Source: a virus. Taken from it: 40,256 nucleotides of DNA. Positions 1 through 40,256 of the stretch are shown one piece after another. Under the pieces are notes generated by a model. It made no database searches and was not told the origin of the DNA. It saw nothing but the letters and a program-made list of their open reading frames with translations. The stretch lies in the IMG/VR virus record IMGVR_UViG_3300031456_000013, positions 1 to 40,256 of that record. One strand, 5' to 3'. The position numbers were made by a program, and so were the translations under genes. The first letter of the stretch is position 1. Each line of letters starts with the position of its first letter.

Positions 1-119
1 GGGATGAGATAGTGAGGAAGATGTGCACCCAGCGCTATTGTTACGTGTGCAATGGGGAAGTCAATCGCATACGGAGAAGAGGGGTGCCGAGAAAGAAGAA
101 AGGAGTTGCTGTTGCTTAG
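1..119 (+). CDS. Partial duplicate (3' end) of Zn-ribbon CDS 40108..40248, produced by the terminal repeat
   Basis: Identical to 40130..40248. Reads ...DEIVRKMCTQRYCYVCNGEVNRIRRRGVPRKKKGVAVA, with TAG at 117-119. Confidence 0.55.
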   Translation, partial: DEIVRKMCTQRYCYVCNGEVNRIRRRGVPRKKKGVAVA

Positions 120-127
120 TGACGATG
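1..127. repeat. Terminal direct repeat, copy 1 (identical to 40130..40256)
   Basis: Read directly: the first 127 nt (gggatgagatagtgaggaag...gttgcttagtgacgatg) recur base for base as the last 127 nt. Unique unit is 40129 nt. Confidence 0.95.
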
Positions 128-159
128 GTTGTGCAGTCGGGTTTAGTTTCGGGGGCAAA

Positions 160-387
160 ATGTCGCAAGAGGCTATAGATGCTAAGGTGGCGGAATACAA
201 GAGCGATGGTTGGAGGCATGTAGAGTCTGCAGGGCGGCTTGCTTTCGCTTCTGAGGACGGACGGTGGTGGCATATGTGGGACTGTGAGACTGGGCGCAGT
301 ACGTTTATCGATGCTGTGTGGCTTGCGAATTTTAACAAAGGGAAGTGTGTAGATGAATGTAAGAGTGAAGAGCATGGGACTATTTAG
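160..387 (+). CDS. Hypothetical protein (75 aa from ATG 160; the ORF frame opens at 52)
   Basis: ORF 52..387. Positions 52-119 overlap the preceding Zn-ribbon gene in another frame. ATG 160 follows a G-rich stretch (tcgggggcaaaATG). W-rich, no motif recognised. Confidence 0.5.
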   Translation: MSQEAIDAKVAEYKSDGWRHVESAGRLAFASEDGRWWHMWDCETGRSTFIDAVWLANFNKGKCVDECKSEEHGTI

Positions 388-565
388 CACTGTCTTCGTT
401 ATTTTGTTGATTTTGAAGTTGTGTGGGATGACGGGTATCTCGTGGTGGTGGGTGTTTACTCCGTTGATATTCAGTGTGGCGATTAGTGCTTTAATTTTTG
501 CTATAGTGACGATGATTGGGGTGGTGGTGTGGTTGGCTGATGATGATAATAAGAGGGTTAGATAG
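353..565 (+). CDS. Small membrane protein with two predicted TM helices (holin or exclusion size class)
   Basis: Hydrophobic stretches LFSTVFVILLILKLCGM and VFTPLIFSVAISALIFAIVTMIGVVVWL are separated by GISWWW. Charged tail DDDNKRVR. Alternative start ATG 374. Confidence 0.6.
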   Translation: MNVRVKSMGLFSTVFVILLILKLCGMTGISWWWVFTPLIFSVAISALIFAIVTMIGVVVWLADDDNKRVR

Positions 566-1200
566 TGATTGTAGACTGTATTAGCGACCTCCACGGCAGT
601 TATCCGGAGCTAGAAGGGGGGGATCTGCTTATAGTAGCAGGTGATTTGACTGCTCGAGACACATTGAAGCAGCACCAGGAGTTCCAAGCGTGGTTGATTG
701 AGCAAAAGTACACAAAAAAGGTGTTAATTGCAGGGAATCACGACGGACAATACGAAAAGAGGGTGCCATTCTACACTTTTGAGACAGGGATCTGCTATTT
801 ACAGGACAGCGGCACGCAATTCGAAGGGCTAAACATTTGGGGCTCTCCTTGGACGCCGGAATTCTATAATTGGCACTTTATGCTCCCGAGAGGACGTCAA
901 CTGCGAGAGAAATGGGACTTAATTCCTGATAACACAGATATTCTAGTGACACATGGCCCTCCGTTAGGCATACTAGATGCGACTGATAATACTGTGAACA
1001 AGACGGAGAGGTTGGGTTGCGCTGATTTGAGGGATGCTGTTGAGCGAGTGAAGCCTAGGTTGCATGTTTTTGGGCACATACACGGGGGACATGGGCAATT
1101 GATGTTGAAGCATGAGGGGCCTAATACGTTGTGTGTGAATGCGGCTATTATGGACGAGGGTTACAGGCCAAGAAACAAGCCAATTAGGGTGATTTTATGA
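565..1200 (+). CDS. Calcineurin-like metallophosphoesterase (MPPED/239FB-like by eye)
   Basis: Motifs in canonical order: DxH (ISDLHG), GD (VAGDLT), GNHD (IAGNHDG), H (VTHGPP), GHxH (FGHIHGGHG). GTG start overlaps the previous stop (TAGTG). Confidence 0.85.
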   Translation: MIVDCISDLHGSYPELEGGDLLIVAGDLTARDTLKQHQEFQAWLIEQKYTKKVLIAGNHDGQYEKRVPFYTFETGICYLQDSGTQFEGLNIWGSPWTPEFYNWHFMLPRGRQLREKWDLIPDNTDILVTHGPPLGILDATDNTVNKTERLGCADLRDAVERVKPRLHVFGHIHGGHGQLMLKHEGPNTLCVNAAIMDEGYRPRNKPIRVIL

Positions 1201-1502
1201 TAGACAAGGAGTGGAGTGTTCTGACTGTTTTGCCTAACAATGGTGATCGATGTCTTTGCTATGGGTATAAGACTTTCTGCTGTGAACAGGATATGGACGA
1301 CGAACGCGAGTGGCATGAGGTGACTTTTTCTTTTCATATGGCCTGCTACAAGTTAAAGCAAGAGATCCCTCAAGACCCCGAAGAGTCTGTTTTGGAGAGT
1401 TATGACGCAATTGAATCTTGGGACATAGGCGAGGAATTTAGTGATGGTAGGGTGATTGGGGTGACAAAATGGAAACACTTACCTAGTAAGATAGAGGAGT
1501 AG
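1197..1502 (+). CDS. Hypothetical protein, DUF551-like C-terminus
   Basis: ATGA start/stop overlap with the phosphoesterase. C-terminal VIGVTKWKHLPSK resembles the DUF551 ending (VTHWMPLP type). Weak, by recollection. Confidence 0.6.
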   Translation: MIDKEWSVLTVLPNNGDRCLCYGYKTFCCEQDMDDEREWHEVTFSFHMACYKLKQEIPQDPEESVLESYDAIESWDIGEEFSDGRVIGVTKWKHLPSKIEE

Positions 1503-1503
1503 T

Positions 1504-2475
1504 ATGAGTGAAGGGTTAGTGTATGTCGGTAAAGTCGTACAATTGGATCAGATCCCAGACGCGCACTTTATTGCTTCAGCGACTGTGGTGTGCGGGAAGG
1601 GAGGGAAATGGAGAGGGATTGTTCGCAAGGATGAGTGTAGTGTAGGTCAAGAGTGTCTAGTGTATCTGCCTGATTCTGTTGTTCCTGAGTGTGATCAGAT
1701 GCGTTTCCTAGAAAAATACAAATGGCGAGTCCGGATGTGCAAGTTCCGTGGTGCGCCGAGTGAGGTATTGATAATGCCGATTCCTGAGTATAAAATATGG
1801 GAAGTTGTGGTAGGAACGGATGTCACTGCAGCTTGTGGGGTAACACGGTACTTTAAACCGATACCAGTTCATCTTCAAGGACTTGCGAAGGGACAGTTCC
1901 CTAGTTTCATCCCTAAGACTGACGAATTGAACTACCAGCGGCATGGGGATTTAGTAGAAGCGCTGCATGGCAAGCCGTATTACATCACAGAGAAAGCAGA
2001 CGGCTCATCGACTACTGCGTATAGGTACAAGGGAGAGTTTGGTATTTGTAGCAGGAACTTGGAGCTTGTGCGGGATGAAAACAATGGCTACTGGCAGGTG
2101 GCGAAGAAATATAGTGTAGAGGATAATCTTCCAGAGGGAATAGCGTTGCAGTGGGAGACTTGCGGGCCAAAGATACAAGGCAACCCGATGGGGCTTAAGC
2201 AAGGGGATGGTTTTGCTTTCAGTGCTTATAATATTCCAGAACATAGATACCTTACAATGGACGAGTTTCTTTCCTTGTGCCATACGATTAAGTTCCCTAC
2301 GGTCAGGTTAATAGAAGTTGCGCCAGAGTTTGACAAAGAAACAGTTGAAAAACTTGGTGAAGGTACGTATTGTAATGGAAAAGAGCGAGAAGGTGTGGTC
2401 GTTAGGTCCCAGGGTAATCAGATGGGTTGTTCGCCTGTCAGTTTCAAAGTAATCAACTTAAACTATGAGAAATAA
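1504..2475 (+). CDS. ATP-dependent RNA ligase, Rnl5-like architecture (N-terminal OB-like domain + nucleotidyltransferase domain)
   Basis: Motif I KxDG (ITEKADGSS), SRN (motif Ia-like), EGVVVRS (motif IV), SFKVINLNY (motif V-like, at the C-terminus). N-terminal VGKVVQLDQIPDAHFIASATVV...LVYLPDSVVPE looks like the OB domain of DraRnl/NgrRnl-type ligases. Confidence 0.8.
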   Translation: MSEGLVYVGKVVQLDQIPDAHFIASATVVCGKGGKWRGIVRKDECSVGQECLVYLPDSVVPECDQMRFLEKYKWRVRMCKFRGAPSEVLIMPIPEYKIWEVVVGTDVTAACGVTRYFKPIPVHLQGLAKGQFPSFIPKTDELNYQRHGDLVEALHGKPYYITEKADGSSTTAYRYKGEFGICSRNLELVRDENNGYWQVAKKYSVEDNLPEGIALQWETCGPKIQGNPMGLKQGDGFAFSAYNIPEHRYLTMDEFLSLCHTIKFPTVRLIEVAPEFDKETVEKLGEGTYCNGKEREGVVVRSQGNQMGCSPVSFKVINLNYEK

Positions 2476-2812
2476 GATGTATATGACGTCAGAGCTACAA
2501 CCTTGGGAAAAGGCGCTAATGTTAAAAATTGTGGAGGATTTGATGGCTTCTTGTGATTGTGATGATGAAGACCCTCGATATGATGACGAAGATGAGGTAA
2601 ATAGCCCAGATCACTACCAGTCAGACAATGGCATGGAAGCAATAGATGTGATAGAGGAATTTAATCTCAACTTTAACCTTGGCAATGTGGTAAAGTATGT
2701 GCTGCGAGCTGGGAAGAAGAGTGACAGCACGATTATAGACCTAAAGAAGGCACTCTGGTATCTGCAAAGAGAAATACATGCGCAAGAAGAAAACTGTAGA
2801 GGAAGAGATTAA
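2465..2812 (+). CDS. DUF3310-like phage protein
   Basis: SPDHYQSDNGMEAIDVIEEF...GNVVKYVLRAGKK...DLKKALWYLQREI matches the DUF3310 pattern as I recall it. Alternative start ATG 2477. Confidence 0.7.
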   Translation: MRNKMYMTSELQPWEKALMLKIVEDLMASCDCDDEDPRYDDEDEVNSPDHYQSDNGMEAIDVIEEFNLNFNLGNVVKYVLRAGKKSDSTIIDLKKALWYLQREIHAQEENCRGRD

Positions 2813-3089
2813 TGAATTTCTAAGGGTATTTGGCCAAAGGGATTTATCTAACTTGTTAACTGACATCCTGCCTTTGTTGGAGCTGTATAATGTAGACGCT
2901 AACAATGACTGGATTCGAGATGCTGTGGGTGAAGAAGATTGTCAAAACGTAAGACTGATTAGAACTGCCTACTTGGTTTCGTGGTTCTGTGAGATGCATG
3001 TGCCGAAGCTATGTTCAGTCAGGGCGCAGTTTAAGGACTTATGGAAGAGATTAGAGAAAGAAGGGGCGGCTAATGGGCACACTACCTGA
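2778..3089 (+). CDS. Hypothetical protein
   Basis: 103-aa ORF that overlaps both neighbouring genes in the operon. No motif recognised. Confidence 0.55.
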   Translation: MRKKKTVEEEINEFLRVFGQRDLSNLLTDILPLLELYNVDANNDWIRDAVGEEDCQNVRLIRTAYLVSWFCEMHVPKLCSVRAQFKDLWKRLEKEGAANGHTT

Positions 3090-3312
3090 TGGATTCTACG
3101 ATAGTTTAGATGAGCTGGCTTCGTGGCTGAGTTCTATAGATGACAAACTGGATAAACTTATAGAGGTGGCAATGGACAAGCAAATCAAGAAGATCCAAAA
3201 GGGTACTGAGAAGCTAGTGAAAGAAGAAGGCAAGCTGCTGAAAGAAGACAAGAAGCGCGATAAAGTGTGTGCTGCGGGCGAGAAAATGATGAAAGACAAG
3301 AAGAAAAAATGA
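3073..3312 (+). CDS. Hypothetical K/E-rich coiled-coil protein
   Basis: 79-aa ORF with a lysine-rich tail (KEEGKLLKEDKKRDK...KDKKKK). Overlaps the upstream ORF by 17 nt. Confidence 0.55.
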   Translation: MGTLPDGFYDSLDELASWLSSIDDKLDKLIEVAMDKQIKKIQKGTEKLVKEEGKLLKEDKKRDKVCAAGEKMMKDKKKK

Positions 3313-3396
3313 TTCCTTCTCTTTTGTGCACGATCTTGCTAGTAGCAGCCCTAGGTCCAGAAGGAGTACCATCACCACCACCAGTGAAAGGACCTA

Positions 3397-3594
3397 ATGG
3401 ACCAGCGCAACCAAGATGAACCGGAGTATTATGTCTGCTATTGCGAAGAGTGTGCCCCAAAGGTAGAAGCTCTGATAGCGAGATTAATGACTGGCAAGAA
3501 TATCGATGAGGACAAGGTAGCGCAGCTGTCTTTCATTGCTAAGTTTGTTAGAGAAGAAAAGAACTTAATACAAGTGTCAGGCAAGCCGCATTAG
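3397..3594 (+). CDS. Hypothetical protein
   Basis: 65-aa ORF with RBS-like AAAGGA 4 nt upstream. Its last 10 nt overlap the tRNA-like element. Confidence 0.5.
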   Translation: MDQRNQDEPEYYVCYCEECAPKVEALIARLMTGKNIDEDKVAQLSFIAKFVREEKNLIQVSGKPH

Positions 3595-3656
3595 CTCAGA
3601 AGTAGAGTTCCTGTTTTGTACTCAGGCGGTGGTGGGGGCGGTACCTACATGCGGCA
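3585..3656 (+). tRNA. tRNA-Thr(UGU)-like gene with non-canonical D- and T-loops
   Basis: Hand-folded 72-nt cloverleaf:
- Acceptor stem: GCCGCAT/ATGCGGC, 7 perfect bp.
- Positions 8-9: U8, A9.
- D stem: GCTC/GAGT. D loop: AGAAGTA.
- Anticodon stem: CCTG(T)/(T)CAGG. Anticodon loop: TT-TGT-AC, with U33 and A37.
- Variable loop: CGGTG.
- T stem: GTGGG/CCTAC, keeping G53-C61. T loop: GGCGGTA instead of TTCRANY.
- Discriminator: A73. No encoded CCA. Confidence 0.45.
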
Positions 3657-3715
3657 TACTGGCCTAGCTTCGGGTTCTCGGGGCACGTACGATAGGCTGG
3701 GGGAGACTAATAAAA

Positions 3716-3756
3716 GCAGCTGGGATGTCGCGACTGGCTCGGCTGCGTCTCTTTTT
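3716..3756 (+). terminator. Putative rho-independent terminator after the tRNA-like gene
   Basis: Stem GCAGCTGGG/CTCGGCTGC (9 bp, 2 G-U pairs), 13-nt loop, then GTCTCTTTTT. Confidence 0.4.
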
Positions 3757-3769
3757 AACTAGGATCGAT

Positions 3770-4066
3770 ATGACAAAGAAACACATGCTCGTAACCACTG
3801 AAAGTATGGGCGAGTTAGGTAAATGCTTCTCCAGTCCAGAAGAGATAGTGACTTTCCTTTCACAGATGGGTCAACTTGCTAAAGAGATAACATTCGCAGC
3901 AGAGATGAGGAACAAGGTGTCGGAGAAAGATGCTGTGTATGTGTCCCTGCGTCAGGTGTGTTTGTTTACGCTATTCTGCCGAGAGCACGTTGAGTTAGTT
4001 CAGCAGCTCATCAACACCGTCAAGATACAAGAGGTTACAGATGAAGAGCTAAAGGATTTCCAATAA
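3770..4066 (+). CDS. Hypothetical protein (98 aa from ATG 3770; the ORF opens at 3725)
   Basis: The ATG at 3725 lies inside the terminator hairpin. ATG 3770 follows AGGAtcgat. No motif recognised. Confidence 0.55.
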   Translation: MTKKHMLVTTESMGELGKCFSSPEEIVTFLSQMGQLAKEITFAAEMRNKVSEKDAVYVSLRQVCLFTLFCREHVELVQQLINTVKIQEVTDEELKDFQ

Positions 4067-4084
4067 TAGTGCCGACTAGCTTGT

Positions 4085-4113
4085 TTGTCAAATATTTTCT
4101 TTAAATGTATGAT
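4085..4113 (+). promoter_or_regulatory. Sigma70-like promoter in front of the late operon
   Basis: TTGTCA (4085-4090), 17-nt spacer, TATGAT (4108-4113). GGAGG RBS at 4164-4168 precedes ATG 4176. Confidence 0.45.
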
Positions 4114-4175
4114 CCGGTTGCTGGTGATTCGAGCCAGATAACAAGATAACACGGTATTCTACTGGGAGGTAGTCT

Positions 4176-4862
4176 ATGTGTAAGGAGCATAAATACGAAT
4201 GGAAACCATGCTGCGAACAAGGGCCTCAAGGGGTTCCTGGCATGCAAGGACCACAGGGTATCCAAGGGGTACAAGGCGTACAAGGCCCAACAGGTCAAAC
4301 AGGGGCACAAGGACCACAAGGGTTACAAGGCCCAGCAGGGAAAGATTGTGATTGCGACGAACAGAGATGCCAGTGTTGCGAAGCTCATGCCAACATATTC
4401 TCTCTTATGCCACAGTCTTTAACTGCATTTGGTTCAGCTACCGATACAGTTCTCTTCCAAAGCAACAACGCTGTTAGTGCAGGGGATTTTGATCTGGCGG
4501 CTATGTCTATAAATGGCGATATCAAGTTCCTTAAAGCAGGCGTATACTATATTAATTGCGCTATCGAAGCTAAAATAGGCCCTCCTATCCCTTCGCCAGT
4601 CCCTAGCTTTAGTTTTGGTTTGTGGTTGAATGGTGTATTAGTTCCTGGCAGTGTTGTTTCCGGGTTTACTCAAGCTCCTGATGACGATACTATCCAAGTG
4701 ACTTCAGAAGTTCAAATCAATGTAGCGGCAGGTGATATTCTTAGACTGCGTAATGCTTGCTCTAGTAATGTACTGCTAATACCTAATACTGCCGGGCTAA
4801 TGTTCCCAGTGACTTTAGCTAGCATCAATATCCACTGTCTCAAGGCTGCAGCAGTAATGTAG
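4176..4862 (+). CDS. Collagen-like protein with a Cys-rich collar and a C-terminal beta-rich (BclA/C1q-like) domain
   Basis: 13 uninterrupted G-X-Y triplets (GPQGVPGMQGPQGIQGVQGVQGPTGQTGAQGPQGLQGPA). They are flanked by KPCCEQ and DCDCDEQRCQCCE. About 160 aa of beta-type C-terminal sequence follow. Confidence 0.85.
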   Translation: MCKEHKYEWKPCCEQGPQGVPGMQGPQGIQGVQGVQGPTGQTGAQGPQGLQGPAGKDCDCDEQRCQCCEAHANIFSLMPQSLTAFGSATDTVLFQSNNAVSAGDFDLAAMSINGDIKFLKAGVYYINCAIEAKIGPPIPSPVPSFSFGLWLNGVLVPGSVVSGFTQAPDDDTIQVTSEVQINVAAGDILRLRNACSSNVLLIPNTAGLMFPVTLASINIHCLKAAAVM

Positions 4863-4919
4863 TCTAAAGAGGGATGGTGCACCTCGTTAAAAACGCACCT
4901 AACAAAACATTAAGGAACA

Positions 4920-6254
4920 ATGGCTAAGATTACGATACCATATGGATACCAGCCGCGTCACTATCAAGTAAAAATTTTAAATGCATTGGATAACGGATGC
5001 CGAAATGCATGTTGGATTGTCCATAGACGGGGTGGCAAGGACACTACGATGTGGAATTACATGATTAAGCGTGCCTACTTGGAGCCGGGTCAGTATTTCT
5101 ATTTCTTGCCCACGTTTGCACAGGCTAAGAAGGTGATATGGGATGGCATGACGAACAATGGCCGCCGCATGCTGGACTACATTCCGAAAGAGATTATAGT
5201 AGGCAACCCTAACAACACCGAGATGAAGGTCTGGATTAATGGTGCGCACGGGCAGAGCTTGATTCAATTGATCGGCGGGGACAGCTACGATAACGTCATG
5301 GGAACTAATCCGCGCGGCGTTGTATTTAGCGAATGGCCCCTGATGGACCCTATGGCGTATGAGTATATCAAGCCCATCTTGGCTGCGAATGGAGGGTGGG
5401 CGTCCTTTGTCTACACTCCACGGGGCAAAGGTAACCACGGGTGGGACTTGGCAGAAATCGCTAGGAGAAATCCGGATGAGTGGTTCTTCGAGACTCTGAC
5501 TGTCAGGGATACTCAAGTACTTACGGAAGAGCAAATTGATTCCGAAAGGCGTAAGGGTATGCCGGAGGACTTGATCCAACAAGAGTTCTACTGTAACTTT
5601 GATCGAGGTCAAGAGGGAAGCTACTACGGGCGCCAGATGGATGACTTGCGTAAGAAGGGCCAGATAGCGAAGGTGCCATATGACCCAGCTGTTCCTGTTA
5701 GGACATACTGGGACCTGGGAATTGGAGACAGCACAGCAATTTGGTTCGCTCAGTTCGTTGGAAAGGAAATTCATCTTATTAACTACTATGAGCAGAATGG
5801 TGAAGGATTAAGTCACTATGCGAGGATTTTGGATGAGTTTCGGAGAGAAACCGGATGCGTGTATGACCTAAATGTTGCTCCACATGACATTCAAGCCAGG
5901 GAGATGACAACAGGGATGACAAGACTCGAAACAGCTCGTCGGTTAGGGCTGAACTTCCGTGTTGCACCAAAGTTGAGCTTAGAATCTGGGATAGAAGCTG
6001 TCCGTATGACTCTCGCAAGATGCTGGTTTGATGAAAAGAGATGCGAATTGGGCCTGAAGTGTCTGTCGAACTACCGGAAGATGTACAACGAAAAGTACCG
6101 GGTTTATTCTGACAAGCCCCATCATGACAATTCAAGTCACGGGGCCGACGCGTTTCGGATGATGGCGATAACAGAGAATCAGTTCCGTCCTGACCGTGGT
6201 GTTGATGATGTGGACTATGATCGGATGAAGAATCTTTGGGGATGGAAGGTTTAA
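4920..6254 (+). CDS. terL: Terminase large subunit
   Basis: Walker A-like HRRGGKDTT. RNaseH-like nuclease motifs YWDLGIGDSTAIWF and HDNSSHGADAFRMM. 444 aa, upstream of the portal gene. Confidence 0.92.
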   Translation: MAKITIPYGYQPRHYQVKILNALDNGCRNACWIVHRRGGKDTTMWNYMIKRAYLEPGQYFYFLPTFAQAKKVIWDGMTNNGRRMLDYIPKEIIVGNPNNTEMKVWINGAHGQSLIQLIGGDSYDNVMGTNPRGVVFSEWPLMDPMAYEYIKPILAANGGWASFVYTPRGKGNHGWDLAEIARRNPDEWFFETLTVRDTQVLTEEQIDSERRKGMPEDLIQQEFYCNFDRGQEGSYYGRQMDDLRKKGQIAKVPYDPAVPVRTYWDLGIGDSTAIWFAQFVGKEIHLINYYEQNGEGLSHYARILDEFRRETGCVYDLNVAPHDIQAREMTTGMTRLETARRLGLNFRVAPKLSLESGIEAVRMTLARCWFDEKRCELGLKCLSNYRKMYNEKYRVYSDKPHHDNSSHGADAFRMMAITENQFRPDRGVDDVDYDRMKNLWGWKV

Positions 6255-6419
6255 TAGCCTCTAGCAGCTTGATAAATTCACCAGCCAGATTATGCATATC
6301 CGTGGCTAGCCTGCTTACTACTCCTGAGAGAAGAGTAACGTCTGTTTTACTAGCAAAATCGTTCATCATATCCTTCTTTTCGATACACAATAGCTCCCCA
6401 CGTAATTTCTCATCAACAT

Positions 6420-7466
6420 CTAATCGTCATAACCCTCAAACATCACTGCACCTAGGTTTATCTCGCCTGCATGTTCACGCTTCCCAAAGGCTTTGAGTTT
6501 GTCAATCAGGTAACTAACGAATTCTGCTTGGTCCATGTTGAAACTAATCTCTATCTCTGCTTTTCCGTTGTATATGATCGCGTATTTGTCTTTGATTTCC
6601 AGCGCGTTCCAGTGGTTAATCTTTTTAAATTCCTCTGCAAAAGCCTTGTTCGCTTCGGAGTTTTCGGTAGGGACATTTGCGTTGGTCTTGAGGAGTCGCT
6701 GCATATAGGCGCCTTTGGATTTGACTTTCTTGGCACAGCAGGCTTGGTACACTTCGTCTAATCTCTTCATAGGATATTGTTTTGCCCACCAGGCGAGTGT
6801 TTCTGTGGTTGTATCAATGCCGAGCGAGGAAAGCCATTGCAGTGTTTCAGATTGTTCCGCAGAGAGCTTAAACTTAGAAGAAAACAAAGTCCAATCAATG
6901 TGTAAACAAGGCAACGTCCCTCCAACGTCCTGATGCTTAACGGTTGGCTGCTCAGGAGGTTTAGCTGGCTCTGGAGTTATGAACTTTTCCACAGGCAACG
7001 AAGACAATGTCTTATCAAAGTCTAGTTCCGTCTTTGGTTGAGTAGTCTTTGGTAATAGAACAGGATCACCCGTAGCTGGTACACCCGTAGCTGGTACATC
7101 CTGTTCTGGTATCTTTTTTTGAAAATCCGGGTTCGGCATGGGGTAAACATCGTACCTATGGTGCCACTGTCCTTCAGCGTTTTGGTATTTGGTGTACTTG
7201 ACATAACCAGCGTCTCTCAGCTCTTTAATAAGTTTTTGTATAGCGTCTCTCTTGCCGCCTTTTTGGTTACCTATATAGATCTTAGCTAATTGCCATACAT
7301 GAACTTGCCAATTAGGGTCGCGAGACAAGATGTACCAAAGCAAACCTTTCGCTGCCCAAGATAGGTTAGGGTCTGCTGGCGTTGTGTTACTTGTAATGGT
7401 GAATTGAGAGTCTAATCGTACATTGTGGATAGTAGAAGTAGATGTGTTGGAAGGGGATGTGATCAT
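6420..7466 (-). CDS. Winged-helix replication-initiator-like / DnaD-like protein, reverse-oriented inside the late operon
   Basis: Strong RBS (AAGGAG, 7 nt, ATG). N-terminal LSWAAKGLLWYILS...WQLAKIY...AIQKLIKELRDAGYVKY winged-helix-like segment. P/T-rich linker. Helical C-terminal domain (LSAEQSETLQWLSSLGI...AYMQRLLK). Function is inferred only. Confidence 0.75.
   Translation of the reverse strand: MITSPSNTSTSTIHNVRLDSQFTITSNTTPADPNLSWAAKGLLWYILSRDPNWQVHVWQLAKIYIGNQKGGKRDAIQKLIKELRDAGYVKYTKYQNAEGQWHHRYDVYPMPNPDFQKKIPEQDVPATGVPATGDPVLLPKTTQPKTELDFDKTLSSLPVEKFITPEPAKPPEQPTVKHQDVGGTLPCLHIDWTLFSSKFKLSAEQSETLQWLSSLGIDTTTETLAWWAKQYPMKRLDEVYQACCAKKVKSKGAYMQRLLKTNANVPTENSEANKAFAEEFKKINHWNALEIKDKYAIIYNGKAEIEISFNMDQAEFVSYLIDKLKAFGKREHAGEINLGAVMFEGYDD
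7067..7096. repeat. Perfect 15-nt tandem duplication inside CDS 6420..7466
   Basis: CACCCGTAGCTGGTA occurs twice in tandem. It encodes the PATGVPATG repeat in the linker. Confidence 0.9.
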
Positions 7467-7498
7467 AGTGGTTCTCCTTGAGTGAATCTATGCTTCGC

Positions 7499-7587
7499 AA
7501 AAAATCCAGGAGGCCACTATAATCAAAGATGTCTAATTCTTCGATTATCTTTCTGTCAAAAGTGTGGGTTTTTTTCCTGGATTTTTT
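7499..7587. repeat. 13-bp perfect inverted repeat pair flanking the upstream region of the reversed gene
   Basis: AAAAAATCCAGGA (7499-7511) and TCCTGGATTTTTT (7575-7587), 63 nt apart. A perfect minus-strand TTGACA (7554-7559) lies between the arms. Confidence 0.85.
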
Positions 7588-7609
7588 GCTCAGCAAGTTA
7601 GCGGTTAAA

Positions 7610-7643
7610 AGCTCAATCCTTCGGGGTTGGGCTTTTCTGTTTT
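7610..7643 (+). terminator. Putative rho-independent terminator (plus strand)
   Basis: AGCTCAATCC-TTCG-GGGTTGGGCT (10-bp stem with 2 G-U pairs, tetraloop) followed by TTTCTGTTTT. The G-U pairs become C-A mismatches on the minus strand. Confidence 0.5.
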
Positions 7644-7732
7644 ATATACGTCTAAAAATACCTTACCTACCCCAATCTCGTCAAAGCCAAACTCAAGTGC
7701 ATAAACTTCTTGCATGTAAATTAAAAAAAAGC

Positions 7733-7762
7733 TTTACTCGCGTGTAGAATGTAAAGTAAAAT
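7733..7762 (+). promoter_or_regulatory. Weak candidate promoter for the portal operon
   Basis: TTTACT, 18-nt spacer, TAAAAT, about 22 nt upstream of ATG 7785. Confidence 0.25.
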
Positions 7763-7784
7763 ATTTAATGCAATAGGCCGCTGA

Positions 7785-9752
7785 ATGCCGATGGACTCCG
7801 ATATAGTCAGTGATTTTACGCAAGACTACAATCGCGCCTATATGCTTCTAAACACTTACTATGCAGAGGCTTATCGCGACGTTGGTTTCTATCTCGGAAA
7901 TCAGTGGAGCTTGGACCAGATGAAGTACTTGAATGACGAGCGGCGCAATTCGTTCACGTTTAACAAGTCGCGCAAGACTATCAACATGGTCAGCGGCTAC
8001 CTCAGTGCGAACCAAATGCAGAGCCAAGTCGTCGCGCGAGAGAACTCAAATCCTCAGACTGCAGCGCAACTTTCAGATTTACTTCAGACACAGATGCAGC
8101 CCAAAGGGTACAAGGCGATAAGTAAAGCCAAACACAACAGTCTAGTGTCTGGAGTTTGTTGGATTTCACCGTGGGTTGACTATCGACAAGACTATGTGAA
8201 TGGCCGAATCGATTTTCACCTGGACAATTGGAATGACGTCATTTGGGACCCATTCAGCAGCCGTATGGACCTCGAAGACTGCACGTTTGTGGCTAGACGC
8301 AAGTACCTTAGCAAGGACGTGATCAAGAGTTTAGTGCCTGGTTGTGAGAGAGAAGTCGATGCAATGGGCTACGGCAATAGGGACGAGAAGTTCACTTATG
8401 AGCCTTACGCACGCCAATGGGGTCTACAAGAGTTACTAGCCTACAACGAATATTGGAAGCAGCGATACAAAAAAGGCTGGCTACTGGTTGATAAGACAAC
8501 TGGGGAGCAGAAACCGTGGAAGGGCGACAAGAAGCGTTTGGACATGTTGAAGCAGTTCTTTCCGAACCTTGCAGTTATTGAGGGATACTATCGGACAGTC
8601 GAGTACAACATCATCGTGGAAAACCGTCTCTTGTATAGCGGTGAAGACCCTTGGGGCATTGGAGAGTATCCTTTTGTTCCCTACTACTGTGTATTTGACC
8701 CTTCGTATGACCTATTTCAATGGAAGATACAAGGGTTACAGAGGCTCCTGCGCGACTCTAACGAAGAATACAACATGCGCAAGAGCAAACTACTCGACAT
8801 CATGGATTCTCAGATCGGTAGTGGATGGAAAGCGAAGTCTGGAGCGGTATCTAACCCTAAAGCGCTGTTCCAAACTGGTCAGGGAAAGGTTGTCTTCTTT
8901 AACCCTGGCTTCGAGATATCTGACGCAGAGAGGATTGATCCACCCAATATTCCAGAGAGCTTGTTCGCGCTTCAAGAGTCATTCGATGCTGATATCAAGG
9001 ACTTTGTCGACTTAGGTGCGCTAGGGAGTGACCAGACCGACCGGATGAGTGCGATGCTGTTTAAGATGAAGCAAAGCATGGCCGTGATGCAGTTGGGTCC
9101 GATCATAGAGAATTTTAAAGAGGCCGACTACTTGCTGAACAAGAAAGTCCTCAAGATGATCCAAAAGTTCACGCCAGAGAAGGTAGAGCGGCTAATCAAA
9201 GAGCAACCAACGCCAGAGTTTTACAACGGCACATTCCTGGAATACGACATAGACTTCACTGAGATGCCTATGACTGACTACCAACGCCAGGCAGCCTTTA
9301 TGCAAGCTTGGACGATGAAGATGGGAGGTATGGACGTACCTGACGAATTGTTGTGGGAGATGTCACCGTACCCGATCAGCAAGAAGGGAATGCAACTGGT
9401 TCAACAAAGAGCACAAGCGGCACAGGCACAGCAGCAACAGGAACAAGAAGACAAGAAGCAAGTCAACGAACTCTTGCAAGCCAAAGCCTTCAGCGACATT
9501 TCCTTGGGAGAAGAGCGGCTTAGCAAGATCAAATACGACGCTGCATTGTCTGAAGAACGATTGGCAGCTGCGCAGGAAGAGAGAAGCCGCGGTGTGCTCA
9601 ACGAAGTCAGGGCGATTAAAGAGATGGACGAGATCGATATTAAGAACGCTGAGAAGCTGCTGACTATGATCCGAGGAATAGAAGAAGAGCAGAGGTTGGC
9701 TTCGGCACAAACAGTGGTTCCTCAACCGGCAGTTAGTGGGGCTAAAAAATGA
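7785..9752 (+). CDS. Portal protein
   Basis: 655 aa, the first large structural gene after terL. Long Q/E-rich helical C-terminal extension (QQRAQAAQAQQQQEQEDKK...) resembling a portal barrel. Confidence 0.88.
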   Translation: MPMDSDIVSDFTQDYNRAYMLLNTYYAEAYRDVGFYLGNQWSLDQMKYLNDERRNSFTFNKSRKTINMVSGYLSANQMQSQVVARENSNPQTAAQLSDLLQTQMQPKGYKAISKAKHNSLVSGVCWISPWVDYRQDYVNGRIDFHLDNWNDVIWDPFSSRMDLEDCTFVARRKYLSKDVIKSLVPGCEREVDAMGYGNRDEKFTYEPYARQWGLQELLAYNEYWKQRYKKGWLLVDKTTGEQKPWKGDKKRLDMLKQFFPNLAVIEGYYRTVEYNIIVENRLLYSGEDPWGIGEYPFVPYYCVFDPSYDLFQWKIQGLQRLLRDSNEEYNMRKSKLLDIMDSQIGSGWKAKSGAVSNPKALFQTGQGKVVFFNPGFEISDAERIDPPNIPESLFALQESFDADIKDFVDLGALGSDQTDRMSAMLFKMKQSMAVMQLGPIIENFKEADYLLNKKVLKMIQKFTPEKVERLIKEQPTPEFYNGTFLEYDIDFTEMPMTDYQRQAAFMQAWTMKMGGMDVPDELLWEMSPYPISKKGMQLVQQRAQAAQAQQQQEQEDKKQVNELLQAKAFSDISLGEERLSKIKYDAALSEERLAAAQEERSRGVLNEVRAIKEMDEIDIKNAEKLLTMIRGIEEEQRLASAQTVVPQPAVSGAKK

Positions 9753-9994
9753 ACAACGATGGATGGGGTTTCCTTGGTGCAGGAGCGAGTGATATGAGAC
9801 AGGCGGGCAAAGATCTTCAGCACAATAAACAAACGCGCACAGCGTACGAAAACCCCACTGGTGAGGCTCGTATGGTTCGGAAGCAATCGGGATCAGGCGG
9901 CCCAATGAAAGAAGCGCTGGATCAAGAGATGTCGCGGCACAAGGAATCAAAAGACATGCGGGTTAAACATCTGCAAGAACATTACATGCGATAG
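9749..9994 (+). CDS. Hypothetical protein
   Basis: ATGA overlap with the portal stop. 81 aa, polar/basic. Confidence 0.55.
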   Translation: MNNDGWGFLGAGASDMRQAGKDLQHNKQTRTAYENPTGEARMVRKQSGSGGPMKEALDQEMSRHKESKDMRVKHLQEHYMR

Positions 9995-10003
9995 GAGTTG
10001 GCG

Positions 10004-10333
10004 ATGAAGGAACAAAGATGGCGGGGCGACTACCAGACTATAAGCCAAGAGTTTGCATCGTCTAGAGATCAAGAGGATATGGGACTGGCAGACGTTAATA
10101 GAAGCTATGGAAACGACTATCTTGCTGGAGCAGAGCGCCGATTAGACAGATATCAAACAGCCGAACTTGAACCCAGTTGGGCATCACAGCTAGATAATGT
10201 CGGGTCACAGCCTCACGCGCGAGAGTATTTGGAACGAGAGATGAACTGCATGAGAAGTGAGCGGCAGTACGAGATGATTGGCGGCCAAATGATTGACTAC
10301 CCAGACGGCATTCACTTCGGAGACAAGCCCTAA
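10004..10333 (+). CDS. Hypothetical protein (ORF track start TTG 9998)
   Basis: GGAG lies 7 nt before ATG 10004. 109 aa. Confidence 0.55.
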   Translation: MKEQRWRGDYQTISQEFASSRDQEDMGLADVNRSYGNDYLAGAERRLDRYQTAELEPSWASQLDNVGSQPHAREYLEREMNCMRSERQYEMIGGQMIDYPDGIHFGDKP

Positions 10334-10569
10334 TGGAGCAGGAATTCGAATGTGAAATCTGCAAAGAGCGAGTCAAAAAGATTAACGCTAGGCAGAGATT
10401 TTGTTCTTACGATTGCAGGGAAAAACATAGGCGAGATGAAGTGATACGTAAATGGGTAGAGAAAAAGCCTAGGAAGCCTGATCCGGATAAAGGTGCGCGT
10501 ATGGAGAGGTCGGCGTTGTACAATAGCACAGGTGGATGGATGCGTAAGTTCTCTAGTGTAAGGGGGTAG
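10333..10569 (+). CDS. Small Zn-ribbon protein with a basic tail
   Basis: CEIC-x13-CSYDC followed by an R/K-rich helix. TAATG overlap with the previous gene. Confidence 0.6.
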   Translation: MEQEFECEICKERVKKINARQRFCSYDCREKHRRDEVIRKWVEKKPRKPDPDKGARMERSALYNSTGGWMRKFSSVRG

Positions 10570-10571
10570 CG

Positions 10572-10799
10572 ATGACAGCGATGTACCAAGGCGAAGGGGC
10601 TCCGATGGCTGCGGTTAACCCTATGATGCACGGAAGATTACCACAACCAGTAGCCGCTATGAGCCAAGGAAGTGAAGGGCCAGTGATGTCGGACATGCAG
10701 TTGATGCAGAACGACGAACGCAGGCAACACGAGCAGAACTACATCTACGAGCAGGGACATAATGACGGAAGCGCACCAGGTTGGAGAAGTTCGTTTTAA
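10572..10799 (+). CDS. Hypothetical M/Q-rich protein
   Basis: 75-aa ORF with an AGGGGG RBS-like element upstream. Confidence 0.5.
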   Translation: MTAMYQGEGAPMAAVNPMMHGRLPQPVAAMSQGSEGPVMSDMQLMQNDERRQHEQNYIYEQGHNDGSAPGWRSSF

Positions 10800-10800
10800 G

Positions 10801-10962
10801 ATGGGAAGATCAGAGCAAATTACGTTAGGACTCAGTCGGTTACAAATGATGTTAAATCGAAGGCTCCCTAGTGATGAGTACGATGCAATGGTTCTGATTC
10901 ATCAATTGTTAGTCTTACTGAGCGACATGGTTGAAGAAAAGGTATCTAAGGATGAGCGATGA
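10801..10962 (+). CDS. Hypothetical protein (ORF opens at 10762)
   Basis: ATG 10801 lies 1 nt after the preceding stop. 53 aa. Confidence 0.45.
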   Translation: MGRSEQITLGLSRLQMMLNRRLPSDEYDAMVLIHQLLVLLSDMVEEKVSKDER

Positions 10963-11285
10963 AAGGCAATGCACCGATGAACACATTGAAGGAGCAGCCG
11001 GGTCAAACGAACAGCTACGATCCGAAGTCTCATCCACTGCCGGGCGATTGGGCGAAGGAACAGCTAGCTGGCAAGTCGGAGATGAGAACTAATGGACATG
11101 GTACACATTCGGCATCTAGTACAGAAATCGACAGAGCCTTAGCAGCAGAGAGACAGCAGCACGAGTATTGGGAGAAGTGGCAGGGGGTTAGGCCAGGCGA
11201 AGCAGTGTACGAGAACCCGAGAGAGATGCAAAACACACTACTCCCGAGCGCTAAATACGGTACTGAAGGAAGGGGCTACGGATAA
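10959..11285 (+). CDS. Hypothetical protein
   Basis: ATGA overlap with the upstream ORF. 108 aa. Confidence 0.55.
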   Translation: MKGNAPMNTLKEQPGQTNSYDPKSHPLPGDWAKEQLAGKSEMRTNGHGTHSASSTEIDRALAAERQQHEYWEKWQGVRPGEAVYENPREMQNTLLPSAKYGTEGRGYG

Positions 11286-11431
11286 TGAAATACGCGAAAC
11301 ACAAGCCCACCACAGGAAAGAAGACTACATCGCTAGATAAAGCAAGGAGCGCACTTAAGAAGGCGGAAGGGGCACACACTCCTGCGTCGATCAAAAGGAA
11401 GCTGAAATCAAACAAGGAGACAAAGAAATGA
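11285..11431 (+). CDS. 48-aa polybasic micro-protein (absent from the ORF track, below its length cut-off)
   Basis: Hand-translated: MKYAKHKPTTGKKTTSLDKARSALKKAEGAHTPASIKRKLKSNKETKK. TAATG overlap upstream and ATGA overlap downstream. Confidence 0.35.
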   Translation: MKYAKHKPTTGKKTTSLDKARSALKKAEGAHTPASIKRKLKSNKETKK

Positions 11432-11673
11432 AAGAGAATCCCTCGGGTAGACAAGGTGGATTCGAAAGCATGGAGCACTACAACGAGCGGCAGCCAATGG
11501 TAAGTCATCAAAGTGAGACTACGCCAGAGAGTGTTGCTAAAGATTGGCAGGCTGGTGTTTTCGATATGAAGGCAGAAGCAATGGATGAAGCCTACGGAAT
11601 GGCCGGTAAGCGCGATGTTGAAAAAGACTTCGGCAAGGCACATGCACAATTCAGAGAGTACAATTGGGCTTAA
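11428..11673 (+). CDS. Hypothetical protein
   Basis: 81-aa ORF in the coupled chain. Confidence 0.5.
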   Translation: MKENPSGRQGGFESMEHYNERQPMVSHQSETTPESVAKDWQAGVFDMKAEAMDEAYGMAGKRDVEKDFGKAHAQFREYNWA

Positions 11674-11674
11674 C

Positions 11675-12085
11675 ATGCAAACGACACTGATAGGACAAAC
11701 GCGAAACTCAAACATGCAACTCATGGGCGATACGAGGGAACCGATGGCGAGTGATTGCTGGACGGACGCGAATCGATTAGCCGAGATGTATTCCAAGAGT
11801 CTCAAGCATGACTTTTGGGTGTTGTACGCTGCTAAGCCTCATGTTACTAACCCTAATGCTGTCGTGGCTGGATGGGAAGTAATAGCGAAACGGCCGCCGC
11901 GTGGAATGGTTGGGGTTATGGTCTTTAAGTGGATTCATGATGAAAAGAGATTGGTAATAGAGCCAGACCTGTGCTTGCCATATGACGTGCCTCTTAGTGA
12001 GTCGGAGTTGTCGAGTAGCAGCAAGGACTATGTGCCAACAGTAGAGCAGGCAGCCAAGAAGTCGGGATCGATATTCCTGGCATAG
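11675..12085 (+). CDS. Hypothetical protein (ORF opens at 11585)
   Basis: ATG 11675 lies 1 nt after the preceding stop. 136 aa. Confidence 0.55.
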   Translation: MQTTLIGQTRNSNMQLMGDTREPMASDCWTDANRLAEMYSKSLKHDFWVLYAAKPHVTNPNAVVAGWEVIAKRPPRGMVGVMVFKWIHDEKRLVIEPDLCLPYDVPLSESELSSSSKDYVPTVEQAAKKSGSIFLA

Positions 12086-12175
12086 TTTCTTAAAAAAAAT
12101 TTGCCCTTAGTGACAAGTTTGTTTTTGAAAAACGGGCGTAATTAAGATCTGTCGCCGAGATCAAAGGAACTAGGA

Positions 12176-12937
12176 ATGAATGAATTAGATATGTCAGCCC
12201 CAGGAAGTGAGTTGTTCCCTGAGTCTGCACCAATGAAACACAACTCATACACGGACGAAAACGTAGCAGGTCATGCCGTCGATGATCTTTTCAATACGGG
12301 CGCAAAACAAAACTCAGACGACGCCGGTCAGGGGCAATTGTCCGAACAGCAACAAAACTTTCGGGCATTACGTGAGGAAATAGCCAAGGCGCAAAGCGAA
12401 CGGGAGTACTGGAAAGGGCAGGCAGAAGCTTACTCACGAATCCCCAATCGCCAACCAGAATCCGCGCAAACTACCCAACAGGACGCCTACTCGGCTCTGG
12501 ACTGGGATGACTCGCGAGACGTTAGAAAGGCATTTGAGGCAGTTAGACAAGAGAACCAATCGTTAAGACATGAGGTTAAAGACGCTCTAACTGCAATGCA
12601 GACCAAAACTAACCGTCAGGACTGGAACGCAATGGTAACCCAGCACGTACCGCAACTCACTAGTAAGAACCCGATATTCGCCGAGATGATTCAAAACGCG
12701 AGCAATCCTTACGAGGCAGCGTACTTACTGGCAGAGCTTAACGCACGAGGATCGAATCCTGCTCCACAAGCTGCGCCACAACAAAGCAATGGGCAGAGAG
12801 CGGTGCAGAATGCGTACAAACCTCAGTCGCTTGCAAGTGTGGGTGGCCAAGGTCAATTGAGCGCTGCTGACTACTACGCAAGTATGTCTGACGAGGATTT
12901 TAACAAGATCGCTGCGAGGAACCTGGCCAATATCTAA
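12176..12937 (+). CDS. Putative scaffolding protein
   Basis: 253 aa, Q/E/A-rich helical, immediately upstream of the major capsid gene. Confidence 0.65.
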   Translation: MNELDMSAPGSELFPESAPMKHNSYTDENVAGHAVDDLFNTGAKQNSDDAGQGQLSEQQQNFRALREEIAKAQSEREYWKGQAEAYSRIPNRQPESAQTTQQDAYSALDWDDSRDVRKAFEAVRQENQSLRHEVKDALTAMQTKTNRQDWNAMVTQHVPQLTSKNPIFAEMIQNASNPYEAAYLLAELNARGSNPAPQAAPQQSNGQRAVQNAYKPQSLASVGGQGQLSAADYYASMSDEDFNKIAARNLANI

Positions 12938-12951
12938 TCCAAAAGGTTGAT

Positions 12952-13896
12952 ATGCCAATTACCACAACTTCACAAGTACCTCCAGAAGTGAGGACTTATT
13001 TCGATAGGCTGTTACTCACACTAGCACGCCCATACTACATCTACGACATGTTTGCGCAAAAGAGAACGATTCCATTGAACTCTGGCGACCAAATGGTGTT
13101 TAGACGCTACAGTACCTTGTCCGCTGCCACAGTGCCCATTCAGGACGGTACAACTCCTCCTGGCGATGCATTATCCGTTACAGACTTTAGCACACAGATC
13201 AAATGGTACGGCAATTTCGTCGTTATCACAGATCAGGTCCAGTTCACAGTGCAGGATAGAGTGTTAAATGAGTCAACTAGAGTTTTAAGTTTACAACTCG
13301 GCCTCACAATCGACACCTTGATACGCAATATGATGGTCGCTACAGCCTCTTCTATCCTAGCCTCAAACGGTATCAATGGCGGAACACCTACAGAGATAAC
13401 TACAGCGGACATTAAGACTGCCGTACGTGCTCTTCGGTTGGGTAACGCTAGACTGATGACGAAACCAATCCCTGGGGAAAATCGCTTTGCGACATCTCCA
13501 GTTCGTAGCTCCTATTGGGGTTTCATGGATGTTTCGATTCAGAATGACCTTGAAGCTTGTGCCGACTTCCTCAGTGCCGCGAACTACCCGAACCCTATGG
13601 ATGCGCTTGAAGCTGAATGGGGTTCTACTAACAACGTACGCTGGCTCTTGAGCACTAACGGCTACTCTACTGCCGCAGCTACACCAGTATGGAGCAACAT
13701 CATCCTTGGCCAAGAGGCTTATGGTGTTGTCAAGTTAGGTAGCAAAGAAGCTGAGTTTATCGTTAAACCTCTCGGTTCTAGCGGTACATCTGACCCATTA
13801 AACCAGCGCGGTTCCGTAGGGTACAAATATCCGTTTGCCACTCGCCTATTGAATGACAACTGGATCACACGCCTTTTGTCAACTCAAAGACTGTAA
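12952..13896 (+). CDS. Major capsid protein (HK97 fold; resembles the N4 gp56 family by recollection)
   Basis: 314 aa directly after the scaffold-like gene. N-terminus PPEVRTYFDRLLLTLARPYYIYDMFAQKRTIPLNSGDQMVFRRY is typical of that capsid family. Confidence 0.82.
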   Translation: MPITTTSQVPPEVRTYFDRLLLTLARPYYIYDMFAQKRTIPLNSGDQMVFRRYSTLSAATVPIQDGTTPPGDALSVTDFSTQIKWYGNFVVITDQVQFTVQDRVLNESTRVLSLQLGLTIDTLIRNMMVATASSILASNGINGGTPTEITTADIKTAVRALRLGNARLMTKPIPGENRFATSPVRSSYWGFMDVSIQNDLEACADFLSAANYPNPMDALEAEWGSTNNVRWLLSTNGYSTAAATPVWSNIILGQEAYGVVKLGSKEAEFIVKPLGSSGTSDPLNQRGSVGYKYPFATRLLNDNWITRLLSTQRL

Positions 13897-13912
13897 CCAA
13901 TAGGAGAGAGAA

Positions 13913-14653
13913 ATGAGCCAATATAGAAATGGAATCATCACAAGCACTGGAGCAGCCGTAAGTTTAAACCTTGGCTTCGTTCCAGATCGCTTCACCATCA
14001 TCAACAAAACGGTACTAGACGCTGCCTCAGCTACACCTGCAGTAGGAAAATCTGAGTGGATCAATGGTATCGTCGCTAGTGACAAAGCATACATCACGAC
14101 CTTCACTTCCGGTGCTGGTGTCGTTACGTTGCTGGCCTCTAACGGTGTCACTCCTGTCAACTCGGGCGGTAACTGGCTCAACACATTGTACACAATCGAC
14201 ACGATCTCCAATGCAAATCCAGGCATCGTAACTGTATCGACTATTGCTCCTACCAATTCTATGACCCTCGTGAATGGAATGACCTTCACTATCTCTGGGG
14301 TTAACGGACTTGTGGGGCTCAATACGAATCGCTATGTGGTCACAGGTTTAACAATTGTCGGTGGCGGTCCTACTTACACTTTCAACTTGTATGACACCTT
14401 CGGTAACCCTGTAAACACAACAAGCTCAGGGACATTCACAACATCTCCTAACGCGCAGATGGATGTGATTTCGTATCCTCCTACAGCTCCGGTATTGAAC
14501 GCCACAACTGGTCAGGTAATAACTCCAGGCCAGCCAGCAGGTAACCAATATGACACGGGATTCGCGGGGGTAACTCTTGGCACAGGTGTAGTGGGCGCAA
14601 GTACCAACATCTTGTACTGGGAAGCATTCTTAGAAACACCGACAGGCTACTAA
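13913..14653 (+). CDS. Capsid decoration / head-fibre-like protein with a beta-barrel module
   Basis: Follows the capsid gene with a GGAGAG RBS. Contains NPGIVTVSTIAPTNSMTLVNGMTFTISGVNGLVGLNTNRYVVTGL, a module repeated in the next gene. Confidence 0.7.
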   Translation: MSQYRNGIITSTGAAVSLNLGFVPDRFTIINKTVLDAASATPAVGKSEWINGIVASDKAYITTFTSGAGVVTLLASNGVTPVNSGGNWLNTLYTIDTISNANPGIVTVSTIAPTNSMTLVNGMTFTISGVNGLVGLNTNRYVVTGLTIVGGGPTYTFNLYDTFGNPVNTTSSGTFTTSPNAQMDVISYPPTAPVLNATTGQVITPGQPAGNQYDTGFAGVTLGTGVVGASTNILYWEAFLETPTGY

Positions 14654-14666
14654 TAGTCTAACCAAA

Positions 14667-14702
14667 AACCCCCTCACAGCTCGTCTAGAGTTATGGGGGG
14701 TT
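14667..14702 (+). other. Intergenic stem-loop after the decoration-like gene (no U-tract)
   Basis: AACCCCC ... GGGGGTT (7 bp) with a 22-nt loop that holds a small inner CTC/GAG stem. Confidence 0.3.
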
Positions 14703-14717
14703 AAACAAAGAGGGCGA

Positions 14718-15071
14718 ATGACAGCGTTAGTTGGATTCCCGTTAGGGACAGTGTACCGGATCACAGACATCACACGAGACTGGCCAGGTGTTGTGACGCT
14801 AGAGTCTGTCGCTGACGCCAATTCTTTCGCTGTAGCCAATGGACAAACTGTAACGATCAGCAAGGTCGAGGGCATGTTCCAGGTGAACGACAATAGATAT
14901 GTGGTAGGCAGCTTAGATACGAATGCCAAGACATTCCAGCTGTACACCAATCAAGGGTTTAGAGTCGATACAAGTGGGTTCAATGCTTACGAAGCAGGTG
15001 GGGAGATCAACATTGTCTCTTACGTCCCACCAGCGGGGCAGCCACCAGGACTCATGTACAACAATCAATAA
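14718..15071 (+). CDS. Small beta-barrel protein paralogous to part of 13913..14653
   Basis: WPGVVTLESVADANSFAVANGQTVTISKVEGMFQVNDNRYVVGSL repeats the module of the previous gene. Confidence 0.7.
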   Translation: MTALVGFPLGTVYRITDITRDWPGVVTLESVADANSFAVANGQTVTISKVEGMFQVNDNRYVVGSLDTNAKTFQLYTNQGFRVDTSGFNAYEAGGEINIVSYVPPAGQPPGLMYNNQ

Positions 15072-15082
15072 AAGGAAACGCA

Positions 15083-15481
15083 ATGGTACTAACAGTAAAG
15101 AAACCAGAGAAGAAGATGCCGGTAGAGCAGTTACAAGAGCAGCATCTAGCGGGCCCAGCAGACGAATCAATTGACGAGGTAGCTGAGGCATTGCAAGAGA
15201 ACCAGGTTGTGATTGTTAACGAGATGCCCAGAGCAGAGAAGGTGACATTCCGCAATCAGAGAGACCCAGGCCATGTACTTGAGTTTCATTATTCCAGCAA
15301 GACTCACCCATTCAAACAGTACAAGCTCGTCGATGGCCAGCAGTATGATTTGCCTATAGAAGTGATTAAGAACCTAGAGCAGTGCAGAGAGAACATAGAG
15401 AAATACCGTCGCAACTCCGAAGGGATACCAGAGATCTACATTGCCGGATACAAGACACACTTCGTTTGTGAGAGGGTCTAA
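15083..15481 (+). CDS. Hypothetical structural-module protein
   Basis: 132 aa, RBS GGAA. TAATG coupling to the next gene. Confidence 0.65.
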   Translation: MVLTVKKPEKKMPVEQLQEQHLAGPADESIDEVAEALQENQVVIVNEMPRAEKVTFRNQRDPGHVLEFHYSSKTHPFKQYKLVDGQQYDLPIEVIKNLEQCRENIEKYRRNSEGIPEIYIAGYKTHFVCERV

Positions 15482-16395
15482 TGGCCAACTGGACTCTTGC
15501 TGATATACGTTCCAAGACTAGAGCTACCACAGGGCGCCCGGATGTCTCGATGATGTCTGATGCCGTGCTGGATGACTATATCAACAAGTACTACCAGTAT
15601 GTCTTGACGAAGGAACTGAAGCTGTTTTGGGGCTATACCTACTATCAGTTCTTCACGCTGCCTAATGTCGATCAGTACGTTGGGCCTACCACATCATTCC
15701 AAACCATCAATCCTCAAGTTTGGTGTGACGGGTTCCCTATAGAGTGGTACCTTTCACCTGAGCTCTTCTACCAGGATTGGCCCCAGCAAGAGAATAAAGC
15801 AGTTGTAGCGACAGGAAATGGAGTTCTGCTTACGTTTCCTTTCAACATCCCTGCGTTTCCTATCATACCCGGGAGTTTATATGTCACAGACGGCAGCCAA
15901 GTTGCGCAAGACGACGGAGCCGGAGGATTCATTTCCCCTGCTAGCGGTGTTATTGATTATGTTACTGGTTCTGTTTCTGTCACATTCGCCGTAGCCCCCG
16001 CCGCCAATGCCAATATTTCCGAAACATCTCAGACCTATATCCCTAACAGACCACAATCGATCCTGTATTTCAAGAGTGGTCCATTAGCCGACGCAACAGC
16101 AGCTTCCCGCGACAACCAGGACTACTTCGTTGTGCGGCCTGTGCCCGATAACGTCTACCTCATCAAAATGCAAGGCATACAGATCCCGCCTGCTTTGACA
16201 AACGCTACTGACGTTCCTTTGCGTGCTGACCTCGGCCCATTGATCGCGTATGGAGCTTCGCTAGAGATTTTCGCAGACTTCAACCAAATGGATCAGTACG
16301 ACCAGGTGATGGTGCAATACAACCGATATAAAGACGTTAGCATGCAGGACACTTACGAGGAGTATTTGTATCAGCGGTCGGTATCAAAATTTTAG
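15481..16395 (+). CDS. Putative head-tail adaptor/connector protein (by position)
   Basis: 304 aa between the capsid module and the tail-tube-like genes. Confidence 0.6.
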   Translation: MANWTLADIRSKTRATTGRPDVSMMSDAVLDDYINKYYQYVLTKELKLFWGYTYYQFFTLPNVDQYVGPTTSFQTINPQVWCDGFPIEWYLSPELFYQDWPQQENKAVVATGNGVLLTFPFNIPAFPIIPGSLYVTDGSQVAQDDGAGGFISPASGVIDYVTGSVSVTFAVAPAANANISETSQTYIPNRPQSILYFKSGPLADATAASRDNQDYFVVRPVPDNVYLIKMQGIQIPPALTNATDVPLRADLGPLIAYGASLEIFADFNQMDQYDQVMVQYNRYKDVSMQDTYEEYLYQRSVSKF

Positions 16396-16403
16396 GAGCA
16401 TAG

Positions 16404-16967
16404 ATGGCTTACACTAATAATGTCCCGCAGGGAAACCAAACAATAGCGTCGACAACAGACCCGATACGTAATAACTTCGCGTTTCTCCAGACCTCTATCG
16501 ACCAAGAGCATAACTTCGACATCACTGACGGGACCAAGACTTACCACAAGAAAGCTTCGATGCCAAACCGTGCGCTTTCACCTGCTTTGCCTGCTGGAAC
16601 TAATGGGGTTTACTTTGTTAGCAGCGGGAAGCCTTACTTCTACGATGGAACGACTAACTACCTATTAACAGGCGCAAACTCAGCAGTCACCATAACAGGC
16701 AGTTTAGTAGGTGGTGCAACAGCCGTGATTCTAGCCGCAGGGAATTGGTTTGGAACTGTAAATGCTTTCATGACAGATGACAATTCACGATATGTTTTCT
16801 GGCAATTCCGTATGGTCGCTGGGGTTTTAGTGAAAAATCAGATGGCATCGGGAGGGTCTAGTTCTATAGATATCGTCCTTGATGGCAGTAGTAATTTAGT
16901 TGTCAAAAACACAGGGGCTAGTCCTCATATCTTTGCAGTACAAGTAATTTACACGAGTGCTACATGA
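16404..16967 (+). CDS. Putative tail tubular protein A-like (by size and order)
   Basis: 187 aa with an AGGAG RBS, directly before a 771-aa protein. This mirrors the T7 gp11/gp12 arrangement. Confidence 0.6.
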   Translation: MAYTNNVPQGNQTIASTTDPIRNNFAFLQTSIDQEHNFDITDGTKTYHKKASMPNRALSPALPAGTNGVYFVSSGKPYFYDGTTNYLLTGANSAVTITGSLVGGATAVILAAGNWFGTVNAFMTDDNSRYVFWQFRMVAGVLVKNQMASGGSSSIDIVLDGSSNLVVKNTGASPHIFAVQVIYTSAT

Positions 16968-19279
16968 CGCGAGAGTACACTGGGTTCCCTATAGCTAACT
17001 TCCGTGTTGGGTTTGACGAAGCTCTAGAACCTTGGATGCTCCCTCGTGATGCATTCCAGGTACTGAAGAACGCGCACCTATACCGAGGAGTTGTCGAGAA
17101 GATCCCTGGTTACTTGCTGTTCGCTACCATGGGCTATAAGGTTGTCACAGTCCCTACAGTTGGAGCTATCAACGGCGCAAACAAAACCTATACCGGTACT
17201 ATAATATCATTCCCTGTCACAACAAACATCACGGTGCAGTCTACTATCAATGCAGGTGCTACCCTTGTCGAGAACTTTATATATGACGGCCCTGGAGTTG
17301 CGCCTGGATCTATCAACCTTATCAGCAACTTAGGGGGTGTTGGAGTTATTCTCTCTGGTGGTCAGTTCACTTTTGTCTTCAACACTGCTCCGGCTGACTT
17401 AACTGTCGGTGGTGTTCAATACAATTCGGTTTTGTTCGCCAGCGATCGTGCTCCAGGAACATTGCGACCTATCATGGGAATCAAGCCATTCCTCAATTCC
17501 AATGGCTCCCAGGATGTGCTGATCTTCGACACTAAAAGAGCCGGTAAGATCGTTGTGTTAGATGAGCCAGTCGCAACAAACGTCTTAGCGGCTAATGGGA
17601 TATCGGAAATTCCTCATGAAACACAGTCGTTAGCGATCACAACCGGGTTCAATAACACAGTAGGGCCATTCACAGGCACAGTTAACACTTTCTTGCTCCC
17701 TGGTTCCGTGCAATTCGACATCTACTTAACAAATTCCACAACCGCCGCTCTATGGACAACTGTTACTGATAACGGCGCCGGACTTCTGACTGACTCTGCC
17801 GCTAAACTCAATCCTGGCGTGCTAAATCTCATCAACTATGCCACAGGTCAATGGACGATGCAATTCGCTATAGGATCTGAACCGCAAGCAGCTTATCAGA
17901 CGAACTTCTCCGGTTGTATATATGGCGATACTTTCACTGGCGACTTCACCAATTTCTTCGATGTCGTCAATTACCAAGGCAAAGCTTTTATCACCAACGC
18001 AGTAGATCCGCCAAGATACTACGATGGCTTCTGCTTAGAGTATCTCAATACCAACCTATCAGCCAAACCGAACACTGTAGCACCATACGACCTGAATAAA
18101 GTCTTGCATGTGTATGTCACTAGGGAACGATTACTGCTGATGGCTCCGTATGTTAACAATGTCCCGGCTTTAAATGCAATCTACTGGTCGACCGCTGGAA
18201 ATCCGCTTGACTTTACGAATGACGAGCAGCTTTTTGCCCCCACATCTGAACCGATAAGGACATTCAGTGAAATCAATTCCGACGTTGTGGTGCGATTTTC
18301 TAACTCCGAGCGCGTGTTTCGTTACACTGGCGATGCATTTAGCCCCTTCCGTTGGGACCCTACAAACGTCATCTGGAGATGTGATGCGCCGTATTCTGCT
18401 ATCAACTATGACTCATGGTTTTCATCTGTTGGGCGCCCTGCAATTGTTGGTTCCGACGGCGTTAATGTCAAACGTGCTGATGAGATTATACCAGACTTCA
18501 CTTTAAACCTGCGTATCGATGAACAGCAGCCGGTCCTTTCTATAGATCAGGGCAGCATAGGTCAGTGTTATGGCGAGAGATACGATGATTTCAAGGAAGG
18601 GTGGCTCTGCTACAGGAACTTCGATGATGACGGCATTTCAGGTGTGAAGCCTTCCAATAGTGTGCTTGCTTTCAACTACCTAGACAGTACCTACGCCGTA
18701 TACACCTTCCCATTCAGTTGCCTTGGTTTCGGTAGGATTATCGCGGAAGACGTCTGGGGGAACAACTTCGATCTATGGCAAGAGGCTAACTACACTTGGG
18801 ACTCGTATTCACAGACAGAAGGCGCATTAATAGACTTGGCAGGAGATCAGAATGGCAAAGTGTATGAATTGGGCACGGGGAATAGCATCACAAGCCCTAA
18901 CGGTACTGTTATTCCATGTCTCTTTGAGGCGATCACGAAAGACTTTAACCCCTTTGTGGAAGGTGGAGAGTTATCGCGATTCGGTTTCGTAGACTTCCTG
19001 GTTAGCTCTAATGACAACACAAACTTTCGGGTGCAGTTCTATAAAGACAATCAGATGGATACCAACTTCAACACCTACTATCAAGAGACAAAGCTAATCC
19101 TCACGGCTAACACGCAATCGAAAGTGTGGAAGCGAATCTATATAGGTGCGGTAGGGAAGGAGCACACCATGCGGATCTACCAGAATGCGGATGACTTCGT
19201 TACTGGAGATGAAAACCAACCGATCAGAATACATGCAATCGTGCCTTACTTCAAAGCAGCGGGGAGGATATTCAACTAA
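16964..19279 (+). CDS. Putative tail tubular protein B / nozzle-like protein (by size and order)
   Basis: 771 aa, beta-rich. ATGA coupling to the upstream gene. Confidence 0.7.
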   Translation: MTREYTGFPIANFRVGFDEALEPWMLPRDAFQVLKNAHLYRGVVEKIPGYLLFATMGYKVVTVPTVGAINGANKTYTGTIISFPVTTNITVQSTINAGATLVENFIYDGPGVAPGSINLISNLGGVGVILSGGQFTFVFNTAPADLTVGGVQYNSVLFASDRAPGTLRPIMGIKPFLNSNGSQDVLIFDTKRAGKIVVLDEPVATNVLAANGISEIPHETQSLAITTGFNNTVGPFTGTVNTFLLPGSVQFDIYLTNSTTAALWTTVTDNGAGLLTDSAAKLNPGVLNLINYATGQWTMQFAIGSEPQAAYQTNFSGCIYGDTFTGDFTNFFDVVNYQGKAFITNAVDPPRYYDGFCLEYLNTNLSAKPNTVAPYDLNKVLHVYVTRERLLLMAPYVNNVPALNAIYWSTAGNPLDFTNDEQLFAPTSEPIRTFSEINSDVVVRFSNSERVFRYTGDAFSPFRWDPTNVIWRCDAPYSAINYDSWFSSVGRPAIVGSDGVNVKRADEIIPDFTLNLRIDEQQPVLSIDQGSIGQCYGERYDDFKEGWLCYRNFDDDGISGVKPSNSVLAFNYLDSTYAVYTFPFSCLGFGRIIAEDVWGNNFDLWQEANYTWDSYSQTEGALIDLAGDQNGKVYELGTGNSITSPNGTVIPCLFEAITKDFNPFVEGGELSRFGFVDFLVSSNDNTNFRVQFYKDNQMDTNFNTYYQETKLILTANTQSKVWKRIYIGAVGKEHTMRIYQNADDFVTGDENQPIRIHAIVPYFKAAGRIFN

Positions 19280-19746
19280 TGAAGCTACAACCCAATTTCA
19301 GCTGGCAGAAGTATGAAGGCAAGCCAGAGGACCAGAAGGAACAGTTCCAGTACCAACTTCAGAGCCAGCACATACAAGTGGCTAATTCAGTTAACGCGAC
19401 GATTGATGACGAGAGCTATTGGACTAGACAGCGGCAGACAGCGTTCACTTGGATAGATGGTAAGGCGATTTGGACGAAGACAATTACGGGAGTCATAGTT
19501 GGCACAGCGATTACTTCATATCCTCATGGCATCACCAACATAGACAAAGTAGTCGCGCTCGAAGGTTCTGCACAGGATGCATTGCCTATGGCCATTTTCG
19601 CGATACCGTTGCCGCACATATCTCCTACCGTGTTGCTCAATAGTATAGGTATATTTGCTGACCCGGTGAATATAAACCTTAATGTGGGGAACAACGCTTT
19701 CGCAGGTTATGTGTTCAGCGCCACCATCTATTACACAAAGACTTGA
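19279..19746 (+). CDS. Virion structural protein
   Basis: 155 aa. FTWIDGKAIWTKTI ... IYYTK resembles a common small fibre/tail-associated phage domain. TAATG coupling. Confidence 0.65.
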   Translation: MKLQPNFSWQKYEGKPEDQKEQFQYQLQSQHIQVANSVNATIDDESYWTRQRQTAFTWIDGKAIWTKTITGVIVGTAITSYPHGITNIDKVVALEGSAQDALPMAIFAIPLPHISPTVLLNSIGIFADPVNINLNVGNNAFAGYVFSATIYYTKT

Positions 19747-19754
19747 GGTAAGAA

Positions 19755-20252
19755 ATGTCATTTAAGAGCTTCCTGTTTGGGACTAAAGGTAAAGCTGAGT
19801 CATTAAACACACTAACTCCTGAACAGAAACAGTTGATGGAATTGATTAACCAGGGATTGACTAGCGGCGAAGGACCTTTCGGAGAACTGTTTGGGAATTT
19901 TAACCAGCAGAAGTTCCAGGAAGGTGTAGCGAATCCTGCTATGAAGAACTTCCAGGAGGAGATACTGCCGCAGTTACAAGAGAAGTTCATCGCAGGCAAC
20001 CAAGTGTTAGGGTCCGGCATGCGTCGTGGCCAGTTGAAAGCCGGAGTTGACCTGCAAGACAAGTTAGCGCAGCTGATGTACGGAGCACAGAAGGACCAAG
20101 CACAGAATAAACTCGCGGGCCTTCAGACAGTGATGGGGACTAAGGGTATAGAGAATATTTACAAGCCAGGTACCAAAGGAACAGTGCAAGGTATGGCTGA
20201 AGGATTTGCGCAAGGTGCAGGTCAAGCGGCAGGCACAGCGGCAATGGGTTAA
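19755..20252 (+). CDS. Putative internal virion / ejection protein (gp14-like position)
   Basis: 165 aa, G/Q/A-rich with a hydrophobic C-terminus (GAGQAAGTAAMG). Confidence 0.55.
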   Translation: MSFKSFLFGTKGKAESLNTLTPEQKQLMELINQGLTSGEGPFGELFGNFNQQKFQEGVANPAMKNFQEEILPQLQEKFIAGNQVLGSGMRRGQLKAGVDLQDKLAQLMYGAQKDQAQNKLAGLQTVMGTKGIENIYKPGTKGTVQGMAEGFAQGAGQAAGTAAMG

Positions 20253-20262
20253 GGGGTAAGAA

Positions 20263-21417
20263 ATGGTCACGGTAGTTCCAGCAGATGAAGGATGGGGAGA
20301 GGCTTTTAGTAAGTTCGGACAGGGATTTAGCCAAGGAGCTATGAACCGATCCGACCAGAAAGCTCTACAGAAAGCGATAGATGACCTGCCGCCGAATGCA
20401 GACCCAAGAGATGTTTTGAAGGCTGTTACAAATGTAAGAACATACGATAATAAAGCTAAGCAAGACTTTTTAAAGAGCTCATTAGAGGTTGATAAATACC
20501 GACAGCACTTCGAAGAAACACAGAAGAAACATCAACTGCAAGAGGTTAAAGCGAAAGAAAAAGAATCGAAGCGGATGGCGGAAGAGAAGAAAGCGCAGAA
20601 CGAAAGAGAAGTAGCTGATTCTTTAATAGACAACGCCAATATCCCCGATGAACAAAAGCAAGCTCTAAGAGGCAAGATCGGTACTAATACAGCCGCAGCA
20701 CTTGCAACCAAGAACGCTGACGCTAGTGAGTATGAAATAGCAAAGAACCAATCTAAAAGGTTTGAGCCCGAGGTGGATTATTACCATAAGAAAGCGTTAG
20801 AAGCAAAACAGTTAATGCCAATAACAGAAGCCACTATCCTAAATAACGAGAAGTATGGTGGATTGGAGAAAACTTGGGACACCGCGCTGGATGCAATCAA
20901 TAGTTCCTTCCTAAATCAATTCAAAAGCAAAACTGGCCAAGAGTTAGAAGCTTACACTCCCGTATCTGTTGCTGGTTTTGGTACTAAGATGGGAGGACAA
21001 ATGACTGACAAGCGAATGCAGTTGATAAGCAAAAAGGCGGTTGGTTTAGGAAGAGATCAAAATGCTAATAGATTATTTTTATACTTGGATTACTACGATA
21101 GAAAGTTAGATATGTTACGGAATGACTTTGCTAACGAGATAATCTCTGAGAATAAATATGGTCTTCCTCCTAAAGATTTGGACAAGCAATTAGATAAAAA
21201 GATGGCCCCATACCAGAAGATGATCGGGAAGGACATCGACAATCTACTAAATGACAAGCGCCCAACCTCTGAGATGTCGCAAATGTCGGTAGTGCAGCAA
21301 TACAAACAAGAGCTACAGCCAGGTGAAGTGTTGGTTGTGTCGCCAGATGGAGCTACTTGGGCTTTGACGGAAGAAGAGCTGAAGATGCCTGAATACAAAA
21401 AATACAAGAGGCTTTAA
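20263..21417 (+). CDS. Putative internal virion / ejection protein (gp15-like position)
   Basis: 384 aa, K/E-rich helical. Confidence 0.55.
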   Translation: MVTVVPADEGWGEAFSKFGQGFSQGAMNRSDQKALQKAIDDLPPNADPRDVLKAVTNVRTYDNKAKQDFLKSSLEVDKYRQHFEETQKKHQLQEVKAKEKESKRMAEEKKAQNEREVADSLIDNANIPDEQKQALRGKIGTNTAAALATKNADASEYEIAKNQSKRFEPEVDYYHKKALEAKQLMPITEATILNNEKYGGLEKTWDTALDAINSSFLNQFKSKTGQELEAYTPVSVAGFGTKMGGQMTDKRMQLISKKAVGLGRDQNANRLFLYLDYYDRKLDMLRNDFANEIISENKYGLPPKDLDKQLDKKMAPYQKMIGKDIDNLLNDKRPTSEMSQMSVVQQYKQELQPGEVLVVSPDGATWALTEEELKMPEYKKYKRL

Positions 21418-21419
21418 CT

Positions 21420-24281
21420 ATGGCGCGGCGATTAGGGATGCAGACAGAGGAGCCGATTCAGGAAGAAGAAGCTCAACAGCAACCTCCTATGCAACAGCCT
21501 GCCGAAGAATCACCACTACCGGAGCAAGAAGTCGCAGCGGAGGAACCACAACAACCGCAGCAAGAGCAACAGCAGCAGGAACCAAGACAAGGGCCACGTC
21601 TCATTGCGAAGCCAGCAGAGGCACAACAACCAGAACAGCAGCAAGAGCCTGGATACTGGGAGACTTTCAAGAAGGGATTCAATCGGTCGGCTTCAGGTGC
21701 AACAGCGCAGTTGTTTGGAGATGCTATCAATGAACAAGAAGACAAGCCGCAAGGGTTCTGGAAGAGTGTGATTCAGGAGAGCGGCACTTTGATAGGCGAC
21801 GCTCCCTTCATGGGTATTGGCGCTTCTATGGGAGCTGCTATGAGTGGCGGTAACCCCTTCGTTGCAGCGGCTACTGTTCCTTTCTCTGCTATGGCTATGC
21901 CTGCGTTTCTGAAAGAAGCTACGAGACAGTACCGAGCATTCCAAGATGGTGGCGGTGATTTGTCGTTCGGTGAGTTCTTAGATAGGGCGGATCAAGTAGC
22001 GAACAAGACTCTGAACGAAGGCCTGTTTGGGGTGATGTTGGGAGCTATAAAGAAGTCCGTCCCATTGCTTGAGAAGATCCCCGGAGTGAAGCAGCTCTTT
22101 GACACGCGATACATAGGCGGAGTAGCGAGAGAAGCAGCGACAATCGGAGCAGAGACAGCAGCAGCAACAGGCGTACCGGCAGCAATTGAAGGTAGGCTAC
22201 CAACACAAGAGGAAGTGGCTAGAGCTGGAGTGTTGTTTGCTGGAGGAAGAGCCACTGAGTTACCTGGGCAGCTGATGGATGTGATAAAGGATTCCAAGTC
22301 ACAGAAATTCAACTACGCTCTGGCGGACAATATTGAGAACCTGGACCTTGCATACCCTTCGATCAAAGAGTTTAAGAAAGGCGAGAATCCGATCTACAAG
22401 AACAGCGCTGCGCTAGACAGGAACCTCACTGCATTCGATGAGTCTTATATTGGCAACGTCATCTCTAAAATCAACTCCCTATCAGACACACAGTTCGCTT
22501 CAGCACACGAGGCAGGACAACAGATGTACAAGATGCTGGCTCCTAATGGCCTTCCTAAGAATCCGCCAGGCGGTCCACCTCCACCTCCCGGAAGTGCTCC
22601 ACCTGCTAGACCTACAAGGCGCGTGGTTCCTTTGACACAAAACCCATTACAGCAAGCGGTAGAAACAATCTCTCCTCAAGTGGCGCCAAGTAAAGCGGAA
22701 TTGGGAAGAAGGGTAACGAAAGAGTACGAAGCAGCTAGGGAGCGAGATTACAAGCCTCTAAAGCAACGGTATAAATCGCTAGACGAACAAGTGCATGGGT
22801 TGACAGTTGTAGACCAAGACATACCCGCAAGGATTAGTGAATTTGCGGATAGATTTGAAGGTAGCGTTATTCCTGGTTCCTCCTCTCAATTGGTAGTCAA
22901 TACAGCTAGAAGAATGGAGAGACTGTTTGAGCAGCTAGACGAGGAAGGAAACGTCAGCGGCTATAACGAAGTCCCAATCAGAACAATCATGCAAACCAAC
23001 AGAGCAATCAAAGAGATCCCCAATTGGGACGTTCCTCCGGAGATGAAGCAGAACCTACACGAGTTAACAGCATTCATGGACGAAGCTATAGCAGGTCACA
23101 TAGGCAACTACTCTACCGAACTAGGCCAAGAGTACACCGAATTGAACCGTGACTACGCGATGTTTAAGAACCGCTATGACAACAGAGACATGCGCATCTT
23201 CTACGACAGGACAGAGAACAGCGAAGCAGTAGCCACACGTTTCACGAACCTAGATGAATTCACACAACTGGTTCAAGCGTTAGAAGGTTCGCCACAGGGA
23301 GAGGAAGTGCTCAACCTAGTGCGAAGAGAAGCGTGGCAGAACAAGTTAGGACGCGAAGCACTGACTGCACGAACCGAAGGGGACTTTGAAGCGGCGACAG
23401 CTAAGTTCAGCGACCGGGAGTTTAATGACTTGATGGAATACCTAACGCCGCAGCAGAGACAAATAGCTGTGACGGCAATGGATCACTCTAACCAGATAAG
23501 AGATTCAGCGATCCGTAGTGAGGCTCAGTTCAGTGCAGACAAAGACCAATACGCGCAAGAGAAGCAACAATGGCAACGAGCAGAGCGAGAAAGGAAGCAA
23601 GACGAGAAAGAGGCTTCGAAGAAAGTCCAAACGAAACAAGACTTGCTAGTGTCCCTGCTGAAGAATGACCCAGCTACTTTTGTTGGCAATATGAAGACGA
23701 TAGAGGGAATCAAACGTGTCAAGGAAGCTGCTAAGAATGTCGAAGGTGGAAAAGCTCTGTACGACTCATTAGCAAGGTTCGAGACAGAGAACATGTTTAG
23801 TTTCATGAAGGAAGGCTATCTCAAATCTGGCCGTGTTCCCTATACCGACATGAAGATACAGCTCCAAAACCGAGAGTTCCGTTCCAAGCTTAAAGAACTC
23901 AATGGCGAGAAGTTCGTAGAACACATGGATGAGCTTGTAAAGACCGCAGACCACCTATCCGACAACTTTAAAGAGATCAAGGTGAAGTTCAAAGACGATG
24001 AAGTAGCCATGAACAATATCCTTAAGGTTTACTCACTACTAGGTTTGGTACAAGGGGATGTGTTCACGCCATTGATGGCCTACACTGCTAAGAAGAACCT
24101 GCTCAAGATCGGCGGTAAACTGCAAAACATGTGGTCCGACAAGAGAGCTTATGACCCTGAGTTTGTGCGACATACCATTAGTGCAGCGAGAGCAGGGAGC
24201 AAAGGAAATAAAGCAGAGCTGGCTAGGCAAGTAGCGCTCGTTTCGCCACCACAACCACCACTTAGGATGAATAGACAGTAA
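21420..24281 (+). CDS. Large internal virion / ejection protein (gp16-like position)
   Basis: 953 aa. Q/P/E low-complexity N-terminus, hydrophobic G/A-rich segment (GIGASMGAAMSGGNPFVAAATVPFSAMAMPAF), proline run GGPPPPPGSAPPARP. Confidence 0.65.
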   Translation: MARRLGMQTEEPIQEEEAQQQPPMQQPAEESPLPEQEVAAEEPQQPQQEQQQQEPRQGPRLIAKPAEAQQPEQQQEPGYWETFKKGFNRSASGATAQLFGDAINEQEDKPQGFWKSVIQESGTLIGDAPFMGIGASMGAAMSGGNPFVAAATVPFSAMAMPAFLKEATRQYRAFQDGGGDLSFGEFLDRADQVANKTLNEGLFGVMLGAIKKSVPLLEKIPGVKQLFDTRYIGGVAREAATIGAETAAATGVPAAIEGRLPTQEEVARAGVLFAGGRATELPGQLMDVIKDSKSQKFNYALADNIENLDLAYPSIKEFKKGENPIYKNSAALDRNLTAFDESYIGNVISKINSLSDTQFASAHEAGQQMYKMLAPNGLPKNPPGGPPPPPGSAPPARPTRRVVPLTQNPLQQAVETISPQVAPSKAELGRRVTKEYEAARERDYKPLKQRYKSLDEQVHGLTVVDQDIPARISEFADRFEGSVIPGSSSQLVVNTARRMERLFEQLDEEGNVSGYNEVPIRTIMQTNRAIKEIPNWDVPPEMKQNLHELTAFMDEAIAGHIGNYSTELGQEYTELNRDYAMFKNRYDNRDMRIFYDRTENSEAVATRFTNLDEFTQLVQALEGSPQGEEVLNLVRREAWQNKLGREALTARTEGDFEAATAKFSDREFNDLMEYLTPQQRQIAVTAMDHSNQIRDSAIRSEAQFSADKDQYAQEKQQWQRAERERKQDEKEASKKVQTKQDLLVSLLKNDPATFVGNMKTIEGIKRVKEAAKNVEGGKALYDSLARFETENMFSFMKEGYLKSGRVPYTDMKIQLQNREFRSKLKELNGEKFVEHMDELVKTADHLSDNFKEIKVKFKDDEVAMNNILKVYSLLGLVQGDVFTPLMAYTAKKNLLKIGGKLQNMWSDKRAYDPEFVRHTISAARAGSKGNKAELARQVALVSPPQPPLRMNRQ

Positions 24282-24327
24282 AAAAATTTTGTCATACTGT
24301 AAAGAAATTATTTGAAAGGAGAAAATC

Positions 24328-25638
24328 ATGGGCATGTTCACTAATCCACTCGGCTATGCAGGCTACCCACCCGGAGTAACAGGCACACCCACTACACAGA
24401 ATTCAACCGTACGAGCCGCCACAGCCGCAGAAGCAGCAGCGGGTGTCTTGACTAACGTGTACATCTCACCAGCCACAGCAGATTCAGCTACCGCGCTTGA
24501 CTTTGCTTCACCGCCTGTCCTTGGCTTCGGCTCTACAACTCCTCGGCCAGTCCATGCTACAACACTCAGTGCGCTCGGTACAACAACAATCAACGTAACC
24601 GGCGCAGCAGCTACGACAATTGCCACTGGTGGCACTGGGACATTGGCTCTTGGTAACGCTACTGGGAACACTGTTGTAACTGGGTTACTTACTACAGGCG
24701 CTCTTACAACTGTAGGCACTACAAACATCAATACAACAGGGGCAGCTACTACCAACATTGGTACAGGTGGGACTGGCACAACAAACATAGGAAACACAAC
24801 AGGAAATACCGTTGTTACTGGTTCGATATCAGCCTCTACTTTCAACGCAACAACAATCACAACAAACGTAGCCGCAGCTCAGCTATCCTTAAGCGCTACC
24901 ACCATTGCTGCTACCGGCTCCGATGCTAACGTAAACCTAAACTTAACTGCTAAGGGATCAGGCTCTCTAGTGTTCAGTCAAAGTAAGGCTGGCGTCGACC
25001 AGAATATGCAGATCACCAACTCTGACAACTCAGCTGCGGCAGGTAATGCAGGGCTACAGTTGGCAGTCGGTGGATCAACAAGCACAGGGGACCCGTACGT
25101 TTCATTCCAGATCAGTGGCGTAGGTGCTTCTACAATGACGATGGGCTTAGACAATAGCGCTAGTGACCTGTTTGTTATCTCGAATAGCGCAACCCTGGGA
25201 ACATCAAACGCATTAACATTAAGCCAAGCAGGAGCATTAACAGCCACTACAACTCTAACAGCTACCTTGGGCGACGTTACTGCAACCAACGGCAACTTCG
25301 TTTCTTCTACCGCAGGCAAAGGACTACAGTTCAATGCCAACACAGCCACAGGAGCCGCAGCCTCTCCGATTGTAATAAACTCTCGCGCAGGTCAAGCCGT
25401 CTTCTCTTCGGTCAGTATCGCAGCAGCAGCCGACCTCACTCTAACGATCACAAACTCACAAATCACAGCATCGACAACACAAGTCATCTACTCAATGAGC
25501 GGGGCAACAACCGGGTCAGCCTTATCAATCAAGAGTGTCACCAATACCGCAGGGTCTTCGGCAATCGTGGTTACTAACGGTACCGGCGCTACAACTACAA
25601 CAGCAGACATCACGCTGAACTTCCTTGTCGTTAACTAG
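24328..25638 (+). CDS. Tail fibre protein with internal T/G/A-rich repeats
   Basis: N-terminal RAATAAEAAAGVLTNVYISPAT fibre motif. Diverged internal repeat TINVTGAAATTIATGGTGTLALGNATGNTVVTG / NINTTGAATTNIGTGGTGTTNIGNTTGNTVVTG. Confidence 0.85.
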   Translation: MGMFTNPLGYAGYPPGVTGTPTTQNSTVRAATAAEAAAGVLTNVYISPATADSATALDFASPPVLGFGSTTPRPVHATTLSALGTTTINVTGAAATTIATGGTGTLALGNATGNTVVTGLLTTGALTTVGTTNINTTGAATTNIGTGGTGTTNIGNTTGNTVVTGSISASTFNATTITTNVAAAQLSLSATTIAATGSDANVNLNLTAKGSGSLVFSQSKAGVDQNMQITNSDNSAAAGNAGLQLAVGGSTSTGDPYVSFQISGVGASTMTMGLDNSASDLFVISNSATLGTSNALTLSQAGALTATTTLTATLGDVTATNGNFVSSTAGKGLQFNANTATGAAASPIVINSRAGQAVFSSVSIAAAADLTLTITNSQITASTTQVIYSMSGATTGSALSIKSVTNTAGSSAIVVTNGTGATTTTADITLNFLVVN

Positions 25639-25647
25639 AGGTGAATC

Positions 25648-25986
25648 ATGGCAATCGTTAGAGCAGACGTCTTAAGGTCGTTAGCGTTCGGTGGGATATC
25701 AGGTACATATGCAGCAGTGGGGACCCCATTGACTGTGAACTGGAGGATGTTCCGCATCACAAACAACACCAACGGAGACTTGTTTATTAGCTTCGACGGG
25801 ACTAATAACAACCTCTTTGTACCTGCCTCTAGTTTTGTGTTGTACGACCTCTCAGCTAACGCGGCGCCAGTAACTGAATCGGATACTTTTGTTATGCAGG
25901 TTGGGACGCAGTTCTATGCAAAACAGTCTACGGCCCCAAGCTCCGGCGCTGTGTATGTCGAAGGCCTTTACGCTCGGGGGGTATAA
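25648..25986 (+). CDS. Small fibre-locus protein
   Basis: 112 aa, GAGG RBS, beta-rich. Confidence 0.65.
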   Translation: MAIVRADVLRSLAFGGISGTYAAVGTPLTVNWRMFRITNNTNGDLFISFDGTNNNLFVPASSFVLYDLSANAAPVTESDTFVMQVGTQFYAKQSTAPSSGAVYVEGLYARGV

Positions 25987-26487
25987 ATGAGTCAAGCGGG
26001 TAATAATAACGTCTCAGCAAACCCCAGTGTCCCGATACAGTTTACAACTAACTCAGGCATTGCGGTTCCTGCGGCTAACAATCTAAACATCCTCGGTGCT
26101 GGGAGTATAACCACTTCTGGCGCTGGGAGCACTGTGACGATATCTGTCTCTGGCTCGGGAATTACATGGAGTACCATCTCTGCATCACAAACCCTTGCGG
26201 TGCAGCATGGTTACTTTTGTGTCTCTCCTGGTGGAGCATTATCGCTTCTTCTACCCGCTACCTCTGTGATAGGGGACATAATTGAGGTAACACTAGACGG
26301 CGCCACTAGCTTCACTATAACACAAGGGGCAGGGCAGAGCATCCGACTAGGGAACCTGTCCACAACTGCGGGGGTTACTGGGACGCTTACTACTACACAG
26401 CAGGGCGACACAGTTTACATGGTCTGTCAGACAGCGAACCTTAAGTGGAACGTTCTCAGTAGCATGGGCAACTTGTTACTAGCGTAA
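25987..26487 (+). CDS. Tail fibre / receptor-binding protein (C-terminal domain paralogous to 26586..27182)
   Basis: ITWSTISASQTLAVQHGYF...LLLPATSVIGDIIEVT...QGAGQSIRLG...GDTVYMVCQTANLKWNVLSSMGNL aligns with the C-terminus of the next fibre gene. Confidence 0.8.
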   Translation: MSQAGNNNVSANPSVPIQFTTNSGIAVPAANNLNILGAGSITTSGAGSTVTISVSGSGITWSTISASQTLAVQHGYFCVSPGGALSLLLPATSVIGDIIEVTLDGATSFTITQGAGQSIRLGNLSTTAGVTGTLTTTQQGDTVYMVCQTANLKWNVLSSMGNLLLA

Positions 26488-26499
26488 AGGAGTAAACGT

Positions 26500-26586
26500 A
26501 TGTCACTAAATAACGGCACATTTGACCCAGCACGCACAGAAGATTTAGCAACAGGTTACATTTACATTTTAGGAGTATACAAATAA
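26500..26586 (+). CDS. 28-aa micro-ORF between fibre genes (absent from the ORF track)
   Basis: AAGGAG, 7 nt, ATG. MSLNNGTFDPARTEDLATGYIYILGVYK. Its stop overlaps the next ATG (TAATG). Confidence 0.3.
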   Translation: MSLNNGTFDPARTEDLATGYIYILGVYK

Positions 26587-26605
26587 TGGCTACTAACAAT
26601 GCAGT
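26572..26605 (+). repeat. 34-nt exact repeat, copy 1 (RBS + first 7 codons of a fibre gene)
   Basis: GGAGTATACAAATAATGGCTACTAACAATGCAGT, identical to 27187..27220. Confidence 0.95.
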
Positions 26606-27182
26606 TAATATATCCTCAGCCGGGTTAGTAAAGTATGACGGGGCAGGAACGTTCTCAGGGGTAACAGTCACTAACCATGCAGTTTTACTCGGTGCTTCTT
26701 CTAACGGAATCACGAGTCTTGCTTTGACTAACGGGCAACTAGCGATAGGGTCAACTGGCGCCGATCCCTCTGCTGCTGCGCTTACTGCTGGTACTGGTGT
26801 GTCTATAACAAACGGCGCCGGTTCCATCACGATCAATGCCGCTGGTGGTGGTCTTACATGGACGGTGGTTACTGGTACGACTCAGGCAATGGCGGTGAAC
26901 AACGGGTATATCGCTAACAACGCCGGTGTCGTAACTGCTACGCTGCCCGCTACTTCGGCTGTTGGAGATGTGGTAGCTATAACAGGAATCAACAACGCTA
27001 CAGGCTGGAAGATAGCTCAGAACGCAGGAAACACAATCTTCTTCGGCGCTGCTACTACAACTCCAGGCGCAGGGGGATCATTACAATCTGCTGCGACTAG
27101 AGATGCTGTGCAGTTAGTGTGTACCTCAGCTAATGCCAACTGGCAAGTTTTGTCGTCGATTGGGAACATAACAGTGGTGTAA
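26586..27182 (+). CDS. Tail fibre / receptor-binding protein with MATNNAVN N-terminus
   Basis: The C-terminal domain LTWTVVTGTTQAMAVNNGYI...TLPATSAVGDVVAIT...QNAGNTIFFG...DAVQLVCTSANANWQVLSSIGNI is paralogous to that of 25987..26487. Confidence 0.8.
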   Translation: MATNNAVNISSAGLVKYDGAGTFSGVTVTNHAVLLGASSNGITSLALTNGQLAIGSTGADPSAAALTAGTGVSITNGAGSITINAAGGGLTWTVVTGTTQAMAVNNGYIANNAGVVTATLPATSAVGDVVAITGINNATGWKIAQNAGNTIFFGAATTTPGAGGSLQSAATRDAVQLVCTSANANWQVLSSIGNITVV

Positions 27183-27186
27183 TTAT

Positions 27187-27220
27187 GGAGTATACAAATA
27201 ATGGCTACTAACAATGCAGT
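27187..27220 (+). repeat. 34-nt exact repeat, copy 2
   Basis: Identical to 26572..26605. Confidence 0.95.
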
Positions 27221-28022
27221 AAACATAGCTACAGCTGCTACAGGCAAGATATTAAGAGCGCAGGGTGTAGGAACGGCTCCTTTGTTTTCTACCGCAACAT
27301 ATCCCGACACTGCTGGCACATCTGGGAATGTATTGACTTCTGATGGGACAAATTTTATTAGCTCTGCCCCAGCCACATTTTCTCAAGTTGTTACACAAAT
27401 ATTCACTGCAAGCGGAACCTATACACCTACGTCAGGCATGAAATACTGTATTGTTGAGTTGGTCGGTGGTGGCGGTGGCGGTGGTGGGGCTGCCACTACC
27501 TCATCAGTTCAAGTAGCAGCAGGTGGCGGTGGCGGTGGTGGTGGATATATCAGAAGATTATTTTCAGCAGCAACGATTGGCGCGTCTCAAACTGTTACTA
27601 TCGGAGCTGCAGGAACCGCCGGCGCTTCAACTCCAGCAGATGGAGGGACCGGAGGGGCTACAATATTCGGCGCTTTCTCTCAAGCTAACGGAGGTGTGGG
27701 TGGCAAACTTTCTAATGCTACTATACTAGGAACAGTGGGAGGTGGCACAGGAGGAACCGCTATTGGATCTGCAGATTTTGGTTGCAATGGCGCTCCAGGA
27801 GGTGCAGGACTTGCGATATTTTCCACGACAGCATTTTTAAGCAGCGGATTTGGAGGTTGTTCATTTTTTGGAGGCGGAGGTATAGGAAGAGTAGTGACTG
27901 CTAATGGTATCACTGGACTCAGTTATGGTGGTGGTGGTAGTGGCGCTGCCTGCACAAATAACGCCGGTGTTGTAGGTGGAGCAGGTTTTGCAGGCATAAT
28001 AGTAGTCACAGAATATATTTAG
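27201..28022 (+). CDS. Glycine-rich receptor-binding/tip protein with MATNNAVN N-terminus
   Basis: Same first 8 residues as 26586. Two G8 runs plus many GGxGG segments (GGGGGGGGAATTSSVQVAAGGGGGGGGYIRR...GGTGGATIFG...GGGGSGAAC...GFAGIIVVTEYI). Confidence 0.8.
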   Translation: MATNNAVNIATAATGKILRAQGVGTAPLFSTATYPDTAGTSGNVLTSDGTNFISSAPATFSQVVTQIFTASGTYTPTSGMKYCIVELVGGGGGGGGAATTSSVQVAAGGGGGGGGYIRRLFSAATIGASQTVTIGAAGTAGASTPADGGTGGATIFGAFSQANGGVGGKLSNATILGTVGGGTGGTAIGSADFGCNGAPGGAGLAIFSTTAFLSSGFGGCSFFGGGGIGRVVTANGITGLSYGGGGSGAACTNNAGVVGGAGFAGIIVVTEYI

Positions 28023-28033
28023 AAGGATTTTTT

Positions 28034-28225
28034 ATGAAAAAAGAAGACTCTAAAAAAATAAAATCTGTTCCGTCTAAAGATAAGGTCGGCATAGTGATGG
28101 ATGAGTACAAGCGTGGTTCACTGCATTCCGGGAGCGGTTCATTAGTGAAAAATCCTAAACAAGCTATTGCTATAGGACTTTCTGAAGCAAGAAAATCCGG
28201 AGCTAAGATCCCTAAGAAGAAATAA
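28034..28225 (+). CDS. Small basic protein, DUF6496-like (by recollection)
   Basis: VMDEYKRGSLHSGSGSLVKNPKQAIAIGLSEARKSGAKIP. AAGGA RBS. Last gene of the late operon. Confidence 0.6.
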   Translation: MKKEDSKKIKSVPSKDKVGIVMDEYKRGSLHSGSGSLVKNPKQAIAIGLSEARKSGAKIPKKK

Positions 28226-28253
28226 CCAAGAGAGCAGGAGTCGCCTAGCGATG

Positions 28254-28877
28254 TTACTGCTCCTCTTCACCTTCTTTCTTTTTACTGCTCCAAGTTTTAA
28301 ACGCCTTAAGGAACGAGTCCATCCGCGTCACAGCTTCTCGCTTCACATCTTCTACAGGCTTCTTTAGTGACATGGAACTATGCGCTAGGAACTTGTTTAA
28401 CTTTGCAGTTTCTTTGTCTGACATGGGGGGTAGCAAGGAATCAAATTCTAGGCACTTAGGAGGCTCGTAGCAAGCATTAGCATCGTTGTCTGGATCGTCA
28501 CCCGTCTCGAGACAAAAGACCTTCATATAGGCGTATTTCATTGCATAAGACATCGCCTTGCCAGGGCCTTTATCACCAGAGTCGACTCCATAACCAGGAT
28601 ATCTCACAGTCAGTTGATCGCTCGGTTGGTCTGCGTTTACGAATGTCACTACCATTTTCGCTTGAGTTCTGTTCCCTTCTTGGGTGATTTCTTCTAAACT
28701 TGGGATAACAACAACGCCATGCTTTACTAGATAAGGATGAACCGCAGCTGTAACCTGGTCATGACTGGCGAATCGGTACTGGCCATTAACTGTCTTCGAA
28801 CCCTTTTGTATGTAGCTTAGGTCCCCCATGATCCCCAGTATCCGTTGAAATAGGTTCAGACTCTTCTTTTCGTCCAT
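28254..28877 (-). CDS. erf: ERF-family single-strand annealing protein
   Basis: YRFASHDQVTAAVHPYLVKHGVVV and GPGKAMSYAMKYAYMKVFCLETGDDPDND fit the ERF pattern. RBS AGGAAAGAAGA before the ATG. Confidence 0.78.
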   Translation of the reverse strand: MDEKKSLNLFQRILGIMGDLSYIQKGSKTVNGQYRFASHDQVTAAVHPYLVKHGVVVIPSLEEITQEGNRTQAKMVVTFVNADQPSDQLTVRYPGYGVDSGDKGPGKAMSYAMKYAYMKVFCLETGDDPDNDANACYEPPKCLEFDSLLPPMSDKETAKLNKFLAHSSMSLKKPVEDVKREAVTRMDSFLKAFKTWSSKKKEGEEEQ

Positions 28878-29421
28878 TCTTCTTTCCTTTGTTAAAATAG
28901 TGCCAGCAGTACAGAGCCGAAACGAATACCGCGAACTCCGGCTTCATGTCTTCTATAAAGTGAATGTCTGGGAAATCGCCGTCTTTCTTTAGGTACACGA
29001 TCATTGCGCCATGCACCGTAACACCTTGTTTGCGCAACAGTGAATCGTAGGCCGCCATCTGTACTGGGTAAGTCTTCTGTGGCTTCGCGCTAGTCTTCAG
29101 GTCTACGAGATACAGCTTGCCATCCGTTCCTTCTACAACAAAATCCAGCTGGCCAGAGTATTTTAGGTCGTCGTCCATGTAGCGCTTCTCTATGATCACG
29201 AACTTATCCACTTGCGCCCCCGCCCATTGTTTGAATGAATTGACGTAGCCTATAAACTCCTCGCCTATCATGCCATCCGGAATCCAGTTGCCTTTAGCAA
29301 TACCAGCACAGAGAGCATGTACCGTTGTGCCTCTTGCCGCAGCTCGTTGGAGTATGTCGGCTGGAACCTGGTCGTAGCTAGTGTATGCCCGCAGTATTTC
29401 CGTAACTCTTGGGTAGTCCAT
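28786..29421 (-). CDS. PD-(D/E)XK (RecB/Cas4-like) exonuclease
   Basis: RVTEIL, GTTVHAL, then the D...(D/E)xK arrangement GQLDFVV...LYLVDLKTS and QMAAYDSLL. Its 3' end overlaps erf by 92 nt in another frame. Confidence 0.78.
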   Translation of the reverse strand: MDYPRVTEILRAYTSYDQVPADILQRAAARGTTVHALCAGIAKGNWIPDGMIGEEFIGYVNSFKQWAGAQVDKFVIIEKRYMDDDLKYSGQLDFVVEGTDGKLYLVDLKTSAKPQKTYPVQMAAYDSLLRKQGVTVHGAMIVYLKKDGDFPDIHFIEDMKPEFAVFVSALYCWHYFNKGKKNGRKEESEPISTDTGDHGGPKLHTKGFEDS

Positions 29422-29439
29422 CGCTTATCCTATGTAAAT

Positions 29440-29468
29440 TTAAACTTTAACTTAACATTTGGTATAAT
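29440..29468 (+). promoter_or_regulatory. Extended -10 promoter for the rightward replication operon
   Basis: TGGTATAAT (29460-29468) with a weak -35 TTAAAC 17 nt upstream. Surrounded by TTAAC/GTTAAC/AAATTTAAA palindromic motifs. Confidence 0.45.
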
Positions 29469-29545
29469 ACGAGGCAATAGGTTCGTTAACTTCTTGTAAA
29501 GATATGGGTGAGCGAAGTATTTTCTGTAAAAGTGAGGGGGGTAGG

Positions 29546-29776
29546 ATGGCAAGACCGAAATCGCTAGGGGAAACAATGGTGGTGTCTGTGAGGATGACAA
29601 CCGATATGTACTCTATGCTGCAAGATATAGCGGCATTAGAGACCATCAACACAGGCAGGACGGTAGCTATGCAGGAGCTGATAAGAGGCGCGCTTGAATT
29701 TGTCTATAGCGATAATGAACGGCTACGAGAGAGTTTCAGGCGAAGCAGGTCACATGTAACGAAAAGGTTTAAATAA
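29546..29776 (+). CDS. Ribbon-helix-helix (CopG/Arc-like) regulator (ORF opens at 29504)
   Basis: GGGGGGTAGG precedes ATG 29546. MARPKSLGETMVVSVRMTTDMYSMLQDIAALE fits a beta-strand plus helix RHH pattern. Confidence 0.65.
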   Translation: MARPKSLGETMVVSVRMTTDMYSMLQDIAALETINTGRTVAMQELIRGALEFVYSDNERLRESFRRSRSHVTKRFK

Positions 29777-29963
29777 AGGACTTGAGCGGAAACGAAATAA
29801 ACGCTAGTTTGGTAAAAGAAAAGGGGAAGTTCTGTCAAAACCCCCCTGTTCGGTATTAATTAGACTTTTGGTTAGGAGCAGTCAACTCCGTGTGTGCTAT
29901 ATACCATTTCACACTACCAGAAGTATGTAATTATCTACCACCAAATATTTACCATGTGTATTT

Positions 29964-30305
29964 GTGGCTAAGGAAAAGCATACGTCTATCTATTTTGATC
30001 GCGAGAAATCCTTGTTTGTTGGTATTGATGCCGCTTATTGTGAGCTGTTAAAAGATATGTTTCCTGGGGTAAATATTATCCTAGAACTGAAGAAAATGAT
30101 CCTATGGCTAAACTCTTCGAAAGGGGTGAAAAGCAAGGGAACTATTAACTTCATCACAAACTGGCTACAGAAGGCTCCGATCACACAATCTTTAACGCCT
30201 GAAATAGAGCAAGACACTCCCTTACGCCCTCACATCGAAGCCTACTTAAAGGATCTATGGAAAGGGAAGGAACACCTACTGGAGATGAACAAGAGAAAGA
30301 GCTAG
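29964..30305 (+). CDS. Hypothetical replication-module protein
   Basis: 113-aa ORF with a GTG start and no clear RBS. INFITNWLQKA resembles the ends of DnaD/phage replication helper domains (weak). Confidence 0.5.
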   Translation: MAKEKHTSIYFDREKSLFVGIDAAYCELLKDMFPGVNIILELKKMILWLNSSKGVKSKGTINFITNWLQKAPITQSLTPEIEQDTPLRPHIEAYLKDLWKGKEHLLEMNKRKS

Positions 30306-31156
30306 AGAATTTTCTGCAATTTGGGTCGCCTACTAATGCTCATCCAGACTGTCTCACGCCTCTTGCTGAACTCCCGCACGCCTATAGAGATGAGATAGAC
30401 AAAGGCTACTCCACGGGTTGGGAATGCCTCGATTATTACCTGCAAGGGCTCCGCAAAGGAGAAGTAACGGTAGTCACGGCAGACACAGGCGCAGGAAAGA
30501 CTACCTTCTGTACGCAGTTGATGATCAATTGTGCTATGCAAGGCATCCCGGTCTGGATCAACTCTTGGGAAATGAAGCCAGAAACAACCATGCGCAAGCT
30601 AGCTTCGATTATCCTTCGCCGCCCCATGAAGGTTTGTAATTTCAACGCCCATGAGAACGAACAATTCGACGAGTGGGCCAGCCGCTACAGAGTTTACATT
30701 AATCCCAACACGATCGGCACCGACATCAACTCACTTGCCAAGCAGCTAGTACAAGCGAAGCAGCTGGGCATTGAGATTGTTATGCTGGATCACTTGGATT
30801 ACCTGGTTAACTCGAAGAAAGAAAAGCTGCACGAGGCTATTGATGAGACTGTTAAACGGCTTCATGAGTTGGCCTTTGCTCTTGGCATGCACTTTTTACT
30901 CATCTGCCATCCACGTCAATCTTCAGGAGGTGGTGAGGAAGTAGGAATGCATGGACTCAAAGGATCATCCAGCATTAAACAGTACGCTGACAACATCATC
31001 ATCCTACATCGCTGCGCAAGAACAGACCCATCTTCAGACCCAAACAAAGTAAAAGTCAGAGTAGCCAAGAACCGCATGTTTGGTATCGAGGGGAACACGT
31101 ATCTCTTCTATGAGCCTATGTGGGACGGTTATTCGGAATTGAGGAAAAGCGTATGA
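30257..31156 (+). CDS. DnaB-family (RecA-fold) replicative helicase, C-terminal domain only
   Basis: Walker A ADTGAGKTTF, SWEM (SLEM-like), Walker B VMLDHLDYL, SSSIKQYADNIIILHR (IEQDAD-like). Confidence 0.85.
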   Translation: MEREGTPTGDEQEKELENFLQFGSPTNAHPDCLTPLAELPHAYRDEIDKGYSTGWECLDYYLQGLRKGEVTVVTADTGAGKTTFCTQLMINCAMQGIPVWINSWEMKPETTMRKLASIILRRPMKVCNFNAHENEQFDEWASRYRVYINPNTIGTDINSLAKQLVQAKQLGIEIVMLDHLDYLVNSKKEKLHEAIDETVKRLHELAFALGMHFLLICHPRQSSGGGEEVGMHGLKGSSSIKQYADNIIILHRCARTDPSSDPNKVKVRVAKNRMFGIEGNTYLFYEPMWDGYSELRKSV

Positions 31157-31233
31157 ACAAACAATGGTGGCCACAGAGTGACTTTGTAGAGCCAGGGATT
31201 AAACACGCAGAAGAAGATTTGAGGTACTTATGA
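31153..31233 (+). CDS. 26-aa bridging micro-ORF (absent from the ORF track)
   Basis: MNKQWWPQSDFVEPGIKHAEEDLRYL. ATGA overlaps at both ends (helicase stop, next gene start). Confidence 0.25.
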   Translation: MNKQWWPQSDFVEPGIKHAEEDLRYL

Positions 31234-31646
31234 AATTCAGAATAGGCACGACTACAGATGAGATAGAGGTGGGACAATATAGATTGATGGAGAAAGGTGC
31301 TTTGAAGGCGTTCTTCTCTCTAGTGCTATACCCTCATGGCCAAAAGATCCTAGACTGTCGTTACTTCGAACAAGGAGATAGTCGTTGGTTTAGCTTCCCA
31401 CAGAAAGAGGTTAAATACTCGGACGGCAGAAAGACAGAATACATACCACTTGTCACTTACTTAAACAAAGAATACCTGGATCAGCTTAAGACAGCGGTAC
31501 TAGCAGCATTAAAAGAAGTCAAACCAATGGAGAGTTATGGGCAGTCAGCAAAGCAAACCGGGCAAGCGAAAGTTCAAGCAGATCCAAGGCAAGCGAATAA
31601 AGTACGGTCTAGTGCACCCTCTGATTGGGAAGAATGTCCGTTTTGA
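31230..31646 (+). CDS. SpoVG-like nucleic-acid-binding domain with an SSB-like disordered tail and acidic C-terminal tip
   Basis: GALKAFFSLVLYPHGQKILDCRYFEQGDSRWFSFPQKE...YIPLV...LKTAVLAAL parallels SpoVG (G.MKA..S.T.....V.DI.V..G..G.F.AMPS). Tail ...QSAKQTGQAKVQADPRQANKVRSSAPSDWEECPF ends like an SSB tip (DDDIPF). Confidence 0.6.
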   Translation: MKFRIGTTTDEIEVGQYRLMEKGALKAFFSLVLYPHGQKILDCRYFEQGDSRWFSFPQKEVKYSDGRKTEYIPLVTYLNKEYLDQLKTAVLAALKEVKPMESYGQSAKQTGQAKVQADPRQANKVRSSAPSDWEECPF

Positions 31647-31653
31647 TTCATGG

Positions 31654-31815
31654 ATGGTCTTGTGTGAATACGTCTTAGAGGTTGCGGAAGAAGAAGCGCG
31701 TAGGCAGATGCAGGGCACGATGATGGAATTGATTTGCAGGCTGTCGGACGAGATCATAGAGTCGGCGATCGAATGTGAAGAAGAGGATATTGATGGGTCT
31801 GAAGCAGATAATTAA
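31654..31815 (+). CDS. Small acidic hypothetical protein (ORF opens at 31537)
   Basis: ATG 31654 lies just after the previous stop. 53 aa, E/D-rich. Confidence 0.4.
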   Translation: MVLCEYVLEVAEEEARRQMQGTMMELICRLSDEIIESAIECEEEDIDGSEADN

Positions 31816-32329
31816 AGAGCAGCAGATCCTTGCGTCTGGTGCTGTGGAAGCTGAGCTTGTCCTAGCAGGGGAGCCGCTTATCTATAGCATCAAGTACAAG
31901 GTCGGGCAACGCTCCCACTCCACCCAATTCTTTAGAAATATGAAGTGGAGGTCGCTGCTGAAATGTTGGTTCCGTTCTCAATACAATACTAAAACACCCG
32001 TTGTGATAGCCGTACGCTTCTATGTTTCGCCACCAAGCAACGTGAGTATAAAAGCGGCCGATCTGAAAAAGGAATCGACGCCTGCTGTGCATTCTTTTGA
32101 AGTGTGCGACTATCTTTTATCCTTCTTTGAGATGCTCCATCATGTGCTAATCAATTCCTATAAACAGATTGTTAAGGTTGACGTTGAAAAATTCTATAGC
32201 GCAGAACCAAGGACAGTCTTTAAATTCATGACTTGGAGCCAACATGTTAAGTTGCAAGCTGGTAATCCCCCACACGCCGAAGCCAAAAGAATCGGTGAGG
32301 ATAGGCAGGTATCGGACATACAACCCTAG
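31793..32329 (+). CDS. RusA-like paralogue lacking the catalytic acidic residues (ORF track start GTG 31775)
   Basis: PVVIAVRFYVSPP...PAVHSFEVCDYLLSFFEMLHHVLINSYKQIVKVDVEKFYS aligns with PLLVITHYRIPAA...KRPDGDNLEKFLNDALKGVIWDDDARISWLLRSKSV of the next gene. DGDN and DDD are replaced. Confidence 0.55.
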   Translation: MGLKQIIKEQQILASGAVEAELVLAGEPLIYSIKYKVGQRSHSTQFFRNMKWRSLLKCWFRSQYNTKTPVVIAVRFYVSPPSNVSIKAADLKKESTPAVHSFEVCDYLLSFFEMLHHVLINSYKQIVKVDVEKFYSAEPRTVFKFMTWSQHVKLQAGNPPHAEAKRIGEDRQVSDIQP

Positions 32330-32735
32330 CGCTAAAGGCATGATGCGTAGCAGGGAGTATGTGCGCAGCTTCTTGACCGATTACGCGCTGCCTCTGATGT
32401 CTGGCCCCTTGCTTGTCATCACCCACTATCGGATACCGGCAGCGCTCAGTTCACCAGAGAGGAAACGGCGCCCCCAGCATCTTGTTCCTCATACGAAGAG
32501 ACCTGACGGGGACAACCTTGAGAAGTTCCTTAATGACGCGCTTAAAGGTGTTATTTGGGATGACGACGCACGGATTAGTTGGTTGTTGCGCAGCAAGAGT
32601 GTAACAAAAGCTAGGGAAGGCGAAACGGTGCTGTTTGTTAGAGAGTTGGAGAATAGCAAGCCAAATTACCCGCTGCTGTTGTGTGACCTGCTAGAACATA
32701 TAAGAATAGAGAGTGAAGATGAAGATCCCGAATAA
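32244..32735 (+). CDS. rusA: RusA-family Holliday junction resolvase
   Basis: VIPHTPKPK..., PLLVITHYRIP, KRPDGDNLEKFLNDALKGVIWDDDARI: the canonical RusA motifs. Confidence 0.8.
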   Translation: MLSCKLVIPHTPKPKESVRIGRYRTYNPSAKGMMRSREYVRSFLTDYALPLMSGPLLVITHYRIPAALSSPERKRRPQHLVPHTKRPDGDNLEKFLNDALKGVIWDDDARISWLLRSKSVTKAREGETVLFVRELENSKPNYPLLLCDLLEHIRIESEDEDPE

Positions 32736-32931
32736 GTCCCAGTCTATATATGCCCAACTAAAGATGCTAGAACCGACCATGCGCTACATCAAAGACAGCC
32801 TCAACGATAGCGACATTACAGATCTGGAAGTGTTCTCCGAGATGAGTATGATCTGCGCACACCTGAAGTCAGTGTTAGTCAAGATAGAACACACGGGAGC
32901 AAAAAACAGGTATATTGATGGCGATAATTGA
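32713..32931 (+). CDS. Hypothetical protein
   Basis: 72-aa ORF (GTG 32713 or ATG 32719). Confidence 0.5.
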   Translation: MKMKIPNKSQSIYAQLKMLEPTMRYIKDSLNDSDITDLEVFSEMSMICAHLKSVLVKIEHTGAKNRYIDGDN

Positions 32932-33100
32932 GTTCTCTCCACTTGTATATGTTGTGCTTGGAATAGATGAGAATCAAGACGATCAAGTTCTCAGCATACA
33001 ATCTTGTTACGAAGGGGCTAAAAGATATTGTATTGACAAACTCACTATGGATAATTATTTTGACATTTGGATTGAGAAACACCATATTAATGTCTTTTAG
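32915..33100 (+). CDS. Hypothetical protein
   Basis: 61-aa ORF (ATG 32918) at the start of the AT-rich segment. Confidence 0.45.
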   Translation: MMAIIEFSPLVYVVLGIDENQDDQVLSIQSCYEGAKRYCIDKLTMDNYFDIWIEKHHINVF

Positions 33101-33153
33101 TATTTCTTTTCATTAAACTCACAATTCATATATGATCTTTGCAATGCGTAAAT

Positions 33154-34035
33154 ATGCAGAGATTAGATTATAAAACAAAATATGGAAAATATATGACACC
33201 AACACCACCAGTTTCATGTAGCGAGATAACTAAATACGATCAACTTTATGGGATGTTAAACTCTCTCCGTGAAGACTACACAAAACAGATCGATGCCTTG
33301 CGCGCTGAAGGGGCCGCCGCTGTGCTAAAAGAAAGAAAAACAAACAAAAAACAGATGGACCATATAGAAAAAATATCAAACACCAACATCGAACATGCTA
33401 ATGCCAGAATAAGTTTTTTCTCTAAAAAGTTAGATTTGGCCGACAAAAAAATAGAAGACCTGACAAAAGAAACTGAAAAACTGCAAGAAGCGGTTCAGCA
33501 GTCTCAAAACTCTAGCTACACTTTGGTCACAGATATACAAATCGAAAGAGGATTAGAGAAGATCGACAAAGAAAGAGACGCAGAAAGGTCCGCTCTCGCC
33601 GCTAAAGTTGTGTCGCTAAGCATCTCTATCGGTTTGTCTGCTGGAGGCACTTTACTAGGCGCTGCTGCTACTCCGTTTCTGTTTGAGGTCGGTGTGCCGG
33701 TGATGACTTTATGTGGCGCTGCTATCGCTGTACAAGCTCCCGTTCTAGCTAAGTTTGACCAAGAATGGCGCGCTATCAAAAAACTACCGAGCGCAGTTGA
33801 GCAACAGAAGATAGCTGAGTTTAACATGTTTGGCACGATAGGTTTAACGCCAGACCAAAGGAAGGAAGCATTTGCTTTTGTTGAGTTGCAAGAATCCGAA
33901 AGGTCAGCTGTTAGTCGCGAGCGTATCCGGCAAGTAGAGGCAGAGTCTGAAAAGTTTATGCACTCATTTTTAAAACAAAATGCAACGCCTACGCCACCTG
34001 AACCAACAGAAATGCTAGACAGCTCCATAAATTAA
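33154..34035 (+). CDS. Coiled-coil membrane protein with a central bilobed hydrophobic domain (ORF track start TTG 33139)
   Basis: Coiled-coil N-terminal half. About 50 hydrophobic residues (VVSLSISIGLSAGGTLLGAAATPFLFEVGVPVMTLCGAAIAVQAPVLA). Polar C-terminus. Confidence 0.7.
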   Translation: MQRLDYKTKYGKYMTPTPPVSCSEITKYDQLYGMLNSLREDYTKQIDALRAEGAAAVLKERKTNKKQMDHIEKISNTNIEHANARISFFSKKLDLADKKIEDLTKETEKLQEAVQQSQNSSYTLVTDIQIERGLEKIDKERDAERSALAAKVVSLSISIGLSAGGTLLGAAATPFLFEVGVPVMTLCGAAIAVQAPVLAKFDQEWRAIKKLPSAVEQQKIAEFNMFGTIGLTPDQRKEAFAFVELQESERSAVSRERIRQVEAESEKFMHSFLKQNATPTPPEPTEMLDSSIN

Positions 34036-34085
34036 CACTTTAAACCAAACCCTCTCTTGATTTTCGGGAGAGGGGCGAGGATATC

Positions 34086-34451
34086 ATGTCATTTGCTGCT
34101 TCTCTCAATTCAGTCAACTTTGCACAACCAGACTACCCAAGCCGTTCATCCGAACAGTTTAGCCAGTTAGAAGATAAGATGCAGAATGTGGCGCAGCGTA
34201 TAGACAACTTAGATGTAAAACTAGAGAAAGTAAAAAAACAACAATGTAAAATATGCGACACTACAAATACATCTAACGCGACACTGCAAAACGAAATTAA
34301 AGTCATACGTGAAACAAATAAAAAGGAGCAGTCGGAACTAAAGCAACAAGTAGAATGGCATAAAACATGGAACTTGAGAGCTGCTTTACTGTGTCTGCTG
34401 CTTGTTGTGATTGTTATTATCTGTATCGTAGCTTTAATCTTGCTGATCTAA
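34086..34451 (+). CDS. Tail-anchored coiled-coil membrane protein
   Basis: GAGG RBS. Helical N-terminal 90 aa, then a C-terminal TM segment AALLCLLLVVIVIICIVALILLI at the very end. Confidence 0.65.
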   Translation: MSFAASLNSVNFAQPDYPSRSSEQFSQLEDKMQNVAQRIDNLDVKLEKVKKQQCKICDTTNTSNATLQNEIKVIRETNKKEQSELKQQVEWHKTWNLRAALLCLLLVVIVIICIVALILLI

Positions 34452-34781
34452 ACCTGTAGGCAGTTCAGTCGAGCTCCTAATCTTTTCCACCACCGTTTCG
34501 TGCCCCTCCTCTGCTTCCGTTAGATTGCTATACCTCACACACTCTTGTTCTTCTCTGTTTGCATCAAATGTGGTGGTCTGAAAATAATGAAGCGCGGCTA
34601 AACCATGCGGGACACCAAGCCACACAGTTGAGATAAACTCGGCGCCCATCTGTTCTTGCTTCACTATCTTGTATTCTGGATTCCGAAGCAGGACCTCTAA
34701 TTCGTCAGCCTGTATTTCCCTGCCTAGCTTGTCTCTGTGCACGTGCTGATTCCACCAAGGCTCTCCTTCTTCCATGTTCAT
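34434..34781 (-). CDS. Hypothetical phage protein
   Basis: GAGG RBS. FISTVWLGVPHG...YFQTTTF...VRYSNLTEAEEGH resembles a common small phage family (no name recalled). Confidence 0.65.
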   Translation of the reverse strand: MNMEEGEPWWNQHVHRDKLGREIQADELEVLLRNPEYKIVKQEQMGAEFISTVWLGVPHGLAALHYFQTTTFDANREEQECVRYSNLTEAEEGHETVVEKIRSSTELPTGLDQQD

Positions 34782-34783
34782 TG

Positions 34784-34939
34784 CTACCTCAGTTCTAGTG
34801 TAATATAATTTATAGCTTCTTCTTTGTTTTGGAAGTAAATCTCATACCCAGACAGCAGAAGTAAGGCGAAATGTAGGTCTGGCATCCACCCTTTTTTGCT
34901 ATACCTGACTTTATAGTTGTTACATTGGAAAGATTTCAT
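34784..34939 (-). CDS. Small hypothetical protein (ORF opens at 34993)
   Basis: Its ATG shares 1 nt with the upstream stop codon. 51 aa. Confidence 0.4.
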   Translation of the reverse strand: MKSFQCNNYKVRYSKKGWMPDLHFALLLLSGYEIYFQNKEEAINYITLELR

Positions 34940-35269
34940 TATTTTATCCTTTTCAGTTGTAATATTTGTGCTTTTAAATGGTCCGCTAGCCAAACGATAT
35001 TATCATCAGGGCAGTCATACTTAGCGATTAAAGTTTTCAAGGAAAATATTAGAAAATTCAACATCACCTCTTTTACATATAATCGGCTCTCTTCGTCTTT
35101 ACAGTTACCTAAGTTTGTATCAAATTGCAGCATCAAAGCATCTCTGTGTTCCACTGCTCTTTTAAACACAGTCTGCATATAGGCGTCGTCACTATCAACT
35201 TCCTCAACATAAATAACTTGGTCACACATTTGCATCAAATTTTCCATTAAATCTTCGTCATTCATCATT
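34939..35269 (-). CDS. Hypothetical acidic protein (ORF opens at 35310)
   Basis: ATG 35269 overlaps the upstream stop (ATGA). AAGGCGGA RBS. Confidence 0.55.
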
Positions 35270-35549
35270 CCGCCTTCTTTAATTGTTTGTCGTCTGTAAT
35301 TGCGCAGCATCCCTTCATTTGTAAAATAGCTTCAACAACGAATAGTCGCTTATCAATATTGTTGACGTGGGACTCTATCCTATCCATGCGTTGGTCCATT
35401 TTATCAAAACGCGCCTCCATCTTTTCGAATCTAACATCTATTTTATCGAATTTCTTCTCCATCCTACCATTAAACCACCAAAACATTGCACCCATAACAA
35501 TTAAGTGTCCTAAGTCCATTTGCTTCATAAACTCTAAAATTGTATCCAC
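35265..35549 (-). CDS. Membrane-anchored coiled-coil protein
   Basis: GTG start after AAGGA. TM segment LGHLIVMGAMFWWF, then repeats FDKIDVRFEKMEARFDKMDQRMDRIE. Confidence 0.6.
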   Translation of the reverse strand: MDTILEFMKQMDLGHLIVMGAMFWWFNGRMEKKFDKIDVRFEKMEARFDKMDQRMDRIESHVNNIDKRLFVVEAILQMKGCCAITDDKQLKKAE

Positions 35550-35687
35550 ATTTAATCCTTTGTTATCATGCTTGCTACGATTATTGCTATAAAAATGTTG
35601 ATTAGTATATGCATATTTTACCTAATTGTATAAATTATATAACCAAAGAAAAACTAAAGTATGGTATCAAACAAACCTATTTCCATG

Positions 35688-36413
35688 TCAATCCTCCTTC
35701 AAATCAACTTTAAATGTATTACGCCAGTTATGTATCTCCGAAAGCAGGCTCATATAGTCCTCTGTCCTTGCTCTCGGTCCCATCCTATCTATCATCCGCT
35801 CCAGATTAGCCTTCCACTTTTCCTTATCAAACATCGAGTGTTTAACCAGTTTTACCATAGCCTTCCAAAACCTGCCAGAGCTTGTGTATGCCGAGTAGCC
35901 ATTCATCTTCTTAATATAGTTTATCGTATCCCAGCAGGTCTCTAACTCCTCCGCAGCAGAATCAGAAGCGAATTTGTATTCTCCCTTCCTAAATGTTGTG
36001 CCATTCTCCAAGGTCTTGCCCATCGTTAACCCTAGCGCGACCTTAAGAGATATGTTATTTGTCTTCATAAAATCTTTAAGTTTCACATATTCCGGATGCC
36101 CATTCTTTACATAGTAGTTGAGATAATCGACCGACCCCCACGACTTAGAGATGTTCATTAGTATAATATCTTCCGGTTGCAGCTCCTCTTTCAATTGATA
36201 ATAGATCGCGACCCCTAGAGACTGCGCAGCTAACAAACGATGCTGGCCGTCCATAATCTCCATAGCAGCATTAACCATAATCGGGCGCATCTCCAACAGA
36301 TTCCGTGATTGAATCGATTCCGCTATCTTCCTCACGTGTGCTTTGTCGATCTTCTCGCGGTTGTCTTCCCTGAACTTAAATATGTCATAATCCGTTGTAC
36401 TTTTAATCTTCAT
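35688..36413 (-). CDS. ParB/Srx-fold N-terminal domain protein with a DGQHR motif
   Basis: IAESIQSRNLLEMRPIMVNAAMEIMDGQHRLLAAQSLGVAIYYQL is a ParB-like nuclease/NTPase domain signature. No ParA partner is present. Confidence 0.75.
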   Translation of the reverse strand: MKIKSTTDYDIFKFREDNREKIDKAHVRKIAESIQSRNLLEMRPIMVNAAMEIMDGQHRLLAAQSLGVAIYYQLKEELQPEDIILMNISKSWGSVDYLNYYVKNGHPEYVKLKDFMKTNNISLKVALGLTMGKTLENGTTFRKGEYKFASDSAAEELETCWDTINYIKKMNGYSAYTSSGRFWKAMVKLVKHSMFDKEKWKANLERMIDRMGPRARTEDYMSLLSEIHNWRNTFKVDLKED

Positions 36414-36729
36414 GGCTCAACTCCTTAATTGCGTCTACCAATATTTCAACTTGCATCTCTAGGTTTTGTATGCGCTGATCTAACCGTTGATAAGGGCTTA
36501 GCTGTATAATCTCACTCAATCTCTTATTCTTCATCAACACTGCCCGCGCTTCTGCCTTAACCGCATTGTAGCTTTCTGCCCCTCCATTTCGTCTAACTTC
36601 TGATACTATAGTTGTTTTACTTCTTCCTATCTTCTTTGCTATCTTACCTAAGCTAAATTTCTCTCGAAGAAGCCGGTTTATCTCTCGCCGTTCATGTAAA
36701 CTTATCTTTTTCCCTCTAATATTTGTCAT
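36403..36729 (-). CDS. Small HTH DNA-binding protein (IS30-type HTH_38-like)
   Basis: LHERREINRLLREKFSLGKIAKKIGRSKTTIVSEVRRNGG. Overlaps both neighbouring genes. Confidence 0.7.
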   Translation of the reverse strand: MTNIRGKKISLHERREINRLLREKFSLGKIAKKIGRSKTTIVSEVRRNGGAESYNAVKAEARAVLMKNKRLSEIIQLSPYQRLDQRIQNLEMQVEILVDAIKELSHED

Positions 36730-37678
36730 CGTTTTCTTCCTCTAACAGCTCCTCCCAACCAAACGGCCTCACGTGCTCCGTTGTTGTCTTGCGCGGGTGA
36801 AAGTGCGTGAACATTTCCTCCATCTTGCTGCTGCTCAAATGTGTGTATCTCTGTGTGCTGGCTATCGTACTGTGCCCCAAAACCTCTTGAATCAACCGGA
36901 GATCTGCGCCAGAGTCCAGCAAGTGTGTAGCGCAAGCGTGCCGGAGGGTGTGCGTCGTCACCTGCTGCATGCCCGCTTTCTCTGCATAACCTACAACAAT
37001 CGCGCACAACAACTGCCTGCGTAACGGCTTGTCCATAATCGTGAGAAACAGCGCGCCTCGTTCATTGCCCCGGACTCCAGTAATGTAACGATCTACCCAT
37101 GCAAATGCCTCCGCTGTCACTGGCACCGTCCTTGTCTTGCTTCTCTTGCCACACGACACCATGACCTTGCGCGGGCCTATGTGGTGCAATTGTAGGCTGC
37201 AAAGCTCCGAGGCACGCAAACCCGATGAATATAGCAGCTCCAGTATTGCTCTGTCTCGTATCCCTATCTCTGTATTTGTATCCGGTTGCTCTAGTATCTT
37301 GCATATTTCCTCTACTGTTGGAATCCGTGGCGCTTTGATGTTGTTTTTTGGCGCCGTTATATTTTCCATTATGTCCGATACTAACACCTTGTTTATCCTC
37401 AAGTATTTACAGTAACTCTTCAAAGCCATGTAATACCGGTTGATACTTGCGTCGCTCTTACCGTTCAGCTTACAGTGGCCTAGGTAGTCGATTATATGCT
37501 TGCCTTTGATAGCTGCCGGCCGTTTGATATTGGTATGATCTTGCAAATACTCTATAAACCTGGAAATATCGTACTTGTATCCAGCTACAGTTTGTTGGCT
37601 CTTGCTTAATGACAGCTGCGCGATGAAACTGGCTAGCGATTCATCCATTGAGCTTAAAGTTGTCTTCGCTTGCTTCAT
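36716..37678 (-). CDS. int: Tyrosine recombinase, XerC/XerD-like
   Basis: Catalytic residues in order: R (SGLRASEL), HxxR (HTLRHACATHLL), H and Y (LGHSTIASTQRYTHL). SAM-like N-terminal domain. Confidence 0.92.
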   Translation of the reverse strand: MKQAKTTLSSMDESLASFIAQLSLSKSQQTVAGYKYDISRFIEYLQDHTNIKRPAAIKGKHIIDYLGHCKLNGKSDASINRYYMALKSYCKYLRINKVLVSDIMENITAPKNNIKAPRIPTVEEICKILEQPDTNTEIGIRDRAILELLYSSGLRASELCSLQLHHIGPRKVMVSCGKRSKTRTVPVTAEAFAWVDRYITGVRGNERGALFLTIMDKPLRRQLLCAIVVGYAEKAGMQQVTTHTLRHACATHLLDSGADLRLIQEVLGHSTIASTQRYTHLSSSKMEEMFTHFHPRKTTTEHVRPFGWEELLEEENDDKY

Positions 37679-37841
37679 TGAGTAACCGCCTGCATTTGTT
37701 GTTCTGTGCTTTGAGGTACAGTAAATATTGTATTATCGCCTCTGTTTTTGATATCTCTGCGTCGATGCAAAGCTTTGAAAACATTTGCCATAAATCCGAC
37801 GGTAACTCCACGTTGAGCCCTTTCTTTGTTCCCCTCGCCAT
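37641..37841 (-). CDS. Ribbon-helix-helix protein
   Basis: GAGGA RBS 5 nt before the ATG. GLNVELPSDLWQMFSKLCIDAEISKTEAIIQYL fits the RHH pattern. Confidence 0.55.
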   Translation of the reverse strand: MARGTKKGLNVELPSDLWQMFSKLCIDAEISKTEAIIQYLLYLKAQNNKCRRLLNEASEDNFKLNG

Positions 37842-37983
37842 TAATCCTATCCTCTATTAATGTTATCTCTCTATCCACCCGCTCCAACAGCATCCGCGTC
37901 AAAGCATTGTTCACCCCTGAAGCCAACACACTGGCGCGCAGGTCTTTCTCATTTTTCAGCTTCATATATAGCATATCACACAT
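37675..37983 (-). CDS. Hypothetical ORF whose first ~48 aa look RHH-like; overlaps 37641..37841 by 167 nt
   Basis: AGGAAAAT before the ATG. YMKLKNEKDLRASVLASGVNNALTRMLLERV fits a strand plus two helices. The C-terminal half lies in the alternate frame of the next gene. Confidence 0.4.
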   Translation of the reverse strand: MCDMLYMKLKNEKDLRASVLASGVNNALTRMLLERVDREITLIEDRINGEGNKERAQRGVTVGFMANVFKALHRRRDIKNRGDNTIFTVPQSTEQQMQAVTQ

Positions 37984-38065
37984 ATTTTCCTACACTTCCT
38001 TGTTCCCGTGTTACAACAGAGCGAGAGTGACAGTCCCCGCCCTGTTCTTGTTGTTTAAATTCTCA

Positions 38066-38098
38066 TTCCCGCCCTATAATATTGCTATAGAGCGGGGG
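38066..38098. promoter_or_regulatory. Intergenic palindrome / hairpin in the leftward operon
   Basis: TTCCCGCCCTATA-ATATTGC-TATAGAGCGGGGG forms 13 paired positions with 1 mismatch and 2 G-U pairs. The half-site CCCGCCCT also occurs at 38036-38043. Confidence 0.5.
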
Positions 38099-38104
38099 AA
38101 TAGC

Positions 38105-38365
38105 TTAACCGACTTGCTCTAGATTAAACAATGGCCGGCTACTTTGTAGCTCATATATGTAAATCCAACTCTCTTGCTGATCTACCGTGCACCGTCCATG
38201 GGCGTAACCGGTTAAATGAGATTGTTCTACCAGCAACTCAATTATTTCATCATCGCTTATGTCATCCTGTATTTCTAATGTATCCACTTGTTTCCAGCTA
38301 TCCACTTCCCAGCCGTCTATATCATTACCACAGACCTCTAGATCCCATACTTTGAACTTGCTCAT
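38105..38365 (-). CDS. Small highly acidic protein, first gene of the leftward operon
   Basis: AGGAGAG RBS. 86 aa with about 19 D/E against 5 K/R by my count. Confidence 0.65.
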   Translation of the reverse strand: MSKFKVWDLEVCGNDIDGWEVDSWKQVDTLEIQDDISDDEIIELLVEQSHLTGYAHGRCTVDQQESWIYIYELQSSRPLFNLEQVG

Positions 38366-38390
38366 GTCCTATATCTCTCCTGCTTGTGTT

Positions 38391-38417
38391 TGTTGCTTGC
38401 TTATCTGTTGCTTGCTT
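38391..38417. repeat. 12-nt direct repeat x2 in the divergent control region
   Basis: TGTTGCTTGCTT at 38391-38402 and 38406-38417, 26-52 nt upstream of the leftward ATG. Confidence 0.85.
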
Positions 38418-38569
38418 CCCTTCTCATAGCTCAACTAGCCATAAATTAATCTGGTCACCTAGGAGCACATTTGAATTTCAGCCTGTTAGCTACTTCAACA
38501 CGGTGGCTGTTTTCGCTATACAATCACTATACTACACATCGAGGAATATAGTCAATTGGAATAATGGTC

Positions 38570-38598
38570 TTGCATGAAAATAGGGTGCACAATAGTAT
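38570..38598 (+). promoter_or_regulatory. Sigma70-like rightward promoter
   Basis: TTGCAT, 17-nt spacer, TAGTAT, about 40 nt before GGAGG-ATG 38641. Confidence 0.4.
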
Positions 38599-38640
38599 AA
38601 GGATAGGTATTAAAATAAGTTGTTTACAATGGAGGGTGAG

Positions 38641-39057
38641 ATGAAAGGCAAGAAATTGACAGGAACAGAGAGACAGGCTAGGGCGGAACAGGATGCAAAG
38701 GAAAGAAGTAAAATTTTTAGTGAGCTTTGTGGACATGTAAAGGCGGGGTATAGTCTGCAATGTTTCGGACCCCTTTCGGAAATAACGGTTAGAAAGTGGC
38801 TAAAAGTGTATCCTAAAGAGTTTAATGAGGAGGAACTTGCAACTGCGCTACGCTTAGGACAGTCTGGGTGGGAAGAAATAGGGCGCAAACAGTCGAATGG
38901 GACTTGCTTAGGCAACAGTAGATCGTGGTACTATAACATGGCTAATAGATATGGCTGGCGTGAAAAGGTTGACGTAACAGCAGAGCATAAAGGACAAGTA
39001 AATGTTTCAGTCGTGAGCTATGCAACGCAACAGACTCCACAAGATAGTGACGAGTAG
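38641..39057 (+). CDS. HTH protein resembling terminase small subunits (ORF track start TTG 38620)
   Basis: GGAGG 5 nt before ATG 38641. HVKAGYSLQCF...ITVRKWLKVYPKEF...GWEEIG...SRSWYYNMANRYGWREK follows the pattern of many TerS HTH proteins. It could instead be a regulator. Confidence 0.55.
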   Translation: MKGKKLTGTERQARAEQDAKERSKIFSELCGHVKAGYSLQCFGPLSEITVRKWLKVYPKEFNEEELATALRLGQSGWEEIGRKQSNGTCLGNSRSWYYNMANRYGWREKVDVTAEHKGQVNVSVVSYATQQTPQDSDE

Positions 39058-39222
39058 TGTTGACCGTAATAGTTATTATGAATACCTGTTTGCTCTAGCG
39101 ATTAAACTATTGAATTGATAAGAGCTCTGTTGTGTAAAAGCTTTAATTGTCCAGTGCAAAGGGGGGCTTGACCCAGGGGAGGCGGTGCATATACGTATCC
39201 CAAGGTCACCAGAAATTTTCCC

Positions 39223-39307
39223 AATTCCAGAGCTCTTTTTTATTTTTTCAGAGCTTTTTTTCCCTCCAAAACCAGAGCTCTTTTTCTCAATTCCAGGCTT
39301 CTTTTTT
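39223..39307. repeat. Four iteron-like units with phased T-tracts (21-24-bp period)
   Basis: AATTCCAGAGCTCTTTTTT / TCAGAGCTTTTTTT / CCAGAGCTCTTTTT / AATTCCAGGCTTCTTTTTT, with CAG starting at 39228, 39249, 39273 and 39294. An inverted core AGAGCTCTG lies at 39121-39129. Confidence 0.8.
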
Positions 39308-39715
39308 CGTCTTCCATCGCTCTTTCCTGTGTAACAGTCCCAGCGCTAAAAATAATTTTCTTTTAATACTTAAGCACTTACAACAAACAGCCATGTAACT
39401 ACTAAAGATTTTACTTGACGACACAAAAAAAGTATGGCACCCTACGGTTGGTTGGGCGGGGAGGTTGGGGGTGTTGCTCCGCAAGGCCACTCCGTGGAGG
39501 TGTACGATGCTTGCGCATTTGATTAACCGGAATAGAGTGGATCTGCGAGAGACAACATAGATTATGAGGAACCCATTATACTTAAGAGATTCATCCTGCT
39601 GTAATAAACTATTATCTTGTCATATATACATTTTTTTACCATCATTGGACTTGAACTACCAGACTAGCGCTATTTTGTGTTACTTGCGGTATATTTTAGT
39701 GTATTTGAGGGGTAT

Positions 39716-39919
39716 ATGAGTGAAAAGAGAATACATAGTGGCGTGAGATCTTTGACTAAGCAGGACATTACAGATGCCGAGTTGGTTTATACTCCCTCGA
39801 GTGAGAAGCGATATAATGAGTTGGTCGATTTGTTTTTAATCAAGATTCAGGAGAGGACGGATGAAGCGCGCAAAAGATGTGATAGTGATGATGCGGTGCG
39901 GGAAGACATTACAGTTTAG
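39716..39919 (+). CDS. Hypothetical protein (ORF opens at 39677)
   Basis: GAGGGG, 3 nt, ATG 39716. 67 aa. Confidence 0.5.
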   Translation: MSEKRIHSGVRSLTKQDITDAELVYTPSSEKRYNELVDLFLIKIQERTDEARKRCDSDDAVREDITV

Positions 39920-40121
39920 TGTCACTTGCTATGAGGACTATGAGGCTTTGGTTAGGGAGGTCTCGGGCATTTGGTTGGGATGGGTGTCGATTGGATTTGG
40001 TGCTACATTGAGAAAGAAAGATATCGCAGGGATTTTTTATATTGGGGATGGTTATGGTAAGGGCGGCGAAAGTGAAGAAGCCTGTGAAGGTTGTGAAGGT
40101 TGTAAAGATGATGAAATGTGA
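39861..40121 (+). CDS. Hypothetical protein
   Basis: AGGAGAGGA RBS before ATG 39861. Overlaps the previous ORF by 59 nt. C-terminal CEGCEGC motif. Confidence 0.5.
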   Translation: MKRAKDVIVMMRCGKTLQFSVTCYEDYEALVREVSGIWLGWVSIGFGATLRKKDIAGIFYIGDGYGKGGESEEACEGCEGCKDDEM

Positions 40122-40248
40122 GCACTGTGGGGATGAGATAGTGAGGAAGATGTGCACCCAGCGCTATTGTTACGTGTGCAATGGGGAAGTCAATCGCATA
40201 CGGAGAAGAGGGGTGCCGAGAAAGAAGAAAGGAGTTGCTGTTGCTTAG
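40108..40248 (+). CDS. Small Zn-ribbon protein with a basic tail (ORF opens at 40042)
   Basis: MMKCEHCGDEIVRKMCTQRYCYVCNGEVNRIRRRGVPRKKKGVAVA has CxxC-x11-CxxC. Runs into the terminal repeat. Confidence 0.55.
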   Translation: MMKCEHCGDEIVRKMCTQRYCYVCNGEVNRIRRRGVPRKKKGVAVA

Positions 40249-40256
40249 TGACGATG
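40130..40256. repeat. Terminal direct repeat, copy 2 (identical to 1..127)
   Basis: Same as copy 1. The repeat cuts through CDS 40108..40248, so the ends look arbitrary (assembly overlap of a circular or permuted molecule). Confidence 0.95.

Follow-up and report, generated by a model that had tools for sequence, protein, structure and literature searches.

A metallophosphodiesterase gene linked to an Rnl5-type RNA ligase gene in temperate phages: a candidate reduced RNA-repair island

Introduction

Rnl5-type RNA ligases and MPPED-type metallophosphodiesterases are both widespread, and each family lacks a known biological job. The physiological functions of Rnl5 ligases have been described as uncharted (PMC5397189), and the biological relevance of the 2',3'-cAMP activity of MPPED enzymes as unknown (PMC10547211). 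What, then, could a predicted member of each family be doing when the two genes lie close together in one phage? The window analyzed here, a stretch of 40,256 nucleotides (IMG/VR record IMGVR_UViG_3300031456_000013), represents a small temperate phage, one of a ~40-kb P22-portal-type metagenome clade, and raises this question through the following features.

565..1200, + strand: predicted MPPED-type binuclear metallophosphodiesterase, GTG start, 211 aa
1197..1502, + strand: orf101, 101 aa, no significant family; lies at the position that RtcB has in the related locus L014
1504..2475, + strand: predicted Rnl5-type ATP-dependent RNA ligase, 323 aa, OB and nucleotidyltransferase (NTase) domains
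2477..2812, + strand: DUF3310 protein, 111 aa from the called start
3585..3656, + strand: divergent tRNA-Thr(UGU)-like gene (Rfam RF00005, 40.2 bits vs. a gathering score of 29)
4920..6254, + strand: large terminase subunit (TerL), closing the accessory region downstream and anchoring the lineage survey

Layout of the locus

All ORFs named in the initial annotation are present, in place and on the plus strand. The ORFs 353..565, 565..1200, 1197..1502, 1504..2475, and 2477..2812 overlap or abut one another and are therefore read as a single transcription unit; a search of positions 1-5000 for promoters and terminators returned nothing exceeding the shuffled background. The cassette immediately precedes the terminase gene and sits between a recombinase/ParB block and TerL. 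It had been placed in the early region of the phage, which is contradicted by the position of the ERF, PD-(D/E)XK, DnaB-like, and RusA genes at 28-33 kb. Megablast of positions 1-6000 against GenBank phages gave zero matches.

The RNA ligase

The product of 1504..2475 had been assigned to Rnl5, and not to the T4 Rnl1/Rnl2 types, from the order of its domains, and Pfam, phmmer, and Foldseek all bear this out. A PHA02142 OB-fold domain (PF21189, residues 5-93, E 4.4e-07) is followed by an RNA_ligase domain (PF09414, residues 158-317, E 4.1e-21), and the chain stops 6 residues past motif V, with no C-terminal appendage. This is also the architecture of NgrRnl, which was recovered from the PDB by phmmer with E 1e-31 (5cot), the top DNA ligase reaching only E 0.63. 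The AF2 model (pLDDT 93.1) matches NgrRnl over its full length in Foldseek (TM 0.82/0.79, E 3e-28); Rnl3, T4 Rnl2, and T4 Rnl1 align to the NTase domain only, with E about 1e-7. A grouping with DNA ligases or capping enzymes, which the initial annotation had weighed against its own assignment, was given by neither the profile nor the structure searches.

The catalytic residues are intact. K164 in KADGSS, E296 in EGVVVR, and K315 in SFKVIN are invariant among 46 homologues. According to the phmmer alignment with NgrRnl (motif V K315 being taken directly from the sequence), K170, D172, E227, F248, E312, and K326 of that enzyme, whose roles are known (PMC7261155), correspond to K164, D166, E218, F239, E296, and K315; F239 is nearly invariant and the other five are invariant in the 46 homologues. 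T145 of NgrRnl also has a conserved equivalent, and its gamma-phosphate contacts Asp53 and Lys121 correspond to D57 and R115. The two proteins differ in that they share only about 29% identity, the position of Arg149 is occupied by Asn143, which is near-invariant across the phage clade, and the first 10 residues of the phage ligase contain no Arg that could stand for the Arg4 contact. In NgrRnl, R149A leaves 15% of the activity, and the R4A and K121A changes are tolerated (PMC7261155). The sole NCBIfam match is TIGR02306 (RNA_lig_DRB0094), which aligns end to end (residues 9-321 with model positions 6-338 of 341); its score of 95.1 bits lies under the cut-off of 151.15, so the protein is regarded as a divergent subfamily and not as an equivalog. 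The N-terminal OB domain is weakly matched, in structure, by the part of PheRS beta that binds tRNA.

Rnl5-type ligases, which depend on ATP and Mn2+, act on 3'-OH/5'-phosphate nicks in duplexes in which RNA provides the 3'-OH side. The sealing of 3'-OH RNA nicks has been reported for enzymes of the family, which was already known to include bacterial viruses (PMC4408790, PMC5397189). For DraRnl two 3'-terminal ribonucleotides suffice, DNA being accepted elsewhere in the nick (PMC5397189).

The phosphoesterase

The initial annotation recognized calcineurin-type metallophosphoesterase motifs in 565..1200 and suspected the MPPED/239FB branch, and on both points it was right. The product matches Pfam Metallophos (PF00149, E 1.2e-13) and satisfies the binuclear-site pattern D-x-H, GD, GNH[DE], H, GHxH; the metal-ligand motifs D8-x-H10, G26-D27, G57-N58-H59, H130, and G170-H171-I-H173 are invariant or nearly so among 51 homologues. 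Both phmmer and Foldseek place it nearer to MPPED than to other metallophosphoesterase branches. By far the closest solved structure is that of MPPED2 (3rl4), with a phmmer E of 5.6e-43 against 0.24 for the runner-up; for the AF2 model (pLDDT 93.4) the query-normalized TM to MPPED2 is 0.86, with E of about 1e-19 to 3e-20, the Foldseek runners-up PptH, Dbr1, and Rv0805 having E of 1e-7 to 1e-6. With ~85 residues fewer than MPPED2, a chain of 296, the phage protein aligns to it in two pieces and lacks an internal insert. MPPED2 lacks a His at position 252, whereas the phage protein has all metal ligands including that His. An analogy with the phosphoesterase of bacterial Pnkp had also been drawn; it stands as regards the superfamily fold but not as regards any specific similarity, since neither CthPnkp nor lambda phosphatase is among the PDB sequence and structure matches.

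The characterized animal MPPED enzymes are diesterases without monoesterase activity; MPPED1, MPPED2, and dMpped prefer 2',3'-cAMP, and their activity on 3',5'-cyclic nucleotides is weaker (PMC10547211). By analogy, 2',3'-cyclic phosphates are proposed as the substrate of the phage enzyme. As MPPED enzymes lack monoesterase activity, simple healing of a 3' end to 3'-OH is not the expected chemistry.

Linkage in related phages

The initial annotation made its two-gene cassette depend on linkage in related phages, and this linkage turned out to be conserved. In an unbiased ORF clustering of 40 loci (the window and 39 IMG/VR loci recovered via the ligase), no neighbor of the ligase is more frequent than the phosphoesterase, which is present in 26/40, ahead of the window-type terminase cluster at 17/40. 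It occurs in at least six orders and orientations, beside three terminase types. For the lineage itself, TerL served as the anchor for 31 loci, at 73-95% identity to that of the window: 17 carry none of RtcB, ligase, and phosphoesterase, 11 carry all three, 2 the ligase only, and 1 the phosphoesterase and the ligase, the phosphoesterase alone being found in 0 of 31. The phosphoesterase therefore accompanies 12 of the 14 ligase-bearing loci vs. 0 of the 17 ligase-less ones (Fisher p 6.4e-7, a value that overstates independence since the loci are mutually related). Cassette carriers occupy at least six scattered positions in the TerL tree, and the cassette genes were repeatedly gained or lost together among related phages.

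The two genes are not, however, the whole unit. A 392-aa neighbor in the relatives is RtcB (PF01139, E 2e-65), present in 12/39 related loci and in 11 of the 14 ligase carriers within the window's lineage; it lies immediately 5' of the ligase, with a tRNA array downstream, and all RtcB-bearing loci with enough flank also carry the phosphoesterase. Three-gene loci have a mean of 2.9 tRNA genes vs. 0.76 in cassette-less ones (Mann-Whitney p 7e-4). The usual unit is thus RtcB, Rnl5 ligase, and phosphoesterase followed by 2-4 tRNA genes, and the window holds a reduced form: phosphoesterase, ligase, and one degenerate tRNA-Thr-like gene. The window lacks RtcB (tblastn gave E 0.19 at best), and RtcA, RtcR, PrfH, and archease likewise did not turn up. 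The tRNA-Thr-like gene occupies the position of the tRNA arrays of the relatives, and its anticodon arm is identical to that of a bona fide tRNA-Thr in a related locus (L091); its D-loop lacks GG and its T-loop reads GGCGGUA. ARAGORN missed it and reported no tRNA in the window.

The gene order in L014 is phosphoesterase-RtcB-ligase. As a candidate RtcB remnant orf101 was ruled out: it has no similarity to RtcB and gave zero tblastn matches in the 39 related loci. The DUF3310 protein is related to the C-terminal domain of the T7 gp1.7 nucleotide kinase, where this is the sole Pfam domain. It was considered as the missing kinase or a cassette member and dropped, because it is not commoner with the cassette (4/14 ligase-bearing loci) than without it (8/17 ligase-less loci), and it is counted as a neighbor only. 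Co-divergence of ligase and phosphoesterase is not significant (Mantel r 0.16, reached by 709 of 5000 permutations) and hence provides no argument for a physical complex.

Occurrence outside the clade

The link between the two genes is not obligate. Twelve of 16 phosphoesterase-anchored loci are without any ligase, and the phosphoesterase tree intermixes solo copies with ligase-linked ones. In other phages the solo gene lies beside YqaJ, HTH_38/TerL, or nucleotide-metabolism or replication genes; in Tunturi_5 it is flanked by genes for a dNMP kinase and for a nucleoside deoxyribosyltransferase. Searches of cultured phages returned 304 records for the ligase and 93 for the phosphoesterase. Among the matches listed, and with Aeromonas phages on both lists left out of the cross-check, only the 735-kb LR756501 (= LR756503) has both families, the genes being 340 kb apart, and no cultured phage emerged from these lists as a model for the pair. 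The Rnl5 ligase of cultured phages adjoins primase/helicase or DNA ligase genes; in PaP1, Mic1, and DC31 it lies within the replication module, that of DC31 directly 3' of an ATP-dependent DNA ligase. A scan of genome contigs returned one Bacteroidetes-labelled MAG contig with the ligase and without the phosphoesterase.

Proposed function

The phosphoesterase and the Rnl5 ligase are probably a cut-down RNA-repair kit guarding the translation machinery of the cell, given that relatives usually carry them with RtcB and extra tRNA genes. The best explanation, which we hold at a probability of about 0.5, is that the two genes are a reduced form of a mobile RNA-break-repair island located upstream of the terminase in this temperate clade. 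The RtcB and tRNA context of the unit favors RNA-break repair over signal degradation. RtcB joins 3'-phosphate or 2',3'-cyclic-phosphate ends to 5'-OH ends. We assume that, in infected or lysogenic cells, ribonucleases of the host or of competitors would cleave tRNA or rRNA, that the phosphodiesterase would open 2',3'-cyclic phosphates on RNA ends or in 2',3'-cNMP debris, and that the ligases would reseal breaks whose halves remain base-paired, the enzymes acting as separate steps or parallel routes and not as a complex. The substrates, the order of the steps, and the counter-defence purpose are those we infer for the cassette.

The initial annotation reported no polynucleotide kinase domain, and among the genome ORFs scanned with Pfam, PHROGs, and NCBIfam, including the cassette's neighbors and the early genes that could be recognized, no such kinase was found either. 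With no 5' kinase and, if the phosphoesterase is MPPED-like, no 3' monoesterase, the repair pathway is incomplete. In this case, and with other factors absent, the pair alone could seal only 3'-OH/5'-phosphate or 2'-phosphate/3'-OH breaks. Breaks of the 3'-OH/5'-phosphate type are those left by metal-dependent nucleases. The interpretation first put forward is supported in part. Apart from the missing kinase and monoesterase activities, we count against RNA repair that the phosphoesterase is often solo, that co-divergence is lacking, that the ligase of cultured phages has replication surroundings, and that the Rnl5 phenotype is one of DNA-damage recovery.

A recurrent mobile cassette uniting an Rnl5 ligase, an MPPED-type enzyme, RtcB, and tRNAs would give both families a concrete setting, the defence of tRNA or rRNA against ribonucleases. 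Small temperate phages would then join large lytic ones (T4 and jumbo phages) as users of RNA-repair counter-defence, and in them the cassette could also shield the lysogens from tRNases of the colicin or CDI type.

Alternative explanations

It is conceivable, if rather unlikely, that the phosphoesterase acts on free nucleotides (2',3'-cNMPs or CBASS/Pycsar/type III CRISPR signals) and the ligase repairs RNA separately, both genes being co-selected under the same host pressure with no common pathway. Characterized MPPED enzymes and Rv0805, the latter also a Foldseek match, are class III metallophosphodiesterases acting on cyclic nucleotides (PMC10547211), and the frequent solo occurrence of the phosphoesterase, its place amid nucleotide-metabolism genes in Tunturi_5, and the absence of co-divergence would all fit. 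As a phage phosphodiesterase it could in principle destroy cyclic nucleotide signals, as Acb1 and Apyc1 do, but these have the 2H and MBL folds, respectively, and the calcineurin-type window enzyme has no homology to either. The weaker MPPED activity on 3',5'-cyclic nucleotides, the lack of any phosphoesterase in the 17 ligase-less loci of the lineage, and its presence in every RtcB-bearing locus with enough flank argue the other way.

An unlikely explanation is that the pair works on DNA, the ligase sealing 3'-ribonucleotide nicks in primers or repair patches and the phosphoesterase cleaning blocked ends or serving as a nuclease. The sole known Rnl5 phenotype indeed concerns DNA-damage recovery: deletion of DraRnl, which tolerates mostly-DNA nicks, slows the reassembly of the irradiated genome (PMC5397189). 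Host DNA is degraded by a metallophosphoesterase of a mycobacteriophage (PMC12287305), the ligases of PaP1, Mic1, and DC31 belong to replication modules, and the window phosphoesterase has a faint NCBIfam match to PdeM, a ligase-associated family. The ligase of this clade, however, travels with the RNA-specific RtcB and tRNA genes, and the cassette is remote from the replication genes at 28-33 kb. The window phosphoesterase is MPPED-like and not Mre11/SbcD-like in Foldseek, and its PdeM match covers the model in part only (E 3e-4, 20 bits vs. a cut-off of 150).

A kinase-independent route in which the MPPED-type enzyme and the Rnl5 ligase suffice to reseal nicked tRNA seems distinctly unlikely. 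The phosphodiesterase would turn the 2',3'-cyclic phosphate into 2'-phosphate/3'-OH, or clear another 3' block, and the ligase would reseal tRNA already 5'-phosphorylated; in a variant, the T7 gp1.7-like DUF3310 protein would be an unrecognized polynucleotide kinase supplying the 5' phosphate. Such a route, if true, would reveal the first physiological substrate for the Rnl5 and MPPED families.

Least probable of all, the two genes would be unrelated cargo that landed in one hot spot for insertion 5' of the terminase gene. Gene content there is indeed highly mosaic, genes for DUF3310, Cpn10, collagen-like, ParA, resolvase, and methylase proteins being variably present, and the two genes do not co-diverge and are found apart in other phages. 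Yet a single lineage shows them tightly coupled, present or missing together, at no fewer than six distinct places in the tree, other hot-spot cargo such as DUF3310 is uncoupled, and RtcB and tRNAs are thematically coherent as further partners.

Comparison with known systems

In the literature searched, no MPPED-family member was found to be linked to RNA ligases, and no phage cassette combining such an enzyme with Rnl5 or RtcB was described; Burroughs and Aravind 2016 (NAR 44:8525) lies outside this coverage. The preferred reading, a reduced RNA-repair island, resembles T4 Pnkp with Rnl1/Rnl2 in that a phage end-processing enzyme stands beside an ATP-dependent RNA ligase, plausibly as a response to ribonucleases of the host. 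T4 Pnkp, however, provides a 5' kinase, which is absent from the window cassette, and is a HAD acylphosphatase, whereas the window enzyme has a binuclear metallophosphodiesterase fold; the window ligase is an Rnl5 with another accessory domain than T4 Rnl1 and Rnl2.

Bacterial Pnkp/Hen1 combines a calcineurin-type phosphoesterase and an ATP-dependent ligase module for RNA repair, as is also cited in PMC12776372. In that system kinase, phosphatase, and ligase are fused and Hen1 is needed, whereas the window has neither kinase nor Hen1, and its phosphoesterase has only the superfamily fold in common with the Pnkp phosphatase domain.

The rtcBA operon and RtcB2-PrfH are RtcB-based, as are the units of the relatives but not that of the window itself. 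Unlike the unit of the relatives, the described Rtc systems do not have an MPPED-type partner among their parts. In phages, RtcB has been described beside tRNA genes in Privateer (PMC7881722) and combined with Rnl1 and Rnl2 for repair in jumbo phages (PMC7824862). Among the loci related to the window, L017 carries a second PF09414 ligase.

The Phosphoesterase and the Ligase

ORF calling in the cassette region gave closely packed genes, all on the plus strand:

353..565, plus strand, ORF
565..1200, plus strand, phosphoesterase
1197..1502, plus strand, ORF
1504..2475, plus strand, Rnl5-type ligase
2477/2465..2812, plus strand, DUF3310 protein
2778..3089, plus strand, ORF

Two independent metagenome contigs of ~40 kb, Logan SRR8863343 and ENA ERZ27251605, code for identical proteins, and gene calling there gives the same ORF boundaries. 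All ORFs of the initial annotation were recovered on the plus strand with unchanged coordinates.

The product of ORF 565-1200 matches Pfam PF00149 (E 1.2e-13). Against all PDB sequences it retrieves rat MPPED2, a characterised metallophosphodiesterase, at E 5.6e-43 and nothing else below E 0.2. Its AF2 model (pLDDT 93.4) is also closest to MPPED2 (TM 0.86, E ~1e-20), the next structural matches, PptH, Dbr1, Rv0805, GpdQ and Mre11, being at least 12 orders of magnitude weaker. The metal-ligand motifs are complete and conserved across 51 homologues; the GHIH motif is intact in the phage protein, while wild-type MPPED2 carries Gly at the first His. Sequence and model thus identify a predicted calcineurin-type metallophosphoesterase, and both searches bear out its placement, originally made by eye, in the MPPED branch. 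Enzymes of this family act as diesterases, with 2',3'-cAMP as the preferred substrate and 3'- and 2'-AMP as products; no monoesterase activity was detectable (PMC10547211).

ORF 1504-2475 encodes a PHA02142 OB-fold followed by a PF09414 RNA_ligase domain. A phmmer search finds only structures of NgrRnl, a characterised Rnl5 ligase (E 1e-31), and the top DNA ligase reaches E 0.63, so the protein does not group with DNA ligases. The AF2 model (pLDDT 93.1) superposes on NgrRnl over its full length (TM 0.82, E 3e-28), whereas Rnl3, T4 Rnl2 and T4 Rnl1 align with the nucleotidyltransferase half only (E ~1e-7). The Rnl5-type assignment, also made by eye, therefore holds in domain order, sequence and structure. 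The NgrRnl active-site residues (PMC7261155) K170, D172, E227, F248, E312, K326, T145, D53 and K121 correspond in the phmmer alignment to K164, D166, E218, F239, E296, K315, T139, D57 and R115 of the window ligase, respectively; one position departs from NgrRnl, where Asn143 stands in place of Arg149. Among 46 ligase homologues, K164, D166, E218, E296, K315 and D57 are invariant, F239 and T139 are nearly so, and R115 is not. The only NCBIfam match is TIGR02306, the model for DraRnl, another characterised Rnl5 ligase. It aligns end to end at 95 bits, below the equivalog cut-off of 151 bits; the protein therefore has the Rnl5 architecture in a divergent form and is not a DraRnl equivalog. Rnl5 enzymes join 3'-OH/5'-phosphate nicks in duplexes if the 3'-OH strand is RNA (PMC4408790, PMC5397189). 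Foldseek with the ligase model also gives weak matches to bacterial PheRS chains (E 1e-5 to 4e-4, low TM); we suspect that the N-terminal OB domain resembles the tRNA-binding OB region of PheRS beta.

Genomic Setting

At ~40 kb, the window represents a nearly complete genome, and it encodes a P22-type portal. Its landmarks are as follows:

4920-6254, large terminase
28-33 kb, ERF, PD-(D/E)XK nuclease, DnaB-like helicase and RusA genes
35688-36413, minus strand, ParB-like gene
36716-37678, minus strand, tyrosine recombinase

The initial annotation placed the cassette in an early region. This is contradicted by the position of the recognisable early, replication and recombination genes at 28-33 kb. 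The cassette belongs instead to a mosaic block of small genes that begins after the recombinase and ParB-like genes and continues in the same orientation into the terminase gene. Profile searches found no kinase domain in any window ORF scanned, in agreement with the earlier remark that no polynucleotide kinase is visible. A scan of positions 1-5000 for promoters and terminators gave no signal that stands out.

Linkage of the Ligase, the Phosphoesterase and RtcB

Among 50,697 GenBank phage records there is no nucleotide-level relative of the window. At the protein level, 304 records have the ligase and 93 have the phosphoesterase; among the matches listed, only the 735-kb genome LR756501 (= LR756503) has both, 340 kb apart. 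The pair is essentially absent from cultured phages.

A search of IMG/VR with the ligase gave 39 loci with ligases 52-81% identical to that of the window. All their ORFs were called and clustered without prior labels. The commonest ligase neighbour is the phosphoesterase (26 of 40 loci, window included), followed by the window-type terminase cluster (17/40); the linkage in related phages that the initial annotation had proposed surveying is therefore present. The phosphoesterase may lie upstream, downstream or on the opposite strand, alongside three different terminase types. A 392-aa neighbour found in 12 loci, usually directly upstream of the ligase, is RtcB (PF01139, E 2e-65). Eleven of these loci also carry the phosphoesterase, and the twelfth ends at the point where its closest relative has that gene.

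The base rate was taken from 31 loci anchored on the large terminase subunit (TerL, 73-95% identical to that of the window) with at least 5 kb of upstream sequence.

Occurrence of phosphoesterase, Rnl5-type ligase and RtcB genes in 31 TerL-anchored loci
None of the three genes: 17
All three genes: 11
Ligase only: 2
Phosphoesterase and ligase without RtcB: 1 (closest relative of the window)
Phosphoesterase alone: 0

Co-presence of phosphoesterase and ligase has a Fisher's exact p of 6.4e-7, a value that overstates independence because the loci are related. On the TerL tree, carriers occupy at least six separate positions interleaved with non-carriers; the genes have therefore been gained or lost jointly several times. 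DUF3310, other cargo of the same hot spot, is uncoupled (4/14 ligase-bearing vs. 8/17 ligase-less loci). The window pair is a shortened form of a larger mobile RtcB-Rnl5-phosphoesterase-tRNA island adjoining the terminase gene. The initial annotation reported a real finding and read the sequence well; the most useful correction to it is this genomic context.

Several other genes occur in or near the island. A second, small metallophosphoesterase (189 aa, starting RWFISDTHFGH), rare in the sampled loci, lies at 8145-8714 in L119/L120 (the same phage as L008, 4145-4711); its 3' end overlaps the RtcB start, and the MPPED-type enzyme, encoded further downstream in this cassette, is a different protein. 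A Cpn10/GroES homologue (L004 6962-7213 and seven other loci) often stands between ligase and phosphoesterase. Since it is also found in cassette-less relatives, it is probably a head-assembly chaperonin outside the cassette. The DUF3310 protein of the window (2477-2812, plus strand), statistically unlinked to the cassette, shares 39% identity over 74 residues with the C-terminal domain of T7 gp1.7, an unusual nucleotide kinase whose sole Pfam domain is DUF3310. The family includes lactococcal SaV, an AbiV sensitivity determinant (PMC8306868).

tRNA Genes

The window has one candidate tRNA gene near the cassette:

3585-3656, plus strand, tRNA-Thr(UGU)-like gene

It scores 40.2 bits with Rfam (gathering score 29) and is not detected by ARAGORN. 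The acceptor stem is a perfect 7 bp, the anticodon is UGU (Thr), and the anticodon arm matches a bona fide tRNA-Thr of the relative L091 at every position. GG is missing from the D-loop, and the T-loop is GGCGGUA, not UUCGAAU, so the tRNA may be degenerate, decaying or non-canonical. It overlaps the 3' end of ORF 3397-3594 by 10 nt.

At the equivalent site, between cassette and terminase gene, relatives carry arrays of 2-4 tRNA genes (L008 8661-9483, L010 9072-9956, L011 9138-9569, L021 8102-8749, L091 7369-7836 and other loci). The mean tRNA count is 2.9 in three-gene loci vs. 0.76 in cassette-less loci (Mann-Whitney p 7e-4). Asn(GUU) is most frequent and Thr(UGU) comes second; Asp, His and Tyr, which together with Asn make up the GUN-anticodon tRNAs, recur as well. 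Colicin E5-type nucleases cut exactly the GUN-anticodon set. The tRNA content may reflect a host anticodon nuclease or simply codon usage. RtcB beside phage tRNA clusters has an anecdotal earlier record (PMC7881722).

Proposed Function and Alternatives

The neighbours of the ligase in its clade are RNA-specific: RtcB, tRNA arrays and, in L017, a second PF09414 ligase (4810-5550, without OB domain, ~0.4 kb upstream of the Rnl5-type ligase). They point to a role in repairing or maintaining the translation apparatus. RtcB links 3'-phosphate or 2',3'-cyclic-phosphate ends with 5'-OH ends. Judging from the chemistries of RtcB, Rnl5 and MPPED enzymes, the full island would handle both classes of RNA break, the phosphodiesterase processing 2',3'-cyclic phosphates on RNA ends or free nucleotides. 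For the classic 2',3'>p / 5'-OH break the pathway of the window is not complete, because it has no kinase and, if the phosphoesterase acts like MPPED, no monoesterase. Unaided, the ligase would seal 3'-OH/5'-phosphate breaks; the 2'-phosphate/3'-OH product of the diesterase might be a further substrate, and the remaining steps would require a factor from the host or a phage factor not yet recognised. The family placement of both proteins, their intact active sites and the linkage are demonstrated; the substrates, how the steps are ordered and a purpose in counter-defence are inferred. We give RNA repair a probability of about 0.5. Of the two roles considered in the initial annotation, the island context favours this one over degradation of immune signals.

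Coupling has its limits. In a survey anchored on the phosphoesterase, only three of 16 true relatives have the ligase and one has RtcB alone. The family has very many members (7,778 of the 8,000 candidates scored reach E <= 1e-10), and elsewhere they stand beside a YqaJ exonuclease, in an HTH_38-phosphoesterase pair adjoining the terminase gene or, in cultured phages, between dNMP kinase and nucleoside deoxyribosyltransferase (Tunturi_5), or in replication or nucleotide-metabolism neighbourhoods (Flavobacterium phages). Solo copies interleave with ligase-linked copies in the phosphoesterase tree, and distances among the ligases do not track those among the phosphoesterases (Mantel r 0.16, matched by 709/5000 permutations). 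The dependence is therefore asymmetric and lineage-specific: the clade's RNA ligases are nearly always accompanied by the phosphoesterase, which is itself independent of ligases. The pattern agrees with enzymes that act in separate steps or share a selective pressure, and not with a protein complex. The solo occurrences and nucleotide-metabolism contexts would also suit a phosphoesterase whose targets are free cyclic nucleotides (2',3'-cNMPs or immune signals) and whose action does not depend on the ligase, but the strict coupling in the window's lineage makes this unlikely.

A DNA-side role, in which the ligase seals ribonucleotide-terminated nicks and the phosphoesterase is an end-cleaner or nuclease, draws on the irradiation phenotype of DraRnl, on a mycobacteriophage phosphoesterase that degrades DNA (PMC12287305) and on the replication-module setting of the ligase in cultured phages: in PaP1, Mic1 and DC31 it is located with primase/helicase genes, in DC31 directly 3' of an ATP-dependent DNA ligase. 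Given the company of RtcB and tRNAs and the distance of the cassette from replication genes, we consider it rather improbable. That the two genes are unrelated cargo in a highly mosaic hot spot is more doubtful still, as their gain and loss are coupled across the TerL tree.

Relation to Known Systems

Phage RNA repair is a known concept (T4 Pnkp/Rnl1), and the cassette brings no new principle. Lacking kinase and Hen1, it is not a member of the T4 Pnkp/Rnl1 or Pnkp/Hen1 systems; its phosphoesterase is homologous to Pnkp-type systems only at the level of the superfamily fold and is unrelated to Acb1 and Apyc1. Rnl5 ligases in phages are already known (PMC5397189, PMC4408790), as is the combination of RtcB with ATP-dependent RNA ligases in jumbo phages (PMC7824862). 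Neither an MPPED-type phosphodiesterase as a recurrent partner of Rnl5 and RtcB nor such a cassette in small temperate phages was found in the searchable literature, although Burroughs and Aravind 2016 may describe either. The cassette places two orphan enzyme families in a specific physiological context that can be tested, and it suggests that RNA-repair counter-defence extends to small temperate phages.

Other Features of the Window and Its Relatives

GC skew on the coding strand is strongly positive in positions 1-4000 (0.33 and 0.25 in the first two 2-kb windows) and about -0.2 to 0.2 elsewhere. ParA-type ATPases are encoded directly upstream of the ligase in L004 (5061-5732) and L005 (5084-5746), and in the window the ParB-like gene adjoins the tyrosine recombinase gene. 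These phages may be plasmid prophages whose recombinase resolves dimers rather than integrating. Directly upstream of the terminase gene, 4176-4862 (plus strand) encodes a collagen-repeat protein (PF01391) weakly similar to the BclA C-terminal domain. The 348-aa product of ORF 6420-7466 (minus strand) has a replication-initiator or DNA-binding domain at its N terminus (PHROG 4707, E 3e-15). A gene of this kind is odd at this site, lying between those for terminase and portal and on the opposite strand; in L091/L092 the matching slot is filled by the phosphoesterase.

What the first reader, a model, noticed from the sequence alone, without database searches (positions are those of the whole stretch)
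3585..3656. Cloverleaf tRNA-Thr(UGU)-like gene with degenerate D- and T-loops next to the RNA-repair genes
A 72-nt segment folds by hand into a full cloverleaf:
- 7-bp perfect acceptor stem, 4-bp D stem, 5-bp T stem retaining G53-C61.
- 7-nt anticodon loop with U33, anticodon UGU and A37.
- 5-nt variable loop and discriminator A73.

G1-C72, C2-G71, G35 and U36 are, as I recall, the E. coli ThrRS identity set, and all are present.

The tertiary-interaction elements are wrong, however. The D loop is AGAAGTA (no G18G19) and the T loop is GGCGGTA instead of TPsiCRA. The anticodon stem closes with a U-U pair.

Three readings are possible:
- A functional but atypical phage tRNA, perhaps one that escapes host tRNA-targeting nucleases. 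This fits its position 1.1 kb from the ligase cassette.
- A decaying tRNA pseudogene.
- A tRNA-derived recombination or priming element.

Its 5' end overlaps the last 10 nt of ORF 3397..3594, and a terminator-like hairpin follows at 3716-3756.
Basis: seen in the sequence. Interest (0 to 1): 0.6.

Follow-up and report, generated by a model that had tools for sequence, protein, structure and literature searches.

The report
Phage threonine tRNA with alternative elbow
This is a real threonine tRNA gene of a 40-kb phage whose odd-looking corner loops are not decay but a matched alternative design (A18 with G55, G54 with G58) that recurs in many phage tRNAs and in the only tRNA of this kind in a tiny bacterium, replacing contacts usually called universal in tRNA.

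Summary
Rfam's tRNA model hits exactly there (40.2 bits, cut-off 29); ARAGORN finds nothing.

The gene is the positional orthologue of the canonical tRNA-Thr(UGU) that sister phages carry in the same slot. Anticodon arm and T stem are identical to L099's copy. Every stem difference preserves pairing. Only the D and T loops are remodelled.

Those loops fit a coherent alternative elbow:
- Among 355 surveyed cloverleafs, position 18:55 is G:U (226), A:G (115), G:C (13) or C:G (1), never A:U or G:G.
- In the 139 G55 tRNAs (34 anticodons), 54:58 is U:A, A:U or G:G.
- The window's exact T loop, GGCGGUA, occurs in 8 other phage tRNAs.
- A model built from alt-elbow tRNAs scores the window 66.6 bits; a matched canonical model scores it 43.3.

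A Levyibacteriota genome's only UGU-anticodon tRNA has this elbow, so the design can serve translation. ACA is the phage's most-used Thr codon.

Best reading: a working elongator tRNA (about 0.68). The nuclease-escape idea is untested. This copy is a singleton, and the closest phage lacks it.

Earlier follow-ups in this scan reported the same A18/G55 class on other DNA. I found no published description.

The parts
3585..3656 (+). tRNA-Thr(UGU) gene, 72 nt, no encoded CCA
   Evidence: Rfam RF00005 gives 40.2 bits end to end. The alt-elbow model R1 gives 66.6 bits and the canonical model R2 43.3 bits. My elbow-agnostic cloverleaf finder scores 20 of 21 stem pairs, and it is the only hit in the window once the U8/A14/U33/R37/C56 filters are applied.
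3598..3604 (+). D loop AGAAGUA, read as A14 G15 A A18 G19 U20 A21: G18 replaced by A, G19 kept
   Evidence: Infernal alignment. The same 7-mer occurs in 37 unique alt-elbow tRNAs. In the survey A18 always goes with G55, 115 of 115.
3617..3619 (+). Anticodon UGU, within loop UUUGUAC (3615-3621), closed by U31.U39
   Evidence: The anticodon arm is 17/17 identical to the canonical orthologue in L099. U31.U39 with C38 is typical of the family's Thr(UGU) genes.
3637..3643 (+). T loop GGCGGUA: G54 G55 C56 G57 G58 U59 A60. G55 pairs in class with A18, and G54:G58 replaces U54.A58
   Evidence: The identical 7-mer is present in 8 other unique phage tRNAs, and 29 tRNAs fall in the G54:G58 subclass.
3680..3729 (+). 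Conserved element just downstream of the family's tRNA slot, function unknown; it shows positional orthology with L099's tRNA-Thr
   Evidence: blastn gives 84% over 50 nt to L099:4887-4935, plus weaker matches in L004, L082, L007 and L003. Collinear alignment.
3701..3758 (+). Long hairpin followed by UUUUU; weak candidate terminator
   Evidence: Folds but is not significant against shuffles, and is not called by the terminator scan.
3073..3312 (+). Conserved 79-aa gene forming the upstream border of the family's tRNA slot
   Evidence: tblastn hits across family loci. No Pfam or PHROG match.
3770..4066 (+). Conserved 98-aa gene forming the downstream border of the tRNA slot
   Evidence: tblastn hits across family loci from residue 16 of the longer ORF. 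No PHROG match.
3397..3594 (+). Orphan 65-aa ORF (CxCxxC) overlapping the tRNA 5' end by 10 nt; doubtful as a gene
   Evidence: No homologue in any family locus, in Pfam or PHROGs, or in GenBank phages. Absent from the closest phage, L002.
565..2475 (+). Context: metallophosphoesterase (565-1200) and RNA ligase (1504-2475) upstream on the same strand
   Evidence: Pfam PF00149, PF09414 and PF21189.

Best explanation
Window 3585-3656 (+) is a genuine phage-encoded elongator tRNA-Thr(UGU) gene. It sits in the slot where sister phages carry variable tRNA sets, between a conserved 79-aa gene and the gene upstream of the collagen-like and terminase genes. It is the positional orthologue of their canonical tRNA-Thr(UGU).

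In this lineage the elbow was switched as a unit to a recurrent alternative architecture:
- A18 with G55, instead of G18 with U/Psi55.
- G19-C56 kept.
- G54 with G58, instead of U54.A58.
- G53-C61 kept.

All four stems and the core tertiary partners stayed intact (U8-A14, A9 with U12-A23, G46 with C13-G22).

Inferred mechanism, none of it shown here:
1. The gene is transcribed with the plus-strand operon that includes the RNA-repair genes.
2. Host RNase P cuts the 5' end.
3. The 3' end is trimmed and CCA is added by the host enzyme, because CCA is not encoded.
4. Host ThrRS charges it through G1-C72, C2-G71, G35 and U36.
5. EF-Tu carries it. Its T stem is identical to that of the canonical orthologues.
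6. It reads ACA, the phage's most-used Thr codon.

This elbow has no U54, U55 or A58. It therefore cannot receive the usual m5U54, Psi55 or m1A58 modifications, and it presents a different surface to elbow-reading factors.

Why the switch happened is unknown. It may be a near-neutral alternative state or an adaptation to an elbow-reading host factor.
For: It is a tRNA:
- Rfam tRNA hit above the cut-off at the exact coordinates, and the only Rfam hit in the genome.

It is orthologous to canonical genes:
- Against L099:4764-4836 the anticodon arm is 17/17 and the T stem 10/10 identical.
- All six acceptor and D-stem substitutions preserve pairing, including G5-C68 to C5-G68.
- The 3' flank is collinear at 84%.
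- The tRNA is 84% identical outside the two loops but about 40% within them.
- The slot lies between conserved genes.
- Thr(UGU) is the family's commonest cargo tRNA, with 8 variants.

The loops are an organised alternative:
- The window's D arm used as a search pattern retrieved other tRNAs whose unconstrained T loops all had G55.
- In 355 cloverleafs, 18:55 is G:U 226, A:G 115, G:C 13, C:G 1, with no A:U or G:G (Fisher p about 1e-96, not corrected for relatedness).
- In 139 G55 tRNAs (34 anticodons, 121 loci), 54:58 is U:A 59, A:U 49, G:G 29.
- GGCGGUA occurs in 8 other tRNAs.
- Models built without the window or any Thr(UGU): window 66.6 bits (alt) against 43.3 (canonical). The canonical orthologues reverse, at 40-48 against 57-64.

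The design can work in translation:
- In Levyibacteriota genome G076 the only UGU-anticodon tRNA has this elbow, among about 45 otherwise canonical tRNAs.
- Some phages build several isoacceptors this way.
- Alt-elbow Tyr-type tRNAs persist in at least 9 loci of this phage family.

Codon match and identity:
- ACA is 38% of the phage's Thr codons (311/810), the top Thr codon.
- Threonine identity lies in acceptor pairs plus anticodon bases (PMC9976931). G1-C72, C2-G71, G35 and U36 are present.
Against: - This exact version is a singleton. There was no second copy in IMG/VR or the JGI metagenomes using three patterns, and none in GenBank phages. Conservation of this copy cannot be shown.
- The closest phage, L002 (95% identity in the 444-aa terminase large subunit), lacks the tRNA altogether, so it is dispensable.
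- ARAGORN rejects it and the general Rfam score is modest.
- No promoter or terminator is predicted nearby.
- The Levitt pair would be G15:G48, which is uncommon: 5 cases in the alt class.
- An ORF overlaps the 5' end.
- There are no expression, charging or structural data.
- The host is unknown, so tolerance of this elbow by the host's RNase P, CCA enzyme and ribosome is inferred only.
- The surveyed loci were fetched with the window's own D-arm pattern. That inflates the D-arm contribution to the R1 score, though not the T-loop part.
Confidence: 0.68

Rival explanations
1. A recently inactivated tRNA gene. The elbow change, or the G15:G48 combination, makes it non-functional in this phage's host, and the intact stems only reflect how recent the event is.
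For: It is a singleton. The closest phage has lost the whole tRNA segment, so selection on it is weak. ARAGORN finds no tRNA. The Rfam score is 20-30 bits below the family's canonical tRNAs. All 8 other family Thr(UGU) variants keep canonical elbows.
Against: - Random decay would not land on both a D loop and a T loop that are exact members of the alternative class. The 31 observed alt T loops cover 0.19% of 7-mer space.
- A18:G55, G19-C56, G54:G58 and G53-C61 are satisfied at once.
- No stem pair is broken, although the tRNA outside the loops is 16% diverged from the orthologue and every one of the six stem substitutions preserves pairing.
- The window scores 66.6 bits on the alt-elbow model.
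Confidence: 0.17
2. A tRNA used outside ribosomal decoding. It could be a decoy or spare substrate tied to the neighbouring RNA-repair genes and host tRNA nucleases. It could also be an aminoacyl donor kept off the ribosome, as with the staphylococcal non-proteogenic tRNA-Gly species, which also have G55.
For: It lies 1.1 kb downstream of the metallophosphoesterase and RNA-ligase pair on the same strand. S. aureus non-proteogenic tRNA-Gly genes have TGC/TGT instead of TTC in the T loop and lack Psi55 (PMC7826273). Phage tRNAs are known to evolve to evade host anticodon nucleases (PMC10264068, seen; title and abstract only).
Against: - The T stem, which sets EF-Tu affinity, is identical to that of the canonical orthologues.
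- The anticodon loop is a normal 7-nt loop identical to the orthologues'.
- ACA is the phage's top Thr codon.
- The same elbow serves as the only tRNA-Thr(UGU) of a cellular genome.
- It occurs in 34 anticodon types, which fits general decoding.
- Pfam scans of 13 of the window's ORFs (10 in 565-9752 and 3 near the integrase) showed no aminoacyl-tRNA transferase. The rest of the genome was not scanned.
Confidence: 0.1
3. A tRNA-derived attP, recombination or priming element rather than an expressed tRNA.
For: The phage encodes a tyrosine integrase (PF00589, 36716-37678), and many integrases target tRNA genes (general knowledge).
Against: - The integrase lies about 6 kb away across the 127-bp terminal repeat junction and about 33 kb away in the linear map.
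- The element is a complete cloverleaf, not a 3' tRNA fragment.
- It occupies a slot that holds 0-5 different tRNAs (Asn, Thr, Glu, His, Ala, Tyr and others) in sister phages. That is cargo behaviour, not an attachment site.
Confidence: 0.02

Closest known systems
Canonical phage-encoded tRNA-Thr(UGU) of sister phages, e.g. L099:4764-4836 and L015:2900-2972
   Same: Same slot and same 3' flank. Identical anticodon arm (including U31.U39 and C38) and identical T stem. Same length class, no encoded CCA, and G1-C72.
   Different: The sister copies have G18G19 D loops (AAUUGGUA, AUCUGGUA) and UUCGA T loops. They score 57-64 bits on the canonical model against 40-48 on the alt model. The window is the reverse.
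A18:G55 alternative-elbow tRNAs of phage tRNA clusters and Patescibacteria, e.g. L116:4924-4995 Thr, L194:8809-8879 Ile, and Levyibacteriota G076:C2:32772-32843 Thr(UGU)
   Same: D loop A-R-A-A-G-U-A and T loop N-G55-C56-R. 54:58 is restricted to U:A, A:U or G:G. The cloverleaf is otherwise normal, and ARAGORN often misses them.
   Different: The window combines AGAAGUA with GGCGGUA and G53-C61. In the survey AGAAGUA mostly goes with UGCRA or GGCAGAA, and GGCGGUA mostly with AAAAGUA. The window's Levitt pair is G15:G48 rather than G15:C48 or A15:C48. The window copy has no close relatives that share its elbow.
Staphylococcus aureus and S. epidermidis non-proteogenic tRNA-Gly (PMC7826273)
   Same: Bacterial tRNAs that naturally carry G55 (TGC/TGT instead of TTC), lack Psi55, and have a non-G at a G18/G19 position (D19).
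   Different: Those tRNAs are diverted from the ribosome to FemXAB peptidoglycan synthesis and have EF-Tu-weakening features. Here the T stem equals that of the canonical orthologues, G19-C56 is kept, no Fem-type transferase was seen in the 13 ORFs scanned, and the class spans 34 anticodons.
Eukaryotic initiator tRNA-Met T loop, with the A54-A58 purine-purine Hoogsteen pair (PMC7912444)
   Same: A precedent for a purine-purine 54:58 pair replacing U54.A58 within an otherwise normal T-loop fold.
   Different: That pair is A:A and is found with U55 and G18 intact, in initiators only. Here it is G:G together with A18:G55, in an elongator.
Phage tRNAs that evade host anticodon nucleases through anticodon-loop changes (PMC10264068)
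   Same: A phage cargo tRNA that differs from the expected host-type tRNA at normally conserved positions. It also lies close to RNA-repair genes.
   Different: The change here is in the elbow, not in the anticodon loop. No nuclease, cleavage site or resistance has been shown.

Membership tests
tRNA (Rfam RF00005) | Covariance-model score at or above the curated gathering score, full-length match | tested here: met
   40.2 bits against 29, model positions 1-71 of 71, at 3585-3656 (+).
tRNA (Rfam RF00005) | Cloverleaf with 7/4/5/5-bp stems, plus U8, A14, U33, R37, C56 and G53-C61 | tested here: met
   20 of 21 pairs, with only U31.U39 unpaired. All listed invariants are present.
tRNA (Rfam RF00005) | Canonical elbow residues G18, U54, U55 and A58 | tested here: not met
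   The window has A18, G54, G55 and G58. These are the residues replaced by the alternative set.
tRNA-Thr(UGU) isoacceptor | Anticodon UGU in a 7-nt loop, and homology to bona fide tRNA-Thr(UGU) | tested here: met
   Anticodon at 3617-3619. Anticodon arm 17/17 and T stem 10/10 identical to L099's ARAGORN- and Rfam-called tRNA-Thr.
tRNA-Thr(UGU) isoacceptor | ThrRS identity elements (acceptor pairs 1-72 and 2-71; G35 and U36) | tested here: met
   G1-C72, C2-G71, G35 and U36 are present in the sequence. The review PMC9976931 confirms that acceptor pairs plus anticodon bases are the determinants. The exact E. coli set is from my own knowledge.
tRNA-Thr(UGU) isoacceptor | Actual threonylation and ACA decoding | not testable with these tools
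   This needs acid-gel or tRNA-seq data, or in-vitro charging. Only the codon-usage match (ACA 38% of Thr codons) is available.
A18:G55 alternative-elbow tRNA class (defined empirically here and in earlier scan notes) | A at 18 together with G at 55, with G19-C56 kept | tested here: met
   The window has A18, G19, G55 and C56. The class rule held in 115 of 115 A18 cloverleafs, and G55 appeared in 0 of 239 G18 cloverleafs.
A18:G55 alternative-elbow tRNA class (defined empirically here and in earlier scan notes) | 54:58 is one of U:A, A:U or G:G | tested here: met
   The window is G54:G58. The class counts are 59, 49 and 29, with 2 others. The identical loop GGCGGUA occurs in 8 other tRNAs.
A18:G55 alternative-elbow tRNA class (defined empirically here and in earlier scan notes) | Scores better on a model of the class than on a matched canonical model | tested here: met
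   R1 gives 66.6 bits and R2 43.3. The held-out alt Thr genes behave the same way, and the canonical orthologues the opposite way. Caveat: the D arm is enriched in the training loci by the way they were fetched.
A18:G55 alternative-elbow tRNA class (defined empirically here and in earlier scan notes) | Conservation of the gene, with its elbow, in related genomes | tested here: not met
   No second copy was found. L002 lacks the gene.
Non-proteogenic (Fem-type) tRNA, as S. aureus tRNA-Gly NP | G55 in place of U55 in the T loop | tested here: met
   The T loop is GGCGGUA. The NP tRNA-Gly genes have TGC/TGT (PMC7826273).
Non-proteogenic (Fem-type) tRNA, as S. aureus tRNA-Gly NP | Sequence features that lower EF-Tu binding, and a partner aminoacyl-tRNA transferase | tested here: inconclusive
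   The T stem is identical to that of the canonical orthologues. No transferase domain was found in the 13 ORFs scanned. EF-Tu affinity was not measured and the rest of the genome was not scanned.
tRNA pseudogene | Broken stems or loop sequences drifting without pattern | tested here: not met
   No stem pair has been lost relative to the orthologues. Both loops match the class consensus.
Integrase attachment site (attP) derived from a tRNA | Lies next to the integrase gene and consists of a partial tRNA segment | tested here: not met
   The integrase is at 36716-37678 (-), about 6 kb away across the terminal repeat junction. The element is a full-length cloverleaf.

The most novel reading that the evidence does not exclude
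The elbow switch is adaptive rather than neutral. This phage lineage converted its own canonical tRNA-Thr(UGU) in place to the A18:G55 / G54:G58 elbow. The converted tRNA would escape a host factor that reads or cuts the canonical T-loop/D-loop corner, or that depends on m5U54/Psi55. It would work alongside the adjacent RNA-repair cassette as a counter-defence.
Probability: 0.12. Interest if true: 0.8.

Novelty: new variant of a known kind. Interest (0 to 1): 0.5.

Why it matters
G18-Psi55 and T54-A58 are taught as near-universal tRNA contacts, and gene finders rely on them. ARAGORN missed this gene. It also missed the only tRNA-Thr(UGU) of a Levyibacteriota genome.

The survey shows a second, rule-bound way to build the tRNA corner. 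A18 goes with G55, and 54:58 is U:A, A:U or G:G. This design occurs across 34 anticodons in phages and small-genome bacteria. I could not find it described in the open literature.

This window adds a natural matched pair. Two orthologous phage tRNA-Thr(UGU) genes have identical anticodon arms and T stems, and they differ mainly in the elbow, plus pair-preserving stem changes and three variable-loop bases. That makes the consequences of the switch directly testable: RNase P, the CCA-adding enzyme, TrmA and TruB, EF-Tu, ribosome L1-stalk contacts, T-box riboswitches and tRNA-targeting defence nucleases.

In practice, phage and CPR tRNA sets annotated with elbow-dependent tools are probably incomplete.

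Tried and rejected
- ARAGORN on the window and on 39 relatives. It misses alt-elbow genes, so I used Rfam plus my own elbow-agnostic cloverleaf finder. Its first version gave chance hits until the U8/A14/U33/R37/C56 filters were added.
- GenBank phage searches with the region, the tRNA itself, an Ile(GAU) alt-elbow tRNA and the 65-aa ORF. None gave a useful match.
- A GGCGGUA-type tRNA-Ile led to Xanthomonas phages X1 and BUDD. Their copy has G18G19 and U55 with only A54:U58 swapped, so it does not place the full alt elbow in a cultured phage.
- An exact T-arm pattern, a metagenome scan and a looser Thr-loop plus alt-T-arm pattern found no second copy of the window's version.
- The first mixed-length alignments, A3 and A4, put the length gap inside the T stem. 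I discarded them for model building and rebuilt from 72-nt sequences only.
- I looked for a second in-family elbow switch in tRNA-Tyr. The alt and canonical Tyr genes are not close relatives, so nothing can be inferred.
- Literature searches for G18/G55, A18/G55 and phage T-loop variants found no description of the class. The dedicated T-loop review does not mention G54 or G55.
- I rejected three readings: random decay, attP, and the overlapping ORF as a constraint. The ORF has no homologues anywhere I searched.
Full report
**What is there**

The window is a complete 40,256-bp IMG/VR phage genome. A 127-bp direct repeat joins its two ends.

- a 7-bp acceptor stem;
- a 4-bp D stem with D loop AGAAGUA;
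- a 5-bp anticodon stem closed by U31.U39, with loop UUUGUAC and anticodon UGU;
- a 5-nt variable loop;
- a 5-bp T stem with G53-C61 and T loop GGCGGUA;
- discriminator A73, with no encoded CCA.

Rfam's tRNA model matches end to end at exactly these coordinates with 40.2 bits (gathering score 29). It is the only Rfam hit in the genome. ARAGORN reports nothing.

**Context**

Upstream on the same strand lie a metallophosphoesterase (565-1200), an RNA ligase with an N-terminal OB domain (1504-2475) and a DUF3310 protein. Downstream are a collagen-repeat protein, the large terminase (4920-6254, phrog_2) and a P22-type portal.

I fetched 39 related phage loci through the ligase and 46 through the terminase, with some records in both sets. 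Rfam scans of the 74 distinct relative records behind them found tRNAs in 39.

The relatives' tRNAs lie 2-3 kb downstream of the ligase. Where I mapped the two bordering genes, they sit between homologues of the window's 79-aa gene (3073-3312) and of the gene starting at 3770. The window's tRNA occupies the same slot.

The 65-aa ORF that overlaps its 5' end has no homologue in any family locus, Pfam, PHROGs or GenBank phages. I doubt it is a gene.

The closest phage, L002 (ligase 81% identical, terminase 95%), is collinear on both sides. It lacks both the ORF and the tRNA and has a terminator-like hairpin there instead.

**Orthology with canonical tRNA-Thr(UGU)**

Thr(UGU) is the tRNA this family carries most often: 8 sequence variants, all with canonical elbows except the window's.

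Against L099:4764-4836 the comparison runs as follows:
- The anticodon arm is 17/17 identical and the T stem 10/10.
- Acceptor pair 2 changes from U.G to C-G.
- Acceptor pair 5 changes from G-C to C-G, on both sides.
- Acceptor pair 6 changes from G.U to A-U.
- D-stem pairs 10-25 and 11-24 also change.
- All five changed pairs stay paired.

The 3' flank (3680-3729) matches the flank of L099's tRNA at 84%.

Outside the D and T loops the two tRNAs are 48/57 identical, the same 84% as the flank. Inside the two loops only about 6 of 15 positions agree. The divergence is therefore concentrated in the elbow.

The U31.U39 'mismatch' and C38 are shared by most of the family's canonical Thr(UGU) genes. 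They are rare in other Thr(UGU) genes I collected. They are a family trait, not damage.

**The loops are an alternative elbow, not decay**

I used the window's D arm plus a UGU loop as a search pattern. It returned 15 viral contigs and 16 bacterial contigs (Patescibacteria and small 'Gammaproteobacteria' MAGs). In the copies that parsed as good cloverleafs, the unconstrained T loops all carried G55.

With an elbow-agnostic cloverleaf finder I collected 917 unique cloverleafs from all fetched loci.

For the 355 with a 7-nt D loop and a short variable loop, positions 18:55 were:

| 18:55 | Count |
|---|---|
| G:U | 226 |
| A:G | 115 |
| G:C | 13 |
| C:G | 1 |
| A:U | 0 |
| G:G | 0 |

G19:C56 held in 343 of these.

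Among the 139 G55 tRNAs (34 anticodons, 121 loci), 54:58 was U:A in 59, A:U in 49, G:G in 29 and something else in 2. Canonical tRNAs had U:A in 710 of 733.

The window (A18:G55, G19-C56, G54:G58, G53-C61) obeys every rule. Its exact T loop occurs in 8 other phage tRNAs and its exact D loop in 37.

The 31 alt-class T loops cover 0.19% of 7-mer space. Random drift from UUCGAAU is therefore a poor explanation.

**Quantitative membership test**

I built two covariance models from 27 gap-free 72-nt tRNAs each, alt-elbow and canonical. Both excluded the window and all Thr(UGU) genes.

| tRNA | Alt model R1 (bits) | Canonical model R2 (bits) |
|---|---|---|
| Window 3585-3656 | 66.6 | 43.3 |
| L099 Thr (canonical orthologue) | 41.4 | 57.1 |
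| L015 Thr (canonical orthologue) | 48.4 | 64.0 |
| L010 Thr (canonical orthologue) | 40.1 | 58.4 |
| L116 Thr (held-out alt) | 77.6 | 63.7 |
| Levyibacteriota G076 Thr (held-out alt) | 79.4 | 52.9 |

One caveat applies. The loci were fetched with the window's D-arm pattern, so the D arm contributes to R1 by construction. The T loop does not.

**Can such a tRNA work?**

- In Levyibacteriota genome G076 (0.8 Mb, 46 Rfam tRNA hits) the only tRNA with a UGU anticodon has the AGAAGUA/UGCAAGA elbow. The other 44 ARAGORN-called tRNAs are canonical, and ARAGORN misses this one. If that genome decodes ACA, it does so with this design.
- In the L116 and L129 clusters only Thr has the alt elbow. Other phages (L194, L197, L211, L212) build several isoacceptors with the G54:G58 form.
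- Within the window's own family, alt-elbow Tyr-type tRNAs persist in at least 9 loci.
- In the window phage ACA is the top Thr codon: 311 of 810, or 38%. That is the highest A-ending share among its four-codon boxes.
- Threonine identity rests on acceptor pairs and anticodon bases (PMC9976931). G1-C72, C2-G71, G35 and U36 are present.

**Most likely mechanism**

The sequence shows, and the comparisons support, a structurally coherent tRNA-Thr(UGU) of the alternative-elbow class, orthologous to canonical cargo tRNAs.

The following steps are inferred:
1. co-transcription with the plus-strand operon;
2. RNase P 5' processing;
3. host CCA addition;
4. charging by ThrRS;
5. EF-Tu delivery, since the T stem is unchanged;
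6. reading of ACA.

Also inferred: the tRNA cannot carry m5U54, Psi55 or m1A58, and it shows a different face to elbow-reading factors. The reason for the switch is open.

**Rivals**

- Recent inactivation (about 0.17) stays possible. This copy is a singleton and L002 has lost the gene. It does not explain the exact fit to the class rules or the unbroken stems.
- A non-decoding role (about 0.10) is suggested by the RNA-repair neighbours and by the G55-bearing non-proteogenic tRNA-Gly of staphylococci (PMC7826273). The unchanged T stem and anticodon arm, the codon match and the cellular example argue for ordinary decoding.
- An attP role (about 0.02) does not fit. The integrase is at 36716-37678, about 6 kb away across the repeat junction, and the slot holds varied tRNA cargo in sister phages.

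**Novelty**

My literature searches found no description of an A18:G55 tRNA class. A dedicated T-loop review mentions neither G54 nor G55, though it does describe the A54-A58 purine pair of eukaryotic initiators. The library covers open-access papers only.

Earlier follow-ups in this scan reported the same class on other DNA: CPR tRNA-Cys and initiators, SAR11 tRNA-Thr and phage clusters. I reached it independently, and my counts agree with theirs.

What this window adds:
- the G54:G58 subclass in a Thr(UGU) gene;
- a natural orthologous pair that differs mainly in the elbow.

I rate it a new variant of a known kind, with interest 0.5.

Noticed in passing
L034:5192-5282 and L035:5192-5282 (also L259): A ~91-nt tRNA-like sequence in the window's phage family. 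It has D loop AAAAGUA, T loop UGCAAGU, a 7/7 acceptor stem and a 5/5 T stem, but about 19 extra nt in the anticodon region. Rfam did not call it. It may be an intron-containing or otherwise interrupted alt-elbow tRNA.
   Followed up: no
G009:C1:10282-10386, G014:C1:5317-5421, G011:C1:18914-19018, G019:C1:5029-5137, G057:C1:4981-5088, G053:C1:773-881: Several relatives have Rfam tRNA hits of about 105-109 nt (36-42 bits, full model coverage). These are tRNAs with a ~33-nt insertion, possibly introns.
   Followed up: no
Family Thr(UGU) genes, e.g. L099:4764-4836, L015:2900-2972, window 3610-3626: Most Thr(UGU) genes of this phage family share an unusual anticodon arm: U31.U39 and C38 (or G38). 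Of 51 other Thr(UGU) genes collected, 48 have A38 and most have a Watson-Crick 31:39 pair. This family-wide anticodon-arm peculiarity might relate to anticodon-nuclease evasion.
   Followed up: partly
window 3680-3729; L099:4887-4935; L004:7575-7612; L082:4855-4886: A conserved ~50-nt element (core GGGGCACGUACGAU.G.CUGGGGGAGA.UAAUAAA) lies between the tRNA slot and the next gene across the family. It may be a promoter, regulatory site or processing signal.
   Followed up: partly
L092:1359-1439 (identical in L093, L020, L047, L063, L069, L142): An alt-elbow tRNA with a long variable arm (D loop AGUAGACAA, T loop UGCAAAU) whose anticodon parses as GCA. ARAGORN labels the region in L020 'tRNA-???'. 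Its identity (Tyr-like body, Cys anticodon) is unclear.
   Followed up: no
L262 (tRNA with anticodon CUA): An alt-elbow tRNA (AAAAGUA / GGCAGAA) with a CUA anticodon, that is, an amber-suppressor-type phage tRNA.
   Followed up: no
Survey of all fetched loci: Two further elbow covariations appear. G18 with C55 (T loop UCCGAUU) occurs 13 times, and A19 with U56 (D loop AAUGAUA with T loop UUUGAUU) occurs 7 times.
   Followed up: no
L305:5999-6069 (Xanthomonas phage X1, OQ427096.1 142566-142636): A cultured jumbo phage's annotated tRNA-Ile has G18G19 and U55 but a swapped A54:U58 pair (T loop AUCGUUA). A tRNA-Gln and a tRNA-Glu in the same cluster also start their T loops with A54. This may be an intermediate state between the canonical and alt elbows.
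   Followed up: partly
G076:C2:32772-32843 (L289:1373-1444): ARAGORN fails to call the only tRNA-Thr(UGU) of this Levyibacteriota genome. Elbow-dependent tRNA finders would therefore report a missing ACA decoder in such genomes.
   Followed up: yes
window 3397-3594: An orphan 65-aa ORF with a CxCxxC motif. It is unique to this phage, fills the space where sister phages carry further tRNAs, and its stop codon is formed by tRNA positions 8-10.
   Followed up: partly
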